Shown: in pieces, positions 1 to 64,000 of the stretch
How positions within the stretch are numbered: position 1 is the stretch's first letter
How the letters are laid out: every line of letters begins with the position of its first letter
Assembly: GCA_963832745.1 (NCBI GenBank)
Contig: CAWHVC010000001.1
Span: 192,001-256,000, forward strand
From: Candidatus Bathyarchaeota archaeon
GTDB lineage: Archaea; Thermoproteota; Bathyarchaeia; Bathyarchaeales; Bathycorpusculaceae
DNA: 64,000 nucleotides
Direction: 5' to 3'
Position numbers and translations under genes: made by a program
The notes under the pieces: generated by a model
Database searches by the model: none
Seen by the model: the letters and a program-made list of their open reading frames with translations, nothing else
Told to the model about the DNA's origin: nothing

Positions 1-615
1 GCCATAATAAATCATAGCTACTGGATAGAAGATATTTATTGCCCAAAAGATGCCGAAAATCAGCACAAGCAGACCCGGCAAACCCAACGCGACGCGTGAA
101 TATCGCGGGTTGTCAACAAGTAACTTCATGTATTTGGTAAATACTGCAGCAGTTTCCTCGATTGATTCACTGTGCTTGATAACTATACGCCTAACTGAGG
201 ATACTGGCACACGTGACTCAACAAGAGGCAAAACCGCTTCGTCAGAGTAACCGTCAGAAACCAAGATAACTTCGGTAGCGCTGAAAGTGTCAAGAAGATT
301 GTTGAGTTCGCCAACAAGTTTTCTGTCTGCCGTCACACCGCCAAGTTCAGTGCCTGAAATTGTGGCTACCTCAAAAGTTTCGCCAGGCTTTTTCTCGCTT
401 AATAGGCGGTCGTAAAGACGGATGGCTTCAAACATGGCGTTAGCGTCAGGTTCTTCTGGATCTTTTAAAGCCAAGGCAACTGCCGCGTCAAGATTGGCGA
501 CTCGGCCAAGCAGAGGCGTTTTAATGCCTGCTTTAACCTCTATATCGCCATCTCTATCAACACATAAAATTAGAATGCTATTTTGCGTTTGCTGCGGCAT
601 TTCCTTGTTAGCCAT
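1..615 (-). CDS. DUF373 family protein (partial, runs off window start)
   Basis: Manual translation from ATG at 615: MANKE..LILCVDRDGDIEVKAGIKTP..DPEEPDANAMF..VSDGYSDEAVLPLVESR, typical DUF373 motifs; absent from the ORF track. Confidence 0.85.
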   Translation of the reverse strand, partial: MANKEMPQQTQNSILILCVDRDGDIEVKAGIKTPLLGRVANLDAAVALALKDPEEPDANAMFEAIRLYDRLLSEKKPGETFEVATISGTELGGVTADRKLVGELNNLLDTFSATEVILVSDGYSDEAVLPLVESRVPVSSVRRIVIKHSESIEETAAVFTKYMKLLVDNPRYSRVALGLPGLLVLIFGIFWAINIFYPVAMIYYG

Positions 616-647
616 CGTATCTAATCCTAAATGTGCCACAGTTTAAT

Positions 648-1598
648 TTATTTTTGCGTATCAGCGTCCTCGGATTCTTCATCACTGGCAAGTAGTTGGA
701 ATTCGTTCCAACTGAGTTTTTCGCCTTTGTTTAGTTTCTCTTTTGCTTGAGCGCCAAGTTTTTCTTTAAGAGCCTGCTCGTTAAGTAGTTTCTTGTTTCG
801 TTGAACTGCGAACTGTTCTTTCTCTTTTAATCTTAGAGCTATTTCTTTTTCTCTTAACTCTTTATTTTGTTCCCGAACAGTGTTCTGTACACCTAACATT
901 TGACCTGTGAGGACAGCGATGTCAACAAGTAACGTTTTAATTTTTTCTTTGTTTTCAATGAAGCCCTTATGTAACGCGTCAGCTTCTTCTTTTGCCTTTT
1001 TTGCTTCAGCGATTTTGGCAATCATGCTTTCATGAAGTTCTTGGCTTTTCTTTGCCATTTCAGAAAGTTCCTTGTGGAAAGCATCTGCCTGTTGATCAAG
1101 AACTTTGCGTTCCTGTATGTGCTCAGCAATCTTTTTGTTTTGCTTTTCAATCTTTTTATAACCACTAAGCTGAGTTTCAAGAAGTTTTACTTCGCCTACT
1201 AAGCGTTTTTCTTCTTGTAAATCTAAAGATTCAGTTTGAATCTTCCAATCAATTTTGTTTATTTCTTCCTGGATGTCTTTTTGCCGAACACGAGGCGCTT
1301 TCTTTTTAAGCTCTTCCTTTTTTTCGTTGATCGCCTGAATTTCATCCATTATCGGCTTTATTTTAACCCTAACCTCGTCCCTTTGTTGCTTAAGGGTTTG
1401 CACGTTTTGGTTAATTTCATCCCGTTGTTTTTTAATGTCACGGATTTCGAGGTTAATTTTTTTAGTTTGCTCGTTTAATTGGTCTCTTTTCTCAACCTGC
1501 TTTTTCGATTCTATGTCTGCTTTATTCACTTGATCTTTAAGGGTCGCGATCTGTGAACGCAAGTTAGCGATTTGATTGAGTTTATCTTGGGTTGACAC
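648..1598 (-). CDS. Archaeal coiled-coil protein (COG1340-like)
   Basis: 316 aa, K/E/Q-rich heptads, IQTESLDLQEEKRLV and C-terminal GEKLSWNEFQLL motifs. Confidence 0.75.
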   Translation of the reverse strand: MSTQDKLNQIANLRSQIATLKDQVNKADIESKKQVEKRDQLNEQTKKINLEIRDIKKQRDEINQNVQTLKQQRDEVRVKIKPIMDEIQAINEKKEELKKKAPRVRQKDIQEEINKIDWKIQTESLDLQEEKRLVGEVKLLETQLSGYKKIEKQNKKIAEHIQERKVLDQQADAFHKELSEMAKKSQELHESMIAKIAEAKKAKEEADALHKGFIENKEKIKTLLVDIAVLTGQMLGVQNTVREQNKELREKEIALRLKEKEQFAVQRNKKLLNEQALKEKLGAQAKEKLNKGEKLSWNEFQLLASDEESEDADTQK

Positions 1599-1749
1599 GT
1601 TTATCCTCTGTGCAGTTTTGGATTAATAGTCTTGTAAATTACAGGCTTATATTATTTTAACTTACTCTTTGTAGATTTTTCCCATGCTAATACCATTTTC
1701 ATGCATTATAAGTTTTAAATACATGCAAACACCATCATTGGACTGAGAC

Positions 1750-2166
1750 TTGATTATGGACTTTCGCTATGATGATTTATTAAAAAGGGCCGAAGAACAA
1801 ATGCCAGAGGTCTCTTTAAAAAAGGAACGCCTTGAACTGCCAAGACTATACATCACAACTGTTGGCATGCGAACAATTATCTCCAACTTTGGAGAGATTG
1901 CAGACGTTTTAGACCGCGACCCACAACATATACTAAAATTCTTAACTCGAGAAATGGCAACTGCCGCAACATTCCACGATAACCGCGCTATCTTCCAAGG
2001 TAAATTTCAACGTGAAAGCTTCGAACGTCTACTGCAAAGATACATGGATGCATTCGTAATTTGCCCAGTATGCAAACGCCCAGACACTAAACTTGTAAAA
2101 GAAAAACGACTTTCGTTCCTTGTCTGTAACGCTTGCGGCGCAAAATCTGCTATTAAACAAATTTAG
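1750..2166 (+). CDS. eif2b: Translation initiation factor aIF-2 beta subunit
   Basis: NF.EIA..L.RDP.H motif; C-terminal CPVC..PDT..CNACGA zinc ribbon. Confidence 0.95.
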   Translation: MIMDFRYDDLLKRAEEQMPEVSLKKERLELPRLYITTVGMRTIISNFGEIADVLDRDPQHILKFLTREMATAATFHDNRAIFQGKFQRESFERLLQRYMDAFVICPVCKRPDTKLVKEKRLSFLVCNACGAKSAIKQI

Positions 2167-2176
2167 GGAAGTAACG

Positions 2177-2473
2177 ATGGAAGTTTACGTTAAACTAAAA
2201 CAGGTAGGCAAAAACGTTGTTTTAGCTATCTGTGATGTTGAACTTCTCGGAAAAACCCTGCGTGAAGGCAAGATTATTTTTAAAATTAAGGACGAGTTTT
2301 ATAACGGTGGAAAAGCCAATGTTGACGAGGCGGTTAGCATGATAAACAATTCAACAATCGTCAACTTGGTGGGCAAATGCTGTGTTGAAAAAGCCATTCA
2401 GAAAGGCTATGTTCACCCAGATGCTGTACTAAACATTGAAGGCATTCCACATGCCCAAATAATAAAATTGTAA
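2177..2473 (+). CDS. DUF424 family protein
   Basis: LAICDVELLGK, NLVG..CV..A..G, GIPHAQ motifs; start moved to ATG 2177; usual neighbour of aIF-2beta. Confidence 0.85.
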   Translation: MEVYVKLKQVGKNVVLAICDVELLGKTLREGKIIFKIKDEFYNGGKANVDEAVSMINNSTIVNLVGKCCVEKAIQKGYVHPDAVLNIEGIPHAQIIKL

Positions 2474-2482
2474 ATTCGCATT

Positions 2483-2902
2483 TTACCGGGTCACTAATAC
2501 TGGACACGGAGCGTTCTTTATAACGCCGTGACTTACACTGCCTAAAAAAAGCTCTTTCATCCCGCTTAATCCCCTGACACCCATAACAATTAACTCAAAA
2601 TAACCTTCGTGGGCGGTCTTAACAATTTGCTCAACTGCATCACCCTCGAGCAACAATTTGTTGACATCAAGACCTTCATTTTTGGCCAGTTTTTTCCCTT
2701 TTGCCAACAAAGATTCACCGTTTTTTAAAGCCAATTGATAGAAATATTCTTGTCGTTCTGATACTATAAGTGAAGTTCCCATTGAATATACATGTAATAT
2801 CGTAATTTTTCCTTTTGTCAATTTAGCTAATTCAAGAGCTTCACGTAATGCACTTAAAGAAGAATCTGAACCGTCTATTGGAACTAAGATTTTATTGTAC
2901 AT
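2483..2902 (-). CDS. Universal stress protein (UspA family)
   Basis: KILVPIDGS N-terminus; G..G..LFLGSVS..V...APCPVLV C-terminus. Confidence 0.95.
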   Translation of the reverse strand: MYNKILVPIDGSDSSLSALREALELAKLTKGKITILHVYSMGTSLIVSERQEYFYQLALKNGESLLAKGKKLAKNEGLDVNKLLLEGDAVEQIVKTAHEGYFELIVMGVRGLSGMKELFLGSVSHGVIKNAPCPVLVTR

Positions 2903-2971
2903 AATTGATGTTTTTCCCTACTCGGATTTTGATTTTTAGTTCGACATAAAAAAAGAAATGCAAGTACACAC

Positions 2972-3262
2972 TTAAAGTGGTCTTAGGTATATCCCGACTT
3001 GTCCTTTGGATATTTTAAGTTCTACACCGTTTTCTGTGCAGCACGCAAGACCTTTTTCTAAAGCAGAAATGGCCAGTTTGTTTCTGGGCATTTCAAGCAT
3101 TGCTGGTTTTATGCCAAGAACGTCTTCACTAGCTTCCTTGCTTAATTCAACCTCTAGGTGTGTCACTTTCCATTCTTCAGGATCAAAGATTATGCCTTTT
3201 ACTTTGCCAATCCTAAATCCTTTTATAAAAATGTCTTTGTCTTCTATCTGCTTAAAATTCAC
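2972..3262 (-). CDS. PRC-barrel domain protein
   Basis: IGKVKGIIFDPEEWKVTHLEV pattern. Confidence 0.7.
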   Translation of the reverse strand: MNFKQIEDKDIFIKGFRIGKVKGIIFDPEEWKVTHLEVELSKEASEDVLGIKPAMLEMPRNKLAISALEKGLACCTENGVELKISKGQVGIYLRPL

Positions 3263-3379
3263 TTAAAATTCCTCACTTATTTATCGCTCTTTTGGTTTAT
3301 AAATTTTGGTCAACTTACCCATTGTTTTGCTCATTAATTCAGCGTCATCCGAGATAATTCTAAACTGCAGGTTTTAATG

Positions 3380-3907
3380 CTACACTGAATTTTTTGTATC
3401 ACCCATTATTTTTTGGATTAAATTTATAAAAAAATAAACAATAGTCGGCGTAAAAATCGAGAAAACTGCAATTACATAGTTTATTGGGTAGACGAAGTAG
3501 CTTTCAAACAGGTTACTGGCAGGGGAAAACGACATATAAATAGACAATTGGTAACCCCAAAGCTGAAAAAGCGACCAAACCGAAACGAAAACAATTGCCC
3601 CAACAAATCTTGCAAAATATTTGATTTTAACGGTTAAATGCTGTTTAATGTAGTATCCTGCAAAGACTTCGCCTGCTATAGCTCCAGCAGCACCTGGAAA
3701 AAACATATTGACCAAAATTTTTTCAGACAGATTTCCAGGAATGAAGTGGTCTATCCAGTAGCCGGGCCAGTTTAAAAAGGGTATAATTATGCTGCCTGTT
3801 GCATAACGAATCGTAACAGGAATCAAATAAATGATTATGCCTACAATCATCCAAGTCCAAAAACGTTTACTCTTTAATGTGGCTGCAACGGCAAATCTAA
3901 AGCTCAT
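3380..3907 (-). CDS. Hypothetical membrane protein
   Basis: 175 aa with about 4 hydrophobic segments. Confidence 0.6.
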   Translation of the reverse strand: MSFRFAVAATLKSKRFWTWMIVGIIIYLIPVTIRYATGSIIIPFLNWPGYWIDHFIPGNLSEKILVNMFFPGAAGAIAGEVFAGYYIKQHLTVKIKYFARFVGAIVFVSVWSLFQLWGYQLSIYMSFSPASNLFESYFVYPINYVIAVFSIFTPTIVYFFINLIQKIMGDTKNSV

Positions 3908-3947
3908 ACGCTTTATGGCGCATTTAAATTTTAAAAATGTTCTTGAT

Positions 3948-4724
3948 TTAAGCTGCGGTTAACGTAAGATTGCTTTGTTGCTGTTCAACTGTAATTTGTC
4001 TTATTTCCGTTGTGAAAACTGGTTTTTGACTATTTTCTTCTATGGTGCCGCCGCTGAGAATGACTTCTTTAGCTCTGGGTCCAACGTTAAAAAGCAAATC
4101 TACAATAGACATGTTTGGTTCAAATCCTTCAAATTGTTGCTTATAGGTTGGATGCAGGTAGTTGTGCCATTGCAGTTTAATGTTCGCGTTAAAGAAGGAT
4201 TCCTCGTCGACATAGGCCCTTCCACCACTGCCCGCGAGGTAACTGTTTGAACCAAAAAATTTGCACATCGAAATCAATTTTTCATTTTTGTCTTGACCAA
4301 TATACGGAAATTCAGAGCTGCGAATCATTTTAACTTTTATGCCTAAAGCTTCAGCGATGTTTTTTAGAAGATGCAGGTTTAAGTCGATTAGCTGTTCATG
4401 GTTGAAGTTTAGCGCTTCTTGAATTAATGGAAAATAAGTTTCAAAGTACGGTGCTTTCTCATAGTTTTGAACTAAAAGTTGTGTATGGTCTCGTCTCCAT
4501 TCGCTTCCTGAAATTCGAACGTCCTTAATCATTTGTGGATGGTTATGTACTATGGGAATTGTTATCCAACGCCAACCTTTGCTGGTTCTTATACGGTTAC
4601 GGTTATGATAGCCGCCGTGCACGTATTGTGCATCATCATAAATAACGAAAACATCACACCTCGCAAGTTTATCAAAAAAGCCCATCCATGGAATGTATTC
4701 CGGTTGATGAACAAAAATAATCAT
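3948..4724 (-). CDS. WbqC-like family protein
   Basis: HQPEYIPWMGFFDK, NRNRI, NYEKAPYF and SIVDLLFN motifs. Confidence 0.9.
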   Translation of the reverse strand: MIIFVHQPEYIPWMGFFDKLARCDVFVIYDDAQYVHGGYHNRNRIRTSKGWRWITIPIVHNHPQMIKDVRISGSEWRRDHTQLLVQNYEKAPYFETYFPLIQEALNFNHEQLIDLNLHLLKNIAEALGIKVKMIRSSEFPYIGQDKNEKLISMCKFFGSNSYLAGSGGRAYVDEESFFNANIKLQWHNYLHPTYKQQFEGFEPNMSIVDLLFNVGPRAKEVILSGGTIEENSQKPVFTTEIRQITVEQQQSNLTLTAA

Positions 4725-5134
4725 TTAATTTCTCCTTTAACAGAGGCTTGCTTTGTTTTATTGGGAGTTAATGCTTTAGTTAGAACTGATGTTATGCTGC
4801 TTGCTTGCTCACTTCTTTATTAGCTTAACATCACTGCTTGCTTTTCGTACAATTCCCATGGGTTCATGACTGAAAACAACTGTCTTCAAAACGAAGTAGC
4901 CTCCATAGTACGGATGTTGAAATTTGTTATATAAGGACTAGTTACTGTCACATGTAACCACAATCAACATTCAGGTTCATGCTATCCAAAGCTTGAGGCA
5001 ACTTCTGAAAGCCCTTTGAAACAGCTAAAAACTGTGAAGGGCTTCGGAGTGGCGTATCATCATAAAATTTAATTAACAATTAACCTTCTACATGATAAAC
5101 AAACCGTCTTTAACTAGCCCCTGTCGGAAAATTC

Positions 5135-6484
5135 ATGAAAATAGCCTTATCTGGAAGAGTTATCGCCTTAATCTTAATAGTTGCATTACTTGTTTCTGCG
5201 CTCAACACTTACCTTGTAATCAGCCAATACACTGCGATGAATGAGGCGGGGCAAACTGACAGTTCCGGCTACGACTTTGTCGTCTCCCAAGACGGGTCAA
5301 CCTTTAAAGCCCGAAATACGCTCACCAACCAAATAACCTACGGTTTCGTAACCGCTTCGATAGCAATCAATCAAGCGTTAACTCAAGGTAGCTCTGTTTA
5401 CCTTGACAAAGGCAACTTCAACTTGACCGAAGATATCGTTGTTTCTAACAAGTGGAATATCAAAATTGTGGGCGACGGCGCAGTAATCAACGGCAACGGA
5501 CACAAAATCATCATACGTGGAGACAACTATACGGCTTCAAAATACCCATTGATTTCAGGTTTAATCATAAATGACGGCACACTTAGAATCGAAAACTCGT
5601 TTGGCGCAACCATAACCAGCATGATATTCCAAAACAGCACCGTTGGTCTCGAATTTGTTAACAGCGACACTTGGACTGAAGGCACAAAAATCGAAAACTG
5701 CCACTTCATCAACTGCACAGAAGGTATCGCTTTTCGAACCCCTACGGGTACCGCGACTGGTTCCTACGCAAGTTCAGAAATAAACAGGTGCTTCTTCAAT
5801 CAATATGACAATTCGGTAGCAATTAACGTTGAAAACCAAACAGAATTTTCAAACAGCCAACTTCAAGATGTACGCATCTGGATTGGTGAAAACGGAGGTT
5901 ACAACCAAACAGGTTTACGTTTAGGCGGAACAATGTCTCAGTCCCTTCTTATCGGCGTAGTCTTTGAATCATTCAGCAACTCGCCAGACCTACTCTTTGG
6001 CATTGACCTTTTAGAATCAGCAGATGCAACACCCATCATTGATGGAGGCGTCAGTTTTCTGGGTAACTGGACCGCAAGAATCCATAACCCCTACAGCATA
6101 TGGATATCAGCAGCCGGTAGCATATTTGACCGCAAAAACATGCCAGTCCCAATAGGCGTAGACGGCAAATATGGCGATAACGTTACAATTATGCCTAAAC
6201 CCCTTAAAATTGTCACTTTCAAACCCAAAATTGATGTTCAAGGAAGCTTTAGCCACAACGAAACAATAACCGTGCGCATCCAACTAGAATACATAGATAA
6301 CGTTTATTCAACGCCTGTTGTGAAGGTTTTTACTAACAGTTCCAGCGTTTGGCTTTCTGATGATGAAATACTGCAACTGTTTCCTTCTCAAAACGTGATA
6401 TGGTCAATAATTGTTGATGCCTCTTGTAGTTCAAGCATAACAGATGCAACCGTGAAAATCAGCGGTTACGGCATAGCTGGTTAA
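5135..6484 (+). CDS. Secreted or membrane-anchored protein with probable pectin-lyase-like beta-helix
   Basis: N-terminal hydrophobic helix; AINQAL...VYLDKGNF followed by N/G/I-rich beta-helix-like repeats. Confidence 0.6.
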   Translation: MKIALSGRVIALILIVALLVSALNTYLVISQYTAMNEAGQTDSSGYDFVVSQDGSTFKARNTLTNQITYGFVTASIAINQALTQGSSVYLDKGNFNLTEDIVVSNKWNIKIVGDGAVINGNGHKIIIRGDNYTASKYPLISGLIINDGTLRIENSFGATITSMIFQNSTVGLEFVNSDTWTEGTKIENCHFINCTEGIAFRTPTGTATGSYASSEINRCFFNQYDNSVAINVENQTEFSNSQLQDVRIWIGENGGYNQTGLRLGGTMSQSLLIGVVFESFSNSPDLLFGIDLLESADATPIIDGGVSFLGNWTARIHNPYSIWISAAGSIFDRKNMPVPIGVDGKYGDNVTIMPKPLKIVTFKPKIDVQGSFSHNETITVRIQLEYIDNVYSTPVVKVFTNSSSVWLSDDEILQLFPSQNVIWSIIVDASCSSSITDATVKISGYGIAG

Positions 6485-6488
6485 CTTG

Positions 6489-6857
6489 TCACTTTTCTTT
6501 AGCTGCTGGCGGCTTCTTTGTTAATTCCGCCTTGTCCAAGGTTGCATACTCAAAAATGGCTGAACGTTTCACCGCCTTTTTAGGGCACACATCTACACAG
6601 TTATTGCAAAAAATACATTTGTCCAACCTGTACTGGGGACGCTTTTTTCCGTCAACTTCAACCATTTCTATGGCTTTTGATGGACAGTTTTTGGCGCATA
6701 AGCTGCATCCAATACAAAGGTCGTAATCAAAAATGGGTTCACCACGGTAGTTTTCGCAAAGTTCCGGCTTAACAAAGGGGTACTGAGTTGTTGCTGGCTT
6801 TGAAAAAACGTTCTTAATTGCTCTGATTGCACCGTTTCCGCCCTTTTTTTTGGTCAA
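6489..6857 (-). CDS. 2x[4Fe-4S] ferredoxin-like protein (NuoI/EchF-like)
   Basis: PATTQYP..YRG; CIGCSLCAKNCP and CIFCNNCVDVCP. Confidence 0.9.
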   Translation of the reverse strand: MTKKKGGNGAIRAIKNVFSKPATTQYPFVKPELCENYRGEPIFDYDLCIGCSLCAKNCPSKAIEMVEVDGKKRPQYRLDKCIFCNNCVDVCPKKAVKRSAIFEYATLDKAELTKKPPAAKEK

Positions 6858-6964
6858 CTTTCAACCAACCTTAACTTAAATCTAAACTCGGTTCTATATT
6901 TAATTAATCATCAATAAACCCAATAAAAATGGTTAATTTAAAAAAAGAAAAAAATAGCCGCTAC

Positions 6965-8347
6965 TTATTCGTTGAGCAGGTTTTTTCGGCTAAAAATCTT
7001 TTCCAACTGCTCAGGCTTAAGCAAACCCTTCTCCAAAGCAATTTCTTTAACTGAGCGACATTCATTTTGAGCTTGTTTTGCCAGTTTTGCTGCTTCCAAA
7101 TAACCAATATACGGTGACAGCAACGTGGCCATGGATGGATTATTTTCAAGGTAACCGGCGCATTTTTGCTCATTCACGGTTATGCCTTCAACGCATCGTT
7201 TGCGGAACACTGGCAAGTAGTTGGTGAGAATATGAATAGAAAAATGTAGGTTATACACGATTGCTGGTGTCATAACGTTTAATTCCAATTGTCCCGCTTG
7301 AACGGCTAAAGCAACTGCTGAGTCGTTTCCTACTACTTGGTAAGCTACCATGTCAAGGCATTCAGCCATAACAGGATTTACCTTACCCGGCATAATTGAG
7401 GATCCTGGCTGAACAGGTGGTAAAGTAATCTCGTCAAGCCCCGTGGTTGGGCCAGAAGCCAATAGCCGTAAATCGTTAGCGATACGGATAAGCTCCAAAG
7501 CCAGTTCTTTTAAGCCGCTTGAAACTGTCGCCGCTGCCCTGTGGCTCTGCAAGGCCTCAAAATTGTTAACTGCAGGTTTTAGTGGGAACCCCGTCATTTT
7601 AGCGAGTTCGCCGATTGCAAGCCGCTTGTATTCTGGGTGCGCGTTGGCTCCGGTTCCGGTTGCTGTTCCGCCTAAAGCAACGGCATAAAGGTTTTCTTGG
7701 CGCCTCTTTAACTCATCAGAGCAGTGTTTTATCGCTGAACCATAAGCGCTGAACTCTTGCCCATTGGTGACAGGAACGGCATCTTGCAGGTGAGTTCTAC
7801 CTGACTTGATAATATGAGCGTATTTTTTGCCTAATGCTTCAAATGCTTCTGCTAGTAGGTCAAGCTCTTTTAGCAGGGACTGGAGTGCCATTAAAGTTGA
7901 AATGTGCAGGGCAGTTGGGAAAGTGTCATTGGTTGATTGCCCCATGTTAACATGGTCATTTGGTCCAACAATTTTGTATTCACCTCTTGGTTTGCCCAAA
8001 ATTTCCAAGGCACGGTTGGCTAAAACCTCGTTAACGTTCATGTTAAATGATGTTCCAGCGCCTGCTTGGAACACGTCAATTACGAATTGGTCAACAAACT
8101 TGCCATTTAAAACTTCGTCACAGGCTTGAATTATGGCGTCAGCTGTCTCTTTTTTAAGCCATCCTACCTGTAAGTTGGCGATTGCAGCAGCTTTTTTAAT
8201 GTAAACGTACGCTTTAACGAAAACTACTGGTTCTTTAAGGCCACTTATGGGAAAGTTTTCTGTTGCACGAAAAGTTTGGATTCCGAAGTATGCGTCTTTT
8301 GGAATTTCTTTTTCGCCAAGTGGGTCAATTTCTTTTCGGGTAGACAT
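6965..8347 (-). CDS. aspA: Aspartate ammonia-lyase (fumarase/aspartase superfamily)
   Basis: GAGTSFNMNVNEV, GRTHLQDA, GSSIMPGKVNPV, GQLELNV; class II fumarase not excluded. Confidence 0.8.
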   Translation of the reverse strand: MSTRKEIDPLGEKEIPKDAYFGIQTFRATENFPISGLKEPVVFVKAYVYIKKAAAIANLQVGWLKKETADAIIQACDEVLNGKFVDQFVIDVFQAGAGTSFNMNVNEVLANRALEILGKPRGEYKIVGPNDHVNMGQSTNDTFPTALHISTLMALQSLLKELDLLAEAFEALGKKYAHIIKSGRTHLQDAVPVTNGQEFSAYGSAIKHCSDELKRRQENLYAVALGGTATGTGANAHPEYKRLAIGELAKMTGFPLKPAVNNFEALQSHRAAATVSSGLKELALELIRIANDLRLLASGPTTGLDEITLPPVQPGSSIMPGKVNPVMAECLDMVAYQVVGNDSAVALAVQAGQLELNVMTPAIVYNLHFSIHILTNYLPVFRKRCVEGITVNEQKCAGYLENNPSMATLLSPYIGYLEAAKLAKQAQNECRSVKEIALEKGLLKPEQLEKIFSRKNLLNE

Positions 8348-8358
8348 GCCTGTTTCTC

Positions 8359-9078
8359 CTATTTGTCCTGTTTTTCTTGCTGTATTTTCTTCTTGGTTCT
8401 AATTATTGCCTCAGTCACTTTAATGTTCTTTGGACAAACAAGCGTACACCTGTAATAATTCTTGCAACCCTTCGCTCCATGAGGCTTCATCAAAACTTCA
8501 AGACGAGCCTCTGGATTGGTGGTTCGGGAATCAAAAACGTAACGTTGACCTCGAAGCACAGCGGCTGGACCCATAAACTTGGGGTCTTGCTCGTTCACTA
8601 CCGGGCAGGCTCCATAGCAACAAGCACAAAGAATGCATTTAACGGCGTCATCAAACACTGCCCTTTGCTCAGGCGTTTGAATACGCTCCTTTTCAGGTAT
8701 ATCTTCTATGGTTTTAACCGCTGGCTGAGGATTTATCGCTTTGATTCGCTCAAAAAACGGTTCCAAATTCACAATTAAATCCTTAACCACCTCAAAATAC
8801 CGCAGTGGCTCAATCAGCAGCGTCTTAGTGTAATCGTAGTCTTTTACAAGTTTTTGGCATGACAAGGCAGGTTGACTGTTTATGGTTAAGCCATCAGAGC
8901 CACAGATTCCGTGAGCGCAGGACATTCGAAAGCTTATACTACTGTCCTGTTGCCAGCGAATTTTATTTAGGCAATCAAGGATACGGTCGTTTGGTTCAGC
9001 ATCAACAATGAAAGTATCGTAGTGTGGCTGCTTGTCTATTTCGGGGTTAAAACGGTAAATCTTCATGGTCAACTTCAT
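8359..9078 (-). CDS. sdhB: Succinate dehydrogenase/fumarate reductase iron-sulfur subunit
   Basis: SCAHGICGSD [2Fe-2S] motif, CILCACCYGAC, C..YYRCTLVCPK; start set at ATG 9078. Confidence 0.92.
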   Translation of the reverse strand: MKLTMKIYRFNPEIDKQPHYDTFIVDAEPNDRILDCLNKIRWQQDSSISFRMSCAHGICGSDGLTINSQPALSCQKLVKDYDYTKTLLIEPLRYFEVVKDLIVNLEPFFERIKAINPQPAVKTIEDIPEKERIQTPEQRAVFDDAVKCILCACCYGACPVVNEQDPKFMGPAAVLRGQRYVFDSRTTNPEARLEVLMKPHGAKGCKNYYRCTLVCPKNIKVTEAIIRTKKKIQQEKQDK

Positions 9079-9080
9079 GG

Positions 9081-10805
9081 TTAGTAACTCCGTTTTTCCG
9101 GGGCAAATCTGCCTACCCAAACAGGCTTAAAGCTCTCCTTAATCCCGCTTGGGCTTTCATGGATTAACGTATGTTTTAGCCATTGCTCATCGTTCCGTTC
9201 AGGGTAGTCACTGCGGAAGTGAGCGCCTCGGCTTTCGGTCCTTAGAAGCGCCGAATAAACAATAACTTCTGCAACCCTAAGCATGTTAGCCAATTCTTGG
9301 GCTTCTTGAAGTTCATAGTTAAAAATTTTTGATTTATTTCCTAACCCTACGTGTAGAAGTTGCCTGAGTTTTCTAATCTTTTCCAAGACGGCTGTAAGGT
9401 TTTCTTGATTCCTGAAAACGCTACATTGCTCCATCATCACGTTTTGCATGGCTTCACGTAACACTGCTACCTTCTCAGGTCCTTTGGATTCAAGCAGATT
9501 ATCGATTTTTTTTGTCGTCTTAATTTCGGCTTTAATCGGAAGAAGCTGAAACGCCTTACCACCTACATCTTTTTGCACAGTTAAACCGGTTCTGCTGCCA
9601 AAAACCACAAGGTCAATCAGGGAGTTACAACCTAAACGATTAGCTCCATGAACGCTCACACAGGCGCATTCTCCAACAGCATATAATCCTTCGACTGGTT
9701 CGGCTTTAATGTCTGCTAAAACGTGACCATTGACGTCTGTAGGGATTCCTCCCATCATGTAATGTGCTGTAGGCGCAACAGGTACCAAAGACTCCGCTGG
9801 GTCAATTCCCAAATAAGTCATGATAAACGACGTAATTTCGGGCAATTTCTGGTTTAAACGTTCTTTGCCAATGCCTCGTAAGTCAAGATGAACGTAGTCC
9901 TTTCCGTCAATTCCTCTGCCCTCACTGACTTCCCTTTCGATTGCTCTCGAAATGATGTCTCTTGGCGCCAAATCCTTCAAGGTTGGAGCGTAACGTTCCA
10001 TAAAAGCCTCACCCATACAGTTTCGCAAGATACCCCCTTCTGCCCTTGCAGCTTCACTAATCAGGATGCCTAACCCGTAGATACCTGTCGGGTGAAACTG
10101 CACAAACTCCATATCCATCAACGGCAAGCCTGAGTCAAGCGCCAAAGCAAAACCGTCGCCAGTTGAAGCGAAACCGTTGCTTGTTGTTTTGAAGATTTTT
10201 CCGCATCCTCCAGTAGCAAGTACGACTGCTTTAGCATGGAAAACCTGTGGTTCGGTGTCTGCTATGTTGTATCCTGCGGCGCCGCAGCAGTGATTGCCTG
10301 AGAAAAGCAGGTTTTGTATGAACACCTCATTATGGAAAGCTACTTCAGCTTGTAGGCATTGGTCATAGAGGGAATCCATGATGGTTCTGCCTGTTCGGTC
10401 TGAAGCATAGCAAGCGCGTTTTATTGGGGCTTCCCCAAAGTTTTTGGTGTGTCCTCCGAATCGGCGCTGTTCAATCTTACCTTGACCGTTTCGACTAAAG
10501 GGTACGCTCATGTGTTCGAGCTTGTAGATGGCGTTTGGCGCCTCCTTTGTCAAAACTTCTACAGCCTCTTGGTCAGCAAGGAAATCGCTGCCCTTTACGG
10601 TATCGTACATGTGCCATTCCCAATGGTCCTCTTCCTCGTTACCAAGAGCAGCGGCTATTCCACCTTGTGCAGCTACAGAATGGGAACGGGTAACATGCAC
10701 TTTACTGATAACCGCAACTCGACAATTCGGCGCTTTAGCAGTTAAGGCAGTGTACAAACCCGATATTCCGCCGCCGATAACAATAACGTCATACTGATGA
10801 ATCAT
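9081..10805 (-). CDS. sdhA: Succinate dehydrogenase/fumarate reductase flavoprotein subunit
   Basis: GGGISG, RSHSVAAQGG (FAD-His), QFHPTG, HYMMGG, HGANRLG, ESRGAH. Confidence 0.95.
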   Translation of the reverse strand: MIHQYDVIVIGGGISGLYTALTAKAPNCRVAVISKVHVTRSHSVAAQGGIAAALGNEEEDHWEWHMYDTVKGSDFLADQEAVEVLTKEAPNAIYKLEHMSVPFSRNGQGKIEQRRFGGHTKNFGEAPIKRACYASDRTGRTIMDSLYDQCLQAEVAFHNEVFIQNLLFSGNHCCGAAGYNIADTEPQVFHAKAVVLATGGCGKIFKTTSNGFASTGDGFALALDSGLPLMDMEFVQFHPTGIYGLGILISEAARAEGGILRNCMGEAFMERYAPTLKDLAPRDIISRAIEREVSEGRGIDGKDYVHLDLRGIGKERLNQKLPEITSFIMTYLGIDPAESLVPVAPTAHYMMGGIPTDVNGHVLADIKAEPVEGLYAVGECACVSVHGANRLGCNSLIDLVVFGSRTGLTVQKDVGGKAFQLLPIKAEIKTTKKIDNLLESKGPEKVAVLREAMQNVMMEQCSVFRNQENLTAVLEKIRKLRQLLHVGLGNKSKIFNYELQEAQELANMLRVAEVIVYSALLRTESRGAHFRSDYPERNDEQWLKHTLIHESPSGIKESFKPVWVGRFAPEKRSY

Positions 10806-10862
10806 ACTAGTTATCTTACTTCTAAAGAAAATAAAAGAATAACCAAAAAACGTGGCGTAAAT

Positions 10863-11669
10863 CTAAATCTCAAACTTTTCAATTATACGATTTTCTTTTT
10901 CTCCCGTAATTTCGGCAACAACATGGAAAAACTGTTCCAAGCCCGAGTTGACAATTCTTGGTTTAAGCAACTCGTCAATTTGAAAGACTCCGGCTGAATT
11001 GCTCATTGTGATGTGGATAACGATGGGTTTAGGTTTTCCGTCGTCTGGCACTATTACGTCAACTTTTTCAATGGATAATGCTGAAACGGCGTGGATGTCG
11101 ACTTTTCCTGCTTGGAATGGGATGCGTGCGCGTCCGGCTTCCATGTCTAAGGCGTCGGCGATGCCTACGATGCCGGCTTCTTTAGTTAGAATTTTTTTTG
11201 AACCAGGTATTTCTGGTACTTCATGAGAAACGATGGCGTGCAGAACCTCTGAAGTTATGACTGTGCGTTCTTCTTCATTGTAGGTTGGCGTTAACAGGTT
11301 ATCAATAACGTTTAAGGCAAGGAAGGCACTGTATTTTTCGTGTTCACGTCTTTGAACAATCATGCCCAAGTCATGTAGTATTGAGCCCAATACTACTACG
11401 ACTTCAGCATCTTCATCGGTCATTTTGTAATTTTCAACTATGCTAGGTGAGATAATCTTCTTTTCAACGAGGACTCTAAGAAGTTTTAGGGCGATGTTTG
11501 CTACAATTTTTACGTGAGTTGGTCCATGATCAGTGTAACCCATACGTTCAATAGCCATAACGTTGGAGCATCTCCAGTACGTTTGTAGTGTCTTGTTTTC
11601 TTTGACTTTCTCCATGACCTGTTTCAGTTTAAGGTTGCTTCGGTAAGGTATGTTAAAAATGTATGACAC
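10863..11669 (-). CDS. HD-domain phosphohydrolase
   Basis: DHGPTH...LHDLG...SHE...ADALD motifs. Confidence 0.9.
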   Translation of the reverse strand: MSYIFNIPYRSNLKLKQVMEKVKENKTLQTYWRCSNVMAIERMGYTDHGPTHVKIVANIALKLLRVLVEKKIISPSIVENYKMTDEDAEVVVVLGSILHDLGMIVQRREHEKYSAFLALNVIDNLLTPTYNEEERTVITSEVLHAIVSHEVPEIPGSKKILTKEAGIVGIADALDMEAGRARIPFQAGKVDIHAVSALSIEKVDVIVPDDGKPKPIVIHITMSNSAGVFQIDELLKPRIVNSGLEQFFHVVAEITGEKENRIIEKFEI

Positions 11670-11833
11670 GCCTATCAGTGCTCCATAGAAAGAGTATTAG
11701 GCGGTAAAGATTTAAACTTACAGTGTTAAGTCTTTTGACGCTTAGGTGTCCCTGCTAAATCTGCTGATTTCGATGAACACGCTTTTAAGGAACTAATCTA
11801 CATTCTTTTTAAATAATAATAGAGGTTTATCGT

Positions 11834-12139
11834 TTGGGAAAGAAAAAAGTCTTAAGCGAAGGCGCAATCGGCGAATTAGTCTATCCAGGACAAGGTGAAA
11901 TTCTAGGTGTAGTTACAAAACTGCTTGGTTTTGACAGAATCCAAGTCAAATGCCAAGACGGCAAAGAACGCCTCTGCCGTATCAGAGGCAAGATGAAGCG
12001 TCGCGTTTGGATCCGTGAAGGAGACATTGTTATCGTTGCACCTTGGGACTTCCAAACTGACACACGCGGCGATGTAGTTTGGCGTTATACTCATTCTCAA
12101 GCGGACACTCTTAGACGTAAGGGACTATTAACCCTATAA
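11834..12139 (+). CDS. eif1a: Translation initiation factor aIF-1A
   Basis: RLCRIRGKMKRRVWIREGD..V.PWDFQ. Confidence 0.95.
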   Translation: MGKKKVLSEGAIGELVYPGQGEILGVVTKLLGFDRIQVKCQDGKERLCRIRGKMKRRVWIREGDIVIVAPWDFQTDTRGDVVWRYTHSQADTLRRKGLLTL

Positions 12140-12275
12140 TTTTTATCATACTTTCTGCTACCTTTTTAACCCAATTGTAGATAGCCCCCTTAGATTTTTT
12201 ATTTTTCTTCATTTGTCTTATTTCCTGTGGTCTGTTGCTTTAAATATCTGGGCAGTTATAGCATGGTGAACACGT

Positions 12276-13064
12276 ATGTCTAAGAAAGCTCATGAACGCC
12301 TTGCACACAACGAAAAACGTTTAGAACGCAGAGACAAAATGCTAGTCCACGACAAAGCAAACGAACGCGCAACAGTGGAGGAAGTCTTTGACCAAACCAC
12401 CCGCCTCATAGTTTTCGACCTACTTAATGACGGCATTCTTTACGAGGTTAACGGTGTCATCAGCTCAGGCAAGGAAGCACGTGTCTATTGGGGCATAAAC
12501 AAAGAAAACAAAGACTTAGCCGTAAAAATCTACCTAACCTCCTCAGCTGAATTCAAGAAAGGAATGCTCAAATACATAGAAGGCGACCCCCGTTTCAAAA
12601 ATGTCAAACGTGATACACGTTCGCTTATCGCGGTTTGGGCTCAAAAGGAATTCCGCAATTTAGAAGAATCTTGTCAAGCTAAAGTACGTGTTCCAAAACC
12701 TGTTGTTGTGAAAAGTAACGTGTTGGTTATGGAGTTCATCGGTGAAAAAGGAAACAGTGCACCATCACTAAAGGAGTCGCCGCCAAAAAATCCAGAACGC
12801 ATATACAAACAGTTGGTCAATAGTGTTAAGCGTCTTTACCAAAAAGCCAAACTGGTTCACGGAGATTTAAGTGAATATAACATTTTAATGTGGAAGGGAA
12901 ACCCAGTAATTATTGACATGTCCCAATCCGTCTCCATCGAGCATCCAATGGCCGATTTCATGTTAACAAGAGACCTAAATAATCTGAATAGGTTCTTTAG
13001 TAGGTTAAGAGTAAATGTTATCCCAGTTGAAGAATTGCATAAACAGGTTGTAGGAAAAAAGTAA
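12276..13064 (+). CDS. rio1: RIO1 family kinase/ATPase
   Basis: ISSGKEARVY, WAQKEFRNL, LVHGDLSEYNIL, IDMSQ. Confidence 0.95.
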   Translation: MSKKAHERLAHNEKRLERRDKMLVHDKANERATVEEVFDQTTRLIVFDLLNDGILYEVNGVISSGKEARVYWGINKENKDLAVKIYLTSSAEFKKGMLKYIEGDPRFKNVKRDTRSLIAVWAQKEFRNLEESCQAKVRVPKPVVVKSNVLVMEFIGEKGNSAPSLKESPPKNPERIYKQLVNSVKRLYQKAKLVHGDLSEYNILMWKGNPVIIDMSQSVSIEHPMADFMLTRDLNNLNRFFSRLRVNVIPVEELHKQVVGKK

Positions 13065-13645
13065 TGTCTAATCTAGATTCATTTGTCAGAATTCCACGAG
13101 AACGTGTTGGCACGCTTATAGGTCCTGAAGGAAAAGTAAAAAGCTACATTGAAGAACGAATGAAAGTAAAACTTGAAATTGACAGCGAAGACGGCGGCGT
13201 CACCATAATACTTGACGCGGCTCAAGATGACCCATCAATGCTGCTTAGAGCAAAAGACCTCATAACCGCCATAGGTAGAGGCTTTGCACCCGAAGTCGCC
13301 TTCAGATTAATCAGAAATGAAGACGACATTTTCGATATGGTTGATTTACGACTAGTATTCGGCCGTTCTGAAGCCGACATCAGACGTATAAAAAGCAGAA
13401 TTATCGGTTCGGAAGGTAAAACACGCCGGCTTATCGAAGAATTAACTGAAGCCAACGTTGTAGTTTACGGTCATACTGTCGGTATCATTGGTAACTTTGA
13501 AGAAGCTGATGCTGCCCGAAACGCGGTGCAAATGATTATTGAAGGATGCGAACATAAAACCGTTTACAGGTACTTGCAACGTAAACGTACTGAGATGAAA
13601 AAAGAAAAAATGCAACTCTGGGAAACACCACCAGAAAAAAGATAA
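13064..13645 (+). CDS. KH-domain pre-rRNA processing protein (Pno1/Dim2-like)
   Basis: Two GxxG KH motifs (LIGPEG, IIGSEG), AIGRGF, HKTVY; conserved aIF1A-rio1-KH operon. Confidence 0.92.
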   Translation: MSNLDSFVRIPRERVGTLIGPEGKVKSYIEERMKVKLEIDSEDGGVTIILDAAQDDPSMLLRAKDLITAIGRGFAPEVAFRLIRNEDDIFDMVDLRLVFGRSEADIRRIKSRIIGSEGKTRRLIEELTEANVVVYGHTVGIIGNFEEADAARNAVQMIIEGCEHKTVYRYLQRKRTEMKKEKMQLWETPPEKR

Positions 13646-13673
13646 TTTTTCTTTTTTTCCATTCTTGTTTATT

Positions 13674-14318
13674 TTATTTTTTTGCATACTTGATTAGCGC
13701 TTCTATATCCTCTGATAGCAGTAGCGGCAAGACTTTTTTTATTTCACCATCAGGCCAATTCCACCATGCAATCTCTTGCAACGCATCAATATAATCCTGT
13801 GTAAACCGGTACTTGATTACTCGTGCAGGGTTACCACCGACCAAAGCGTAAGCTGGAACATCTTTAGTAACTAAGGAACCCATTGCAACAACCGCCCCAT
13901 TATGAACTATTATGCCTTCTTTGAAGAAAACGTTTGAGGCGACCCAAACGTCGTTTTCAATAACTATCGGCGTCGCCTCAATTTTATTCTCGTCTGGTTT
14001 GCCCTTATGCCAAAGTTTATCTTCAAAACCCCAAGCATCATAAAAATCGTAAAAAGGGTAAGTCGTGACCCACTCGTAATTGTGCTTGCCTAAAAACGAA
14101 AACATAATTCCTTCGCTTAAGGAACAGAAATTTCCTACTTTGCTGCCACGTGCCTTTCTTGCTAACCAAGGCATGGAACCCAAAAGATGGGGTTGTGGTC
14201 CATAACTGTGCCGTCCAAACGGGATTGTTAACGGCGGTTTCTCTGGAAAAACGGTTTTTTTAAAAAGTAAGAGTGGACTTAATAAATGATTTAACCTTTT
14301 AGAAAACAGGTCAATCAC
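13674..14318 (-). CDS. CatB/Vat-related hexapeptide-repeat O-acetyltransferase
   Basis: IENDVWV, GAVVAMGSLVTKDVPAYALVGGNPARVIKYRF, WWNW. Confidence 0.9.
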   Translation of the reverse strand: MIDLFSKRLNHLLSPLLLFKKTVFPEKPPLTIPFGRHSYGPQPHLLGSMPWLARKARGSKVGNFCSLSEGIMFSFLGKHNYEWVTTYPFYDFYDAWGFEDKLWHKGKPDENKIEATPIVIENDVWVASNVFFKEGIIVHNGAVVAMGSLVTKDVPAYALVGGNPARVIKYRFTQDYIDALQEIAWWNWPDGEIKKVLPLLLSEDIEALIKYAKK

Positions 14319-14419
14319 CTAACTGCCATTTTTTCTTATGATTAGCCTTTTTGGTGATTCTTTGCGAGTTTATGGTAGTGGGCTCTTTGCCATTTAACGT
14401 CTAAATTTTAGGCGTAAAT

Positions 14420-14486
14420 GGTGGTATCGCACTCAAGATCCATATCATCCTACACGTCTTCGGGGCCAGAATCGTCATCGCCCACC
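14420..14486 (-). ncRNA. Candidate box C/D guide sRNA (guide complementary to tRNA-Leu CAA anticodon arm)
   Basis: Minus strand: terminal stem GGTGG/CCACC, C box ATGACGA, C' ATGATAT, degenerate D'/D (AAGA/GCGA), TTTAAA about 20 nt upstream. Confidence 0.55.
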
Positions 14487-14535
14487 AACCTGAAAAACAC
14501 AGGTTTAAACCATTAAACCTTTAGGTTAAAGAGGC

Positions 14536-15144
14536 TTATTGCACCCCTATCATTGCACCATACTGCGAGTAGACTTCCTTAATTAAGTCACCTGCTTTCG
14601 GGTTATCCCAATCATGCATCCACTCAGAAACTAATCCTTCAAGCGTTAAAGGGACCACACCAACCTGTAACATACGTTTGATTCCAAACTTGTGAGATTC
14701 AGGCGAAGAGTCACCCGCTGCATCCATTAACCCATAAACGTCAAAACCGGCCATAACAGCATGAATCGCCGTATATGTAAAGCACATGCTCGTCCACAAC
14801 CCTGCAAGGACAATCTTCTTTCTTTGCGTCTGTTTGACTGCATTCCAAGTGCTCTCGTCCTCAAAGGCATCAAAGCTTGGAACTTTACGTGCAAACACCT
14901 GTTGGTTGGGAAATAGCCGAGTTATGTCTTTAATGAATTCGCCGTTATAGTCTGGATTAATTGAGGATAAAACAACTGGAACGTTCAAGATTTTGGCGGC
15001 TTTAGCAGCGCAGACAGCAGCGGTCTTTATCACCGTCTTGTTGCTTGAGCCTATGCTTTTGAGCATTGATGGCTGAAAATCAATTAATGCTAATACACTA
15101 TTGTATGGCGTCAAAAAGTCTAATTTTCCATTTCTTGTCTCCAC
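14536..15144 (-). CDS. Isochorismatase-family hydrolase (YcaC-like)
   Basis: LIDFQP, LAGLWTSMC, DAAGD, EWMHDW. Confidence 0.9.
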   Translation of the reverse strand: METRNGKLDFLTPYNSVLALIDFQPSMLKSIGSSNKTVIKTAAVCAAKAAKILNVPVVLSSINPDYNGEFIKDITRLFPNQQVFARKVPSFDAFEDESTWNAVKQTQRKKIVLAGLWTSMCFTYTAIHAVMAGFDVYGLMDAAGDSSPESHKFGIKRMLQVGVVPLTLEGLVSEWMHDWDNPKAGDLIKEVYSQYGAMIGVQ

Positions 15145-15207
15145 AAGAAAGCACCATTAGAGTGAATCGTGAGAGAATATTTAAAAAGTTGTTTCAAGCG
15201 CAAACTG

Positions 15208-15774
15208 TTAGAGTTTAACGCTTATTTCTAAACCGTCATTGCCGACACCGACATAACGGCTGCTATACTTGCCTGAAGTACGAACGTAATCCAAGTATTG
15301 TTTCATTTCAGCCGGAAACTTGCCAGCATTATCTGCGATGATAACTGCGCCTTTCCACAGTTTGTCTTCAATCAGCTTAAGATATTGAAAGTATTCATCT
15401 TTAGCTGCGTCAAGGAAAACAAAGTCAAAGCAGCAAGCCAGTGTTGGTATTACTTCATTGGCATCGCCGCCGATTACTTGAACGTCAACCTCAATTTCTG
15501 ACTGCCGAATGTTGTCTTTGGCTACTTCGGCTTCATCTAAATGTTCCTCTATGGTTACGAACCTTGCGCTCTTTTCCAGTTCACGACCAATCAAGATTGT
15601 TGAGTAGCCAATGAAAGTGCCCACTTCAAGAACATTTTTTGGATTTACTTTTCTAACTTCTTCAACCAAAACTTTTCCTTTGGCTGGTCCAACAATTGGA
15701 AGGAACTCTACGACTGCAATATCTGCAATTTCATTTAACAGTTGATCAGCTTTACTTAAGGGGTTTTTTGACAT
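15208..15774 (-). CDS. SAM-dependent O-methyltransferase
   Basis: VLEVGTFIGYS, FVFLDAAK, IIADN. Confidence 0.9.
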   Translation of the reverse strand: MSKNPLSKADQLLNEIADIAVVEFLPIVGPAKGKVLVEEVRKVNPKNVLEVGTFIGYSTILIGRELEKSARFVTIEEHLDEAEVAKDNIRQSEIEVDVQVIGGDANEVIPTLACCFDFVFLDAAKDEYFQYLKLIEDKLWKGAVIIADNAGKFPAEMKQYLDYVRTSGKYSSRYVGVGNDGLEISVKL

Positions 15775-16328
15775 TACTGAGGCACCTTCAGCTTATCAAA
15801 GAACCTTTGTTGTAGCTTTGCAATTTTTGGTGCAATCACTACTTGACAATATGGTTCTTTGGGATGCTTCTTATAGTAGTCCTTATGAAAATCTTCAGCC
15901 TTATAAAAGATTTTCAGTGGTTCAACACTAGTTATGATGGGCTTATCGAAGATTCCTTCACGATTTAACTCAGCGATTAATTTTTCAGCGGTAGCTTTCT
16001 GCTTTTGGTCTTGATAAAAAATCGCCGAGCGATACTGAGACCCTACATCAGGTCCCTGACGATCAACCGTTGTTGGGTCATGAACTACAAAGAAAATCTC
16101 CAAAATCTCACGGTAACTAATCACTTGAGGATCAAACGTTATCTGAGCCGCTTCAGCGTGACCTGTGGTCCCATGGCTAACCTCTTCATACGTTGGATTA
16201 GACAAGGTACCACCTGTATAGCCAGGTTCAACCCTAACAACACCCCGTATAATGCTAAAAGCCGATTCCAAACACCAAAAACATCCAGCAGCCAACGTTG
16301 CTATCTCAAACCCTGTTTTTTCACCCAT
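15774..16328 (-). CDS. msrA: Peptide methionine sulfoxide reductase A
   Basis: GCFWC, GYTGG, TGHAE, QGPDVGSQYRS. Confidence 0.97.
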   Translation of the reverse strand: MGEKTGFEIATLAAGCFWCLESAFSIIRGVVRVEPGYTGGTLSNPTYEEVSHGTTGHAEAAQITFDPQVISYREILEIFFVVHDPTTVDRQGPDVGSQYRSAIFYQDQKQKATAEKLIAELNREGIFDKPIITSVEPLKIFYKAEDFHKDYYKKHPKEPYCQVVIAPKIAKLQQRFFDKLKVPQ

Positions 16329-16457
16329 CCATTTAACCTCAAAAGTAAGAATAAATACAGTTCAATTTTAGAACGCTATAAACTTACTGCTCACCTTTAT
16401 CATGTTGGAGCTATATTTTTAACTTCAAAAATTAATTGCTTAAACAAGGAAACAACC

Positions 16458-17456
16458 ATGAAACGCCAAGTAAGCACACTTGATCAAATCCACGTAACGC
16501 CCTTGGCTTCTGAAAGTTTCGGCGCCCGCTCCATGTGTACTCTTGTAGAAACCCCAGATGTCACTGTGCTTTTAGATGCCGGTATCTCTCTTTGTCCTTG
16601 GCGGTTTAATCTGCCACCGCATCCCATTGAATTCCAAACTATTCAGGCTCTTAGAAAGAAAATCGCTGAAGCCGCTGACAAAGCTCAAATCGTTACTGTT
16701 AGTCATTACCATTATGACCATCACACGCCATCCTTTGAAGATTGGGTAGTAAATTGGACTGCTCAAACAGAAACCGCACGCCAAATCTATCAAGATAAAA
16801 CCCTGCTTATCAAAAACCCCAAAGAGAACATTAACGCCAGCCAACGTGAACGAGCTTGGAATTTTTTAAAAACAGGTGCAAAACATGCCAAGACCGTGAA
16901 CGATGCAGACGGCAAAGTTTTTTCCTATGACAGCACTTTGTTGCGTTTTTCTGAGGCAGTTGCGCATGGTGAGGACAAGTCCATGCTGGGTTACGTAGTA
17001 ATGGTTACAATCGAATACGGCGATGAACGATTCATGTTTGCTCCTGACGTTCAAGGTCCAATGTCAAATCATACCTTGCAGTTAATCCTGGATTCTCAAC
17101 CGTCACTACTTATGCTTGGAGGTCCACCGTTTTATCTCGCAGGGTTTCGCGTAAACGAGTTAGCACTTCAAAATGCTGCAAAAAACATTAAAGCTCTCGT
17201 GCAATCAGTGCCTTTAATTATTCTGGAACATCACACGCTTAGAGACGAATCATGGAAACAAAAGCTTGCCCCAATCGAGGAACAAGCAAAGCAAGCAGGT
17301 CATGAACTTTTTACTGCTGCAGAGTTTGCTGGTGAAGAAAACCGTTTTTTGGAATCCAACCGCAAAAAGCTGTTTAAGGATTTTCCGCCTTCAAAAGAGT
17401 TTCAACTTTGGACAAAGACTCTGAACAGCAAGGTCATTAGCAAACCGCCTATTTAG
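16458..17456 (+). CDS. Archaeal metallo-beta-lactamase-fold hydrolase (UPF0282-like)
   Basis: ESFGARSM, SHYHYDHH, DVQGP, EHH; real start probably ATG 16458 because the longer track ORF overlaps msrA. Confidence 0.85.
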   Translation: MKRQVSTLDQIHVTPLASESFGARSMCTLVETPDVTVLLDAGISLCPWRFNLPPHPIEFQTIQALRKKIAEAADKAQIVTVSHYHYDHHTPSFEDWVVNWTAQTETARQIYQDKTLLIKNPKENINASQRERAWNFLKTGAKHAKTVNDADGKVFSYDSTLLRFSEAVAHGEDKSMLGYVVMVTIEYGDERFMFAPDVQGPMSNHTLQLILDSQPSLLMLGGPPFYLAGFRVNELALQNAAKNIKALVQSVPLIILEHHTLRDESWKQKLAPIEEQAKQAGHELFTAAEFAGEENRFLESNRKKLFKDFPPSKEFQLWTKTLNSKVISKPPI

Positions 17457-17747
17457 GAAGGTTTGAGCAGTTGTCTTTATAGCATGTAATAAGCTTGTAG
17501 CTGTATTGTTCGTCAGTATTTGTAGGTAACATTACGCACAATAATTCTTATCTGGAAAACACGTATCTTAAGTCACACGAAAAATAAAGAACAAACAGAA
17601 ATTACTTTGCACAATTCAGGCTTGCTACAGCTAAAAACGAAAAAATGTGGTTTAATATTACGTATTTTAACTAAAGAGCATGTTTTCATAAGGTGTTTAA
17701 ATGAAGTTTGCTATTTGTGTGTCTGTACGACTCGGAGGAAAAAGTAA

Positions 17748-17933
17748 TTGAAGCAAATAGCGGTTAATCAAAAAGAGCGAAAAGAACTCGAAGCTAAATT
17801 AGCTGACGTGTTCACGGGAAAAATGGGTGAACTTTCGACAGAATTGCAGGAAATATTGCTAGATGACCTGGTCACTGCATTCGAAAATAGAATAAATGTG
17901 TTAAATCGCATCGCCGGAAACGCTGATAACTGA
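17748..17933 (+). CDS. Small hypothetical protein
   Basis: GGAGG upstream of TTG; helical LSTELQEILLDDLVTAFENR segment. Confidence 0.6.
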   Translation: MKQIAVNQKERKELEAKLADVFTGKMGELSTELQEILLDDLVTAFENRINVLNRIAGNADN

Positions 17934-18022
17934 AGTTGCCGCATGGAAAAAGTACTGATTAGTAATACATAAAGCCTTTATATTAAAAACACGGATTTGT
18001 GTTCAACAAAGAGGATCTTTGC

Positions 18023-18316
18023 ATGCGACGTTCAAAACTCGAAATGTATGTTGACATCCTGAAGGTACTGGCTCATCGGGGTCCATTAAAGCTGACTCAT
18101 GTAATGTACAAGGCCAACGTTAACTGCAGTGTACTCAAAGAATACTTGGATTTCCTGATCAAGCAAGGCTTGGTTGAAGAACGCACTATTGGTAAACGCC
18201 GTGTGGTGTATGCCGTCACACAACGTGGAATTACAGTGTTGAAGTATTTCAGAGAACTAAAGCAAGTGCTGCCAATCGTTGAAGAAGCGCGTAATTTAGC
18301 TCCAGTTCCCTTCTAA
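18023..18316 (+). CDS. Winged-helix DNA-binding protein (HTH_45/DUF4364-like)
   Basis: MRRSKLE..DIL..T.VMYKANVN..YL.FL...GL..Y..T.RG. Confidence 0.85.
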   Translation: MRRSKLEMYVDILKVLAHRGPLKLTHVMYKANVNCSVLKEYLDFLIKQGLVEERTIGKRRVVYAVTQRGITVLKYFRELKQVLPIVEEARNLAPVPF

Positions 18317-18517
18317 TCTCAATTTTTCTTCTACCCCCACAACTTTATTTCCATTTTTATTCATGTTCCGAATCGAATCAAAATGTCTTGATTGCCGCTG
18401 TTTTCGACCAGTTTTTGTAGTTCAACAATAGTTATTTATGTTTCGTAAGACTTAATAAACACTTATTTGTTACTGAACTGTATACTTGAAAAACAAATAC
18501 ACTCGGGGAGAACTTGG

Positions 18518-18898
18518 TTGAGCAAAGAAGAAGTGTTAGGAAAAAAACCTCTCGTAATTCTAGAGAAAATAAAAGAAAACCTCGAGAGACTTAACGAGAA
18601 AATCGAAGTAATGATTGAAATCCAGAAAAACGGCAACAGCAAAAAAGAAACTCCAATGATTCCCGACGCCTCACTCGACGTAATGACACTGCTTAATATG
18701 CCAGACCACCTCCGAAAAACAGCGATGACCATCTGCAGAAACGGTCGTGCAACAGCAGAAGAAATTTCTGAACAAACAAACCGAGCCCGAGCAGTAGAAA
18801 GCGCTTACCTAAATCAACTGGTAATCATGGGTTACCTTAAAAAAGAACGTAAAGGTAGAAAAGCATACTTCTTCGTTGATAGAGAATCACAGAGCTGA
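18518..18898 (+). CDS. Coiled-coil plus winged-helix DNA-binding protein
   Basis: N-terminal heptads; LPDHLRKTA-like segment, ATAEEIS..TNRARAVESAYLNQL..GYLKKERKGRKAYF; 5 bp upstream of the ParA/MinD gene. Confidence 0.8.
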   Translation: MSKEEVLGKKPLVILEKIKENLERLNEKIEVMIEIQKNGNSKKETPMIPDASLDVMTLLNMPDHLRKTAMTICRNGRATAEEISEQTNRARAVESAYLNQLVIMGYLKKERKGRKAYFFVDRESQS

Positions 18899-18903
18899 AT
18901 GTC

Positions 18904-19680
18904 ATGAGCAAAATTATAGCCGTACACTCATACAAAGGCGGAACTGGAAAAACCCTTATGTCCGTAAACTTGGCCGCAACATTTGCCAAACAAGGAAAAA
19001 AAGTCGCCATATTCGACTTAGACTTCCGAGCGCCAAGCCTCTTTGCAATACTAAAATGCGAAAACGCTGAAACATGGTTCAACGATTATCTAAACAACAC
19101 TAGCGAAATAAACAAAATCTTAATTGACCTAAGCTCAAGAATAACTGGCGGCGGCAAATTTTACGCAGGCCTTGCAAATCCCTCAACCGAAGCAATCAGA
19201 GACATGTCCGCAAAAGACCGCAAATGGGAAATGCGTGCTCTAGGTCGACTCCTATCTCTACGAAATACGCTGCTTAATGAACAAAAGTTTGATTATTTGA
19301 TTTTTGATACCAGTCCAGGTTTGCAGTATTCTTCTATAAACGCAATTGTGACAGCCGACTTTGTTGTAGTTACTACAACTGGCGACCGTTCAGACGTAAA
19401 CGGAACTAAACGTATGCTAGCGGAACTTTACAACTTGTTCGAAAAGAAAACAGGTTTGGTAATTAACAAGGTGCTTGATGCTTCCAAAAGTAAAAACGCT
19501 GAGCTGACAAAAAAAGTAAAGGACATTTACCATGTTCCGTTGCTTGGAGCTGTACCGTGTTTTTGTGAAATACTGCGTGCTGAAGGCAACTATATTTTTC
19601 CCGAAGACAAGCCTGATCACCCATTCACGAAACTTCTGGCTGAAATGGCTGCCAAAATAGAGCAAAACGAAATAGGCTAA
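18904..19680 (+). CDS. MinD/ParA family ATPase
   Basis: Deviant Walker A KGGTGKT, DLDFRAP, DTSPG, INKV. Confidence 0.92.
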   Translation: MSKIIAVHSYKGGTGKTLMSVNLAATFAKQGKKVAIFDLDFRAPSLFAILKCENAETWFNDYLNNTSEINKILIDLSSRITGGGKFYAGLANPSTEAIRDMSAKDRKWEMRALGRLLSLRNTLLNEQKFDYLIFDTSPGLQYSSINAIVTADFVVVTTTGDRSDVNGTKRMLAELYNLFEKKTGLVINKVLDASKSKNAELTKKVKDIYHVPLLGAVPCFCEILRAEGNYIFPEDKPDHPFTKLLAEMAAKIEQNEIG

Positions 19681-19771
19681 GTTACTTTTTTTTAATTTCA
19701 AACTTTTTCCTTGTTGATGCTTGTTTTTTATATGCAAAAGCATCTAACTAAATGCAGCAAAAACTTAAAGA

Positions 19772-20467
19772 ATGCACAATACGCTAAACTTGGCTGGAGA
19801 AAAACAATCAGTGATAGACAAATCAGCAATCATACTTGCAGGTGGAACCTCCCAAGGTTTTCCCGAAGACAAAGGCACAATGCTGCTTGACAACAAACCC
19901 TTGATTAGACGAGTTTTTAATATTGTTGAACCCATAGTTGATGAAGTAATAATCGTAACCAACACTCAAGAACGTGCCGACATTTACGCTAAACTTTTGC
20001 CGGAAACCGCCAAGTTGGTTCTAGACAATTCAGAAGCACAAGGACCCTTAATTGGTGCCATTGCAGGTTTTGAAGCTGCCCAAGGCAAATACGCCATGCT
20101 TCTGCCATACGATTCACCTTTCGTATCAGAAGACTTGGCTATGCTTCTTTTTGACTTGGCCATTGGCAAAACGGCAGTTGTTCCAAGAAACCCTGACAAT
20201 GAAATCGAACCGCTCTGCTCTGTATATCAAACAAAATTTGTTCTGGAAACAGCAAGACAAGTTGCAGACGAAGGTGCTGTGGATTTACAGACGCTGGTTG
20301 AGAAACTTCGTGGTGTAAGATATATTTCAACGATGGTTATCACTCAGATAGATCCGGAGTTACGTTCCTTCTTTAGCGTTAACACGCCCTTGGATCTTAA
20401 GAGGGCTGCAGTTATGCTTCAAGGAAAGCCTAACGCTTCGCGTACAAAAGGACATCACTCAAAGTAA
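19772..20467 (+). CDS. MobA-like NTP transferase (Mo cofactor guanylyltransferase family)
   Basis: ILAGG, QGPLIG, D.PF, EPLCSVY, NTPLD. Confidence 0.8.
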   Translation: MHNTLNLAGEKQSVIDKSAIILAGGTSQGFPEDKGTMLLDNKPLIRRVFNIVEPIVDEVIIVTNTQERADIYAKLLPETAKLVLDNSEAQGPLIGAIAGFEAAQGKYAMLLPYDSPFVSEDLAMLLFDLAIGKTAVVPRNPDNEIEPLCSVYQTKFVLETARQVADEGAVDLQTLVEKLRGVRYISTMVITQIDPELRSFFSVNTPLDLKRAAVMLQGKPNASRTKGHHSK

Positions 20468-20532
20468 CTCTCTTTCTTTTATCGCTGTTTTTCTTGGCAA
20501 ATAACACAATTTTTACTTACTTAACGGTGCTC

Positions 20533-20556
20533 GTATACAAAAGCATCAACAAAACA
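20533..20556 (+). repeat. 24-bp dispersed repeat R1, copy 1
   Basis: GTATACAAAAGCATCAACAAAACA. Confidence 0.9.
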
Positions 20557-21178
20557 AACTCGACTCAAATCTTCGAAAGTATCAAATGACGATTTTTTAA
20601 CGAAAACAAGCGAACCTTATATAATCATGGGCTGTGAAGACCTATTTCCCCAAGTTTTGTTGACCGCTTGCCTCAGTGGAGCAAAATTTTGATCACTTTT
20701 AGTGTGTCCGATGTGAATTGAGGCACTAAAAACCAGTCATTTTTTCTTCCGCCAATCCAATTTCTGCGTGTTTGGCGCCTGTAGCCACTCATAACATTGT
20801 TATATTTGTAGTTTTATTTGACCTTTCTAAGCCAACTTTATTATTTTGTGCTTTTTTTGATAACTTTGCCGTTTCAGTTTAACGAAAAAATTTCGAACGG
20901 TCATTTTTTACATTAAACAGTTAAAACAAAGCATTCAAACAATCGATAACTGACATCAACAGTTTCAATTTGCCCATGATTTAGGTGAAATTTGGCGTTA
21001 TGCTTTGCGAAGCCTGCTGGTGGCGACTGGTGAGACGTTTTTGGCGGAAGCTGGCGAAAGGATTATTTCCGTCAAGGAAAATACCGTGGGTGTTCGTGAG
21101 TGCTGGATAACGAGGGTCGGTTTCATGGCTTCCTGCAAAAAGATGAAGGTTTGGGTAAAGTTCAGTTGTGGAAAACTT

Positions 21179-21202
21179 TGTTTGGGTGATGCTTTTGTAT
21201 AC
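21179..21202 (-). repeat. 24-bp dispersed repeat R1, copy 2
   Basis: Reverse complement GTATACAAAAGCATCACCCAAACA. Confidence 0.9.
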
Positions 21203-21278
21203 CGATGGGTTGCAAAGCATAATTTAACTGGTGATTCAGCACAAGTTTTGGCGTTTTTTGCAGCATTTGTGTTAAAGT

Positions 21279-21992
21279 TTGGGGTTGCACGTGTTGAGTG
21301 TTGAGCGTAATCTGATAATTTCAGTCCTAAAACTGACCCAAAAATCTCCAGTTTTAATCAAAGGTGTCAAAGAAGATGCTAAGCTGCCAATAGAGTTAAC
21401 GTATTCATTGCTGGAAAAAATGCAATCAGAAGATCTACTTAATTTAACCAGTGAAGCGGTGGAGGTCTCTGTTGATAACAGGCTTAAATTGGCAGTTAAA
21501 GCTGTCTCGTTAGGTGCAGATGTTGAGCATGTTAGCGACTTGCTTTGCTGGCAAGAGTTTGAAGAAATCGCAGCCATGGCTTTACGCAACAACGGGTTTG
21601 TTGTAGCTAAGAACGTTCGGTTCAAGCATGGGGGACGTAAATGGGAGGTGGACGCTGTAGGCTGCAAACCTCCATTGGTGATTTGTATTGATTGCAAACA
21701 TTGGAGTCGCGCCATATCGCCTTCTGTTTTAGGCAAGATTGCGCAGGCCCAAGCAGACCGTGCAAAGGCTCTGTCAGAAGTGTTACCAAATGTGAAGATT
21801 CAATTGGAATGTACCAAATGGGAAAACGCCCAGTTCATCCCAGCGATTTTGTCACTTGTTCAAGGCAGATTCAAGTTTTATGATGACATCCCGATTGTTC
21901 CGGTGCTTCAACTCCAAGATTTTCTGTGCCAGTTGCCTGCTTACATATACCAGTTGAAGTCCTTTCATAAGGTATTTGACCATTTAGGTTAA
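21279..21992 (+). CDS. PD-(D/E)XK restriction-endonuclease-like protein (Mrr/NERD-like)
   Basis: WQEFEE....L...GF....NV....EVD.....IDCKHW. Confidence 0.8.
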   Translation: MGLHVLSVERNLIISVLKLTQKSPVLIKGVKEDAKLPIELTYSLLEKMQSEDLLNLTSEAVEVSVDNRLKLAVKAVSLGADVEHVSDLLCWQEFEEIAAMALRNNGFVVAKNVRFKHGGRKWEVDAVGCKPPLVICIDCKHWSRAISPSVLGKIAQAQADRAKALSEVLPNVKIQLECTKWENAQFIPAILSLVQGRFKFYDDIPIVPVLQLQDFLCQLPAYIYQLKSFHKVFDHLG

Positions 21993-23858
21993 GATTTTAA
22001 GTATCGACTTTTTAGACATTTTTACTGCTGGGTAGAGGCTTAACAGAAACATAGTTGCCAAAGCAGAAAGTAGCCATGCTGCAATTCCCATAATGGTCCA
22101 AGTTGTTACTAACGGGTTTGCCATCAAAATCATTAATGTTGTCATGATTCCAAAGGCGATTCCAACGCCAAAACTTGAAAGAAGCACAATCAAACCTTGA
22201 ATAGACAATATATTGATAACTATCTGCGGTTTTGTTCCAATCGCCCGTAAAACGCCAAATTCCTGATGCTGCTCCTCCACCGATAAAACTTGGTAACCAA
22301 CAAGGCACATGGCGGCTGAAGACAAAGTGACCATGGGAACAAGCATAATCACTGCCCACGAGGCACCTAAATAATTAAGGTTACGTTGCGTAATGGTGCC
22401 AAGCAGAAAAACCTGCAAATCAGGATCTACTGAGCCAATTCTCTGCTGCAACTGCTCAACAAAAGCGGTCATATCTACGCCGTCTTTAGGCGTAATCAGT
22501 ACAAGATTTGGTGCAAGGCCAGTTAAGTTTTCAAGGGTTTCTAGTGGTACATAGATGATTATGCCTGTGTTAATTGGGTCAACACACACGCCACGTATGT
22601 CAAATGTTTTATCGTATATTTGTGCGGTTTGAACCAGAGGGTCAGAATAGTTTATACCGTTTTTTGGATCAGGCGAGTACATTTTTGAGGCTAAGGAATC
22701 GCCGATTACCGCTTCAAAACCCGTTTTGTTGCTTAAAAATTGTCCATTAATAGATAAAGGTACATGCGTATTGTCGGGATTTAAACCGATAATGACAGAG
22801 TCTCCTTCACGATAACCGCCAACATACTCTGTTTGCCCATTTTGTTTAAAAGTAAAGTTTCTTCCCTCCAAAATGTGTGTCCGTAAAACAAGTCTTTCAT
22901 CAACCCCGGCAACATCGCTTAACGTCTTCAAACTGTTGATTGCCACTTGTGAAACGGCATAATCGGGGTTAGAATAACTAAAATTATCGTCTGCTTGGTT
23001 ACCAGAAAACGTTGATAAAACCTGCAAATACTGGTTACCCAAGCTACCGTGCGCTACTATAACTGTGTTGATGCTGTTTGTACTTACAGGGTCCTGTACC
23101 CAAGAACTGGTGGTGTCACGGGCAATTATGCCTCCCGTAATCGAAATAGTCAACAAAACAAAAACAGCTGAAAGCAAAATCACCATGCGAACAACCGCGT
23201 TTTGACGTCTACTAAGGCTTCGAGTGGCAATTTTCCAAGTTATTCCAAACTTAGAAAGAGGTTTATGCATTTTTTCAGCAGGAATCCCATAATAATTAAC
23301 GGTTGAAAGTGCCAATATAGGTGGCATTCTTGCTGTGTCCATTATGGGTTTTAACCCAAAAGCAAGCGCCAAGATAAGAAAAACTGTGAAAACAAAAACT
23401 GCAACTAGAAAATTTGGTAGAACATACGAGCCTAAAACAAAATATGCAACCAAAAAATCTGCTGCCACACCAAAAAGTGTCCCCAAAAGGCATCCACTTA
23501 CAGAGACAATCAATAATTCAGTTGTGAAATATCCTGCGACAAGCGAGCCTGGACATCCTGCAGCTTTAAGCAGACCCAAATCGCGAGTCCTTTGAGCCAT
23601 CATTAAAAAAACAATAAAAGACGTCAGGATAGCGCCAACAATAAACGTCAAGGGTTCAAGAAAAACTAGAAATTGGGCAAAAACAGCAGATAATCCGGTT
23701 GTTAACGTGCTTGTTTGAACTGAAATGCTTGTGCCGATTCTGCCGCTGAAAAGCAACAAAAACAAGGTTGATGCAACACTTAAGGTCAAGGTTGTAATAG
23801 TTAAACCGGTTTGAAGTGGTCTTCGCAGTAAGTCCTTAACGGGAAAACTCTTATTCAT
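21984..23858 (-). CDS. ABC transporter permease (FtsX/MacB-like)
   Basis: Two R..E/D.G.L.A.G FtsX motifs, multiple TM helices, large extracellular domain. Confidence 0.9.
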   Translation of the reverse strand: MNKSFPVKDLLRRPLQTGLTITTLTLSVASTLFLLLFSGRIGTSISVQTSTLTTGLSAVFAQFLVFLEPLTFIVGAILTSFIVFLMMAQRTRDLGLLKAAGCPGSLVAGYFTTELLIVSVSGCLLGTLFGVAADFLVAYFVLGSYVLPNFLVAVFVFTVFLILALAFGLKPIMDTARMPPILALSTVNYYGIPAEKMHKPLSKFGITWKIATRSLSRRQNAVVRMVILLSAVFVLLTISITGGIIARDTTSSWVQDPVSTNSINTVIVAHGSLGNQYLQVLSTFSGNQADDNFSYSNPDYAVSQVAINSLKTLSDVAGVDERLVLRTHILEGRNFTFKQNGQTEYVGGYREGDSVIIGLNPDNTHVPLSINGQFLSNKTGFEAVIGDSLASKMYSPDPKNGINYSDPLVQTAQIYDKTFDIRGVCVDPINTGIIIYVPLETLENLTGLAPNLVLITPKDGVDMTAFVEQLQQRIGSVDPDLQVFLLGTITQRNLNYLGASWAVIMLVPMVTLSSAAMCLVGYQVLSVEEQHQEFGVLRAIGTKPQIVINILSIQGLIVLLSSFGVGIAFGIMTTLMILMANPLVTTWTIMGIAAWLLSALATMFLLSLYPAVKMSKKSILKILT

Positions 23859-24556
23859 TCCTTAATCAATCTTCCATCTTCAATGCTCAATACAATATCA
23901 GCTAAACCACGAATTTCCGGGTCATGAGTAGATACAATAACCGTTTTGCCTTCACTTTTGAGGAGTTGAAAGATTTGAATGATTTTTTGAGCGTTCTTTC
24001 TGTCCAAGTTTCCTGTAGGTTCGTCTGCAAGAATTATTGGCGGGTTATTGGCTAAGGCACGTGCAAAAGCGACTCTTTGCTGCTCACCGCCGCTTAATTG
24101 TGAAGGAAAATGGTTTGCCCTATGTTTCAAGCCAACAGTTTCAAGAAGATGTTGAGTGCGGTCTTCTATTTCTTGAGAAGGTTTTCTTAGCCACTCCATA
24201 GGAAAAGCGATGTTTTCTGCCACCGTTAACGTTGAAACCAGGTTGAAAGATTGGAAAACAAAGCCTGTTTGGTTGCACCTAAACTCGGCGAGGTCTTCTT
24301 CGTTTAGCTGTGTGAGGTCCTGGTTTGCCACTTTTATTTCGCCGCTTGTTTCCCGGTCGATACCTCCGATGATGTTGAGCAGGGTAGTTTTGCCTGAACC
24401 TGAAGCTCCACATAAAGCAACAAATTTGCCTGTGGACAGTTCAAGATTAACGTGTTTTAGGGCTTCAACTTTTTCAGTGCCGACAAGATATGTTTTTGTT
24501 AACGCGCGAGCCGCAACAATAATTTCCTCTAACTGTTCTTCTTCCGCCATTTCCAT
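23855..24556 (-). CDS. ABC transporter ATP-binding protein (LolD/MacB-like)
   Basis: [29 protein letters not shown]. Confidence 0.95.
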
Positions 24557-24619
24557 CCCTGACTTTTTCTGTTAAGGGCTTGTGGTTGGAAGTTAATAAT
24601 AAGGTTGAGGTACGTTCCC

Positions 24620-25111
24620 TTACGCAGACTTCTCTTCAGGGATTTCTTGGATTTCCTGATAGCTTTTGTCTATGTTAAGATTGCCTCTGTCTCGCTTTAA
24701 AATCCGTACTTTTTCAGGAATCTTGTCCTTCTGCCAATCAGACCAGCTGATTTCTTTAAACAGCCAGCGTTTCCCTAAGTGAGCAGCAACAACTGCGTGC
24801 TTATACTTGTTTTCTGTTGGGATGAATTGGTCTAGAAATCGGAATAGTTTGTCGATTTGGGGTTTTGGAAAATAGGCGTAGTAGCTGGCGTTTTTTACTT
24901 CAAACGCGTAGGTGTGTTTGCCTTTACGCGCCATTAGATCAGGTAGGGGGTTCAAGCTAGGGTTGCTTACTGGGACCCTAACGGCGAAGTAGCCTTTCTT
25001 TAGCAACAGTTTGACCAGTACGGATTCGCTGTAGAAGCCGCGTTTGCGCCAACGTCGAAGTTTAATTCGGTCAATGTCTTTGCTCACATATTCCACTTCT
25101 GGTCTTTGCAA
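24620..25111 (-). CDS. Archaeal Holliday junction resolvase-like (Hjc-type) nuclease
   Basis: G...E..LV..L...GY...R.P.S....PD......FEVK. Confidence 0.75.
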   Translation of the reverse strand: MQRPEVEYVSKDIDRIKLRRWRKRGFYSESVLVKLLLKKGYFAVRVPVSNPSLNPLPDLMARKGKHTYAFEVKNASYYAYFPKPQIDKLFRFLDQFIPTENKYKHAVVAAHLGKRWLFKEISWSDWQKDKIPEKVRILKRDRGNLNIDKSYQEIQEIPEEKSA

Positions 25112-25164
25112 CCTTTTTGGGTTGGGTGAATAAAATGTTTGTTAACACGGCTGCGGCAACTGTG

Positions 25165-25188
25165 TGTTTGGGTGATGCTTTTGTATAC
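25165..25188 (-). repeat. 24-bp dispersed repeat R1, copy 3
   Basis: Identical to copy 2. Confidence 0.9.
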
Positions 25189-26541
25189 GCTCTCTTGGAG
25201 CACAAAACTATGGTGTGTACTGGTGACGAATGATGGTGATGTAAAATACTGCACCAACCAATGCAGCACAACTGTGATAACTTTTATGTTCAACTATTCA
25301 AAATAATGGTCGATTTGCCTACACCAGCAACCAACAAACCTGCCGCTGACCAGAAATAAACACAAAACATCGCCACCCCAACACAAATCAAACAAGAATT
25401 TACCAGCAACAAACCATTCAAAAACAACCAACAAAACAAGTCACAAACCAACAACCTAAGCTGCCAATCAAAACAGCACACAATAAAGGGCAAACACAAA
25501 CCGGTCAGCAATTTGAACCAACAAAAACTCTTGCACATGCAATAGCACCACTCTCAACAAGGCCACAAATCCAGAAGCGAACGTACACTCAACCGAAAAC
25601 TACTCACCCAAGGTTGTTACTGGAATAGACATTTTTCGTCAGGGCTTTGTGCAAAAAACAGCAAAGTTTGCCAAACGCAGCCAACAGCCCCAAAAAGTGT
25701 CGCAAGAGTTCGAAGGGTTCTCGAAAAAGTCAGCTATTGCTTCGAATGGAGATTTTCGGGGGTACTTATATGAGGCTCCGATATTCTCCATGCCAACCAC
25801 TTTGGGTAAACACGAATACGCCAAAATCAGGGTCTTTTTGCAATTATGAGGCATTTTTGAGGCTATTAATTTTGTCTTCCGTGACAAATTTTGACCAAAA
25901 TTTTTATAAAATCGTATTCGCGATAAAGCAGCCAATAATAATTGCTTGTTTTATCAAATAACCTTAAAAAATAGGTGTTTTACATAAATGCCCCTTTCGT
26001 TTAATCGTTAGTTTTTTGAGTTGTATCTGCGTTGCTGAGTTTGTGTTGTTTGGTTGTTAACTCTTTTTTTTGATAATTTTTCTTCTTTGAATAGTTGGTT
26101 AGCTAAAAATTACCTGCTATTGATTAATTTTTAGTGAAACTGAAAATGCCCTTTTTACACAAGATTAATTCCTAAAACAGTTGTAATGCGGATGTTACTT
26201 TTTATTGATAAGCGGTTTTGTCAATTCAAAAACGGGCTTGCCGAATTTTTGCTTTGGACTGGTGAGGTCTCATTTAACTTGGGGAGCAATAATTGTTGTC
26301 AATAATAATGTAAAAAATTGTTGTCCTAAGTGGTAAACAGTTTGAGTAGCATATTGGTTTAATTTTAAGTTATGCGAGCAGTTTTCATTTATGTGTAGTT
26401 CATTATTGAATCAATAAGTGGTTAAAAATTTTGAAACTTTCTTTGGTCAATAATATGTGAATTGCTTATTTACTCTATTTTGAAAATTATGCATTACCTC
26501 TGACTGAAAACTTTAAAGAACAATCAGGCGCAACTGTAAAG

Positions 26542-26565
26542 TGTTTTGTTGATGCTTTTGTATAC
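26542..26565 (-). repeat. 24-bp dispersed repeat R1, copy 4
   Basis: Reverse complement identical to copy 1. Confidence 0.9.
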
Positions 26566-27108
26566 AGCCACCTGTTCGGCAAGGGGCTTGTTTTTAAAAA
26601 TAACGCCACCTTTGGCGCTGCTTGCACGGTAAGCTTAGTTAAACACCGGCAAACAAACTGGCCAGATAGCGCTCTTATGTGTGCCTATGAGCAGCTTTTT
26701 AGTTTTCCAGGTCAAAAGGTGTTTGTCCTCTTGAGGGTCGATTTTCAGGGGGGTGTCAAAAAATTTTAGCGTGTTTGGACCTGTTTTTTCATTGTTTTCT
26801 TTTGTTGTTCTCAAGTAAGCACCAGTTTTGTCTTCAACAAACAGGCGTAAATGAGCCTTTTTTGGAGGTGCTTAACATAAAGAAAAACGCAGTCAGTGAA
26901 ATCAGTGACTCACGTAATACCAAATTTTTCTCCGTCACCAAAATGTCTTAACCGAAAAATTAAGGCATTTTTCCGAAATAGAACTGGCCAAATTTGCTCA
27001 ACACACTTCAATAAATCGCCAAAACCACCCTTTTAATCGAGCTTCTTGCAGCTTGGAGTAAACACTGTTGATTTAAAATTACCCACTATCCTTGAAAAAT
27101 AATCCAAT

Positions 27109-27306
27109 TCATAGTGCCATCCCCACTATTGGTTGAAAGATAGGTAGATCGTGCAATTTGCGGCGGTGATCATCATGCTCTTCCAACGTATCAAAAACTT
27201 TTCCACACAATCTGCATCGGTACTTGCCTTCCAGAGTAATTTCTGCCGAGGATTCAGATTCGATCGGGTAATCCCAAAGTTTGTTTTCTTTTTCCTGATC
27301 AGACAC
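27109..27306 (-). CDS. Small C2H2 zinc-finger protein
   Basis: YRCRLCGKVF....HDDHRRKLH. Confidence 0.7.
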   Translation of the reverse strand: MSDQEKENKLWDYPIESESSAEITLEGKYRCRLCGKVFDTLEEHDDHRRKLHDLPIFQPIVGMAL

Positions 27307-27509
27307 TTTCTCACCCCCGAGAAGACAGAAAGGTCTCTGCCAAATCTAGAAAAAACTGCCTTGCTTAAGCCTGTGTGACTAGCACATTACAACAACAGCC
27401 ATTATTTTATTTTTTTAAATATTCAAAGATTTTTTGAAGGTGTAAACGGCTGAAAAGAATCAAAAATCGCCACAAACAAAAAAGCGGGCAAAATTTAAAC
27501 TTGTGATTT

Positions 27510-27533
27510 GTATACAAAAGCATCACCCAAACA
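27510..27533 (+). repeat. 24-bp dispersed repeat R1, copy 5
   Basis: GTATACAAAAGCATCACCCAAACA. Confidence 0.9.
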
Positions 27534-27587
27534 CAGTACTGGATTTTATTAGAAAAATTTTTCAGCACAACTCGCTTTAAGATTCTT

Positions 27588-28013
27588 GTGAAGCGTATGT
27601 CTGATTTTAAAATCGTGAACAAACAAATCACCTTCAACACAGAGGGGCCCATAAGTTTTATCGATTTAAGCAACCAAATAAACAAGGCAACTGCAGAATC
27701 AAAAATCCGCAACGGCTTGGTCCACGTATTTGCACCTCACGCAACAGGCATCCTCATCCTAACAGAAAACGACCCTGCCCTGCTTGAAGACATAAAAGCA
27801 CTTCTGGAATATTTGGCGCCAAAAAACGCTGACTACTCGCACCCCTCAAATGCTCATGCTCACTTGCGGTCGGTGCTTATGCCGCCTGACAGGACCTTGC
27901 CGGTGATTGATGGCAAAGTGGCTTTTGGGACTTGGCAATCCTTGATGTTTGTGGAAACCGACGTCTACCCACGTCGACGCACCGTAACTATCCAAATTCT
28001 TGGCGAGCAATGA
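27588..28013 (+). CDS. yjbQ: YjbQ/UPF0047 family protein
   Basis: PHATG, END, NAHAHL, GTWQ. Confidence 0.9.
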   Translation: MKRMSDFKIVNKQITFNTEGPISFIDLSNQINKATAESKIRNGLVHVFAPHATGILILTENDPALLEDIKALLEYLAPKNADYSHPSNAHAHLRSVLMPPDRTLPVIDGKVAFGTWQSLMFVETDVYPRRRTVTIQILGEQ

Positions 28014-28422
28014 CTCAAAATTTTTGGCCATTTTTCACCCATATTTTTGTTTCTTCGGGAATTTTGAAAAAATTCGAAGTTAACGTCATGAAATTTTATT
28101 CAATAGCCTCAAAATAAGCAACTTGAACTTCGTTAATTTAACTGTTTATTGTAAAAAATGTCCATTCGAACATTTTTCGCACACAAGAAAAAAGGTAAAG
28201 ATGTCGCCTGTAGCATAATTGCTCGAAAACAGCACTCGACGCAAAGTTTTGGACCTAAAAAAGAGGCAAAAAGCAACAATCCTTGAAAGTTTAACGCCTG
28301 TTAAAAGCGTTTTTGAAGCTTTATTCAGCAAGTAAATAATTTGAAGCTAAATTTTTCTTTCAGAATAGCTTTTTTCAGGCATGATTATATAAGGTTCGCA
28401 GCACTTCGAAAAAATTGGGTGT

Positions 28423-29157
28423 TTACCCGCCAGTTGCTACCTGTCTTCTTGCGTCTCTGGGTCGTAACCGCGCCTTTTTCTTATCTGCTGCACGAGCTTC
28501 TGGTCTCTCCTCAAGCTCATCAACAACAGGTTCATCTAATGGTAAAGTTTCTTCAGGTTCAGGGAAATTTACAACCGTCGCTTGTTCCACACCCGCTTTA
28601 ACCATTGAATCCACTGCCCTATCTGTGTCGCCTGCGTGAACGTTAATACCTCGGATTGCATCCATCAGCACGACGGTTTCAAAACCAAGTTTTCTTGCAT
28701 CAAGAACACTATTAACAATACAGTAATCGGTTGCGAGACCGCCAATAAAAAAACGTTTTACGCCGAGCTTGTACAGTTCATTTGCAAGTTCGGTTCCATC
28801 AAAAGCAGAATAAGCTTCATGGTCGGGCCGAGTTGCCTTGGATATGATATGTGTGTTTTTGGGAAGCTTGAGGTCGGGGTGAAACTTTGCTCCTTCAGTT
28901 TCTTGAACACAGTGGGGTGGCCAGGGTCCGCCTTGAGTTTTAAAGGATACGTGGTTTGCTGGATGCCAATCTCTTGAAGCAAAAATATTGGCGCCTGATT
29001 CTTGAAATTTACGTGCGTACACGTTAAGCACGGGAATTACTTGTGCTCCTTGAGGAACTGGCAACGCGCCGCCTGGAAGAAAATCGTTTTGAACGTCAGT
29101 TACAAGTAGCGCATCTGATTTGTTTAGTGTGTAAGTTTTTGACAAAACAGCATTCAC
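28423..29157 (-). CDS. pncA: Nicotinamidase/pyrazinamidase
   Basis: DVQNDF.PGGAL, DWHP..H.SF, WPPHC, GLATDYC. Confidence 0.92.
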   Translation of the reverse strand: MNAVLSKTYTLNKSDALLVTDVQNDFLPGGALPVPQGAQVIPVLNVYARKFQESGANIFASRDWHPANHVSFKTQGGPWPPHCVQETEGAKFHPDLKLPKNTHIISKATRPDHEAYSAFDGTELANELYKLGVKRFFIGGLATDYCIVNSVLDARKLGFETVVLMDAIRGINVHAGDTDRAVDSMVKAGVEQATVVNFPEPEETLPLDEPVVDELEERPEARAADKKKARLRPRDARRQVATGG

Positions 29158-29312
29158 CCTAAAATCTTTGCTAAAAATAATATAACTGCTGCTTCGGAAT
29201 AAACTTTGCCGCTAAAGCGCGATAAGTTGGTTACTAAACCGTTTTTGGGTAATGTTTTTAGTTATCAGAAAGTCGATGGATAACCTTATCTTGTAAAATT
29301 CAACACATATAG

Positions 29313-30854
29313 ATGGCGTCTAACATGCAAGCAAAAAGCCTTAAAGCTTCAATTTCCAGCCGAGAAATGAGGGCCACTGAAACAAACTCGGAGTACTACG
29401 GAATAAGCCTGCTTCAACTTATGGAAAACGCTGGAAGAAACATTGCCGAAGAAATCCAGAAACGTTTTTCAAATGACCTGAAGGTGGCACTCTTTTGCGG
29501 ACTTGGCGGAAATGGTGGAGATGGTTTTGTTGCTGCACGACACCTTTTGGCGCAAGGCTACCAAGTCACGATTGTTTTGGCGGGAAAAAGCCGAGAAATA
29601 AATCATCCATCGGCGCTTCAAAATTGGAATGCCCTTAAACCAGTCATTGATCGCATCTGTGTACTGGAGATTTCTGACAGCTCCATGATTCCTACGGTTG
29701 AATCGGATGTAGTTGTTGATGCCTTGTTAGGCACGGGAACTAAAGGGAAACTGAAAGCGCCAATACTACAGATGGTTGATTGCATCAATTCTTCTAAAGC
29801 GTTTAAAATCGCGGTTGATGTTCCAACTGGGATAGATTCTGATAACGGCGACGTTTTAGGTACCGCTGTAAAAGCTGATTTAACAGTCACTTTCTACAAG
29901 TCCAAGGCTGGCTTGGATAAAGCCAAAAAGTATGTCGGCGTTTTAGTAGTTCGAGATATTGGGTTGCCTATGGCGTTTGAACGGTTTGCGGGTCCAGGCG
30001 ACGTGAATTTAGCTGGAAAACAACGGTTTTCAACAGCGCATAAAGGCGATTTTGGGCGTTTGCTGGTTGTTGGTGGAAGCAAGGTTTTCTCGGGTGCACC
30101 CACGCTTGTTTCCATGGCTGCTTTGCGGACAGGCATTGATATTGCTTACACGGCTTCTCCGGAGAAAACGGCTTATGAAATCTCTTCAATGTCACCAGAT
30201 TTAATTGCGATTAAGCTTTCAGGAAGTAACCTTAGCCCTGACAATTTGGTTGAGTTGGCGCCTTATTTGGCGTCTGTTGATGCGGTTGCGATGGGTCCCG
30301 GGTTGGGTTTGAACGGTGAAACCACTGAATTCGTCAAAATGTTTGTTGATGAGGTTGAGAAGGCTGGTAAACCGCTGCTTTTGGATGCTGACGGCTTGAA
30401 GGCGTTTGCCAAATGTAAGCGTCCGTTAAAGGTCCCATTGGTGCTTACGCCTCACGCAGGCGAATACTCGATTCTTACAGCCGAAAAGCTTCCAGAAGAT
30501 CTTGAAGGCAAAATAGAAATAATTCAAAAAACCGCCAAAGAGTTAAACGCGGTCTTGCTTGTTAAAGGTAAAGTCGACATTATCTGCAGCCCACGCAAGG
30601 TCAAACTGAATTTTACGGGCAATGCTGGCATGACTGTCGGCGGAACAGGCGACGTGCTTTCAGGGATAGTGGGTGGATTGTTGGCGCAGAAGACGGACAT
30701 GTTTGAGGCTGCGGTTGCTGGCGCCTTTGTAAATGGCGCTTGTGGCGATTTTGTCGCTTCTGAAATCGGTTTTCACATGGTTGCTTCGGATATTTTAGAT
30801 TGGATTCCCCGAGTGTTTGTTGATCCTATGAGTCATTTGAAGGTGCGCGTGTAA
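29313..30854 (+). CDS. nnr: Bifunctional NAD(P)H-hydrate epimerase/dehydratase
   Basis: LMENAG, GNGGDG, DVPTG; HKGDFG, DADGL, TPHAGE, GGTGDVLSG. Confidence 0.95.
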   Translation: MASNMQAKSLKASISSREMRATETNSEYYGISLLQLMENAGRNIAEEIQKRFSNDLKVALFCGLGGNGGDGFVAARHLLAQGYQVTIVLAGKSREINHPSALQNWNALKPVIDRICVLEISDSSMIPTVESDVVVDALLGTGTKGKLKAPILQMVDCINSSKAFKIAVDVPTGIDSDNGDVLGTAVKADLTVTFYKSKAGLDKAKKYVGVLVVRDIGLPMAFERFAGPGDVNLAGKQRFSTAHKGDFGRLLVVGGSKVFSGAPTLVSMAALRTGIDIAYTASPEKTAYEISSMSPDLIAIKLSGSNLSPDNLVELAPYLASVDAVAMGPGLGLNGETTEFVKMFVDEVEKAGKPLLLDADGLKAFAKCKRPLKVPLVLTPHAGEYSILTAEKLPEDLEGKIEIIQKTAKELNAVLLVKGKVDIICSPRKVKLNFTGNAGMTVGGTGDVLSGIVGGLLAQKTDMFEAAVAGAFVNGACGDFVASEIGFHMVASDILDWIPRVFVDPMSHLKVRV

Positions 30855-31436
30855 GTGGAAACTGACGGTGAAGCCCCAAGCCAAAATTTTCCTGTTCGAA
30901 TCACCATTTACCATGCTGCACAGGACGATCCCAAAAAGAACACCGCCCTCCGACTGGGCCGCAGGGGATTCGCACGTATCGTAACAAAAATCAAGTTCCT
31001 GCCAAAACGAGCCATTGTACTTAACCCTTTCAGCGAAATCGCCCTCTCGCCAGCAGACAGGGAACGGGTTGAGCAGTTCGGCGTCGTTGCATTGGACTGC
31101 AGCTGGGAGCACGCTCAGAAAGTCATGGGCGAACACGTACGTGGAACAAGCCGCACGCTACCGATTCTAATTGCAGGTAACCCTGTCAACTATGGAAAAC
31201 TGACAAAACTATCCACGGCTGAAGCTATCGCGGCAACACTCTACATAACAGGCTTCATAGATGAAGCAAAAGCTATGCTTGACATTTTCACGTGGGGCCA
31301 TACATTCCTTGAATTAAACCAGAATTTGCTTGATAACTACGTGACCGCAAAGGATAGCACCGAGATCGTGGAGATGCAGAAGCGGCTGCTAAAACCCGAA
31401 AAACGTGAACCATCTAAAGGCATCGAATGGGGCTAA
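30855..31436 (+). CDS. tsr3: 16S rRNA aminocarboxypropyltransferase Tsr3
   Basis: DDPKK, LDCSW, AGNPVNYGK, LSTAEA, FTWGHTF. Confidence 0.93.
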   Translation: METDGEAPSQNFPVRITIYHAAQDDPKKNTALRLGRRGFARIVTKIKFLPKRAIVLNPFSEIALSPADRERVEQFGVVALDCSWEHAQKVMGEHVRGTSRTLPILIAGNPVNYGKLTKLSTAEAIAATLYITGFIDEAKAMLDIFTWGHTFLELNQNLLDNYVTAKDSTEIVEMQKRLLKPEKREPSKGIEWG

Positions 31437-32076
31437 GCATGACGTGGCGTTCATCACGGATTTTCCATTATTCCTATCGTCCGTACTTCTGATTTCACTC
31501 TCGGGAGTTCTAATGCCTGGACCATTGTTTGCCGTTACGCTTAAACGAGCGGAGAAAAGCAAGTATTCTGGACTGCTTATCGCGCTTGGTCACGGCTTAA
31601 TTGAGTTCCCATTGATGTTTCTGATTTACTTTGTGTTTAGCATGTATGAGCTCCCCAGCTTTGTTCAAGTGGTTGTTGGCTTATGCGGCGGCGCCATGAT
31701 GGTTTTCATGGGTTTACAGATGTATCGAAGCCGAAGCAGACACGAATTTGCAATGGTTAGCCCCATGAGAGATACGATTGTAGCGGGCGCTTACACTACG
31801 GCAATTAACGCGGGGTTCATCTTGTGGTGGTTAACAATAGGAACAGCTTTAGTGCTTAATGCACAAATCTTTGGATTTTTAGGCTTCACAATTTTTGCGG
31901 GCGTTCACTGGTTCACCGACTTAGCGTGGTACACAATCGCTGCCTTTGCTATTTTCAAGTCTCAACGCTTCTGGAATGATAAAGTACGATTAGCTATCAC
32001 ACTCTTCTGTGTCGCAGTCTTCGTCGGGTTTGGTTTGTACTTTATGGCTTCAGCCTTTTGGATGTCAATGGTTTAG
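31405..32076 (+). CDS. LysE family transporter
   Basis: SGVLMPGP, GHGLIE, N..FILWWLTIG, HW..D. Confidence 0.88.
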   Translation: MNHLKASNGAKHDVAFITDFPLFLSSVLLISLSGVLMPGPLFAVTLKRAEKSKYSGLLIALGHGLIEFPLMFLIYFVFSMYELPSFVQVVVGLCGGAMMVFMGLQMYRSRSRHEFAMVSPMRDTIVAGAYTTAINAGFILWWLTIGTALVLNAQIFGFLGFTIFAGVHWFTDLAWYTIAAFAIFKSQRFWNDKVRLAITLFCVAVFVGFGLYFMASAFWMSMV

Positions 32077-33067
32077 GCACCGCGGGGACAAGTGGGTACG
32101 TTTGACTTGCAGGTTCTTGTTTGCCATCGCTATTTGCAACCTGATTGACTGTAACTGGTTCACTAAGGGGAATTAGTACAAAATGGAGATCAAAGAAATA
32201 TTCTCGTAACGTTTTTTCAATTTCCAGCTTGAGAGCAGTTATCTCCTTTAGTGAAAGCTCTTCTCTCAAGTAAAGTTCAACTTCAATAATTCGGGTTTTA
32301 CCGCTGAACCGTGTGTAGATGTTTCCAATGTTTTCATAGTTCTCATAATACTTGGATAGGGCAGTTATTATTTTTAGTTGGTCAGCTTCAGGCAATGAAT
32401 AATCGATTAGGATTTTAAAGTTTCCAATAGTGAGTGATGCACCACAAAAAAGCATGTAGGCACCAAGGATCGTTGAAATGGCTGGGTCGAGTATAAGGGC
32501 AATCTGTGACTGGCCCAAGCTTGCAAGGACAAAAGCTGTGCTAAGGCTTACCAATATGCTTACGTTGATGATGGCGGTTACTTTGAAGTTCACATAGTAC
32601 GATTTAACCATCGGGGATTCGCTTATCTTGTTTAGTCGTCGGGATTTTTCGAAGAGATAGAGACTGCGCAATAGGTTGGGAATTAAAGGTATTTGAGCAA
32701 TCCCAATAGCGATTTCGGGTGGAAAAATAAACCTTGTAAGTGAAGAATAAATGATGAAAAGCGCTACGGGTATAGCGAGTGCCCCGTAAACGATGGCGGA
32801 GAAATTTTCCAGTTTACCGGTTCCATAAGAAAATTTGAAAGTGTTTGATTTGATTATGGTACGGATTGATTTATAGGCAAATAATTGAACAATGAGAGAT
32901 AAGCCGTAGTCGAAGGTAACTGCGAGGATAGTCATGGAGTTTGATAGAAGCCCAATTGCTAAGTATAGAATCATAAGGGGAATCATTGAGTACAAGGTTT
33001 GATCAACGAGTTTTTTTAACTCGTGAAGTGACTCAGCATTCTTGACCTTTGACAGTTTACGATTCAC
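32042..33067 (-). CDS. Cation diffusion facilitator family transporter (divergent)
   Basis: FSYGTGKLE motif, about 6 TM helices, LDP, C-terminal TRFSG dimerisation domain. Confidence 0.8.
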   Translation of the reverse strand: MNRKLSKVKNAESLHELKKLVDQTLYSMIPLMILYLAIGLLSNSMTILAVTFDYGLSLIVQLFAYKSIRTIIKSNTFKFSYGTGKLENFSAIVYGALAIPVALFIIYSSLTRFIFPPEIAIGIAQIPLIPNLLRSLYLFEKSRRLNKISESPMVKSYYVNFKVTAIINVSILVSLSTAFVLASLGQSQIALILDPAISTILGAYMLFCGASLTIGNFKILIDYSLPEADQLKIITALSKYYENYENIGNIYTRFSGKTRIIEVELYLREELSLKEITALKLEIEKTLREYFFDLHFVLIPLSEPVTVNQVANSDGKQEPASQTYPLVPAVPKPLTSKRLKP

Positions 33068-33243
33068 CTTGGCTCATTCAACTATGCCCTTCTAGCCCAA
33101 GCAAGCATTGGTTCTAAAATAGAAAATTAGTAAAAACGCTTGCGCTGATCCCATACTAATTTGAAATTCATGTAAAAGAGCTTGCGAATGTTTGAGAAGA
33201 CATGATAGCTGCAAATAAATAGATCAGCCGCTGTAGTGCATAT

Positions 33244-33792
33244 ATGGAATTCAAAGCAGGAAAAGCAACAATCGAACTAATCAAAGGCGACATAACCGAC
33301 GTGCAAGCAGACGCCATCGTAAACGCCGCCAACGAGACACTTCTCGGTGGAGGTGGAGTGGACGGAGCCATCCATAGCAAAGGTGGAACAAAAATTTTAG
33401 AAGAATGCAAAAAAATACGGGCAACAACTTGGCCTGATGGGTTACCAATAGGGTACGCTGTGATTACTTCGGGCGGCAGCTTGAAGGCTAAGCATGTGAT
33501 TCATACAGTTGGGCCAGTGTGGCGTGGAGGTTTGCAGGGAGAAGCTGATCTGTTGAAGCAAGCGTATAGGAATTCGCTTAAGCTTGCTGTTGCCAATGGT
33601 CTTAAAACGGTTGCTTTTCCATCAATTAGCACAGGCGCGTACGGTTATCCTGTGGATGAAGCTAGCCGTGTAGCAGTTAAAACAATCAAGAATTTCCTTG
33701 AAAAAGAGGACAAACTTGACAGAGTAGTCATGGTATTGTTTTCTAAGCAAGCGTATGATGTTTACTTGTTCGCCGCAAAACAGATTTTTTAA
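33244..33792 (+). CDS. Macro domain O-acetyl-ADP-ribose deacetylase (YmdB-like)
   Basis: GDIT, VNAAN, GGGGVDGAI, HTVGP, ISTGAYG. Confidence 0.95.
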   Translation: MEFKAGKATIELIKGDITDVQADAIVNAANETLLGGGGVDGAIHSKGGTKILEECKKIRATTWPDGLPIGYAVITSGGSLKAKHVIHTVGPVWRGGLQGEADLLKQAYRNSLKLAVANGLKTVAFPSISTGAYGYPVDEASRVAVKTIKNFLEKEDKLDRVVMVLFSKQAYDVYLFAAKQIF

Positions 33793-33938
33793 ACAAATTT
33801 TTAAGCAATCATCCATGTGATGTATTAAAAAGCAAGCATAAAAACGCTGTTTTAGGCTTATTTTAAAAAATTTTTGTTCAGGTATCGAAAATGTTTTAAA
33901 CGAAAACGTACGATAACCATCCATTAGAGGAATCATCA

Positions 33939-34103
33939 ATGGCAAAATGCCCAGTTTGCGGAAAAGAAGTCAAAAACGCTAAGAAAACCTGGAAGATGGC
34001 AGGAAAACCAGACAAAAAAGGAAAGCGCACCCAGCTAACCATCGGTCTGTATGAATGCTGCGATAAAACTTTCAGGGAAGTTTTAGACAAGAAAAAAATC
34101 TAA
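33939..34103 (+). CDS. Cren7-like small basic chromatin protein with Cys pairs
   Basis: Not in ORF track: MAKCPVCGKEVKNAKKTWKMAGKPDKKGKRTQLTIGLYECCDKTFREVLDKKKI; GAGG upstream, T-rich terminator downstream. Confidence 0.75.
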   Translation: MAKCPVCGKEVKNAKKTWKMAGKPDKKGKRTQLTIGLYECCDKTFREVLDKKKI

Positions 34104-34220
34104 AACATTCCTTTAACCCTTTTTTTCCTTTTTTAAAAAACAAATTCTTTTTGCAACCCTTTTCTTCTTTACTTTAACACTGATTTTTAATATACTAATT
34201 GCGCTAAAATAGCCGATACT

Positions 34221-34278
34221 GACCTACCCCCTAAAGGTTTCTGCATACCATTTCTACTAGGATCCAAATAGATTGGTA
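34221..34278 (+). repeat. 58-bp dispersed repeat R2, copy A
   Basis: 50/58 ungapped identity to the reverse complement of 52597-52654. Confidence 0.9.
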
Positions 34279-34733
34279 TCGAGGTAGACTCCCCTGAGCT
34301 ATTCGTTTGCTGGCGTCTTCCAATATTTATACCCAGCATTAAATAAAAGAAAAAAGGCAAAGGCAAAATTTAAAAACTGAATCTGAAAAACAAAACATAC
34401 CTGTCAGCTCATAGATTTCAACAAACTGCAGAGATTTTTTACCGTGTTAATAGTTTTTGAATGCTGTGACTGTGAAGTTTAGTGGTATTCTTACCTTCCC
34501 CACTGGCATGATTCCGATGATAGTTTTTTGATAGAATGCAAAGTTGAAATTCAGATGCAAAGAAGGGTATATAGTAGCTTTTTCCGTACCCCTAAACTGT
34601 GCCGGTAATATATTCTGCAGCCACATTTGCCCAAAGATGATTGTCAAGATAAACGATTGTCACATCATTAGAATTGTAATGAGGAGTAAACCCAATTTTT
34701 TGGGAGAACCCTTAATGAAATGATTATTTCGGC

Positions 34734-34994
34734 TTAAGGGGTTAAATGTGTTTTCGTCAAACTTTCTTGACTAAGTCTTTTTGCAACATCATGTTTAACA
34801 TGTTTGCGCCATAGCCAAACAGTAATGGAAACTACAGATGAACCCGCCATTAGCAGACAGAAGGGTATTGACCCGAAACCGAACAGGGCGGTGCCGCACA
34901 ACGCGGCTACAGCTATGTCATCAAGGGGGCTAATTATGATTATCGCAAGTATCGTAGCTAGTAATGTGCCATATTTTTTCTTGTTTTTAATCAA
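34734..34994 (-). CDS. Small membrane protein
   Basis: Hydrophobic segments around SPLDD. Confidence 0.55.
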   Translation of the reverse strand: MIKNKKKYGTLLATILAIIIISPLDDIAVAALCGTALFGFGSIPFCLLMAGSSVVSITVWLWRKHVKHDVAKRLSQESLTKTHLTP

Positions 34995-35012
34995 CAGAAT
35001 CCCAGCAGTTCC

Positions 35013-35258
35013 TTACGTTTTTTGAAACCCTAACAAATGGATAAAGGATAGGCATCCTTTGCAGTAAAGCACCACTTCGTTAAGGTTATTGTCGGTCATT
35101 AGTGTCTCGTAAATTACATAATTGTCTTCGGAATGGTCGTCAGGTGATATCGTTAAGCCGCAGTTTGGGCAGAAAAAAGCGCCGTTGCCGTCAGTTTGGG
35201 ATATGTCAAGTTTGTATGCTTTGACTTGTTTAGTTTTTTGCTTCATCTTATCCCTCAA
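35013..35258 (-). CDS. Small zinc-ribbon protein
   Basis: CPNCG..ISPDD and CKGC pairs. Confidence 0.7.
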   Translation of the reverse strand: MRDKMKQKTKQVKAYKLDISQTDGNGAFFCPNCGLTISPDDHSEDNYVIYETLMTDNNLNEVVLYCKGCLSFIHLLGFQKT

Positions 35259-35376
35259 TTTAAAGAGAGGCGCTAAAAAAGTTATTAAATAATTTTCAGA
35301 ATATTACCCAAATTAACCCCAAAAAGAAATACAGCCAAAAAAGGTTCACAGGTAACAAGTTTGCTGATAAGAAAAG

Positions 35377-35865
35377 TCAGGCTACTTGCTTGATTGCCCC
35401 GGCTTTTTGCAACATAATCCGCATAGTTACGCCAGCTACAACAAAAAAGACACCTACAATGATTAGAGCAAGACCGACAATACTTGGTATGCTGGGATAT
35501 GTTAAGGAATATTCTATTGTTTGTCCGTTTGTTGAGCTTAAATTGTTTATGATGACTGCGTATGAGCCAAAGGTTTGGGCGTTAAAGGAGAATTCTACAT
35601 TACTGTAAACTGTTCCACCATTGTAAATGACTTCATTTTGTGGATTTTCTACGTAAACGTTAATGCCTTCGTTTCCGTTAAGAACTGTTACTGCACCTTG
35701 AACTTTATCGCCTGCGCTCAACTCAAGTGGAACGGATAATCCGTCAGAAATGGGCAAGGTTACAGTGTGAGTTTGAGTGGTTGAAACCGTGTATGCAGCA
35801 ATCCCTGAAACCAAAATAGCGAGTCCGATGATTGTCAAGATTAAGCCTAATGTTCTTTTTTGCAT
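35377..35865 (-). CDS. Membrane protein with extracellular beta-sandwich (GOLD-like) domain
   Basis: N- and C-terminal TM helices flanking a beta-rich domain (FSFNA..FGSY). Confidence 0.65.
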   Translation of the reverse strand: MQKRTLGLILTIIGLAILVSGIAAYTVSTTQTHTVTLPISDGLSVPLELSAGDKVQGAVTVLNGNEGINVYVENPQNEVIYNGGTVYSNVEFSFNAQTFGSYAVIINNLSSTNGQTIEYSLTYPSIPSIVGLALIIVGVFFVVAGVTMRIMLQKAGAIKQVA

Positions 35866-35982
35866 GATTATCGCTTCGTTTTTGTTTATAAGAGCATTCT
35901 TTTAAGCATTTTGTTACATAAAGGCAACCTTAAATCGAAAACAAAGCTCTTAAAGAATAAACTGCTATCTATCTTGACTGCC

Positions 35983-36330
35983 ATGTCAACCTCAAGTTGC
36001 CCAAAATGCGGAAAACAAGTGCCTGTAGACGCCACATTTTGTCCTCACTGCGGCTTGTTTTTTGCTCAACTTCAACCATTAGCTCAACCCTCGATGGCTA
36101 GGCAGAGAGTTAATACGCATACTTATGGGTGGATAATTATGGCTTTCCTTGTGTCGTTCTTGTGGTTTAAAATAAATAATGTGCTCCTGTTTCCGCTTGG
36201 TTTTATAGGTGGCTTAATTATCATGGGTTTCTCAGGGCATATTGACAAACAAGTTGGTAAGCCTTCCATGGTTATCCTTGGAGTTGCTTTATCGTTTGTG
36301 GGTATGATTATAGGTGCAATCATAAGGTAA
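35983..36330 (+). CDS. Zinc-ribbon membrane protein
   Basis: CPKCG...FCPHCG then 3 TM helices; start moved to ATG 35983. Confidence 0.75.
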   Translation: MSTSSCPKCGKQVPVDATFCPHCGLFFAQLQPLAQPSMARQRVNTHTYGWIIMAFLVSFLWFKINNVLLFPLGFIGGLIIMGFSGHIDKQVGKPSMVILGVALSFVGMIIGAIIR

Positions 36331-36434
36331 ATTGGCCCAAAAAAGAGTTTTTCAATCAAGCAAGCACTTGAACGCATGCAAAACTATTTTAGTTGATAAC
36401 AGAAAATAGTTAAGAATTAAGGAGTAAGGAGAAA

Positions 36435-36914
36435 TTGCAACTAAATTTGAACGGTTTCCTAGATGGATTGTCTAAAGAAAAGTATCTTGTTTATTTTCTG
36501 TTAGCTTGGGCAGGAGTGCTTTTCTTTTGGGGAATATCTGGTGTGTACTTTAATGTAACGGACCTAAGAAACGCTTATGACGGGATTATGATCCTCACTG
36601 ATTTGCTTGAAATAGGTGCAGGCGCAGTGCTAGCTGTAATCGCCGCCAAACTGTTAATGCCCAGTTTTATGCCAACCATGAAAAGAGAACCATTAGTAAT
36701 CTATTTCCTACTGTTATGGGCTGGCTCATTCTTCTTTAATGGAATAGCCAACATTGCATGGTTTGCACAGTACGGTGTTGACATAGATATCCTGGGTGCT
36801 TTATGCGCATTAGCTGCGGGTGCAGTATTGGCGCTGTTTGCATGGAAACTGCTACAATCACCTTCAGACAATTTAGCAGAAAAACTACGGCAACCAATAA
36901 GCCCAACAGTCTAA
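36435..36914 (+). CDS. Hypothetical membrane protein with internal duplication
   Basis: Repeated YFLL.WAG..FF.GI and AGAVLA motifs. Confidence 0.7.
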   Translation: MQLNLNGFLDGLSKEKYLVYFLLAWAGVLFFWGISGVYFNVTDLRNAYDGIMILTDLLEIGAGAVLAVIAAKLLMPSFMPTMKREPLVIYFLLLWAGSFFFNGIANIAWFAQYGVDIDILGALCALAAGAVLALFAWKLLQSPSDNLAEKLRQPISPTV

Positions 36915-36961
36915 ACTCTTCTTTTTCTTTTCATTTTTTTTATCTTAAAATTTTTCTGAAT

Positions 36962-37348
36962 TCAAGGGTTTTCTGACAAAGCCTCTAAAGTGTTCCATAA
37001 CCGTTTGATAGCCTTCATGCCTTCTTTACGTGGAATCCCACCGTAAGCACGTGTAGATTCACTGAATTCCGTTTCAGGTAAATACGCTCGAGCGTCAGGA
37101 TAAAAACTTGGAGGAATATATGTTACCCAACCTTCCGTTTTTGCCAAAACCCCCTCTTCGGTGGGTACAAGAGTTACTTCAAAAAATTTTGAAGCCGAAA
37201 GAATGCCTCTACCCCAGCGGCCATAAACATAGTCAGAGGTGTTTATCAGGATTTTAACTTTGTTTTCGTGGAACCATTTCAGCAATACAGATTTAGCCTG
37301 CCCCACCGTGATGCCTTTGACGAGAATGTCTTTTGTTGTTCGACTCAT
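36962..37348 (-). CDS. Hypothetical protein
   Basis: 128-aa ORF with plausible composition. Confidence 0.55.
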   Translation of the reverse strand: MSRTTKDILVKGITVGQAKSVLLKWFHENKVKILINTSDYVYGRWGRGILSASKFFEVTLVPTEEGVLAKTEGWVTYIPPSFYPDARAYLPETEFSESTRAYGGIPRKEGMKAIKRLWNTLEALSENP

Positions 37349-37425
37349 AAAGGTAACCGCTCACGCGTTTCACTATTTAACCCAGATGATTAAAAGCTTC
37401 GTTGATGAACTTGTTAGCGGTTTTT

Positions 37426-37620
37426 CTATTCTTCTTTGGGTTTTTGTGCTTGTGGATAAGTTACGGGGTCATTCACTGATGAGTAAACGTTAAAGAAACT
37501 TCTTTTGCCACATGCTGGACATTGAATATATTTAAGTGGACCAAGATGCACAAACGAATCAAGCGGCATATACGTGTACTCAAAAACGGCGCCACACTTT
37601 TTACATTTGAGCCGAGCCAT
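37426..37620 (-). CDS. Small zinc-ribbon protein
   Basis: CKKCG..F and H.G..Y..CPACG. Confidence 0.7.
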   Translation of the reverse strand: MARLKCKKCGAVFEYTYMPLDSFVHLGPLKYIQCPACGKRSFFNVYSSVNDPVTYPQAQKPKEE

Positions 37621-37760
37621 ACAATCAAAGTCCCATGCTTTTCATTTGAAGGTTCTCCGTAAAATTTTAACATTTTCCCAAATTCTCAAAATGGTTTGGC
37701 ACTGCTAAAAAATACGCGCTGTTTTAGATAAAAAAAATAAAAGAGGAGTGTTTTACGTGT

Positions 37761-40091
37761 TTAAGGTTTTTTTCTTAACAACAGTAATGTAGCTATAGCG
37801 ACTGCAATTATTACAGCGATGCCTGTACCAATTGTAATAACCGAATTGTCAATTTGCTGGTTTATTTGAGATGTTATTGGTGAGGGTGTTGTAGGTGCTT
37901 CTGTTATTCCAAGTGGAGCCGCGGCGACGGAACTGCCATATGATGCATCTCCAGCAAATGTAGCGTAAATTGTGTATTCTCCTGCAATCTCGGGTTGCCA
38001 CATCTTTTGATACATTCCGGTTAGTCCATCAGAAGTCACTGTGTCAATATGGATCGAGTTTCCGTTTGGATCGATAGCATCAAGCGATACTTGAACACCA
38101 GTTACGGTTGAGGGTATTGGTTTTTGCATGTGAAGGTATTCCATCCATGCACCCATACTTTCAGATGACACACATGGAGTGCCTGGCTGGGCTGGAGAAA
38201 GATCGGTTACTGAACCAGTAATCATTACGCTTTGCCCTAAGGTCGGTGCTGTCAGAGGCATAGAAACTGTGATAGCACTCTTGCCTTTGCCCATTGCATA
38301 CAATTGTAGGTCGTATTCGTCACAGTGCAGTAGGACGCCATCCGCGATAGTTTTAGGGTCACCGGTAGATGCTCCAGATAAGTCAGAGATATTCCATAAT
38401 TGCTGTCCAGTGTATGCGTCTATGCAGTAAAGTCTGTTTCCGATTGGAACTGGGTTGCTTGGACTGTGCTCGCCCGTGCTTTGATAGACTTTTCCGTCAG
38501 CGATGACTGCACCGCCCCACATAGCCCAACCTGGATATGGCGATTCATAGCCAGACGGGGGGGTCTTGTAAACCCATTCTCTTGCGCCTGTTTCACCGTT
38601 AAAGCAGTACAGACCGTCATAGCATGATGCATAGACATTTCCGTATGCGTAGCTCATTCCCGAGTATGACCAGAAGGTTCCCCATGGATAATCGGCTTCT
38701 GCTTCCCATAGTTTAGTGCCTGTAGCCATGTCATAGGCTCGAACTTTTGCGCCATCGCCGGAAGTGAATAGTTTTTCGTCGCCAGCGCATATTGCACCTG
38801 TTTCTCTTTCTTCAGCAGGCAAGGTTCTGTTCCAAAGTACTTGTCCGGTTTCTAAGTCAACACATCCTGACATGCTTGGGTTGTTGGCTATGGTGCCTCC
38901 GTAGCGTCCAGAGATGTATGATATTGCAAAGCCAGGGTCAGAAACATTGTATTTTATCAGTTGCTTGAAGCTTGTTGCTGTGGGCGCGAAACCGAAGACA
39001 GTATTAGAAGCTAAGGGGGCTTCAGTTGTGTTCCAACAGATTAAGCGACCGCCACTTCTGCTGTATACTAATGGGTTTTGAGTGGACCCGTCTAAAGTTC
39101 CGCTAAGTGTGCCGTTTAACCTGTAGACTTCTTGTCCCGTCCATGGATTGTATTTTATGTAGGATGAACCAATCGATACTAGGAACGGCTGGAATTCTAA
39201 GGGTGTTAACCGTTTTTGTTGGAATATAACGCCTGATATTGTAGACATCGACGGATTTACCCAAAGCTCTTCACCTGTTTTGACGTTTACGCAATGCGTC
39301 GCACCTGCTGCGTCTCTATAATAAGTGTACCCGTAAAAGATGATGTTTGTCCGCCCAATTACTGTTGTTGAACCACCACCGTAAGTTAATGATCCATAAT
39401 TTCCGCCGATGATGCCGCCGATTTCTACTTGTTTCTTCCATAGTATGTGAGGTGATTCTGGTCCTTGACTGTATGGGTTAAACCTTGAAGACCCTGCGTC
39501 ATAGCCTGCTTGTACCCAGTCGCCTGCTATTGCACCCCATTCCTTGTTTTCTTCGCGGATTGGACGTTCCCAATACTCTGTTGGTAACGCAACTGGTGCA
39601 ACGCCTGGCACTGGTTCTTCAGTGACGTTGAATGTTAGCACTGGACTTTGGCTTGCCTTGTAGTTTCCGCCTGCCCAATACGCTGATGGGCCTGTGTATG
39701 CGGTTAGATTCTGTGCTGGAAATACTTGTCCTGGAAACACCATTTGATATTTCCATGTGCCAACTTGGTCAGGTACGTATTCAAACCAGTTTGCTGCTGT
39801 TCCCCATGGTTCTGAGTCAATGTTTACTACATCTTGTGTTCCATCAGGTTTTGTGAAAGTTACAATGTAGTGAAAAACTGGTCCGCTTGGAATTGACGGC
39901 GTCATCCATAGGTTAACAAGTAATGTTTGGTCAACACCTATTGGGTCGGGATTGACACTAATGTAGGAAAGAGTTTGAATTTGTTCATCGCCTGAAACTG
40001 ATAGCGTAGATGTAGCCATTATAAGTGTGCTCATCATAAGTATGGCAAAAAGTATTGCTATCGAATTTTTCTTTAAACGTTTTATTTTCAT
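37761..40091 (-). CDS. PQQ-like beta-propeller cell-surface protein
   Basis: Signal peptide; repeated D..TG...W blades; Ig-like domains; C-terminal TM plus RKKP. Confidence 0.88.
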   Translation of the reverse strand: MKIKRLKKNSIAILFAILMMSTLIMATSTLSVSGDEQIQTLSYISVNPDPIGVDQTLLVNLWMTPSIPSGPVFHYIVTFTKPDGTQDVVNIDSEPWGTAANWFEYVPDQVGTWKYQMVFPGQVFPAQNLTAYTGPSAYWAGGNYKASQSPVLTFNVTEEPVPGVAPVALPTEYWERPIREENKEWGAIAGDWVQAGYDAGSSRFNPYSQGPESPHILWKKQVEIGGIIGGNYGSLTYGGGSTTVIGRTNIIFYGYTYYRDAAGATHCVNVKTGEELWVNPSMSTISGVIFQQKRLTPLEFQPFLVSIGSSYIKYNPWTGQEVYRLNGTLSGTLDGSTQNPLVYSRSGGRLICWNTTEAPLASNTVFGFAPTATSFKQLIKYNVSDPGFAISYISGRYGGTIANNPSMSGCVDLETGQVLWNRTLPAEERETGAICAGDEKLFTSGDGAKVRAYDMATGTKLWEAEADYPWGTFWSYSGMSYAYGNVYASCYDGLYCFNGETGAREWVYKTPPSGYESPYPGWAMWGGAVIADGKVYQSTGEHSPSNPVPIGNRLYCIDAYTGQQLWNISDLSGASTGDPKTIADGVLLHCDEYDLQLYAMGKGKSAITVSMPLTAPTLGQSVMITGSVTDLSPAQPGTPCVSSESMGAWMEYLHMQKPIPSTVTGVQVSLDAIDPNGNSIHIDTVTSDGLTGMYQKMWQPEIAGEYTIYATFAGDASYGSSVAAAPLGITEAPTTPSPITSQINQQIDNSVITIGTGIAVIIAVAIATLLLLRKKP

Positions 40092-40372
40092 ATTTTCCTC
40101 TCGTTAAATTTCAGATAAATTCAGCTCTCAACCGATTGGGTATTTATATTTTATTTAGTGGGTAAAAAAAAATTAAAAAAAATAACTAAACAAATGAATC
40201 AATGTTGTTTTTTTAGAGCCCAAACTTGAAACCCACTAAACAGAATCAGGCACTCACTCTTATGCCTGCACTAATCACCACTAAAGTGCGCTGAGTGACC
40301 TAAAATAAGATTTAACCGTCGAAGGGGTGATTACATGCTTAGTTAAAAAATAGTTAATGGTGGGGGACAGTT

Positions 40373-40394
40373 GGGGATGATGTCGCCGTCCCAG
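40373..40394 (+). repeat. attL core
   Basis: GGGGATGATGTCGCCGTCCCAG, identical to 45273-45294. Confidence 0.92.
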
Positions 40395-40442
40395 CCTTAG
40401 GGCAAAGTAAATTTTATCGATGTTATATGATGTTGTTGAGGT

Positions 40443-40790
40443 CTAGTTATAAGCTTTAGGGGGAATTCTTTCTTTTTCCAATTTGCCAACGAAATATTTC
40501 TCTAAATCATAAATAAACTCGTTAGCATAAGCCATCCAAACATGATGCACGCCTTGGTAAGCTCCGCAATTAGGACAAATATTTCCAAAGTTATGGTCTT
40601 CAAAGACAGTTTCAACGGGTGCAAGATTGCCTCTATATTCTGAATTGTAAACATCTTCAGTCATTGGATATGTTACTTGCATTTTTCCATTGCATTTATA
40701 GCAAGACCAAGGAAATCTATAAACTGAAATTTTCATATTAGTGAGCACCTTTGAAGTAATCTGTTGGTTATTCAATAAATGCTTAATCAT
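40443..40790 (-). CDS. Zinc-finger protein (element cargo)
   Basis: CYKC and CPNCG pairs; start probably at internal MKISV. Confidence 0.65.
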   Translation of the reverse strand: MIKHLLNNQQITSKVLTNMKISVYRFPWSCYKCNGKMQVTYPMTEDVYNSEYRGNLAPVETVFEDHNFGNICPNCGAYQGVHHVWMAYANEFIYDLEKYFVGKLEKERIPPKAYN

Positions 40791-40899
40791 TAATTAGAGC
40801 TGATAATGGAGTACCCAGAAAATAAGCTTAGAATATTCAGTTGGCGGCAACCCTTGTGGTTGCTCGCTTCCAACAAATCCTTCTAAATACTAAGCGAAC

Positions 40900-41538
40900 C
40901 TATTTTCCGCCAACGTCTTCTCGAAAAGCATCCTCAAGAAATGAGTCAACCCTTTTTATGTTAGCAGTTATCTGACTTGTCTGTTCCTTAAAATCAGCAA
41001 ACAATTCAGGATATTTTTTAACGATTTCTATAAGTGTCTTTATCTGCTCCATGCTCGTTTCCTTTAGCAATAGGAAACCAAAAATGGCTGAAACATCAGT
41101 TTTATCAATTTTGCCTTTAGCAAGAATTGCCTGATAACCCATTTTAAACGGTTCATATCCAAGTATTGATGACATTTCAACAACACATTGAAGTTGCCTA
41201 TTTTCTGGATAGATTTCAAGTATTCTGTTTGAGAGGACTTTTTGATTGGCTTCTTCAGCAAGGGCAATATAAACTCCTGCGGTTGTCAGCCAAAAAAGTT
41301 GGTGGTCTCTGCCACGATATTCTTCTAATTTTATTTCGGTTATGATGCCTTTTTCTTGCATTGAATCGAAAGCGTTCCAAACTGACTTGTAATGTCCGTT
41401 AATAATTTTATTTAAGCTGTATTTTGACTTAGGAGGGTTTTCTGCTAAGCATAGGAGTATGCGTTTTTGTAACGGCGGAAGGAACTGGCTTTCGGTAATA
41501 GCTTTTGATATATGTTCTTCCCCTTGTGGTTGAGCCAT
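40900..41538 (-). CDS. Winged-helix regulator of the element, divergent from rep
   Basis: L...QKRIL..L......YSL......YKSV..AF..M..KGII.......FWLT..G. Confidence 0.7.
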   Translation of the reverse strand: MAQPQGEEHISKAITESQFLPPLQKRILLCLAENPPKSKYSLNKIINGHYKSVWNAFDSMQEKGIITEIKLEEYRGRDHQLFWLTTAGVYIALAEEANQKVLSNRILEIYPENRQLQCVVEMSSILGYEPFKMGYQAILAKGKIDKTDVSAIFGFLLLKETSMEQIKTLIEIVKKYPELFADFKEQTSQITANIKRVDSFLEDAFREDVGGK

Positions 41539-41611
41539 AGTATGTACTCCGATTTTAACTATGTCATACGGTGCCTATATTAAATTTTGCCAATTTATGC
41601 CTCGATGAAAT

Positions 41612-42613
41612 ATGATTAACATTCAATCAACAGAAAAAAACGCAGTATCACTACATCGAGAAATCAAGAACGAGTTTTGGAGTTACGGCGATTATGTATT
41701 AGTGGGGCATGGAAAGCAAACAAACTCCGATTGTGGAAAATTCGATAAATTCATGGGGTGCCTAAATTATAAGGCACATAATCAAACACGTTTCTTCAAT
41801 GAAACCCTAGACAAAGACTCCGTTTTTGTTAAGCCAATTTATCATTCCTGCGACAAACCAACGTGTCCTGTGTGTTTTAAGTATGGATGGGCTGTAAGAG
41901 AAGCTTACCGAATGGAAGAACGTCTAAAAATAGCGTCTAACCGTTTTGGACTTCCAGTTGAGCACATTGTAGCAAGCATTAGAAGCGAAGATTATGGACT
42001 AAGCCTTGACGCATTACGGAAAAAAGCCATAAAACTAATGTCAAATCGCGGAATTATTGGCGGTTCTATAATTTTTCACGGTTTCCGATATGCCAACCGA
42101 AAAGAAGCAAGGATAAAAAGTGTTCCTTTTGGGTGGCGATGGAGTCCACATTTTCACGTTCTTGGCTTTGTTGGTGGGGAAGGTTATGGTAAATGCCGAA
42201 AATGTAAAGGCGGTGACTGTTATGCTTGCAAAGGCTTTGAAGGCGCAACAAGGCGCGAAAACAAAAAAGACGGCTGGCTCGTCAAAGTCCTAGACAAACG
42301 CAAAACTGTAGGCGGAACATGCTGGTATCAGCTAAATCATTGCTCGATTCAAAGAGGCTCAAAAAAATCTCATGCAACAACATGGTTTGGCGCTTGCTCA
42401 TATCGCAAACTCGAAATAATCAACGGTGAAAAAGGCGTTGGAATACAGCATAAATGCCCCATCTGTGACTCAGAATTAGTCCATATACGCTATTTAGGAC
42501 AAGAAAAGTTCTTGCTTACTCGGCGTGGCGAAATCCGATGTATGTTTGCTGAGGATGGAACACCTCTCTGGGAAATAGCGCATGAAGGTGAATGTCATGG
42601 AGGCTGTGGATAA
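41612..42613 (+). CDS. rep: Rolling-circle replication initiator (HUH endonuclease)
   Basis: Zn motif HSCDKPTCPVC, motif I HIVAS, HUH PHFHVLG, motif III YQLNH, WFG, C-terminal CPIC. Confidence 0.85.
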   Translation: MINIQSTEKNAVSLHREIKNEFWSYGDYVLVGHGKQTNSDCGKFDKFMGCLNYKAHNQTRFFNETLDKDSVFVKPIYHSCDKPTCPVCFKYGWAVREAYRMEERLKIASNRFGLPVEHIVASIRSEDYGLSLDALRKKAIKLMSNRGIIGGSIIFHGFRYANRKEARIKSVPFGWRWSPHFHVLGFVGGEGYGKCRKCKGGDCYACKGFEGATRRENKKDGWLVKVLDKRKTVGGTCWYQLNHCSIQRGSKKSHATTWFGACSYRKLEIINGEKGVGIQHKCPICDSELVHIRYLGQEKFLLTRRGEIRCMFAEDGTPLWEIAHEGECHGGCG

Positions 42614-42924
42614 TGATTCGCCAGCAAAGAAGACGTTTAGAGCGCCAATGGAGCAAGATAAAGGTGGGCGAAATATGTACAGACTTCATTGAAAAAAACA
42701 ACCTTTTCACACCTCCTCACATTCTTTCCTTCCAAGCGGTGAAATTATCTGAGTATTTAGTTGGCGTGTATAATGTTGGGCTCTTTAATTTCAAGAAAGA
42801 CAAAGGGCATGGAGAATTCTTCACGACCTGCATGTTTGTTGAAGGTTGCTTAAGAAATCTGCACTCTGAACGGTTGGGTTTCATTCAAGAGTTTGATTTG
42901 TGGGAGGTGGACGAAATCGATTGA
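42592..42924 (+). CDS. Hypothetical protein downstream of rep
   Basis: ORF overlapping the rep stop; start probably at internal MIRQQ. Confidence 0.45.
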   Translation: MSWRLWIMIRQQRRRLERQWSKIKVGEICTDFIEKNNLFTPPHILSFQAVKLSEYLVGVYNVGLFNFKKDKGHGEFFTTCMFVEGCLRNLHSERLGFIQEFDLWEVDEID

Positions 42925-43006
42925 TGCTTTGGCGCATCGTTTGGCTACTTGCGGAAAGTTCGGCAAGCGATAAGCGGAGCGCACCGCGCAAGCGGGCGCG
43001 AACTTT
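42923..43006. other. GC-rich inverted-repeat cluster, candidate rolling-circle origin (dso/sso)
   Basis: AAAGTTCG (42955-62)/CGAACTTT (42999-43006); CTTGC/GCAAG; GCGC-a-CCGC-GCAA-GCGG-GCGC hairpin. Confidence 0.55.
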
Positions 43007-43027
43007 AGTAAAAAAATTGGTTATCTC

Positions 43028-43850
43028 TTAATCAATTGATTTAGTCAACTTCTTCTTTTCCATCTTTTTTGTGATATAATCAGTTATACCTTCAACTAAA
43101 TCATTAACAAATATTCTTTCATCATCTGAAACACTTGTTCCAAAATGCTCACCGAAGTTAGGATAGTATGTTATATGTTATTTTAAGAAGGTCAACTATA
43201 CTGATTAATTATCAGTTCTCATCAGTGCTATCATCAATGAGAAATTTGAATGTGTTTTTTCAACATCTATTGCTTTACTTTTAGTGGACCCAAGAAATTT
43301 CTATCTATGTTGTAGCCCTTTTTCTGAACTAAGCTTAATTGCAGAATTATTGTTAATGATTTTTGCGCTTAACCGTCAGTAATCAAACATAGATTTCATA
43401 AATGTCAGAGTCAATCCAGCAATCAATTCATTGCAGCAACTTAAACTTTGAAGACCATATCAGAAAGAATGCTTTAAATTATATTGCTCCACTTGCCTAA
43501 GGCAATTATTACTCACGCAAATTTTTTTTCGATTATTTCTTATCAATCTTGTTTCATATGGAAATGGCGATTTTTGGCCCAGTTTGTGTTAATTCCAAAT
43601 ATCCAAGTGAATTCCCATGCAATTCTATAAAATATTACCGTCAGTAATGACATGTAGGGTAAAATCAAGGTTGTACATTCAAAAAATAGCCTTTTCCATT
43701 ATAATTATTTGAAACGTGATCCAAGGTGCGAATGATGCCTCCAATTCAAAAAATTATTCACGGTTCATTTGCGACTTCAAGTTATCCTTCCCAATTAAAA
43801 GAGACTTGAAAGATAGACGAGTAATTTAGTAGCCAGGCGTAATCATGAGT
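43028..43850 (-). pseudogene. Decayed cargo gene
   Basis: AT-rich with short protein-like fragments broken by stops, ending ...PNFGEHFGTSVSDDERIFVNDLVEGITDYITKKMEKKKLTKSID*; boundaries approximate. Confidence 0.45.
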
Positions 43851-44328
43851 AGGCGATATTTTTTTGCTATTTGGTCAAGTTTCGACAACAAGAACTTTTA
43901 AATTTAATCGTTAAAATAATAAATTTAAGCTAGGAGATCTGAACTTACCCGTAGGTTCTATTTCTTTAAGAGGGATAGGTTTGAATTGGTTGAAAAGCTA
44001 TCGGCATTACCTTTAGTCAATTAACGTTGATTCTATCAAATTTTTAATATATCTGTGGTATCAGAGAATATGACGGACATAGAGGCAGTGAAGACAGCTA
44101 AAGTGTAGTAGTGACTGAGGGTGAGAGACTGAGTGACTGACAGACAGAGGGTGACATGACATTATTAACGGGGATTTTGCGCATATATTACGTCATGGTT
44201 AGTAGAGAAAATCAAGAATTTGCGGGCTTTTTTAAAATACCATAACAGTAAAATTGATTTTGTTGATTGCTTCTTGAATTCGCCATCTAAAGCAGGATAT
44301 AGCATCACCAACGGGTATGGCATCTTGC

Positions 44329-45213
44329 TTAATTGCTTGTTGTACTTGTTTCGTCTGTTGTGCATTTTAGTGGTATCCACTGGATTTCTTGGTCTTCAGT
44401 AATGTATTTTTCAGTGCTTCTTGCGTCTTTGTGTCCAAGTATTTTTTTAACTTGCAAAAAGTTGTGTCCTGATAGTTTGTATTCTCTTGTGCCTTTTCGT
44501 CTGCGGAAATCATAGAGTTGCACTTGTTTTAGTTCGGGCATGTTGTATTTTTCTGCAAGGTTGTTTCTTGCATGTCTGTAACATGTGCTTAAGGTGTCTG
44601 AGGATGTTGGAAAAATTATGCTTTGAGCGTTTAGGTTTTCACGTTTGATATACCTTTTTAGCAGTTCTAAGGTGTCCTGCTTTAGTTTTCCTTCTCTTCC
44701 GATTGTATGTTTTGCGCCTGTAAGGTCAGTTCTTCCTGTTACTAAATCAATGTCTTGAACCTTTAGCCATGTTAATTCGATAGGGCGTTCCCCTAAATCT
44801 CGAGACATCTTTAATTTAAGGTTCAAAGGAAATTTAACGTGATTTATAATAAATTGCACTAATTCCTCTTTTGGTGCCCTACGCTTCTTATCTTGGCGCT
44901 GATAAAAGGGCTTATTCCATGATAACCCTAAAGATTGAATCGCTATATTATAGGATTCTATCAGGTTTTCCTTTCTGGCGTTAGATACATTCTTGTTTGC
45001 TATGTATAGTTTGACTTCTTGAGGGTTGCTTGTGTTGCAGTTTTTCTGTAAATGTTTAAGTTCCTTTACTACTCTTTTGATGGTTGTTGGTTCATAGGCT
45101 TCTTTTTTCATCCAAATAATAACGTTAGCTAAGTTAAGGTTTCCAATATCTTTAGGGTCTTGGGTTTCCTGTTGAAGTTGTTTTAAGAGCTCTTTTACGA
45201 GTTTAGGGTTCAT
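44329..45213 (-). CDS. int: Tyrosine recombinase/integrase
   Basis: Catalytic set: LGERPIE (R), GAKH (K), YDFRR, LGHKD, TEKY (Y); starts about 60 bp inside attR. Confidence 0.92.
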   Translation of the reverse strand: MNPKLVKELLKQLQQETQDPKDIGNLNLANVIIWMKKEAYEPTTIKRVVKELKHLQKNCNTSNPQEVKLYIANKNVSNARKENLIESYNIAIQSLGLSWNKPFYQRQDKKRRAPKEELVQFIINHVKFPLNLKLKMSRDLGERPIELTWLKVQDIDLVTGRTDLTGAKHTIGREGKLKQDTLELLKRYIKRENLNAQSIIFPTSSDTLSTCYRHARNNLAEKYNMPELKQVQLYDFRRRKGTREYKLSGHNFLQVKKILGHKDARSTEKYITEDQEIQWIPLKCTTDETSTTSN

Positions 45214-45269
45214 TCATTTTCATCTTTCCTTTACCAAAACCCTAAGATACTGGGACGATGTTTCAATCG

Positions 45270-45337
45270 TTGGGGGATGATGTCGCCGTCCCAGTCGGAT
45301 TGCGAAAGATGACGAGCTTATGACGGACAGACCCCAA
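45270..45337 (+). ncRNA. Box C/D 2'-O-methylation guide sRNA (contains attR core)
   Basis: Stem TTGGGG/CCCCAA; C ATGATGT 45277-83; 12-nt guide; D' CGGA 45296-99; C' ATGACGA 45309-15; 12-nt guide; D CAGA 45328-31; box deviations are compensatory. Confidence 0.85.
45273..45294 (+). repeat. attR core
   Basis: Identical to 40373-40394. Confidence 0.92.
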
Positions 45338-45616
45338 GCGTCAACATCAAAATTTTTAAAATTTTAAAATAGTGTTCCTGCACCGAAAATGTAAGAAATC
45401 ACAATGGTTACGCAGAGGGAAATGCAGAGGAAAGGGCAGGCTTTTCTGGAAAAAAACGCTGTGTAATAAACCTCAAACTCACGTTTTAAATGGCGTAGGC
45501 ATATGTGGGCGAGCCTATATTCCATTAAAGCCTCCTCCTTCTCCTCAAGAAAAGTTGGGCTTTTAGAGTTTATAAAGGGTATTTCAAACGTGGAATACCC
45601 TAATGGAGAGAAGAGG

Positions 45617-46036
45617 TTAGCGTGACATGCAGTCAAGCATTAAGGTGCATGTGAAGCATTCTTCAGGAACAGGCGTGTCTTTTGGACGTTTTTTAAGGTA
45701 ACCAGCGTAATGAGCGCACACTGACGGAGCAACTGGAACCTTGCTGACCGATTCGGTTTTAAGCTCGGGCTGGGACTGAATTTCAGGTTCAAGTTTTGCC
45801 TCGATTGGCGCTGCTTCCTGATGAGGTTGAACGGTTTTTTCTTCTTTTTTAAGTTCAACTTTTGATAGGCATGCGGGGCATGCGTAGTATGCTTCGGCGA
45901 CGCCGGGGGAGTTGTTTACGGCGAATATGGGTTTGGTGAAGCGTTTGCCGCAGCGGATGCACATGTAGTTGACACTGGTTTGTTGAGTTTCTGTTGTGGT
46001 TGTTTCGAGTGTTAGTATGCTGCGGCTGTGTTCCAT
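45617..46036 (-). CDS. Cys-rich zinc-finger protein
   Basis: CIRC..ACPAC and CAH..GYL...PEECFTC...LDC. Confidence 0.75.
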   Translation of the reverse strand: MEHSRSILTLETTTTETQQTSVNYMCIRCGKRFTKPIFAVNNSPGVAEAYYACPACLSKVELKKEEKTVQPHQEAAPIEAKLEPEIQSQPELKTESVSKVPVAPSVCAHYAGYLKKRPKDTPVPEECFTCTLMLDCMSR

Positions 46037-46201
46037 TGTTTTCCCTCTGTTAACGATTCCGCTTAAGTATTAATATTTAATAAACCTTGTTGCTTTTGTG
46101 TTCAACATTGAGACAGTTTTGTGTTGCTCTTTTTTGTGTTTGGAGGCTTTTTTGAGGTTTTTTGTTGTTTGGTGTTTTACAGTTTGAACCAACAAGTTTA
46201 A

Positions 46202-46233
46202 ATGAAATATTATTCATATGAATTATTATTCAT
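46202..46233 (+). promoter_or_regulatory. Tandem palindromic operator, probable ArsR autoregulation site
   Basis: Two adjacent ATGAA-N6-TTCAT dyads between TTTAAA (46197-202) and the ArsR start. Confidence 0.65.
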
Positions 46234-46242
46234 CAATAAAGG

Positions 46243-46581
46243 ATGGCGACAAAAACGAAAAAAACCCTAACAGAAATCTGCCACCGCTTCTTCACAAACC
46301 TAGCAAACCCCACACGCCTCGCCGCCCTCGAACAACTCATGGAAAAACCCCAAACCGTAACCGAACTCGCACAAACCCTAGGACAAGAACAAAGCATGAT
46401 ATCCCACAACCTAAAACCCTTACTCCAATGCAACATCATCACCATTCAAAAACAAGGAAAAAAACACATCTACACAGCCAACAAAGAAACCCTAACACCC
46501 ATCTTTGAAGCCATCCAAAACCACGCCCAAAAATTCTGTCCAACCGGCGGAAACTGCCTAAAAGGAGACAAACAAAATTGA
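46243..46581 (+). CDS. ArsR/SmtB family regulator
   Basis: F..LANPTRL..L..L.....V.EL...LG.EQS.ISHNL..L; C-terminal HAQKFC....C. Confidence 0.9.
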   Translation: MATKTKKTLTEICHRFFTNLANPTRLAALEQLMEKPQTVTELAQTLGQEQSMISHNLKPLLQCNIITIQKQGKKHIYTANKETLTPIFEAIQNHAQKFCPTGGNCLKGDKQN

Positions 46582-47240
46582 AAAGAAAAATTGTAAACAT
46601 AAACGAAAACCTCTGCAACGGATGCGGACAATGCATACCCAACTGCGTAGAGGGCGCACTCCAAATAGTGAATGGCAAGGCAAAAATCCTTAAAGAAACG
46701 TACTGCGATGGTCTTGGCGCATGCTTAGGTCATTGCCCACAAGGAGCAATCACAATAACAGAACGGGAAGCAGAAGAATTTAGTCAAGAAGAAGTGCATG
46801 AATACCAAAAAAGCAAACAAGCCGCCTTAACCTCACCTGCAAGCAATCCTGCCATTACAAACGCGACGCCAAAGAAGCCTCAGTGGCCAGTAAAAATCGA
46901 CCTTGTACCACCCAAAGCACCATTCTTCGAAAACGCTGACATCTTACTCGCCGCCGATTGCGCACCAGTAGCCCTTAAAAACTTCCATGAACTCACTGAG
47001 GGAAAACGGGTTATTATCGGGTGCCCAAAATTTAATGACGCCAAAGCCTACGCAGCTAAACTGACAGAAATCCTAAAACAAAATAACGTTGCCAGCGTCA
47101 CCGTGGTTCACATGGAAGTACCATGCTGCACTGGACTTAAATGGGCAGTAAACAAAGCCTTAGAAGGTTCAGGCAAAAAAGTGCTTACACACGAAGTTGA
47201 GGTTAAAGTTGGAGGTGAAACTGTTGAGCTCAAATGGTAA
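46578..47240 (+). CDS. 4Fe-4S ferredoxin-domain protein
   Basis: CNGCGQCIPNC, CDGLGACLGHCP, QWPV, AADC, GCPK, MEVPCC. Confidence 0.9.
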   Translation: MKRKIVNINENLCNGCGQCIPNCVEGALQIVNGKAKILKETYCDGLGACLGHCPQGAITITEREAEEFSQEEVHEYQKSKQAALTSPASNPAITNATPKKPQWPVKIDLVPPKAPFFENADILLAADCAPVALKNFHELTEGKRVIIGCPKFNDAKAYAAKLTEILKQNNVASVTVVHMEVPCCTGLKWAVNKALEGSGKKVLTHEVEVKVGGETVELKW

Positions 47241-47475
47241 AATAGAAAAAAATCCAGAAACATGCCCTGGACTGCGCGATTTTCTGCAGCCAAAACCATC
47301 ATACACTAACTGTCACGTTTGCGGCGCAGAACTTGAAGTATGGAGTGATGAAGATAAAACAACTTGCCCATCATGCGGAGCTGAATGGAAACGCCCAGAC
47401 GCTAATGCTGCTTGCCTTTCATATTGCCAGTATGCTGACAAGTGCAGGGCAATCATAGCGGAAAGAAAAAAGTAA
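47224..47475 (+). CDS. Small Cys-rich metal-binding protein
   Basis: CPG, CHVCG.E.E.WSDE, CPSCG, C.SYC..ADKC; start set at in-frame TTG. Confidence 0.75.
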   Translation: MSSNGKIEKNPETCPGLRDFLQPKPSYTNCHVCGAELEVWSDEDKTTCPSCGAEWKRPDANAACLSYCQYADKCRAIIAERKK

Positions 47476-47577
47476 ACTTTCCTCTCTGCTTTTTTGTTTG
47501 TTGCATTTTTTATGTACACATTTATTTGTTACACTTTTTGCATAATTTACTTTCAGAAAATATAAAATGGTGCCGAT

Positions 47578-50500
47578 TTGTTGAGTTCTTCTAGGGAAAT
47601 CCGAGTATTACATGTGGACGACGAGAAAGCATTCTTAGACCTTGCAAAAACCATCCTCTCCGACGAAGGCCCATTCAATATTGAAACAGCAACCTCGGTA
47701 GACACAGCCTTCACCAAGCTCCAAAACAACAACTTTGACATCATCATCTCTGATTATGACATGCCCCAAAAAAACGGGTTAGACTTTTTAAAACTACTAC
47801 GAGAAAAAGGCTACGCAACACCGTTTATCCTGTTCACCGGCAAAGGTCGAGAGGAAATTGTTGTTCAAGCCCTAAACATGGGTGTTGACCGCTACATAAG
47901 CAAACATGGTGAACCCAAAACCGTCTATACCGAACTATCTGTTTGCATCCGCCAGTTGCACGAAAAAATTATGGCTCAAAAACTGCTTTGGGAAAGCGAA
48001 GAACGCTTCAAACAAATGGTAACAAACAGTAAAGACCTGATAATGCTCACAGGAGCAAACGGCGTAATAATTTATTTGAGCCCTTCATGCAAGGACATTT
48101 TAGGTTACGAACCTATCGAATTAATCGGGAAAATCCCATGGATCACCCACCCTGACGATTTAGAGCGGGTTCAAAAGATATTCCAGTTAGCATTAACAAC
48201 CCAATTAAACGATTCAGCTGAATACCGCATAGTAACCAAACGTGGAGAAACCAAATGGGTCAACCATTCCTTCTCACAAATCATAGAAAATGGCAAGATA
48301 AAACAGATAGTCAGCACAGTAAAAGACATCACAGAAGCCAAAATTGCCCAAGCTAAGCTTATAGAAAGCGAGGAACGTTTCCGTTTAGTTGTTGAAAACT
48401 CACCGATTATGATGGCAAACCTAAACAGGAATTTGCAGTATACGTGGATTCATAACCCTTTGATAAACCCTTTATCTTCAGAGAATGTTTTGGGCAAGCA
48501 CTTCGGCGAAGCAGTAGATATGGATGATTGCGAGGAAATCCGGGAAGCCCTGCATGAATTAATAGTTACGGGGGGTTCAATAAGACGAGAAGCCACAATT
48601 CACATTAACAAGGAAACCTGTTTTCTTGAATGCTACTTTGAAGCTGCCAAGAACCAAAAAGGCGAAGTCACAGGAATACGGTACACGGCATATGATGTAA
48701 CACAAAGGAGACAAATGGCTGCTCAACTGAAATCTTTGGAGGAACGCTGGAATTTCGCTTTAGAAGGCGCTGGTCAGGGAGTTTGGGACTTTAATGTTCA
48801 AACAAACAGTGTGTTCTTATCTCGAAAATGGAAAAAAATCCTTGACTATGAAGAACATGAATTCACGAATGATTTTAAAGAATGGCAAAATCGGTTACAT
48901 CCCGAGGATAAAGAAAGCGCAATTGAAGATATAATGAATTATTGCGCTGGAAAAACGTCTTCGTACGTTAAAGAGTACCGTTTACTCGCAAAAGATGGCA
49001 CTTATAAATGGATTTTTTCTCAAGGGAACATAATGGCCCGAACCACTAACGGCAAGCCTTCCCGTGTGATTGGAACCATAATGGATATAACCAAACATAA
49101 ACAATCAGAAAACGCTATAAAAGAATCTGAAGCAAAATTTTCTGCCGCTTTCAACTCAAGCGGTGCAGCAATGACTATAACACGACTTGAAGATGGACTA
49201 ATTTTGGAAGTGAATGATTGCTTCCTCGAGACTTTTGGCTACACACGTGAAGAAGTTATAGGAAAAACTGCACAGATGCTTCATTTATATGCTGACATGA
49301 ATGAACGCCAAAAAATAGTTGAACTAACCTTAAAGAGCAATTCAGTAGTTAACCGTGAAGTTAAAGGATTAAAGAAAGATAAAACCGAAGTTACCGCGCT
49401 TTTCTCAACAAAAATGGTTTACCTTAAAGGTCAAAAGAACCTCGTAACAACGCTAATTGATATTTCAAGCCTTAAAAAAATCGAAAACTCTCTTTACCTC
49501 AGACAGAAAGAATTAGAAAACTTAATTGCAATGGCACCAGACTCAGTAACCGTTATTGATTTAGAAGGAAAAATAATTGAATGCAATGAACTTTCTTGTA
49601 AAACCTTCGGTTACACACGAGAGGAGATGATTGGGTCGTATGGAGCCAATTTCGTCGTAGAAAGAGATCGTAATACATTGGAAAATGAGATGAGAAACGC
49701 GGTTTGTGACAAGCAGGTGCATACAAGCATTTTTACAGGCAAATGCAGGAACGGTAACGAAATCGCCGTGGAAGGCTCAGTTAAAGCAACTTTTGATAAT
49801 AATGGAAGCCCTACAGGTTTTATCGCAATAATCAGAGACATTACTGAACGAAATCTTGCAGAACGGAAATTGCAAGAGAGCGAAGAAAGATACCGGTTTA
49901 TGGCTGAACATGCTCAGGACATTATCACAGTTACAGATGTAAGAGGGAATTTTCTTTTTGTTTCGCCATCAATTAAGCGCTTGGCAGGTTTTACACCTGA
50001 TGAGCTTAAAGGCAAAAAAGGTATGCTAACATGCATTCACGTTGATGATTTGCCTCTTCTCACTTCAAAAATCCAGGAAGCCATGACAAATAATGTTGCA
50101 CAAGTTGAGGTTCGATTCTTAACTAAATGCGGTAGCTTCATTTGGCTTGAGACGAACATAAGTACAGTCAAGGATACGGCTGGTGAAACCAGATTTATCA
50201 GCATAAGCCGAGACATGACTCAACGTAGAATTGACCGTGAAGAAAGAGACCAAGCCCTTGCCAAAGCAGAGTTGCTCCTTGAAAAGTTAAGTGTTGTAGG
50301 CGGGTTTGTCAGGCATGATGTGAGAAACAAGCTTGCAGCAATCACAAGCACGTTATATTTAAGCAAAAAATACGCCAACGATAATCAAAACATGCTAAAA
50401 CAGGTAGAGCAAATTGGATATGCTGCGGACAACATTGAACATATTCTGGAGTTTGCTCAAACTTACGAGGCAGTGGGAAGCAGAGGGTTATCATGGTGTG

Positions 50501-50919
50501 CAATCAATAGAGCAATTGAAGAAGCAAAAAATCTAAGCCCCGACTTAAACAACATACAGATAGAAACTGAAAATGTAAACTTTGAAGCCTTAGCTGACTC
50601 TGCCTTAACTGAAATATTCCATAATCTCATCGACAACTCCATCAAGTACGGTAAAAACTTGACCTTAATCCGAATTTTCAGTCAAAAAAATGATAAAGGC
50701 AATATAGACCTAATTTATGAAGACAATGGAGTCGGAATTGACCCCCAAATTAAGCCTCGCCTTTTTCAGAAAGGAGCGGGAAAAGGAACTGGTTTGGGCG
50801 TTTACTTGATTCAACAAATCTGCTACATTTATGGCTGGCGAGTTTTCGAAAATGGTGAACAAGGGAAAGGCGTACGTTTTATAATTGAAATTCCTCAAGA
50901 ACGAACACGCAAACTATAA
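47578..50919 (+). CDS. REC-multiPAS hybrid sensor histidine kinase
   Basis: LHVDDE/SDYDMP receiver; about 6 PAS/PAC repeats; RHDVRN H-box; NLIDNS, DNGVG, GTGLG. Confidence 0.95.
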   Translation: MLSSSREIRVLHVDDEKAFLDLAKTILSDEGPFNIETATSVDTAFTKLQNNNFDIIISDYDMPQKNGLDFLKLLREKGYATPFILFTGKGREEIVVQALNMGVDRYISKHGEPKTVYTELSVCIRQLHEKIMAQKLLWESEERFKQMVTNSKDLIMLTGANGVIIYLSPSCKDILGYEPIELIGKIPWITHPDDLERVQKIFQLALTTQLNDSAEYRIVTKRGETKWVNHSFSQIIENGKIKQIVSTVKDITEAKIAQAKLIESEERFRLVVENSPIMMANLNRNLQYTWIHNPLINPLSSENVLGKHFGEAVDMDDCEEIREALHELIVTGGSIRREATIHINKETCFLECYFEAAKNQKGEVTGIRYTAYDVTQRRQMAAQLKSLEERWNFALEGAGQGVWDFNVQTNSVFLSRKWKKILDYEEHEFTNDFKEWQNRLHPEDKESAIEDIMNYCAGKTSSYVKEYRLLAKDGTYKWIFSQGNIMARTTNGKPSRVIGTIMDITKHKQSENAIKESEAKFSAAFNSSGAAMTITRLEDGLILEVNDCFLETFGYTREEVIGKTAQMLHLYADMNERQKIVELTLKSNSVVNREVKGLKKDKTEVTALFSTKMVYLKGQKNLVTTLIDISSLKKIENSLYLRQKELENLIAMAPDSVTVIDLEGKIIECNELSCKTFGYTREEMIGSYGANFVVERDRNTLENEMRNAVCDKQVHTSIFTGKCRNGNEIAVEGSVKATFDNNGSPTGFIAIIRDITERNLAERKLQESEERYRFMAEHAQDIITVTDVRGNFLFVSPSIKRLAGFTPDELKGKKGMLTCIHVDDLPLLTSKIQEAMTNNVAQVEVRFLTKCGSFIWLETNISTVKDTAGETRFISISRDMTQRRIDREERDQALAKAELLLEKLSVVGGFVRHDVRNKLAAITSTLYLSKKYANDNQNMLKQVEQIGYAADNIEHILEFAQTYEAVGSRGLSWCAINRAIEEAKNLSPDLNNIQIETENVNFEALADSALTEIFHNLIDNSIKYGKNLTLIRIFSQKNDKGNIDLIYEDNGVGIDPQIKPRLFQKGAGKGTGLGVYLIQQICYIYGWRVFENGEQGKGVRFIIEIPQERTRKL

Positions 50920-50959
50920 CAAACTAAATTAAAAAAATAATACTGATGGATGTTTGGGC

Positions 50960-52420
50960 TTATTCCCCGTGGCCGCTCTTTGATTTTCCCATGACGAAAT
51001 GCAATATTTCGGGGAACCCAATCAGCAATAGCACAACGAGGGCTTCAGCCGTTTTTTCAACATAAAATAGGCCTGTTGCCAGCACTATTAGCGCCCAAAT
51101 TGGAAAATAGAGGAAGCAAAATCGGTCTTTAGAAATAACTTTCTGCCTGAAACCTACTACAAGAATAGCGAATGTTGCCAAGTAAATTCCAAATAGGCTT
51201 GCGGCTAAAGAGAATTCAATGCCAGCAGACTCCGTTAAATAGGAGATGCCGAGTAAAGAAAAGCCGATAACGGGCAAGAGCCACACGAGGAATTTTCCGC
51301 TGGCATAAACGCTGGTTTGTTTGCGTGGCGAAAAAATTACGGGCAGAGACTTTAGCATTCCGGCTTTTTCGACAATTGCCAGTTTGCCACTCATTACTGA
51401 AACGTACTCGTCAAGATGTTCCTGCAGGTAAGCTTGTGAATCTAAAAGACCTCGCAGGTACTGAACTGAAGCCCAAGGTCTAATATCCAAATGCCCAATG
51501 GAGACACTGGTCATTTCTTTACCCTCTTTAAAGACGTCATATTTCTTAAGCGTCTCTGTAGCGTCGATAATTTGTTTTATTTCAACTTCACGCGAAAGAG
51601 TTCTTGCAAAAGTAACAAGCAAAGAAACAGCCAACGGCGAGGTAAACCAAGAAAGCCGCTGGTCTAAACCTTCCCCGAAATACTTCAAAGTGTAACTTTC
51701 TTGGATAGTGGACCAAGTGCCTTGATTTTGGAATTCTTCATTTATTACTTTTAAGGCGTCTTTGAAGTCTTTGGGCGGCTCTCCTAACGACAGCAATACA
51801 CTGACGGCTTGGCAGGTGCTTGCAATGTTTGTTTCTTTAGCGTTTTGTGAGAAACCCCAAAGTCCATTTTTGTTTTGAACCGTTTTTAACCATGCAATAC
51901 CGCTTTGAATTGCCGCCTCAACCCGTTCTTCAGATGTTATTTCTTTAGCTTTTTTTAAAGCAAGCAAAGTTAGGCTGGTTGCAGAAACAAGGCTGTCTTC
52001 ATACTTCCAGATGCCCCAGCCATAATCGTCATTTTGATTCTCTAAAAGCCACTCTTTAGCTTTAGTTATGGCATCCAAGACTTCAGGGTCACTAGCGAAA
52101 GGAGCTAAAGCAACTATTGCTATAGCGGTTGTGTCAACAAAACTGTTGCCTTTATTAATTAAGGGCCAACCGTCACCATAGTCTCCACCAAGGTTTCGGT
52201 GTCTTAGAAGCCAATCTTTTGCTCTTTGAACACGATTATCCGAAGGCGCCAACAGTTTGTATTTTATTATTGTATAAAGAGTTTCAGCGGTTGTCCAAAC
52301 TCCACCCATGTCATGTATGTTTTCGGCTGGAAATCCGCCGTCGTCATTGTCGTCTGGATGGTTGATTTGCCAGTTTAAGACTTCTTCTTGTTTTCTTTTA
52401 ACCCAATCCAAGTAAACCAA
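50960..52420 (-). CDS. Prenyltransferase/squalene-cyclase-like repeat protein with C-terminal TM domain
   Basis: QW-like repeats WLLENQNDDYGWG and WLKTVQNKNGLWG; about 4 C-terminal TM helices. Confidence 0.75.
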   Translation of the reverse strand: MVYLDWVKRKQEEVLNWQINHPDDNDDGGFPAENIHDMGGVWTTAETLYTIIKYKLLAPSDNRVQRAKDWLLRHRNLGGDYGDGWPLINKGNSFVDTTAIAIVALAPFASDPEVLDAITKAKEWLLENQNDDYGWGIWKYEDSLVSATSLTLLALKKAKEITSEERVEAAIQSGIAWLKTVQNKNGLWGFSQNAKETNIASTCQAVSVLLSLGEPPKDFKDALKVINEEFQNQGTWSTIQESYTLKYFGEGLDQRLSWFTSPLAVSLLVTFARTLSREVEIKQIIDATETLKKYDVFKEGKEMTSVSIGHLDIRPWASVQYLRGLLDSQAYLQEHLDEYVSVMSGKLAIVEKAGMLKSLPVIFSPRKQTSVYASGKFLVWLLPVIGFSLLGISYLTESAGIEFSLAASLFGIYLATFAILVVGFRQKVISKDRFCFLYFPIWALIVLATGLFYVEKTAEALVVLLLIGFPEILHFVMGKSKSGHGE

Positions 52421-52596
52421 GCAGTATCACATGTGGAATCTGCAATCTTGCCGCTACAGATTAAGCAGTAAAAGCTACTGGCTGGATTATAAACATTAAT
52501 GATTTGCAATCCATGCGCTAAAAGCCAAAAGTAGCTGACAAATTTTTTCGGCGCTATTAATGGCAAAGCCCGTTGTTGTTGAAATCTTGGCTCTTT

Positions 52597-52654
52597 TACC
52601 AACCTATTTGGATCCTAATAGCATTTGTATGCTGAAACCTATAGAGGGTAGGTC
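52597..52654 (-). repeat. 58-bp dispersed repeat R2, copy B
   Basis: Reverse complement GACCTACCCTCTATAGGTTTCAGCATACAAATGCTATTAGGATCCAAATAGGTTGGTA. Confidence 0.9.
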
Positions 52655-52777
52655 CGTAATGACCCTTTTTCAAGCCAAATAAAACAACCTTAAAATGGGT
52701 ATTATTGCCGAGTGGGTTTAAAGAAAGTGTTATTAGTTTAATTGTTCACGTTTTTCCGTGTTTAGGATGGAATTGCG

Positions 52778-53440
52778 ATGCTAATTGCAGGCGTTGACGA
52801 GGCTGGACGAGGATGCATTATTGGTCCTTTAGTCGTTGCTGGTATCGCAGTTGAAAATGAACAATTACCCACTCTGATGGCGCTTGGCGTTAAAGACTCC
52901 AAACTTTTAACAGCAAAAAAACGTGAAACCCTATACGACGAAATCGTAAAGATTACTCAAACCTTCAAAATCGTCAAGTTGCCTCCGTTAGAAATCGACA
53001 AAGCAGTTGAATGCCAACGGCGCCTGCATAAACTCAACCGTCTGGAAGCCCAAACCATGGCGCAAGTCATCGAGGCCCTAAACCCGCATGAGGCTTATGT
53101 TGACGCGGCAGACATACTGGAAAAAAGGTTTGCAACCCACATAAGAGAATGCCTAACTGTTAAAACAAAAATAATTTCACGTCACAAAGCAGACGTAATC
53201 TTCCCGATTGTTTCAGCAGCATCAATTATAGCAAAAGTGGAACGTGATAGAGAGATCGAAACTTTACGGGGTGAATTTGGTGACTTCGGCAGCGGTTACA
53301 TGCATGACGAAAAAACCAAGATTTTCATTACCGAATGGATAAAAATCAATAAGGACTACCCATTGTGTGTCCGAAAATCGTGGAAGCCAGCCAAAAAAGC
53401 ATTAATTGACAGGGATAATCCCCAGCAGAAACTGTTTTAA
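52778..53440 (+). CDS. rnhB: Ribonuclease HII
   Basis: GVDEAGRG, DSK, HKAD, AASIIAKV.RD, GSGY. Confidence 0.97.
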   Translation: MLIAGVDEAGRGCIIGPLVVAGIAVENEQLPTLMALGVKDSKLLTAKKRETLYDEIVKITQTFKIVKLPPLEIDKAVECQRRLHKLNRLEAQTMAQVIEALNPHEAYVDAADILEKRFATHIRECLTVKTKIISRHKADVIFPIVSAASIIAKVERDREIETLRGEFGDFGSGYMHDEKTKIFITEWIKINKDYPLCVRKSWKPAKKALIDRDNPQQKLF

Positions 53441-53447
53441 CCCTTTT

Positions 53448-54392
53448 TTAGGCGCTGGCGATTAACTCTTCGGGTGACCGCAAAACACGCAGATCTTCCA
53501 CTGTGAAACAGGACAAGTCCAGTTTAGCGTTTTTCTTGTTTTCAGTTATCAACACAGGGTAAGCGTAGACTACTCGGCAAATGCTCAAAATTTCCTCAAC
53601 TCTACTGTTAAGGTCTGGTTCGTCTGATGAAGCCACGCCACCAATTATGAGGTAATTTTCGTTTGGCACACTCAAGATAAAATCAAAAGGTGCCTTATGG
53701 ATGGGTGATATGTCGCAAGCGCTGAATTTTCTGAAAACCTGCCGAAGCAAAAGTTTAGTCATCAAATCATGCTTGGATTTTGGCAGTAAGCATTGAGGTG
53801 GTCGCCGAGTTTTTGCCAAAATGTTAATTGGTTTAACAACGGGGACTCCTAAAGTTTCAGCGAGTTTGTAAGCTGAAGAAACGGATGCTTTTGCCATGCC
53901 TCGTTCATATCCATAAAGCGTTCTACGTGAAACCCCAACCATAGTTGCTAATTGACCAATTGATAACCCCAACTCTTTTCTTCGACGCTCAACCAATGCG
54001 CCATCAACCTGAACCGTGTATCCACCGGGGGTGGCATAAATCAGCGGATTTCCCGTTTGCATGGCGATGCCTTTTATTGTTTTTTCGTTTACCACGTGAA
54101 CGTTGTTTCTTTTGTAAACCGTGTCGTCTTCAAGTGGTTTTCCATGCGCTAATTGGCTAACAATTAACGCTGAGGCCGGTACTCTGCTGGCAATAACTTT
54201 TAGTTCCCGCAAATCGGTAGTTGAAAAAGCGCCAATTTCTGAAGCAACCTTGAGCAGAACAGTAATATCTCGTTTTTTTGCTGCAAAATCAAAACAGCTT
54301 ACTCTTGAACTGCATATCTGAGAAACTTCAAAACCTGACTCTTTTAACGCGGCGCCGAGATGAATCGCGTTTTCCATTTCCCAGTGGTTCAT
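53448..54392 (-). CDS. Archaeal HTH-type regulator (COG1395-like)
   Basis: SCFDFAA, PGG, XRE HTH LSIGQLA.MVGVSRRTLYGYERG, APFD; start moved to ATG 54392. Confidence 0.85.
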   Translation of the reverse strand: MNHWEMENAIHLGAALKESGFEVSQICSSRVSCFDFAAKKRDITVLLKVASEIGAFSTTDLRELKVIASRVPASALIVSQLAHGKPLEDDTVYKRNNVHVVNEKTIKGIAMQTGNPLIYATPGGYTVQVDGALVERRRKELGLSIGQLATMVGVSRRTLYGYERGMAKASVSSAYKLAETLGVPVVKPINILAKTRRPPQCLLPKSKHDLMTKLLLRQVFRKFSACDISPIHKAPFDFILSVPNENYLIIGGVASSDEPDLNSRVEEILSICRVVYAYPVLITENKKNAKLDLSCFTVEDLRVLRSPEELIASA

Positions 54393-54524
54393 TGTACTGC
54401 TCACAAGCCAATACACTATATAGCTGAAAAATATAAACCATACTTGCCCAAACAACTGTTTAGTTAAAAAAAATAGTTTGTTTAATTCAAACTGTTGCCT
54501 ACTGTTTTGCCTAATTGCTGTTGT

Positions 54525-55448
54525 TTATTCTTTTGGGCATGCAACTGCTGTGTTTTTGTAAGTGAATTCTTTGCAGAAATCCCAAAAAACTACGCAGCCT
54601 TTTACAAGAGGCTTTTTGGGTTTTGCCATGTACAATTTGCGAGTGTTTTTTGCTTCAACAATTTTTACAGTTCTTACAAGACCAGCTGCTTGAGCTTTTG
54701 CTGCTGCAATAGATGAAATTATGCTTATTCCATGTGCTTCTGAAACAGCCGTTATTACTGATTCAGTGCTGCCTAACTCTAAAGCTACCTCAAGCTTAGA
54801 AACTGGAACATTGTTGACTTTAAGCAAGTTTTCAACTTCTTTTCTGGTACCAGAAGTTTCTTCACGACCAACAAATGGGTACTGTAAAATGTCATTTAGT
54901 TTAGCTATCTTACAATCAGCCAGTTTATGGTTGCAAGGAGTAATAAGAACCAACTGTTCCTCACCGACCTGCAGAAAATCAAATTTATCCTCAAACCCCA
55001 AAATCGTTCCCACAGCTGCAAAATCTGCCGCGCCAGCCTGTAAACTATTAAGGCTAGTTAGGCTGTCTTGAGCAGTTATTTTGAACTTCATTTTTGGGTG
55101 GAGCTTTTGAAATTCTGAAATCAAGCTTGGAATAATATGCTCTTCAGGAATTGTGCTTGCAACAATACGGATGACTCCTGAAAGGACCTCTTTGGTTGCA
55201 GAAATTTTTGCTTTGGCATCTTCAGCTTCTTGAAGTATGCGTTCGGCCGTAGCTTTTATGATGGCTCCTTCTTCAGTGACATCTACGCCTGCTATTGTGC
55301 GCTTAAAAAGTTCAGCTCCAAAATATTCTTCAAGTGCAGCAACTTGGTGACTTACGGTGCCTTGACTAGTTTTAAGTTCTTTTGCTGCCAACGAGAAACT
55401 GTGTGTCCTAGCGACTGTTAGGAATGTTGTTAAGTAGTCAAACCTCAT
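54525..55448 (-). CDS. LysR-type regulator (resembles the selenium-metabolism-associated LysR group)
   Basis: SFS.AA..L..SQ.TVS..V..LE..FG..LF.R; ASTIP; REETSGTR; LGSTESV. Confidence 0.9.
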   Translation of the reverse strand: MRFDYLTTFLTVARTHSFSLAAKELKTSQGTVSHQVAALEEYFGAELFKRTIAGVDVTEEGAIIKATAERILQEAEDAKAKISATKEVLSGVIRIVASTIPEEHIIPSLISEFQKLHPKMKFKITAQDSLTSLNSLQAGAADFAAVGTILGFEDKFDFLQVGEEQLVLITPCNHKLADCKIAKLNDILQYPFVGREETSGTRKEVENLLKVNNVPVSKLEVALELGSTESVITAVSEAHGISIISSIAAAKAQAAGLVRTVKIVEAKNTRKLYMAKPKKPLVKGCVVFWDFCKEFTYKNTAVACPKE

Positions 55449-55566
55449 TTTTTGGCTCCTGTGTTGTGTTGAAAGGTTAATTGCTTGTTATATAATTGTA
55501 TAATACTGTGCTGTATTGTTATTTAAGCCCAACTTTATTGTTAAGCTTGAGTTTTAGAAAGGAAAA

Positions 55567-55579
55567 TGTTAAATTAACA
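55567..55579. promoter_or_regulatory. Candidate LysR binding site
   Basis: Perfect T-N11-A dyad TGTTAA-A-TTAACA in the divergent lysR/dsrE promoter region. Confidence 0.5.
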
Positions 55580-55621
55580 AATTTGATTTAGATTATTAAT
55601 TAAATTTCAGAGGCTCTAAAA

Positions 55622-55972
55622 ATGACAACATTCACTATAGTAATTTATGACGCCCCCATTGCAAAAGAACGCGCCCTATCCGCATTAAGATTCGCATGGA
55701 CAGCCGACCTTGAAGGTCACAAAGTAAGACTTTGGCTTTTCGAAAACGGCGTCTATCTGGCAAAGAAAAATCAGAAGCCAGCACAAGGCTTAACCAATTA
55801 TGGCCAAATGCTTGAAGACTTAGTTAAGGGCGGCGTCGAAGTGAAAGCCTGTGTCGTCTGTGCCGAAGCAAGAGGCATAGCTTCAACTGAACTTATTGAC
55901 GGCGTTAAGCTTGCAACAATTCATGAACTTGTAGAATGGACCGCTAATAGTGACAAAGTGATTACTTTCTAG
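55622..55972 (+). CDS. DsrE/TusD-like sulfur-relay protein
   Basis: L.ENGV..A..Q, ACVVCAEARGI, SDKVITF. Confidence 0.88.
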   Translation: MTTFTIVIYDAPIAKERALSALRFAWTADLEGHKVRLWLFENGVYLAKKNQKPAQGLTNYGQMLEDLVKGGVEVKACVVCAEARGIASTELIDGVKLATIHELVEWTANSDKVITF

Positions 55973-55982
55973 AGGAATTGCC

Positions 55983-56207
55983 TTGAGTATTGAAAAATTG
56001 GATGTTAAAGGCAAAATGTGCCCCATGCCGGTGGCTTTAACTAAACGAAAACTCGCAGAAATGCAGTCTGGGCAAACGCTTGAAGTTGTTGGTGAAGGGG
56101 AACTTGAATTCGACAATATTCAACGTTGGCTAAAAAACAACGGACAAGAAATTGTTGAAGCATCAAAGACTGGCAGCGAGTTTCGGATACTGGTTAAGAA
56201 GTCTTAA
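55983..56207 (+). CDS. TusA/SirA/YedF sulfurtransferase
   Basis: LDVKGKMCPMP. Confidence 0.92.
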   Translation: MSIEKLDVKGKMCPMPVALTKRKLAEMQSGQTLEVVGEGELEFDNIQRWLKNNGQEIVEASKTGSEFRILVKKS

Positions 56208-56353
56208 AACGGCAAAGATGAGTTCGGTTTCGGCAGTTGAGTGCCGTATTTTTATTCCATTTTTTCATCTATTTTTTTAATAGTGATTATTAAATATTTA
56301 AATAATGTCAGATTGATTATAGCCTTAACTAATTCTAAGAGAGTGGGGATATT

Positions 56354-57643
56354 ATGTCAGAAAAATACGGTGAAATGTACAAAACCCTTGACATGAACAT
56401 AGAAAAACACGACCAACTCCTAAACATATTAGGCCAATACTACACTGCAGTTTATTTAAACCAAAAAAACAGACCTAAAAAAATGGATTATTTTGATTTC
56501 GTAGTCTCAGAAGTTCATGGGCTGCGAATCAAAGAATTAAACGATCTGCGAGCTCAAGGCAAAAAAGTGGTTGGAGCATTCTGCGTTTACGCGCCAGAAG
56601 AAATCGCCTACGCAGCCGACGCAAGCATGGTTGGCCTCTGTGGAGGCGCAGACTTTTCGGTTCCAGACGCGGAAACGGTAATCCCCCGAAACCTGTGCCC
56701 ACTAATCAAATCTTTCTACGGTTTCAGGCTAAACGGAACCTGTCCATATTTCCAATCAAGCGACCTCGTAGTCGGCGAAACCACTTGCGATGGCAAAAAG
56801 AAAGTCTATGAACTCTTAAACGACCTTATCCCAACATACGTAATTGAAATTCCACATAAACCGGATACCCAACGTGGTAAAGAGTTTTGGCTAAAAGAGG
56901 TTGAAGATTTCAAAACAGAAATAGAAAAATTAACAGGCAACAAAATTACAGAAGAAAAACTAAAAGCGGCAATCGAACTTATCAACAATAAACGTAAAGC
57001 TTTGCAGCGCTTGAACAGTTTACGCCAAAAAAAGCCAGCTCCAATCAGTGGATTAGATGCGCTCTTGATTAGTCAAATTAGCTTTAACGATGATCCTGTT
57101 CGTTTCACTGCAAAAGTCAATGAATTATGTGATGAGCTTGAAGAACGTGTCCGTAACAGTGTCGGTGTGGAATCTCCAGATGCGCCTCGTTTGATGGTTT
57201 CTGGTTGTCCCATGGCTATTCCTAACTGGAAGCTTCATAGCATCATCCAAGATTTAGGTGCTTCAGTTGTTGTTGAGGAAAGCTGTGTTGGCACACGGTA
57301 CTTTACTGATTTGGTTGAACCGAAAAGCGACAAGATGGAAGACCTGCTTTGGGCTATCGTTGAGAAATATAGTAAAATTCCCTGCGCATGCTTTACACCA
57401 AATGACAAAAGAATCGAAAATGTCAAGCAACTTGCCAAGGACCATGGAGTTGACGGCGTAATCTATTATACACTGCAGAACTGTCATGACTACAACGTGG
57501 AAGCAGTTAAAGTTGAACGCGCCTTAAAAGCAACAGATTTGCCTATGCTGAAAATTGAAACCGATTACACAATGGGTGATTCTGAACAAATAAAAACACG
57601 CGTTGAAGCTTTCCTTGAAATAATTCAAGGCAAAAAACAATAA
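56354..57643 (+). CDS. Double-cubane-cluster protein / 2-hydroxyacyl-CoA dehydratase D-like reductase
   Basis: FCVYAPEE, LCGG, NLCPLIKS, CPYF, ETTCDGKKK, GCP, ESCVG, CACFTPN, ETDY. Confidence 0.88.
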   Translation: MSEKYGEMYKTLDMNIEKHDQLLNILGQYYTAVYLNQKNRPKKMDYFDFVVSEVHGLRIKELNDLRAQGKKVVGAFCVYAPEEIAYAADASMVGLCGGADFSVPDAETVIPRNLCPLIKSFYGFRLNGTCPYFQSSDLVVGETTCDGKKKVYELLNDLIPTYVIEIPHKPDTQRGKEFWLKEVEDFKTEIEKLTGNKITEEKLKAAIELINNKRKALQRLNSLRQKKPAPISGLDALLISQISFNDDPVRFTAKVNELCDELEERVRNSVGVESPDAPRLMVSGCPMAIPNWKLHSIIQDLGASVVVEESCVGTRYFTDLVEPKSDKMEDLLWAIVEKYSKIPCACFTPNDKRIENVKQLAKDHGVDGVIYYTLQNCHDYNVEAVKVERALKATDLPMLKIETDYTMGDSEQIKTRVEAFLEIIQGKKQ

Positions 57644-57704
57644 ACCCTTTTTGGGTTTAAACTTTATACCAATTAAGAACCTTAACATTTTGGAGGAAAA
57701 AAGT

Positions 57705-58730
57705 TTGAGTTACAGGTTAACCAAAGTTGTACCCATTCATGGATGCAGTTGCAAGCTCCCCCAGTACCAGCTTGGCGGATTGCTGGAAAAGGCAGGCTTA
57801 TCCGGAGGATACGGCGAAGACGTTTTGGCAGGCGCATGGGAAAACAGCAGCGTAGTAAAAATCACCGATAAGCTCGCAGTTTTAAATACGCTTGATTTTT
57901 TCACGCCCATGGTTGATGAACCAGAAATTCAAGGTAGAATCGCTGGAAGCAACGTTACAAGCGACATTTACACTTTAGGCGTAACTAACATTGCAAGTTT
58001 ACTTACCATAATGGCTTATCCTGAAAACATGCCCGATGAATTGGCTGTTGGAATGCTCAAAGGTTTAGGAGATTTTTGTCGCGAAATGGATATTCCGCTT
58101 GTTGGTGGACATACTATACGCAACCCTTGGCCAATTATCGGCGGCGCGGCAACGGGTATTGGTGAAGTTGGTAAAATCGTTTATACTCGCGGAGCGCAAG
58201 TGGGTGACCGACTGTTTTTGACTAAACCTTTGGGAATTGCACCTGCAATGGCTGCTTACCGTCTACGCAAGGAGGAAGAGGGTAAAGAATTGCTTGTTGA
58301 CGTCCCAGCGGACCTTGTTGAGGAAGCCGTTAACAAGGCAATTGAGGGCATGATTACTTCTAACAAGCCTGTAGCAGAAGTAATGCAGAAAGTACCAGTC
58401 CATGCAGCCACCGATATCACCGGTTTTGGGCTAAAAGGACACTCAGCAAACATGGCAATGCTGGGAAAAGTCGACATAATAATCAACAACCTCTATGTAA
58501 TTCCTGGTACGCCTATGTTGTCAGAACTTTTCGGTTATCCTTTGTTAACTGGTGAAGCTAAAGAAACTGCAGGCGGCATTTTGATGGCAGTTGCGGATGA
58601 AGATGCCGATGCCTTGCAAAGCGAGCTTGAAGGGTGTAAAGTGCGGTTCTGTGAGGTCGGTTATGTGGCGGCTGGCGAAGGCGTTGTTCATATTCAGAAA
58701 GACGCGAGAGTAACTGAAGCTAAAGCTTAA
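57705..58730 (+). CDS. selD: Selenophosphate synthetase (Cys form)
   Basis: RLTK....GCSCK, DFFTP, SDIY, GGHT, LTKPLG, TDITGFGL.GH; GGAGG upstream of TTG 57705. Confidence 0.93.
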   Translation: MSYRLTKVVPIHGCSCKLPQYQLGGLLEKAGLSGGYGEDVLAGAWENSSVVKITDKLAVLNTLDFFTPMVDEPEIQGRIAGSNVTSDIYTLGVTNIASLLTIMAYPENMPDELAVGMLKGLGDFCREMDIPLVGGHTIRNPWPIIGGAATGIGEVGKIVYTRGAQVGDRLFLTKPLGIAPAMAAYRLRKEEEGKELLVDVPADLVEEAVNKAIEGMITSNKPVAEVMQKVPVHAATDITGFGLKGHSANMAMLGKVDIIINNLYVIPGTPMLSELFGYPLLTGEAKETAGGILMAVADEDADALQSELEGCKVRFCEVGYVAAGEGVVHIQKDARVTEAKA

Positions 58731-58789
58731 CTGGAGCCTTTCAAACAACCTTTTTTTAACTTGCTAATTGGGTGAAAAAGCGCCATTAG

Positions 58790-58836
58790 GACCTACCCCT
58801 CTTAGGTTTCTGCATACAACCTCTAATAGGCTCCAA
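58790..58836 (+). repeat. Dispersed repeat R2, copy C
   Basis: 38/47 identity to copy A; similarity to copy B extends upstream to about 58768 (TGAAAAAG..CATTA). Confidence 0.85.
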
Positions 58837-58970
58837 TTTTGCGGCTATTTGTGATTTTGTTTTTCTATCGGTGGAGATTTTTGCGCTTGTATCATTTGGT
58901 ACTAAATTGTACAATATTGCATCAGATTTGTCGCAATCTATAAACACTAGTTTTTTCTTTAAACTTATTT

Positions 58971-59219
58971 GCAGGCTTGGGAGCAAGCTTTAGATGCAAT
59001 GCAGTGAGGCACAGAAGCGTGCTGATTAAAATCAGCGAAAAATCAGTGCGCGATTGAGACTTTGCCTCTTTGGGCTGAAATCGTTGCAGAATGTTGAATG
59101 CATCTAAGCCGTGAAGCGACAGATAAAGAAACGGCGATTAGAAGTCTGTTGCGTCGTCGAAGACACTGTTTAGGTGAGCCGTCTATCAACAATAAGGCTC
59201 AGACTAAGCCTGCTCACAA
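58971..59219 (+). ncRNA. Candidate novel structured ncRNA with H-type pseudoknot
   Basis: TTTAAA at 58958-63; closing stem, nested helices and pseudoknot (see findings); G-U pairs favour the + strand. Confidence 0.65.
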
Positions 59220-59501
59220 TTAGGAAGTGGATCAAAGAATTCAACCAAAAAGAGGTTTGAAGATTTTTGATATTCCACTTTTTTCTAATTTTATCAAAAT
59301 TTTGGAAATCGCAAGTTTTTTTAATCCACTTAGCCCTAACTTTTACTTAGGCCTTAAAAGAAATGAAAATTCCAAGTTCATATCTTTCCTTTGTTTTTCT
59401 TTGTTGGTATTAGCATTCTTTTTTGTTTTGCCTGTTCACGCATCTGTTTCTTGGAGAGTCATAATCGCTACTGTAATATCATTAGCTTTAGTTTGGAGAC
59501 A

Positions 59502-60056
59502 CTATCGCCCATTAACGAAACCAAAAAGTGATAACTCATCAGCAGTTATGCCTGCACGTTGAAGTTTAACAAGACAAGCTTGATACTGCTCTTCAGTAAA
59601 TTTTGTTGCCTTTATGGGTTGATTTGTGAAGTGGCTTGTTTCTTTGGCTGCTCTGCCTCTTCTTAGGGCGATGCGTTGCTTTTTGAACCTGTCCAATGCT
59701 TTGCAGTCTTCAGACAGCATCCCAAACGGGGTGTTAGGGAACTGCCTGCAGCCGCTAGGCCTAATCTCATAAATTGAGCATACATTACCTACTTGAAAAG
59801 GACACTTGTTATGCGTAACATGCCAATCGTATTCGTCTTCGCCAGCTTCAAAAATTTTGCCTAATTCTTCCTTAAGTGCCTCAAATTTTGCGTAAGCTTC
59901 AGGATTTTCTTTGGGGTTGCCATGAATTTCTCCTGCGTTAAGGAAATCGTCAAGGGTGCAACAGACGCCACATTTGTCACAGAGGAATGGCAAATTGATG
60001 GACCAGTCGCCGTCTTTGTTTTTAAATTCCAAGTGAATGTAGCATGTTTCAACCAT
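59502..60056 (-). CDS. YkgJ family CxxCxxCC cysteine-cluster protein
   Basis: CDKCGVCC...CPF....CSIYEIRPSGCRQFP. Confidence 0.88.
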   Translation of the reverse strand: MVETCYIHLEFKNKDGDWSINLPFLCDKCGVCCTLDDFLNAGEIHGNPKENPEAYAKFEALKEELGKIFEAGEDEYDWHVTHNKCPFQVGNVCSIYEIRPSGCRQFPNTPFGMLSEDCKALDRFKKQRIALRRGRAAKETSHFTNQPIKATKFTEEQYQACLVKLQRAGITADELSLFGFVNGR

Positions 60057-60141
60057 TTTCTGTCAAGATGGGTATTGTCATGTTTGTTGTCTTTAAGTTT
60101 TCGCTTAAAAAATAAAAGCTTCCCCGCTTTTAACTTGGAGT

Positions 60142-60675
60142 ATGTCACGGTATGTTGCTTTTTTGAGAGGAATCAACGTCGGCGGACGCAGTGTAGGCAA
60201 ACAGACGCTTAAGGACGCCTTTGAAGAGTTAGGTTTTGGCGAGGTTTCCACGTTTAAGCAAAGCGGCAACGTAATCTTTCAAGCCCCCGAAACAGACATC
60301 CAAGCGCTGACAGGCAAAATTGAAGAAGAGCTACACGCCAAATTGGGTTACGCTGTAACCGTTTTTGTCCGCACAATGGAGCAACTAAAAAGTATTATCA
60401 ACCTTGACGCCTTCACGAATCAGCCAACAGAGGGCACAAGCTTTCTTGTAACCTTACTTCCAAAAACCCAAAATGAATTGCCCTTCCAGTTGCCAGTCAC
60501 AATTCCAAAATCTGCAGCCCAAATAATCGCGGCATTAGGCAGTGAAGTTTTCAGTGTAACTCATGGCGGCGGAGAGGGCGCTTTACCTAACCCATTTATT
60601 GAATCCACACTTAAAGTCAAAGCAACCAGCCGCAATCTGAACGTGATTCGTGACATTGTTGAAAAGTACGGTTAA
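60142..60675 (+). CDS. DUF1697 family protein
   Basis: YVAFLRGINVGG, QSGNVIF, T.RN.N. Confidence 0.9.
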   Translation: MSRYVAFLRGINVGGRSVGKQTLKDAFEELGFGEVSTFKQSGNVIFQAPETDIQALTGKIEEELHAKLGYAVTVFVRTMEQLKSIINLDAFTNQPTEGTSFLVTLLPKTQNELPFQLPVTIPKSAAQIIAALGSEVFSVTHGGGEGALPNPFIESTLKVKATSRNLNVIRDIVEKYG

Positions 60676-60756
60676 TTCTTGATTTCTTCTGATTGGTTAT
60701 TTTTATTAGATTGTTTTTCTTTCTAGATATTTAGCGAATTTTTAAGAGGTGTTTTT

Positions 60757-60924
60757 TTGGCAAGTAAAAAAGGCGATAAATTTGAGTGTGACGAATGTGG
60801 GTTAGTTGTTTTGGTTGAAGACCCTTGCGGTTGCGAACCTTGTGAAATAGTTTGCTGCGGCGAACCAATGAAGCCTATTTCAGAGGAAAAGCAAAGTCAA
60901 AACAAGCAGAAAACCAGCAAGTAA
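60757..60924 (+). CDS. Desulforedoxin-like small metal-binding protein
   Basis: Not in ORF track: MASKKGDKFECDECGLVVLVEDPCGCEPCEIVCCGEPMKP...; GAGGTG upstream of TTG. Confidence 0.75.
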   Translation: MASKKGDKFECDECGLVVLVEDPCGCEPCEIVCCGEPMKPISEEKQSQNKQKTSK

Positions 60925-61014
60925 CCTAAAAACATTATTCACCCTTTTTTTGTTAGACCCCTTTTTTGTTTTATTTTACGAATCATAAAAACAAGTGCTT
61001 AAACTAAAAGCAGT

Positions 61015-61323
61015 TTAACGCTTATTACCCGACGACTCGGCAGTTTGCTCTTTGCCTTTTAAGCCTTCAACCACACTCTTAATTGACTTCCGCTCTGATT
61101 GCCTTTCATAATCAGGTCGCTTAACCTTAGGCGAAACAGATTCATTACTCAAAACATCAGGCGGTACCAAACGGCGCTCACCCGCATTAATTGAAACACG
61201 TTCACCATCAACATAATCAACAAAATCTTCAAGCGCCTCAACAAGCCAGTAACCTTCACTTTCAGTAATAACCTTAACCTTACTAGCGCCTTTGTAAAAA
61301 AAGATTTTACCACTCAAAAACAA
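61015..61323 (-). CDS. Hypothetical protein
   Basis: 102-aa ORF with GGGG SD-like upstream sequence and plausible composition. Confidence 0.6.
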   Translation of the reverse strand: MFLSGKIFFYKGASKVKVITESEGYWLVEALEDFVDYVDGERVSINAGERRLVPPDVLSNESVSPKVKRPDYERQSERKSIKSVVEGLKGKEQTAESSGNKR

Positions 61324-61485
61324 TCACAACCCCTTCATTATTATTTGGAAGGAAGAAAAATATAAACCTCATTTTATTAAACAAATGCTAAAACAGTTGC
61401 AACTAGCTCAAGCGGTAACAAGATTTATACACATACTTGTTTTAATCTGTTGACCAGAACGCATAGTTCGATTAGGTAATACGTA

Positions 61486-62970
61486 ATGCCTGCAAAGTTA
61501 GACCTTAATCATCTTTACGAAAGGTGCATGTCTGGAAACTCCAAGGATATGATTACTGCTCGAACAGTGTACAATTACTGCATCTCGCCTTTCATGGTGT
61601 ATTGTGATAAGTTCGGTCCAGAAGAAAAGAAAGACCCGCTTGATGAGTATGATAAACTATTATTTGAGCAAGGAAGAACTCATGAAAATGAAATAATTGC
61701 AGTTACCTACCCCGGATTGAAAAAAGTTCAATACGACAGTTTAGACGAAGGGTTCAAGCTTTTACTTTTTGAAATGCACAAAGGCGCATCTGTAATATGT
61801 GGCTTACCCGCATTTTATAAGCCCCAAGGAATTAGTGGCATCTTTGACATTTTAGAAAAAAGACTTGGCCAAAAATCCATATTCGGCAACTTCTTTTACG
61901 TTATAAAAGAAATTAAGTTGTCTCGAAACATACAAGGTCACCATGTATTTCAGGCGGCCTTTTACAATTATCTGCTTGGAAAAATTCAAGGATACACACC
62001 TGAAACGTTTTACCTAATAAATCGAGATAACAAAGAAATAGAACACACGTATCAAGAAACCGAGTTAATCAAAAAAATAAGCGACATCAAAGAAATATTA
62101 AAAGGCAAAAAAGTCAAACCGACCTACGGCGCTTGTTGTTGGCCTTGGGAAACCTACAACAACGAAGAGGCAATAAAAAGCAGGGACATATCGCTCGTAA
62201 GTGGAGTAGGTCCATCTTTCAAACAGAAGTTCATAGAAAATAACTTTTTAACTGTTGAAGACCTTGCCAAAGCATCATTGGCCGATTTAACTTCAATTAA
62301 AGGTATAGCAGATAAAACAGCCCGCAAGTTTCTAAATAATGCAAAAGCCCTTGCAGGAGGAAAGCATGCTTGTCTTGGGGCTTGTGTTTTTCCCAACAAG
62401 AATATCGAAATTTTCTTAGATTTGGAAGGCACGGGGGAGCAAATTCAGGAAGAAGAGTTAGTCGCAATTGATTACTTGATTGGCATAATAGTCAGGTCAA
62501 AAGAAAAAACAGAATACATTCCATTTGTGGCACATAGCCTAAAAGATGAAAAAACGATGTTTCAGAGATTTTTGAAATGGGTTCTTTCTCAAAATGACTA
62601 TGTTATTTATCATTGGCATAACTATGAAAAAACGCATATTCAACGATTAATTGACCGATATAATTTCGCAAAAGAAGCAGAACCAATACTTGCAAACATG
62701 CGCGACCTCTATAAAGACGCTACCGCAAACTTTGCGTTCCCCACTTATGGAAATGGGCTTAAACAAATTGCAGCTTACATTGGTTACAAATGGAAACATG
62801 CCGACGTAAACGCCATGGAATCAATCGCATTATACTTCCAATACATTCAAGACCAAACAAAAAACAAGGAAAAATTAGCGAAAGTTATTGATTACAACCA
62901 AGACGATTGCACCGCAACAATGCTGATAAAAGACTGGTTGGAGCAGGAATCAAAAAACATTAAAGAATAA
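61486..62970 (+). CDS. TM0106-family RecB-like nuclease with C-terminal RNase H-like domain
   Basis: G..HE, G..D...EIK, Q..FY; HhH motifs; DLEG, YHW..YE, GLK, YNQDDC. Confidence 0.88.
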   Translation: MPAKLDLNHLYERCMSGNSKDMITARTVYNYCISPFMVYCDKFGPEEKKDPLDEYDKLLFEQGRTHENEIIAVTYPGLKKVQYDSLDEGFKLLLFEMHKGASVICGLPAFYKPQGISGIFDILEKRLGQKSIFGNFFYVIKEIKLSRNIQGHHVFQAAFYNYLLGKIQGYTPETFYLINRDNKEIEHTYQETELIKKISDIKEILKGKKVKPTYGACCWPWETYNNEEAIKSRDISLVSGVGPSFKQKFIENNFLTVEDLAKASLADLTSIKGIADKTARKFLNNAKALAGGKHACLGACVFPNKNIEIFLDLEGTGEQIQEEELVAIDYLIGIIVRSKEKTEYIPFVAHSLKDEKTMFQRFLKWVLSQNDYVIYHWHNYEKTHIQRLIDRYNFAKEAEPILANMRDLYKDATANFAFPTYGNGLKQIAAYIGYKWKHADVNAMESIALYFQYIQDQTKNKEKLAKVIDYNQDDCTATMLIKDWLEQESKNIKE

Positions 62971-62974
62971 TCTG

Positions 62975-64000
62975 TCAAACGTTTTCTTCAGTTTTTCTAA
63001 TAGTGTTTGCTATCGCCAAAATGATTGAAGGCATAGTAAAAACGCTGAAAACACGCGTATACTTGGCGGATTCTGCTTTTTTGACGTTTTTAAGTTCGCC
63101 GCCGCCTTTAAGGTAGCCTTTGATGAAGGCTTCCGTGATAGCTTCTGCAGCTACGGTTTCACTGCTTTGAAGAGGCTGCAGATAATGCCCCGAGTAGTAT
63201 AGAAACTCAGCGATATCCCACGCTTTATCGCCGTCCTGTGTTGCTTGCTCAAAATCAAGCAGATAAACTGTGCCATCCTTCCCAACCATAACGTTTTCAG
63301 GTTTTGTATCGCCAAGAGTCATGCCGTGAGAGTGTACTTTAGCAAATAATTCGCCTGCAACCTCAATGTTAACAAGTTCCACGCTGTTTTTTGCGTTTTC
63401 AGGGTCCAAACCCAACCGTTTTATTGAATGGCTCAAATCTTCGCCTTCAATAAAATCCATAAAGACCAAACGTTCTGGATTGCTTACATATAAAATTTTA
63501 GGCACATTAAAGCCTCGTAGACGCAGAAACTCGCTGGTTGCGCATTCTTTGGCTAAGCGGGCTTTTCCTGAAACCGCAAAAGCTCTGGCGCCAAAAGACC
63601 ATAAAGTCAACGGGAACCATTTAAAGCCTGACCATTCTTTGAACCGTTTAACCAGCACTTTGCGTTCTACACCGTTTACTTGGGCTTTTATGAGGTAAAT
63701 GTCGTTTAGTACTCCACCGATTGCTTCAAAAGTTACGCTTTCAGGTTTTTCAAACATTTTTTGGGCAAACCCAGAAATATTTACTTTGTCTGAAAGTGAA
63801 ATTAGCCGGTCGGATGTGGGTACGAACACATATTTTTGTGGGTCAATTGTGTAACAGTTTGGGTTGATGTCTGTTTGCAGAAGGTGTAAATCGATTTTTT
63901 GGGTTTTAATGAACGCTTGAGTGTTTTGTGCAACAATATTTAGTAATTGTGGAAAAACGCCAAAGAAAGATGAGAATAAAGTACGGGGCGCATTTTTTGA
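62975..64000 (-). CDS. Protein-kinase-like (Kdo/RIO/Bud32-like) domain protein, partial
   Basis: LGDTKPEN, LLDFEQ, WDIAEF; frame stays open to the window end. Confidence 0.8.
   Translation of the reverse strand, partial: SKNAPRTLFSSFFGVFPQLLNIVAQNTQAFIKTQKIDLHLLQTDINPNCYTIDPQKYVFVPTSDRLISLSDKVNISGFAQKMFEKPESVTFEAIGGVLNDIYLIKAQVNGVERKVLVKRFKEWSGFKWFPLTLWSFGARAFAVSGKARLAKECATSEFLRLRGFNVPKILYVSNPERLVFMDFIEGEDLSHSIKRLGLDPENAKNSVELVNIEVAGELFAKVHSHGMTLGDTKPENVMVGKDGTVYLLDFEQATQDGDKAWDIAEFLYYSGHYLQPLQSSETVAAEAITEAFIKGYLKGGGELKNVKKAESAKYTRVFSVFTMPSIILAIANTIRKTEENV

Follow-up and report, generated by a model that had tools for sequence, protein, structure and literature searches.

A box C/D-like guide RNA gene as the proposed attachment site of a Rep-bearing integrative element in Bathyarchaeia

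Integration into tRNA genes is a textbook rule, and archaeal integrative elements mostly target these genes. Which site, then, was used by a 4.9-kb element found in the genome (3,021,879 bp) of the uncultured Candidatus Bathyarchaeota archaeon (GTDB Thermoproteota; Bathyarchaeia; Bathyarchaeales; Bathycorpusculaceae)? The element lies in a stretch of 64,000 nt (GCA_963832745.1, contig CAWHVC010000001.1, positions 192,001-256,000, forward strand), here called the window, to which all coordinates below refer.

Gene content of the element and its flanking repeat

The element is bracketed by exact copies of a 22-bp direct repeat, GGGGATGATGTCGCCGTCCCAG, at 40373-40394 and 45273-45294, which are 4,900 bp apart from start to start, as the initial annotation had claimed. 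With up to 3 mismatches allowed, the repeat occurs in the 3,021,879-bp genome at these two places only, and the reversed control pattern not at all. ARAGORN found no tRNA genes in the window and nothing there reached an Rfam gathering score, hence the repeat is indeed not tRNA-like, as also proposed initially. Direct repeats at both ends, with an integrase adjoining one of them, are characteristic of site-specific integrative elements, and this combination was found in the window and at 24 other loci. The notion that the repeat is a chance match, with no integration behind it, has nothing in its favour except the short length of the repeat; in view of the mere two copies in 3.02 Mb, the empty control, and the recurrence of the same arrangement in 24 genome loci and 83 metagenome contigs, we attach practically no weight to it and regard it as refuted.

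The 4.9 kb between the repeats encode a tyrosine integrase, a probable HUH Rep and small DNA-binding proteins. The integrase (44329-45213, minus strand, 294 aa), already recognized as such in the initial annotation, has clear matches to Pfam family Phage_integrase (PF00589, E 1.5e-8, 35 bits versus a cut-off of 27.1) and to a PHROG integrase (2.9e-12). Residues R143, K168, R237, H261 and Y270 are invariant in 6 aligned sequences, while the first His of the HxxR motif is a Tyr (Y234); the five invariant residues are presumably catalytic, roles which we assign by position rather than from a structure.

The protein of 333 aa encoded at 41612-42613 (plus strand) is probably a rolling-circle Rep of the HUH type with two Zn clusters. 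Homologues were found in 21 of the 75 genome loci surveyed below, and by sequence comparison it is a conserved core gene of the element family. Its H-F-H motif, with H180 and H182, as well as Y239 and eight Cys residues, are invariant in 14 sequences, and a catalytic role of H180, H182 and Y239 is predicted. The protein-language-model resource Atlas provides a lead to Rep_1/Zn_Tnp_IS91 at 0.96. No Pfam or PHROG match was obtained, and Foldseek returned nothing at E<=0.001. When an AF2 model (pLDDT 78.6) was compared using VIA-align, 6 of the top 8 rows were nuclease domains of Rep/NS1 replication proteins, including SIRV1 ORF119, Vientovirus Rep, pMV158 RepB, MVM NS1 and AAV5 Rep (Z 4.2-4.9), although all similarities are weak (Z<=4.9) and one of the six rows is a domain that we take to be of this kind. 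The initial assignment as HUH Rep is retained on account of the invariant residues, the Rep_1 lead and the weak fold matches, albeit less firmly.

Overlapping the 3' end of the Rep gene is an ORF of 110 aa (42592-42924, plus strand), with homologues in 14 of the 75 loci, always directly downstream of Rep. A probable winged-helix DNA-binding protein of 212 aa (40900-41538, minus strand) has homologues in 6 of these loci. It was initially called a wHTH regulator; the one basis for this label is a set of Atlas language-model leads to HTH/MarR-type clusters (0.89-0.91), with no Pfam match above cut-off, and we use it in a less firm sense. The ORF list further contains a small Cys-rich protein of 115 aa (40443-40790, minus strand), with no Pfam or PHROG match and no homologue in the 75 loci at E<=1e-4. 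Besides these genes, a GC-rich non-coding stretch with two hairpins (42929-43002; DNA fold of -21.4 kcal/mol, z -1.9) is conserved at 84-88% identity in L044, L047 and L049, while the cargo flanking it is not; it is a candidate replication origin or terminator. The adjacent segment of about 1.3 kb (43003-44328) consists of variable or decayed cargo that is not conserved in related elements, and no ORFs of at least 50 aa were found in 42925-44164.

The box C/D-like sRNA and its predicted targets

The right repeat forms the start of a box C/D-like sRNA of about 63 nt (45273-45335, plus strand), recognized by box order, spacing and conservation. Its 5' half is composed of a stem (45273-76), a C box AUGAUGU (45277-83), the D' guide (45284-95) and a D' box CGGA (45296-99), followed by a linker (45300-08) and a 3' half with C' box AUGACGA (45309-15), D guide (45316-27), D box CAGA (45328-31) and closing stem (45332-35). 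Covariance model R1 identified one full-length copy in the host genome, at the right repeat; the left copy (40373-40394), which holds the 5' stem, C box and most of the D' guide, is not followed by a C' box, D box or 3' stem. This agrees with the initial view of the right repeat as the 5' third of a complete C/D RNA of which the left repeat is a fragment.

The C box agrees with RUGAUGA in 6 of 7 positions and the C' box conforms to AUGANGA; both spacers (C-D' and C'-D) are 12 nt long in the window, with 11-14 nt for the C'-D spacer elsewhere, and the stem is GGGG/CCCC. Alignment A2 (57 sequences, mostly from the host's family) shows no change in AUGA.G of the C box or AUGA.GA of the C' box, nor in a 10-nt core of the guide, GA of the D' box, the D box or the terminal stem; the linker, by contrast, varies. 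The D box is CAGA in 57 of these 57 sequences and in the window, where CUGA had been reported initially; CUGA is found as D box in 7 of 16 distant homologues, and as D' box in most homologues. No Rfam family reached its gathering threshold, and we therefore do not file the sRNA under an existing family. Five of the six sub-threshold matches are C/D families, the best being snR67 (E 0.058, 19.2 bits versus 55). RNAalifold found no conserved fold. At E<=1, matches to the sRNA occur in 89 of 100 other genomes of the host's family, the best 20 at 85-92% identity. Model R1 has matches in 14 of 15 genomes of the family, in 3/4, 5/5 and 1/1 genomes of three sister families, and weaker ones in five further families of the class. 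Judging from these matches, conservation of the sRNA extends over the GTDB family and order of the host and, in weaker form, over class Bathyarchaeia.

Two 12-nt guides can be paired with 23S rRNA, and the nucleotides designated by the N+5 rule are G2251, which is part of the P loop, and U2593 (E. coli numbering). The D' guide forms 11 contiguous pairs (9 Watson-Crick and 2 G.U) with 2247-2257, its N+5 position being G2251. Guide positions 2-11 are paired with 2248-2257 in 67-72 of 72 sequences, and a C-to-U change in 5 sequences retains a G.U pair. The D guide forms 8 Watson-Crick and 2 G.U pairs with 2590-2599, with U2593 at N+5; in homologues, it faces 2589-2600, with 9 contiguous Watson-Crick pairs in L148. 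C/U and A/G changes in the D guide retain the pairing to 23S rRNA, yet many genomes of the family have lost it. For the invariant 10-mer, a single best site was found in 4,380 nt of rRNA, a result equalled by 199 of 5,000 shuffles as well as by 127 of 5,000 random 10-mers from the genome, so that by shuffling the complementarity alone amounts to only about 1 in 25-40, with G.U pairs in both guides. Scoring of complementarity over 12 nt did not exceed shuffles. We know of no report of methylation at U2593. The P-loop position G2251, on the other hand, is described as universally methylated (available text of PMC7600485).

An sRNA that serves as attachment site without guiding rRNA methylation, being another small RNA or a relic, would fit the absence of an Rfam gathering score and of a conserved fold, the CAGA D box throughout the family, the G.U pair of the D' guide in all 72 sequences and the 12-nt scores. 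Its 5' third would then be uniform only because each integration overwrites it with the copy of the element, and both the promoter and the first 22 nt are indeed exchanged on integration. However, the 3' half, which is never replaced by the element, retains C' box, D box and stem; in many lineages the D guide pairs with 2589-2600 through compensating transitions; families in which no integrase of this clade was observed keep the D' guide core and have CUGA D boxes; and N+5 falls exactly on a universally methylated nucleotide. We consider a non-guide RNA quite unlikely. The sRNA most likely guides methylation of the ribosomal P loop, a prediction in line with the rRNA-methylation guide of the initial annotation and based on box order, 12-nt spacing, the distant CUGA D boxes and the preserved G2251/U2593 pairing, and also on the presence of fibrillarin and Nop5 genes in the host genome and on snR67 as the best sub-threshold match.

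The P-loop G that corresponds to E. coli G2251 is ribose-methylated under the guidance of box C/D snoRNAs, snR67 in yeast and U31 in human (available text of PMC7600485); snR67 guides yeast Gm2619, the equivalent of E. coli Gm2251 (PMC7600485, PMC11121408), and has Um2724 as its second target (PMC11121408). The window sRNA is predicted to share the P-loop target, but its second guide points to U2593 (E. coli numbering), unlike that of snR67. Moreover, snR67 and U31 are eukaryotic and longer, and the match is far below threshold and does not imply common descent.

Integrase relatives and uninterrupted sites

Relatives of the integrase were surveyed at 75 genome loci. Whether homologous integrases share this target was a check suggested in the initial annotation, and the outcome is in favour of its reading: 53 of the 75 loci carry the full-length sRNA in divergent orientation, no more than about 60 nt from where the integrase gene starts. 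The linkage follows integrase identity: it holds for 51 of 54 loci at >=40% identity and for 2 of 21 below 40%, and two of the three misses at >=40% (L061 and L069) are contig ends that still show the first 19-23 nt of the sRNA. At least one partial 5' copy of the sRNA is present 1.3-8.6 kb away in 24 of the 53 linked loci. These 24 loci contain 27 attL junctions, and CTTAGGG follows the core in 21 of them, as well as in the window; the 27-nt attL junction has exact matches in 83 metagenome contigs. More distant integrases from the same element family sit at the RNase P RNA gene, at its 3' end, and sister integrase clades appear to use that gene.

Uninterrupted sites were found in other genera. 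In L009, L022 and L042, a Pop5 gene is followed after 50-100 nt by the sRNA gene and then by a rhomboid gene, with a Zn-ribbon gene next in L009 and L022 (neighbours labelled by Pfam). In the occupied site L030 the order is Pop5, attL, 2.4 kb with an integrase remnant, sRNA, rhomboid and Zn-ribbon. None of 60 other genomes searched in the genus showed an empty site in which the window's own flanks are joined, so that the empty site expected from the initial annotation is seen in other genera but not for the window's flanks within the genus. To the right of the sRNA in the window is a host Zn-ribbon protein gene (45617-46036, minus strand; tblastn match at C1:237623-237961 of the genome), which is a conserved neighbour, being present at this side in 23 of 34 loci.

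These sites also bear on whether the sRNA gene could be cargo of the element instead of a host target, with the 22-bp stub left over from a rearrangement of the element. The full-length sRNA adjoins an integrase or its remnant in 8 of the 19 best loci of the family, and the promoter region of the window's RNA is element sequence, both as expected for cargo. This explanation is nevertheless very improbable, since uninterrupted copies lie between host Pop5 and rhomboid genes without an integrase, host DNA with a conserved neighbour adjoins the gene on its 3' side, 14 of 15 genomes of the family have the gene, as a single copy, and the partial copy is always on the far side of the element, together with a conserved element arm.

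We conclude that the element probably entered by site-specific recombination at a host gene for a box C/D sRNA, within its first 22 nt, the sRNA being a predicted double guide for G2251 and U2593. The initial reading of a C/D guide gene as attB is supported by the integrase linkage, the uninterrupted sites and the guide pairing, all of which are in its favour.

Attachment-site architecture, present state and wider meaning

According to the proposed mechanism, attP would recombine with attB, the first 22 nt of the host sRNA gene (5' stem, C box and most of the D' guide). With attB at the 5' end of the gene, the element would have to carry its own 22-nt copy together with an upstream promoter region, and so would leave a complete sRNA gene at attR, beside the integrase gene and divergent from it, whereas the native promoter and a 22-nt stub would stay behind at attL. 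The host sRNA would direct 2'-O-methylation of 23S G2251 by its D' guide and of U2593 by its D guide; the methylation itself is predicted. A free form of the element may replicate by rolling circle, as suggested by its probable Rep.

Upstream of attL, a putative remnant of the native chromosomal promoter (40343-40372, plus strand) includes an A/T-rich TATA-like box (40343-40352, about 21-30 nt upstream) that now faces the 22-nt stub only; a TATA-like AAAGTTTATTTGA occupies the corresponding position at uninterrupted sites of other genomes. Inside the element, the attL core is followed by an arm, CCTTAGGGCAAAGTAA (40395-40410, plus strand), that is conserved among elements. Left of attR, the arm CCCTAAGATACTGGGACG (45240-45257, plus strand) repeats CGTCCCAG-C-CTTAGGG of the other junction imperfectly and in inverted orientation, and represents a candidate integrase binding site; it sits where the restored sRNA gene needs a promoter, and neither L009 nor L022, both uninterrupted, has the CTGGGAYG motif. 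Both the promoter region and the initial 22 nt of the restored gene come from the element, which would thereby provide the promoter itself. Host and element differ at core positions 3-5 and just past position 22, which places the crossover between these positions. For strand exchange we propose two imperfect inverted arms, GGGGATG (45273-79) and CGTCCCAG (45287-94), around a 7-bp overlap, ATGTCGC (45280-86), all within the attR core (45273-45294, plus strand).

The copy in the window shows signs of decay. The C-terminal tail of the integrase, conserved in relatives, has been lost by a frameshift, with remnants at about 44240-44330, and some 1.3 kb is without ORFs; in a related species with the same flanks, 2.2 kb of the element including attL is deleted. 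Because of these three features the insertion is considered old, and the window's copy has probably been resident for long and lost its mobility. Searches of IMG/VR, PLSDB and phage records found nothing related to Int or Rep (tblastn of the integrase against PLSDB and phage records: nothing at E<=1e-3), and none of the 83 metagenome contigs has terminal repeats or a circular form.

The integrase is under purifying selection (dN/dS of 0.07-0.11 versus five relatives), also against L047, a locus without attL (0.11). Together with the lost tail, the decayed cargo and the CTGGGACG arm between the TATA-like box and the RNA start, this could mean that the element is a domesticated remnant, whose immobile integrase is maintained because it serves the host, for instance by controlling the promoter of the sRNA next to it. 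We think this unlikely, as the many independent elements of 1.3-8.6 kb and the nested or tandem insertions imply that the clade is or recently was mobile, and remnants in all degrees of decay are common. Domestication would in any case concern only the present state of the window's copy and does not conflict with arrival by recombination at the sRNA gene.

The targets named for archaeal integrative elements in the available text of two reviews (PMC8371274, PMC6563490) are tRNA genes, protein genes and intergenic DNA, with 39 tRNA, 15 intergenic and 14 protein-gene targets in a survey of Thaumarchaeota. In this text the term sRNA occurs in neither review, nor do snoRNA or non-coding RNA in the former, or non-coding in the latter. 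In its tyrosine recombinase, short direct repeats at both ends and regenerated target gene, the element resembles the known ones described there. The closest parallel, functional and drawn from description, is with the pTN3-like integrases of Thermococcales, for which attB is the 5' half of a tRNA gene, integration restores an intact gene that is expressed from the integrase-side promoter of the element instead of its own, and the integrase gene remains intact (PMC8371274, as far as available). The window element likewise has attB in the 5' part of an RNA gene, restores an intact gene and has an integrase gene that integration does not split, but its target is a box C/D sRNA gene, and the core measures 22 bp.

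Conserved stable small RNA genes do serve phages of bacteria as attB. The ssrA gene is one such integration site. Another is the ffs 4.5S RNA gene (available text of PMC12540744), where, as proposed here, the copy carried by the element restores the gene; the bacterial sites described, however, concern other RNAs and mostly their 3' ends. In the literature searched, as far as its text was available, we found no report of an archaeal or C/D example, nor of this target class for archaeal elements, which accords with the initial annotation, where it is a class not known to have been described. The box C/D guide gene is, within these sources, a real new class of attB, used by a known mechanism.

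A whole integrase clade is found at a box C/D guide gene, and its sister clades apparently at the RNase P RNA gene, which suggests a preference for short, slowly evolving RNA genes rather than for tRNA structure. For a new clade of integrases, from an archaeal class that is abundant and uncultured, the system offers a defined 22-bp attB with a recognizable arm-overlap-arm layout. It also brings to light, incidentally, a conserved guide of archaea by which the universally conserved P-loop Gm2251 is predicted to be made; the origin of this modification in Bathyarchaeia becomes testable. Sequence comparison further suggests that in many genomes the native promoter of this housekeeping RNA has been replaced by element remnants. 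As a more speculative extension, which we put forward tentatively and with rather low confidence, a single Bathyarchaeia integrase superfamily on Rep-bearing elements may have specialized on stable RNA genes other than tRNA genes (the 5' end of the guide and the 3' end of RNase P RNA), with the guide in many lineages under an element-derived promoter and an integrase-arm motif between the TATA-like box and the start of the element-promoted guide. If true, mobile elements or their remnants would control the expression of a conserved ribosome-modification guide.

The direct repeat and the C/D-like sRNA gene

The initial annotation had claimed a mobile element that is integrated in a box C/D guide sRNA instead of a tRNA and is bracketed by a perfect 22-bp direct repeat. 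This repeat, GGGGATGATGTCGCCGTCCCAG, was borne out at 40373-40394 (attL, the stub) and 45273-45294 (attR), with a spacing of 4,900 bp. Even when up to three mismatches were allowed, no further copy turned up in the 3.02-Mb assembly (none at all for the reversed control). Its description as not tRNA-like also holds, as ARAGORN identified no tRNA in the window and no Rfam family matched the window at its gathering score. The right copy indeed continues into a complete C/D-like sRNA gene (45273-45335, plus strand), with a 5' stem GGGG (45273-76), a C box AUGAUGU (45277-83), a 12-nt D' guide CGCCGUCCCAGU (45284-95), a D' box CGGA (45296-99), a 9-nt linker UUGCGAAAG (45300-08), a C' box AUGACGA (45309-15), a 12-nt D guide GCUUAUGACGGA (45316-27), a D box CAGA (45328-31) and a 3' stem CCCC (45332-35) following each other in order.

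Of 100 other genomes in this GTDB family, 89 gave a match to a 73-nt sRNA query at E<=1; identity over nucleotides 1-63/66 was 85-92% in the best 20 matches. Across 57 aligned homologues the C and C' boxes (the latter AUGA.GA), the D box and the terminal stem are invariant, and so are ten nucleotides of the D' guide (GCCGUCCCAG) and GA in the D' box; variation is seen in the linker and in part of the D guide. A covariance model built from this alignment detected the sRNA in 14 of 15 family genomes, and in three sister families it did so in 3/4, 5/5 and 1/1 genomes. Scores were lower for another five families of the class, and there was no detection in the 27 genomes of yet another. Distant homologues have the canonical D box CUGA in 7 of 16 cases and CCGA or UUGA in most others, and CAGA is therefore a family-specific variant. 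RNAalifold found no conserved Watson-Crick fold in the sRNA alignment, which is to be expected for a C/D RNA and is not evidence for one. In a permissive Rfam search five of the six matches were to C/D families, all far under their gathering scores, the first of them being yeast snR67 (E 0.058). The genome encodes adjacent fibrillarin and Nop5 proteins, although a strict double-box C/D pattern gave no match in its 3.02 Mb (reversed control also 0), so that other guides of the organism must be degenerate-boxed or few; a loose pattern gave one match, against one in the reversed control.

The predicted rRNA targets lie in 23S rRNA. Between the D' guide and positions 2147-2157 of the assembled 23S fragment, 11 contiguous pairs can form, nine of them Watson-Crick and two G.U. 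Alignment to rrlH equates this site with E. coli 2247-2257, and the fifth pair counted from the D' box is at G2251 in the P loop. According to two papers, this nucleotide is ribose-methylated in bacteria by RlmB, has methylated equivalents in yeast (Gm2619) and mammals, and is served in eukaryotes by the guides snR67 and U31 (PMC7600485; PMC11121408). The first-ranked Rfam match, snR67, thus guides the same P-loop nucleotide as is predicted for the sRNA of the window. The D guide pairs with 23S 2589-2600, its fifth pair being U2593; we know of no report of methylation at this position. Pairing at D' guide positions 2-11 holds in 67-72 of 72 parsed homologues, five of which have a C-to-U change that leaves a G.U pair. 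In the D guide, C/U and A/G differences among lineages preserve pairing in these homologues, and one locus (L148) has nine contiguous Watson-Crick pairs, but the pairing is lost in a large subgroup of the family.

Taken alone, the complementarity is statistically modest. In 4,380 nt of rRNA there is one best site for the invariant D' 10-mer, whose match was equalled by 199 of 5,000 shuffles and by 127 of 5,000 random genomic 10-mers; the 12-nt guide scores no better than shuffles, and no perfect complementarity of at least 9 nt was found between the sRNA and the rRNA (23S assembled without its first ~245 nt, at a contig end). The weight for a putative guide role lies in the register on a universally methylated nucleotide, together with the second guide and the conservation pattern. 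The 16S and 23S genes of this genome lie ~118 kb apart on one contig (C5:524515-526004 and C5:643790-646560), the latter being interrupted by the contig end where its first ~245 nt are absent.

Integrase relatives and the host neighbourhood of the sRNA

The claim of a tyrosine integrase between the repeats was substantiated for a 294-aa protein (44329-45213, minus strand) by PF00589 (35 bits, cut-off 27.1) and a PHROG integrase match (2.9e-12). A scan with an alignment of six integrases, restricted to one genome per species, gave 75 loci, in which presence of the sRNA was scored with an nhmmer profile. A full-length divergent sRNA gene within ~60 nt of the integrase start was found in 53 of these, i.e. 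in 51 of the 54 loci with at least 40% integrase identity to the window's and in 2 of the 21 below 40%. The check proposed in the initial annotation, on whether att sites of homologous integrases also fall in C/D sRNAs, thus came out in its favour. Two of the three misses at high identity (L061 and L069) are contig ends retaining the first 19-23 nt of the sRNA, and the third (L116) is a short remnant. Beyond the integrase, at a distance of 1.3-8.6 kb, 24 of the 53 loci carry one or more partial copies of the first 23-32 nt of the sRNA. The junctions of 21 of 27 partial copies, and that of the window, run on into CTTAGGGC(A/T)(A/T)AGTAAT, and the exact 27-nt junction was found in 83 metagenome contigs.

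In other genera the host gene order is L15e, an RNA-binding protein (PF01877), Rpp30, Pop5, the sRNA, a rhomboid and a Zn-ribbon protein. The expected empty site in related genomes was recovered in part: an uninterrupted sRNA gene lies 50-100 nt past Pop5 in L009, L022 and L042, but no empty site with the window's own flanks was found in G016 or G081 or among 60 other genomes of the genus. The three best matches to the left flank are a deleted orthologous element (L120) and two loci without the sRNA (L121, L122). One locus (L030) is occupied, with Pop5, attL, 2.4 kb containing an integrase remnant, the full sRNA gene, the rhomboid and the Zn-ribbon gene in succession. In the genome of the window Pop5 is on a different contig, and the Zn-ribbon neighbour is retained at 45617-46036. 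An integrase or remnant adjoins the sRNA in 8 of the 19 best loci of the family. In many genera the sRNA gene directly follows the genes of the RNase P proteins Rpp30 and Pop5 (e.g. L030:662-2153, L038:752-3142).

A proposed recombination site and promoter supply

Two inverted arms around a short overlap are the usual core layout of tyrosine recombinases, and the 22-bp core may be read in this way, as imperfect inverted arms (t)GGGGATG and CGTCCCAG flanking a 7-bp ATGTCGC; this layout is inferred. Host and element copies differ at core positions 3-5 and just past position 22 (L049, L057, L063), which places the exchange between these points. The element sequence that flanks attR on the left (CCCTAAG-ATA-CTGGGACG) matches CGTCCCAG-C-CTTAGGG of the other junction imperfectly and in inverted orientation.

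The CTGGGAYG motif is absent from the uninterrupted sites of L009 and L022, which have a TATA-like AAAGTTTATTTGA instead. We propose from this that the element would supply the first 22 nt of the restored sRNA gene together with its promoter region. We considered whether CTGGGAYG might act at the RNA level by pairing with the D' guide, but did not retain this idea, since the motif lies between the TATA-like box and the first nucleotide of the RNA and is probably not transcribed. The closest described parallel is found in the pTN3-like integrases: their target is the 5' half of tRNA genes, and the restored gene is then expressed from a promoter on the integrase side (PMC8371274).

Upstream of the junction, 58 of the 83 metagenome contigs have no integrase, 15 have too little sequence, eight have an integrase remnant and two have a near full-length integrase; terminal repeats were found in none of the 83. 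The last two contigs (L166 and L197) represent one sequence, with a 100% identical overlap of 1,542 nt, in which the integrase is split into ORFs of 160 and 141 aa directly upstream of an attL-type junction, probably reflecting a new element inserted beside an older, decayed one. The ten contigs with an upstream integrase or remnant are read as nested or tandem insertions and not as attP, a pattern consistent with insertion of new elements at the attR of older ones.

Target range, gene content and free form

Of the 22 loci that lack the sRNA, 20 were scanned with Rfam, and ten of these (L083, L084, L093, L101, L102, L106, L116, L090, L095 and L115) have an archaeal RNase P RNA gene (RF00373, 173-209 bits). 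The distant integrases at the 3' end of this RNA have 25-37% identity to that of the window, and in seven loci the two genes share a strand, with 11-58 nt between the end of the RNA and the first aligned integrase residue. In L083 (7643-14629) an exact 22-bp repeat, consisting of the last 19 nt of the RNase P RNA and 3 nt beyond, occurs 6.68 kb apart and brackets the integrase and homologues of the Rep-like and 212-aa proteins discussed below; a comparable 17-bp repeat occurs in L090. Other distant integrases, divergently oriented, adjoin a tRNA-Arg (L097:7818-7896) or a weak tRNA match (L094:7838-7895), or lie 260 nt from a 5S rRNA gene (L105:7526-7645), and no direct repeats were found within these three loci.

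In two searchable reviews, archaeal integrase targets comprise tRNA genes, protein genes and intergenic DNA (PMC8371274, PMC6563490). The word 'sRNA' is absent from both texts, as are 'snoRNA' and 'non-coding RNA' from the former and 'non-coding' from the latter. The literature search, in which 'C/D' is not a searchable term, returned no report of archaeal integration into box C/D sRNA genes, and likewise no related report on integrases at the RNase P RNA gene. The view that this target class had not been described is thus upheld within these sources. For bacteria, integration has been described in genes of small RNAs, ffs among them (PMC12540744); there too a small RNA gene is the target, but the host is bacterial. 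As far as checked, the mechanism of integration is ordinary, and the target class and integrase clade are new.

The copy in the window is probably immobile now, though its repeats are still perfect. Its integrase stops at 294 aa, those of relatives such as L044 and L045 having 314-315 aa, and the conserved C-terminal tail is legible in two other frames only (44240-44330), which indicates frameshifts. Compared with five relatives, the integrase has a dN/dS of 0.07-0.11. Both chromosomal flanks are present in L047 and L120 (82-83% identity), but these lack the equivalent of 40216-42399, including attL; the insertion is therefore older than the split of these species.

Between the repeats are further a gene for a 333-aa protein with an H-F-H motif (41612-42613, plus strand), a 110-aa ORF overlapping the end of this gene, and ORFs of 212 and 115 aa on the minus strand. 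A stretch of ~1.3 kb (43003-44328) is without conservation in related elements, and 42925-44164 contains no ORF of at least 50 aa; a 22-nt imperfect tandem duplication, AGTGACTGAGGGTGAGAGACTG (73% identity), lies in this ORF-free part at 44110-44153. Downstream of the gene pair for the 333-aa and 110-aa proteins, a GC-rich stretch of ~74 nt (42929-43002) is 84-88% kept in three related elements that differ in neighbouring cargo. It folds as two hairpins (z -1.9), and is a candidate origin or terminator.

Homologues of the 333-aa protein occur in 21 of the 75 integrase loci, some of them with distant integrases that do not adjoin the sRNA, and H180, H182, Y239 and eight Cys residues are invariant. 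The proposal of an HUH Rep is favoured by the H-F-H motif with these invariant residues and by assignment to Rep_1 and Zn_Tnp_IS91 clusters in the protein atlas (0.96). The AF2 model (pLDDT 78.6) gave no Foldseek match in the PDB at E<=0.001, and phmmer no match to PDB sequences below E 0.7. The top VIA-align matches, all weak, are nuclease domains of replication proteins, i.e. SIRV1 ORF119 (Z 4.9), which we take to be a Rep, Vientovirus Rep, pMV158 RepB, MVM NS1 and AAV5 Rep (Z 4.2-4.9). A rolling-circle Rep is the probable identity of this protein. Regarding a free form, no relatives of the integrase or Rep were found by alignment search in IMG/VR, nor by tblastn in PLSDB or phage records. 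If the 333-aa protein is a rolling-circle Rep, the free form of the element would be a small plasmid or a satellite-like replicon.

Follow-up and report, generated by a model that had tools for sequence, protein, structure and literature searches.

The window analysed here, a stretch of 64,000 nucleotides from the genome of a member of the Bathyarchaeia, carries on its plus strand, at positions 45271–45337, all the elements expected of a box C/D sRNA from an archaeon, namely four boxes, two guides and a terminal stem. The gene is intergenic and lies between the start of a minus-strand ORF of 294 aa (44329–45213), which encodes a tyrosine integrase and is divergent from the sRNA, and a small ORF beginning at 45364. 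The integrase belongs to an integrated element of ~4.9 kb (40395–45272), the other ORFs of which matched neither Pfam nor PHROG families.

Box architecture and homologues of the sRNA

Read along the plus strand from 45270 to 45337, the parts of the sRNA follow one another as UUGGGGG, AUGAUGU, CGCCGUCCCAGU, CGGA, UUGCGAAAG, AUGACGA, GCUUAUGACGGA, CAGA and CCCCAA. The terminal stem consists of UGGGG (45271–45275) and CCCCAA (45332–45337), with 45271–45275 paired to 45332–45336 in the MFE fold, and G45276, A45277 and U45278 would be the three-nucleotide bulge of a k-turn. The C box, AUGAUGU (45277–45283), agrees with RUGAUGA at six of seven positions and is followed by the D' guide (45284–45295), the D' box CGGA (45296–45299; CUGA in the majority of relatives), a D'–C' loop (45300–45308) that varies in both sequence and length among the homologues, the C' box AUGACGA (45309–45315), the D guide (45316–45327) and the D box CAGA (45328–45331), a CUGA variant that matches at three of four positions and retains the GA. 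A preliminary description of the locus had placed a box C/D sRNA with two 12-nt guides at 45277–45331; boxes, spacers and stem are all present, and the length of both spacers can be read directly from the sequence. When the naked RNA is folded, the MFE structure (−24.3 kcal/mol, z = −2.65) joins the ends by five pairs and has the two guides pairing with one another via CCGUC and GACGG.

The D and D' boxes deviate from the consensus CUGA, the D box being CAGA and the D' box CGGA. At the locus itself these deviations are compensatory, as had been proposed: the C at position 5 of the C' box pairs with the G at position 2 of the D' box, and the U at position 5 of the C box with the A at position 2 of the D box. 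Published lists of archaeal sRNAs also contain RNAs with CAGA 3' ends.

A DNA search of 41 genomes, including that of the host, matched 30 of them; the sRNA was present in 21 of the 24 same-genus genomes and in eight of the 16 that represent other families of the order. When the loci retrieved through the integrase are included, 51 full copies were available, 45 of which are distinct. The 10-nt core GCCGUCCCAG, which corresponds to positions 2–11 of the D' guide, is invariant in all 45 distinct homologues, across Bathyarchaeia. The same holds for the GGGG/CCCC stem, the pairs of which never vary and hence provide no covariation evidence. In the 3' half of the RNA, both the C' and the D box are kept in 45/45 sequences, along with the CCCC strand of the stem, and the D box is invariably CAGA, whereas the variable parts comprise the loop, the seventh base of the C box and the entire D spacer. 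Both the UGAUG core of the C box and the U at its position 5 are found in 43/45 homologues, and since the D box is CAGA, the C/D position that is usually a U–U mismatch can form a U–A pair. At the margins of the D' guide, position 1 is U or A, and position 12 can be C, A, G or U.

Compensation between the C' and D' boxes is less regular. Over the 45 sequences, the relevant pair is A–U in 24, G–C in four, G–U in three and C–G in two, and is mismatched in the remaining 12. A total of 33/45 paired cases, which 81 of 5000 shuffles also attain when relatedness is left uncontrolled, amounts family-wide only to a tendency, so that the idea of compensatory boxes stands for the locus and not for the family at large. 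The D' box CGGA is confined to the present sRNA and one other locus, each of which has the C in its C' box; at two further loci that share the D guide and the C' box C with the present sRNA, the D' box is CUGA. On the scale of the phylum, the pattern GCCGTCCCAGNCNGA was found in 86 of 401 sampled genomes, compared to ~17 for the reversed control. These genomes are concentrated in a few families (22/25, 6/6, 21/23 and 4/5 genomes, respectively), and the pattern was absent from the 13 genomes by which the remaining families of the class were sampled.

Searching the whole 3.02-Mb genome for the four-box-plus-stem pattern returned the sRNA locus as the sole clean match (one, versus none in the reversed-sequence control). 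Looser patterns gave two and four matches, versus none in the controls, the additional matches looking like products of chance. The C/D repertoire of this genome may be very small, or its other sRNAs may depart from the four-box pattern. At gathering thresholds, no Rfam family matched the window. The best of the sub-threshold scores was obtained with snR67 (19.2 bits against a gathering threshold of 55; E = 0.12), the guide for yeast Gm2619; behind it came SNORD43, sR22 and sR60, the next three scores being 17.5, 13.0 and 12.6 bits. The thresholds of this set range from 40 to 55 bits, and membership in any of these curated C/D families was rejected, each score falling below the respective gathering threshold.

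The genome encodes the protein components of a C/D RNP. Genes for fibrillarin and Nop5 are adjacent to each other (PF01269, 317 bits; PF01798, 241 bits), and two genes belong to the L7Ae family (PF01248). The ~66-nt RNA would be bound by L7Ae at the C/D k-turn and at the C'/D' k-loop, whereupon Nop5–fibrillarin dimers would assemble; we infer that the sRNA is transcribed, incorporated into such an RNP and used for methylation. As regards the rRNA genes, the 16S gene (524515–526004) and the only 23S match (643790–646560, reaching the contig end) lie ~118 kb apart on contig C5, a separation that may reflect truly unlinked rRNA genes or an assembly effect.

Guide sequences and their predicted sites in 23S rRNA

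Both guides were slid along the host's own 23S and 16S rRNAs and 40 tRNAs identified with ARAGORN. The D' guide fits best at the P-loop of the host 23S, GCUGGGGCGGCA, where guide positions 2–11 (45285–45294) are all paired, by nine Watson–Crick pairs and one internal G–U pair formed between U45289 and G2253 (E. coli numbering is used throughout for rRNA sites); at the ends of the guide, there is a G–U pair at position N+1 and a C–A mismatch at N+12. In a MAFFT alignment with E. coli rrlH, the target covers nucleotides 2247–2258, with 2248–2257 complementary to the core, and N+5 from the D' box is G2251, which is nucleotide 2151 of the extracted host 23S and lies opposite C45291. The earlier proposal of a P-loop duplex with a single internal G–U pair and with G2251 at N+5 is thus confirmed with the host's own rRNA, the P-loop of which can pair with the guide.

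Pairing alone is weak evidence for this target, because 25 of 300 shuffled D' guides equalled the observed core score somewhere in the 23S, the 16S or the 40 tRNAs. The reading is lifted above chance by the conservation of the guide core among the homologues. In structural work on archaeal C/D RNPs, a guide–target duplex of ten nucleotides has been reported, which is exactly the length of the invariant block. On the side of the target, the stretch GGCUGGGGCGGCAC is identical in 15/15 relatives in which this part of the 23S is assembled. Covariation of guide position 1 (U or A) with the target was considered and rejected, G2247 being invariant in all 15 relatives; because the target is identical throughout, position 1 does not covary with it and is unconstrained.

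Guides of this kind have been described before. Dennis et al. (2015; PMC4644070) refer to the nucleotide as G2520 in pan-archaeal numbering, equivalent to E. coli G2251, and give it as a predicted target in three of seven archaea, so that the near-universal status that the preliminary description accorded to Gm2251 is overstated for this domain. In the supplement of the same paper, the entries for the G2251 site are Mka sR13 (D' guide), Thermoproteus tenax sR7 (D guide) and Pyrobaculum calidifontis sR36 (D guide), the latter two being listed for the same nucleotide as predicted for the sRNA described here. The 10-nt guide core of P. calidifontis sR36, T. tenax sR7/sR107 and Ignicoccus hospitalis (Iho) sR410 is identical to that of the present sRNA, and the supplement entries PCAsR36, TtesR107 and IHOsR410 contain the core GCCGTCCCAG, each with its U wobbling to G2253. 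In Iho sR410, the core serves as a D' guide within a GGGG...CCCC stem, as in the sRNA from the window, whereas in the Pyrobaculum and Thermoproteus RNAs, it is the D guide and is combined with a different partner guide. The boxes also differ, being CUGA, GCGA or CCGA in the RNAs of these three organisms, as opposed to CGGA and CAGA here. The likeness is one of guide identity; in that sense, the exact guide, including the wobble pair, is common to Bathyarchaeia and distant Thermoproteota. The main text of Lui et al. (2018) contains none of the terms sR36, sR17 and G2251.

Outside the Thermoproteota, the counterparts of E. coli Gm2251 are, according to a review table (PMC11542601), yeast Gm2619, human Gm4196, Arabidopsis Gm2620 and Haloarcula marismortui Gm1950. 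By contrast, Grosjean et al. (2008; PMC2584109) assign H. marismortui G1950 to E. coli position 1909, and we favour their assignment over that of the table because it is consistent with the shift in numbering from E. coli U2552 to H. marismortui U2587. In the review table, the nucleotide modified by the eukaryotic C/D snoRNPs with P-loop guides (yeast, human and Arabidopsis) and by bacterial RlmB is G2251, as predicted for the archaeal RNA. RlmB is a protein-only enzyme, whereas the sRNA would act as a guide.

Judging from the pairing, the conservation and the published counterparts, the RNA is probably a box C/D sRNA whose D' guide directs 2'-O-methylation of G2251 in 23S rRNA, and its assignment as a Gm2251 guide is well supported at the sequence level. 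A 10-bp duplex of the guide with nucleotides 2248–2257 of the nascent 23S would allow fibrillarin to methylate G2251 in the P-loop. Given that sRNA-guided formation of Gm2251 in archaea is an established prediction, the Bathyarchaeia RNA is an additional case, one by which a known and widely shared rRNA modification at the P site would be extended to these uncultured archaea.

For the D guide, the best site anywhere is also located in the host 23S, at ACCGUCGUGAGA (nucleotides 2589–2600), with U2593, nucleotide 2497 of the extracted host 23S, at N+5. All ten core positions (2–11) are paired, by eight Watson–Crick and two G–U pairs, a score equalled by 34 of 300 shuffled guides. The spacer xCUCAUGACGGx, present in relatives that belong to several other families, requires only one G–U pair, and for this version the number of shuffled guides reaching the score is 16 of 300. 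Altogether, 15 of the 45 distinct sequences, from several families, have at least nine of the ten core positions paired at this site, and in all 15 the spacer is 12 nt long; the site itself is identical in 20/20 relatives where it is readable. A published parallel is provided by the sR17 RNAs of P. calidifontis and T. tenax, the D guides of which are predicted for U2867 (PMC4644070), a pan-archaeal position that corresponds to E. coli U2593 when counted in the alignment of that paper. These guides end in GACGGA before the D box, exactly as does the D guide from the window, and differ from the latter at two positions, one of which matches a change in the target and the other is a G–U pair in the present duplex. 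The P. calidifontis guide CCUCGCGACGGA matches the P. calidifontis target ACCGUCGCGAGA, and a target C facing a guide G in that organism is replaced in the Bathyarchaeia lineage by a target U facing a guide A. In Pyrobaculum and Thermoproteus, the sR17 RNAs are separate sRNAs, whereas here the guides for U2593 and G2251 would be combined in one molecule.

The D spacer might, however, be orphan or decaying and methylate nothing, leaving a single-guide sRNA in which only the D' guide works. This reading, which we consider possible but rather doubtful, is consistent with the remaining 30 of the 45 homologues, in which the D spacers are A/U-rich, measure 10–14 nt and have at most eight of ten positions paired with the U2593 site, as well as with the two G–U pairs that the duplex from the window requires and with the frequency of equally good shuffled guides. 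It sits less well with the preservation of xCU(C/U)AUGACGG at exactly 12 nt in the other 15 sequences, across several families, or with the prediction of U2593 as the target of the Pyrobaculum and Thermoproteus sR17, including the matching change in guide and target. Because the D guide is often lost and because shuffled guides reach its score, we rate the chances that it targets U2593 as about even. Were this the case, the guide would pair with 23S nucleotides 2590–2599 and U2593, beside helix 93, would be methylated, which would bring both predicted modifications to the ribosomal P site. Within one sRNA family (loci L009–L060), the D guide has been lost repeatedly, with the D' guide intact throughout.

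An integrase element at the 5' part of the sRNA gene

The 5' part of the sRNA gene is repeated in the window. The 22-bp sequence GGGGATGATGTCGCCGTCCCAG is found on the plus strand at 45273–45294, within the intact gene, and again, without a single difference, at 40373–40394, where the 5' part of the gene stands orphaned, preceded by a TATA-like stretch rich in A and T. These right and left att copies are 4.9 kb apart and enclose the integrase (PF00589, 1.5e-8; phrog_216, 2.9e-12). A tRNA scan of the window found none, which excludes a tRNA gene as the att site. The right flank is syntenic with relatives; for the left flank, no match turned up in the fetched loci, which hence offered no clean empty site. 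Within the element, ~1.2 kb (42925–44164) are devoid of any ORF of at least 60 aa.

Near its right end, the element carries on the plus strand the arm CCCTAAG-AUA-CTGGGACG (45241–45259), an inverted copy of CGTCCCAG-C-CTTAGGG (40387–40402), which in turn is made up of the guide and the other, left end of the element. Judged by these arms, attP would be a long imperfect palindrome with the guide as its right arm. A CTGGGACG-like motif is located at about −22 to −14, between a TATA-like box and the sRNA start, and is also found upstream of many sRNA copies without an integrase; the motif may be an arm site for the integrase or may belong to the native promoter.

The association between the integrase and the sRNA recurs across Bathyarchaeia. 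Relatives of the integrase were found at 25 loci, all in Bathyarchaeia MAGs, and at 23 of these the sRNA lies directly upstream in divergent orientation, as a full copy in 21 cases and cut by the contig end in two. Five other genomes of the genus show the same arrangement, with partial sRNA copies separated from the complete gene by a few kb, and in two of the five the left end of the element, CCTTAGGG(G)CAAAGTAA, is the same. The att junction was further detected in 71 metagenome stretches, of which 49 are apparently left ends of integrated copies and 15 do not extend far enough for a decision; in the other seven, the integrase is directly upstream, as might be expected of an attP. The junction had no match in viral_contigs, and the integrase protein had none in the phage and plasmid collections.

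In view of these numbers, it could be argued that the stretch is conserved only as an integrase att site and that the sRNA is a look-alike or a relic, the more so as the most conserved part of the RNA is the part covered by the 22-bp repeat, 23 of 25 integrase relatives adjoin it and the junction recurs in 71 metagenome stretches. Such a reading would nevertheless have to account for the CCCC strand and the C' and D boxes, which lie outside the repeat yet are kept in 45/45 homologues, for an invariant block that corresponds exactly to guide positions 2–11 and for the presence of the same guide in Pyrobaculum, Thermoproteus and Ignicoccus sRNAs listed in PMC4644070. Moreover, the full sRNA is present at eight loci in other families that lack an integrase within 1.5 kb, which argues that the sRNA is not merely a passenger of the element. 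We therefore consider it highly improbable that att-site function alone explains the conservation, and retain the view of a genuine sRNA. Part of the 5' conservation could still be due to att-site selection, given that the element supplies the 5' 22 nt in the genomes that carry it.

We lean, with some reservation, towards the view that a Bathyarchaeia-wide family of small elements has its dedicated att site in the 5' part of the sRNA gene, from the stem through the C box to the P-loop guide, unlike the att sites described for archaeal integrases. The 5' 22 bp of the gene probably serve both the RNA and the recombinase; insertions would replace the promoter along with the first 22 nt, and the element would commandeer the expression of what is perhaps the only clean C/D guide of the cell. 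In the window, one copy of the element has probably inserted in this manner, its right end rebuilding an intact gene that is now preceded by element-borne upstream DNA; in its present position behind element DNA, the sRNA gene has only a weak TATA-like box. If this view is correct, the invariance imposed on the guide by the rRNA provides the element with a non-drifting target. The suggestion, made when the locus was first described, that a guide fixed by its rRNA target would make a stable attB fits an att repeat that covers the C box and the guide and with a guide core that is the same in all homologues.

The arrangement resembles the att sites that archaeal integrases use in tRNA genes (PMC8371274), in that a short repeat lies within a gene for a small stable RNA and one end of the element rebuilds that gene. 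It differs in the kind of gene, those att sites being in tRNA genes, whereas the gene used here, through its 5' part, encodes a box C/D sRNA. The text of the same review, which is devoted to archaeal tyrosine recombinases, does not contain the term 'sRNA', and full-text literature searches returned no paper that links a box sRNA to attB, or to an integration site together with an integrase. The use of the sRNA gene as an att site is the less ordinary part of the finding. A 22-bp att site fixed by rRNA and accompanied by an integrase offers a possible handle for genetic tools, and the att site marks mobile elements in a lineage whose mobilome is little known.

Weaker candidate targets and other genes in the window

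Another RNA that the D' guide might act on, instead of or besides the 23S, is tRNA-Cys(GCA). Nucleotides 1–12 of this tRNA pair with all ten core positions of the guide, by eight Watson–Crick and two G–U pairs, and N+5 would be nucleotide 5 of the acceptor stem. The 23S match is the stronger of the two, and the guide is conserved even in distant lineages, the tRNA comparison covering the host genome. To our knowledge, guided methylation at tRNA nucleotide 5 has no precedent. We consider this target very unlikely and keep the 23S P-loop as the predicted site of the D' guide.

Least credible of all is methylation of 16S helix 34 by the D guide, as tentatively put forward in the preliminary description: the host's helix 34, GCCGUCGCCAGU (nucleotides 1058–1069), is unlike the GUCAGC presumed there and pairs at nine of 12 positions (seven Watson–Crick and two G–U pairs) with three mismatches, two of them within the duplex, whereas the 23S site at U2593 fits better, and the eight best sites for either version of the D guide include just one 16S site, with eight pairs. 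Helix 34 was accordingly rejected as the weaker candidate, as was a 16S site near nucleotides 1400–1410, which forms seven contiguous pairs with the D guide and is likewise inferior to the 23S site.

Two further genes in the window deserve mention. A minus-strand ORF of 162 aa (35377–35865) has a match to PF01105, the emp24/GP25L/GOLD family (33.5 bits, cut-off 25.9; E = 5.6e-8), a domain that is mainly eukaryotic. On the plus strand, an ORF at 47578–50919 encodes a hybrid sensor kinase of 1113 aa with a receiver, several PAS and HATPase domains, located downstream of genes for an ArsR-type regulator and a 4Fe-4S protein.

Follow-up and report, generated by a model that had tools for sequence, protein, structure and literature searches.

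We found that an intergenic segment of Bathyarchaeia DNA carries what appears to be a stand-alone gene for a structured noncoding RNA, whose mature form is most likely a 216-nt circle that is excised at a canonical bulge-helix-bulge (BHB) motif and folded into two homologous, pseudoknotted modules. The putative archaeal gene spans positions 58888-59284 of the window, by which we mean the whole 64,000-nt stretch analysed (G000:C1:192001-256000, from the 3.02-Mb genome G000). For transcription, BHB site, circle, and two-module fold all taken together, we estimate a probability of roughly 0.78; that the RNA is transcribed from its own promoter and contains a BHB processing site is, jointly, close to certain. 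In the model that we favor, transcription would proceed from a BRE/TATA with two palindromic operators, starting near G58971 and ending at an oligo-T run past a 3' hairpin, with the promoter elements being placed by conservation and the exact transcript ends being predictions. P1, a 4-bp helix, and two 3-nt bulges form a canonical hBHBh' motif; the splicing endonuclease would cut within each bulge, and the excised piece would then be closed by RtcB into the circle, 58987-59202.

The initial annotation of this locus quoted the sequence at 58958-59219 correctly and placed the element correctly, and its proposals of a structured RNA and of a new ncRNA class have both held up: window 58971-59213 is conserved with decisive comparative evidence (94 homologues), and the RNA is conserved, covarying, independently transcribed, and absent from Rfam 15. 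Its interpretation as a whole was partly supported, and it missed the BHB processing site, the circular product, and a promoter link to lysine and arginine biosynthesis. On one side of the element a gene ends at 58730 (+), and on the other there is a convergent gene at 59502-60056 (-); the element is richer in G+C, as had been noted, with values of 0.41-0.45 inside and 0.28-0.38 in the intergenic flanks. In a comparison with Rfam 15 that used the linear sequence, no family (RNase P, SRP, tmRNA, riboswitch, C/D or H/ACA sRNA, HEARO/omega RNA, or other) reached its gathering score anywhere in the window, and a search of 58700-59500 at E<=10 gave five junk matches only, all with E>=3.2. The reported lack of tRNA, RNase P, and SRP signatures is also borne out: ARAGORN finds no tRNA and no tmRNA, and canonical RNase P RNA and SRP RNA genes sit elsewhere in G000, the SRP RNA scoring 156 bits. 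The RNase P RNA gene, of the canonical archaeal type (185 bits), is located at G000:C1:258727-259030 (+), about 2.7 kb past the window end. The circle has no coding potential: each frame meets three to seven stops in one turn, and none is endless. A 111-aa ORF with a GTG start and hydrophobic stretches (59227-59562, +) overlaps the 3' trailer hairpin and T-run; it has no conserved counterpart among the flanking families and is therefore probably spurious.

A profile search of fetched loci yielded 96 distinct full-length copies in Bathyarchaeia genomes. Public stretches matching the pattern numbered 91, and among the 80 listed, nearly all are titled as Bathyarchaeota or Bathyarchaeia MAGs. BLAST searches with 58940-59240 gave matches bounded at about 58965-59214. 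Within the genus, 23 of the 36 other genomes had a match; elsewhere in the order, 24 genomes representing 11 other families had none. Of 401 genomes in the class, 31 contain a strict pattern, and these belong to a single family (26/40 genomes of genus g1 and 4/12 of g26); the 298 genomes of other families in the class have none. A covariance model of the 5' part identified copies in 10 of 151 family genomes, and these fall in five of the 70 genera sampled (g1, g26, g28, g32, and g36). G000 has a single copy, and several relatives have two or three. Because about a third of the genus genomes searched yielded no copy (13/36 by BLAST, 14/40 by pattern), the RNA is either not essential or was missed by the search in those genomes.

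To describe the fold we used an alignment of 94 homologues (A2), with an energy-free search for runs of paired columns and explicit pair counts; this helix-wise count replaced raw mutual information, because a split between two subgroups dominated the mutual information signal. The elements of the fold are as follows.

58971-58980, + strand: 5' strand of P1, the outer (exonic) helix of the BHB, pairing with 59204-59213 (covariation)
59006-59068, + strand: module 1, comprising P2 (59006-11/59063-68) and P3 (59017-27/59041-51)
59033-59077, + strand: PK1, candidate pseudoknot of the P3 loop CAGC (59033-36) with GCTG (59074-77)
59082-59093, + strand: possible linker hairpin between the modules, CGTT/AATG (weak)
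59101-59176, + strand: module 2, comprising P4 (59101-09/59168-76) and P5 (59116-24/59144-52)
59131-59182, + strand: PK2, pseudoknot of the P5 loop ACGGC (59131-35) with GCCGT (59178-82)
59204-59213, + strand: 3' strand of P1, pairing with 58971-58980 (covariation)

On A2, this model has 92.3% of cells paired, compared with 30-40% after the partners have been shifted by 1-3 columns, and 43 of its 50 base pairs show compensatory changes; none of 500 shuffles reaches the observed values. The abundance of G-U pairs identifies the + strand as the RNA strand. All of the main helices contribute, with compensatory changes at 8 of the 10 pairs of P1 (95.9% of cells paired), 4/6 in P2 (95.2%), 10/11 in P3 (93-96%), 8/9 in P4 (89.2%), 8/9 in P5 (87.9%), and 5/5 in PK2 (89.5%). 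PK1 is 99.7% pairable in A2 but invariant there, and hence gives no covariation signal; the pairing is expected by analogy with PK2 in the homologous module, and is supported by a second genus, g28, in three genomes of which it is replaced by CAAC/GTTG. In the same genus PK2 is AGGC/GCCT, and P1 and the BHB inner helix covary. The linker hairpin has at least 3 bp in 73/94 copies in single-sequence folds, which is weak evidence.

The fold drawn in the initial annotation, 78.4% paired overall across the 94 homologues, survives in part. Three of its helices stand, namely GAGGCA/TGCCTC, which is P2, the 11-bp helix that is P3, and GCGACAGA/TCTGTTGC (87.6% paired), as does its alternative closing stem, in which GCAGGCTT/AAGCCTGC belongs to the 10-bp P1. 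Four others do not. The main closing stem is 39.5% paired over its testable portion (58977-84/59206-13), the remainder (58985-90/59214-19) lying beyond A2; TAGATGCA/TGCATCTA is 64% paired; the hairpin GCCGT (59108-12)/ACGGC is 71.9% paired with one compensatory pair; and TGAGCC/GGCTCA is 92% paired, yet has no compensatory pairs and is broken at one pair in 37/94 copies. The pairing drawn as a pseudoknot is an ordinary hairpin stem, and the true pseudoknot is PK2. Folding energy, which had been suggested as a check, provides modest and weak evidence, with z=-2.58 for the + strand (2/200 shuffles as good), z=-1.96 for the - strand, and z only -1.66 for the element folded as a circle.

The two modules resemble each other. 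When module 1 was aligned with module 2 in 24 of the 94 copies, the mean z was 4.56, versus 0.86 for a reversed control, and a covariance model of module 1 also matches module 2 of the same loci with E of 2e-8 to 5e-8. There is thus little doubt, from this comparison together with the covariation of the helices and PK2, that the circle would consist of two homologous tandem pseudoknotted modules. Each comprises an outer helix, an asymmetric internal loop rich in GA/AAGAC, and an inner hairpin, the A-rich loop of which pairs with the sequence that immediately follows the outer helix on its 3' side.

The two most conserved blocks lie around 58980-92 and 59193-59203, and with P1 they form the BHB motif, as listed here together with the product.

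58981-58987, + strand: 5' half of the BHB, with central-helix GAGC (58981-84), bulge A-A-G (58985-87), and a cut at 58986/58987
58987-59202, + strand: probable mature circular RNA of 216 nt, with the joint in contigs of X1, X2, and X3
58987-58992, + strand: putative post-ligation hairpin Pc, pairing with 59193-59198, with a UCAG loop that would carry the ligation junction
59197-59203, + strand: 3' half of the BHB, with central-helix GCTC (59197-59200), bulge A-G-A (59201-03), and a cut at 59202/59203

The 4-bp central helix, both 3-nt bulges, and a 3-bp inner helix are intact in 94/94 copies, the central helix being paired as GAGY/GCUY, and the bulges reading A-N-G and A-G-A, in every one. The 10 bp of P1 serve as the outer helix, and the inner helix, 3 bp in all 94 copies, has six covarying bp in g28. 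This arrangement matches the hBHBh' definition in PMC7714728, which comprises a 4-bp helix, two 3-nt bulges on opposite strands, and flanking helices of two or more Watson-Crick pairs each. The Pc pairing is possible in 100% of cells, with no variation among the A2 copies.

Contigs from four metatranscriptome runs (X1, X2, X3, and X6, from four studies) were placed on 58600-59600. A 203-nt contig of X1, with no differences from the window, runs from 59131-59202 straight into 58987-59117, and the same joint, 59202 to 58987 (back 216), is also present in contigs of X2 and X3. Loose ends before 58987 read 59190-59202 in X2, X3, and X6, and a loose end after 59202 reads 58987-98 in X2. The two cuts are placed symmetrically, each separating the second base of its bulge from the third, as would be expected of a splicing endonuclease. 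Because the contigs join 59202 to 58987, and the cuts lie within the BHB bulges, the mature RNA is most likely the 216-nt circle, and with the junction seen at the contig level we consider this circular product highly likely. The predicted circle length across homologues is 195-216 nt, with a median of 202. The junction is one of assembled contigs, not raw reads, from RNA libraries that can contain DNA, and contigs carry no strand, transcript-end, or expression-level information; those placed span none of P1, the 3' hairpin, or the neighbouring genes. Contig depths reach 5056 (X2), 2041 (X3), 311 (X6), and 5.4 (X1), and these are sums over related organisms, not expression. One X6 record (18) has a relative's sequence that extends 65 nt upstream of 58980, and may be a precursor, read-through, or DNA.

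We considered whether the RNA works instead as a linear structured small RNA, with the joined contigs being assembly artefacts or reflecting DNA tandem copies in related strains. The evidence does consist of contigs only, k-mer assemblers can wrap repeats, and partial tandem duplications exist in DNA (module 1 is present twice in genome G013, and two copies in G015 are about 860 bp apart). However, the joint is exactly at both of the positions predicted by a BHB that is invariant in 94/94 copies, the X1 contig shows full identity to G000, in the DNA of which the element occurs just once and in linear form, and the known DNA duplications join at other positions, such that we regard a linear RNA as quite unlikely. 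A different concern is that BHB cleavage also frees a 5' leader and a 3' trailer, which are joinable by RtcB, so the circle could be an intron-like by-product, with either the ligated flanks being functional or nothing at all, as in a selfish BHB element. A trailer hairpin motif, GTGGA...TCCAC, is indeed present in 45/94 copies, but the leader is the P1 strand only, 49/94 copies are without the trailer motif, and all of the covariation and nearly all of the sequence conservation lie inside the circle; we therefore give this by-product explanation very little weight. As for the enzymes that would form the preferred circular product, G000 encodes EndA-family proteins (two PF01974 matches, 102.8 and 72.7 bits) and RtcB (a PF01139 match of 582.6 bits), and from the presence of these genes we infer that cutting depends on an EndA-family endonuclease and joining on RtcB.

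The region upstream of the RNA is conserved for about 90 nt in the 94 copies when anchored and aligned. The elements that would bound the primary transcript are these.

58888-58904, + strand: putative distal palindromic operator, consensus TGTnnCAAATGGnACA, upstream of 66/93 copies
58915-58939, + strand: putative proximal palindromic operator, directly abutting the BRE/TATA, from upstream conservation
58939-58946, + strand: TATA box, homologue consensus TTTATAA, from 94 aligned upstream sequences, about 27 nt before P1
59227-59284, + strand: 3' trailer, comprising the hairpin GTGGA...TCCAC (59227-78) and then a T6 run (59279-84), in 45/94 copies

The conserved TATA box is that at 58939-46 and not the TTTAAA at 58958-63 that had been pointed out earlier. 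From the position of the conserved box and the usual archaeal TATA-to-start distance, the transcription start is predicted at about G58971. A generic scan for sigma-70 promoters and terminators gave nothing of use here, the genome being archaeal. At the other end, a hairpin followed by at least five T residues is present about 10 nt past P1 in the 45 copies with the trailer motif, and this hairpin and T-run are presumed to mark the end of a primary transcript of about 314 nt, where they may act in termination.

Could the RNA then act in cis on a gene downstream of it, as a leader or riboswitch, in line with one of the initial proposals? The tandem modules are aptamer-like, and 11/96 copies are followed, at a distance of about 177 nt, by a member of one ORF family (about 78 aa). 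Nonetheless, this is the largest same-strand downstream family, with no other above 11/96, the next gene in G000 is convergent, a terminator-like hairpin and T-run follow the element, and the structured part is excised; a leader function is thus barely credible, and the riboswitch-like proposal is not sustained. An examination of neighbouring genes, also suggested earlier, shows that no flanking gene is conserved, the largest family occurring at 18/96 copies. Representatives were scanned for 10 of the 12 largest flanking families listed (CxxCxxCC, CBS, MFS, glutamine cyclotransferase, ELP3_N, pyrophosphatase, radical SAM, Ssb-like, and two with no Pfam match), and these resemble ordinary housekeeping proteins; with no transposase, reverse transcriptase, or Cas protein among them, the notion of an orphan guide scaffold of a mobile element, such as a TnpB/IscB omega RNA, a retron, or an IS110 bridge RNA, also falls away. 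The convergent neighbour at 59502-60056 (-) resembles the CxxCxxCC-domain family (PF03692 in a homologue), which is the commonest flanking family (18/96), and its recurrence reflects synteny in a subset of species.

The two palindromic boxes connect the RNA gene to amino acid biosynthesis. They are 31 bp apart, and the offset of the proximal from the distal operator (27 nt) is the same as that at the lysW and argG promoters; the distal operator is matched by its position weight matrix at C1:250888 in G000. A 56-nt matrix, built solely from 63 RNA-gene promoters, scores at or above the cut-off (>=15) at just three sites in the 3.02-Mb genome, these being the RNA gene, lysW, and argG. In other species of the genus, it scores 23-40 in 28/30 lysM-lysW loci and 27-47.5 in 30/30 argG loci. 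The lysW-like/lysX-like operon is divergent from a gene for a LysM-like Lrp regulator. The family match for argG is above its cut-off, and those for the lysW-, lysX-, and lysM-like genes are below theirs, the LysM-like protein scoring 164.9 bits on NF040947 (cut-off, 180). According to PMC3597687, the LysM of Sulfolobus activates lysW through a palindromic box that immediately precedes the BRE/TATA, and its binding is weakened by lysine and then by arginine. We think it fairly probable, from the shared promoter sequences, that the RNA gene belongs to one regulon with the lysine/arginine biosynthesis genes; that the LysM-like Lrp protein itself controls the RNA gene, as its adjacency to lysW and its sub-threshold family match would suggest, is a more tentative proposal that we rate at somewhat below even odds. 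Were the LysM-like regulator in control, the RNA would be made when lysine or arginine is limiting. The dual-operator promoters at the lysW-like operon and at argG in G000 are located at C3:257067-257118 (-) and C3:234096-234147 (-), and the gene divergent from argG encodes a 191-aa protein whose C-terminus weakly matches aspartate kinase (ACT-like).

Both boxes are present in the 66 RNA copies noted above, and the other 27/93 have a different conserved upstream motif. When this second promoter class was used as a pattern in five genomes, zero-mismatch matches occurred only at its own loci and other matches were at the control level, the best of these having no TATA after it, and no regulon was found. 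Divergent homologues in genus g28 have a third upstream type with TTAAT-rich inverted repeats, and because their upstream regions differ, control of the RNA promoter seems to have been swapped between lineages.

The operator link also bears on whether the RNA is a circular modification guide of the C/D or H/ACA type, with the internal loops acting as guides and L7Ae bound to k-turn-like G.A pairs. Circular archaeal C/D box sRNAs are known, as is a C/D sRNA inside a tRNA-Trp intron (accessible text of PMC12558985). As read off A2, G-A dinucleotides appear to be opposed at the foot of both P3 and P5, and each outer helix appears to be followed, 8-10 nt on, by an ACA triplet, which could be taken as guide-like features. 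But there are no C/D or H/ACA matches in Rfam even at E<=10, two covarying pseudoknots are foreign to both architectures, and the operators tie the RNA to amino acid biosynthesis, with which, to our knowledge, no modification guides are co-regulated. A guide function is, in our estimate, highly improbable.

As to what the preferred circle might do, its most likely role would be that of a stable trans-acting RNA made during the response to lysine/arginine limitation. An exonuclease-resistant circle could act in trans, its two equivalent modules binding two copies of one partner, which might be a small ligand, a dimeric protein, or the end of an RNA. We offer this trans-acting, two-copy binding scheme as a speculation that is rather unlikely to be correct in full. 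A narrower suggestion, and an improbable one, is that the circle is a trans-acting sensor/effector of amino acid status, switched on together with lysine and arginine biosynthesis. In that case each module could bind one copy of a partner such as a Lys/Arg-related metabolite or, by analogy with the T-box, the 3' CCA end of uncharged tRNA, which might be contacted via the near-invariant UGG that precedes each pseudoknot strand. If a sensor of this kind were real, the RNA would be a tandem 'aptamer' that is both circular and stand-alone, and it would represent a new kind of archaeal riboregulator; circularity would give the RNA a long life in starvation.

Several known systems share some of these features. 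The circles excised at BHB motifs in Archaea (from tRNA introns and pre-16S/23S rRNA) are alike in the canonical motif, the symmetric cuts, and circularisation of the excised piece, whereas here the RNA gene has no tRNA, rRNA, or mRNA host, has its own regulated promoter, is flanked by only a 16-nt leader and a trailer hairpin, and encodes a double-pseudoknot fold of about 200 nt that belongs to no known family. The circularly permuted SRP RNA of Thermoproteus is a stand-alone ncRNA gene whose functional form arises through BHB cleavage and circularisation; however, it is a permuted member of a universal family, while the canonical SRP RNA of G000 is encoded elsewhere and there is no partial Rfam match at this locus. 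Tandem-aptamer riboswitches (glycine and NAD+-I), as well as the pseudo-symmetric c-di-AMP riboswitches, resemble our RNA in having two homologous modules, each with a pseudoknot or junction pocket, but differ from it in that it is trans-encoded, circular, and archaeal, and has no expression platform or Rfam match. The Sulfolobus LysM regulon is similar in its palindromic box upstream of the lysW BRE/TATA, in the adjacent lysM-like gene, and in having arginine and lysine targets; here there are two boxes, of which the proximal one abuts the BRE, and the putative targets include an RNA gene; neither 'non-coding' nor 'sRNA' occurs as a term in PMC3597687. Endonuclease substrates listed in PMC7714728 are tRNAs, rRNAs, one mRNA, and one 5' UTR, and the BHB-derived circular RNAs known from the accessible parts of PMC12558985 and PMC7714728 include tRNA introns, rRNA intermediates, C/D sRNAs, and others.

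In Rfam and the accessible literature, apart from supplementary tables (which may list circRNAs), this RNA is nowhere described, and we found neither a dedicated, regulated gene with such a circle as its only conserved product nor the double-module fold; in the same literature, again excepting supplementary tables, we found no link of an RNA gene to the lysine/arginine regulon. Should these findings be confirmed, the gene would be a dedicated one in which the tRNA-splicing machinery of Archaea serves solely to produce a stable circular RNA with a complex, duplicated pseudoknot fold, and it would add an RNA gene to an Lrp/LysM-type amino acid regulon. It would also provide a concrete, testable handle on RNA-based regulation in the Bathyarchaeia, which are abundant and of which few members have been cultivated. 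Those who engineer circular RNA may also be interested in the compact BHB cassette; one system built on archaeal BHB motifs has been reported.

We note that some homologues depart from the usual gene architecture. At G013:C12:34774-35063 (-) there is a three-module variant in which module 1 is tandemly duplicated in the DNA; the profile is matched over positions 1-115 and then 22-236, and the covariance model matches three times in succession. Contig C18 of G015 has two full copies of the RNA gene on the same strand (56925-57140 and 57783-57999, about 860 bp apart), with the trailer hairpin absent from the second copy and kept in the first. Finally, a degenerate copy at about 2480-2870 of G025:C14 is without the BHB 5' half and a recognisable module 2. 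It has a promoter of the lysine/arginine type and some of module 1, and it ends in the 3' hairpin and T-run.
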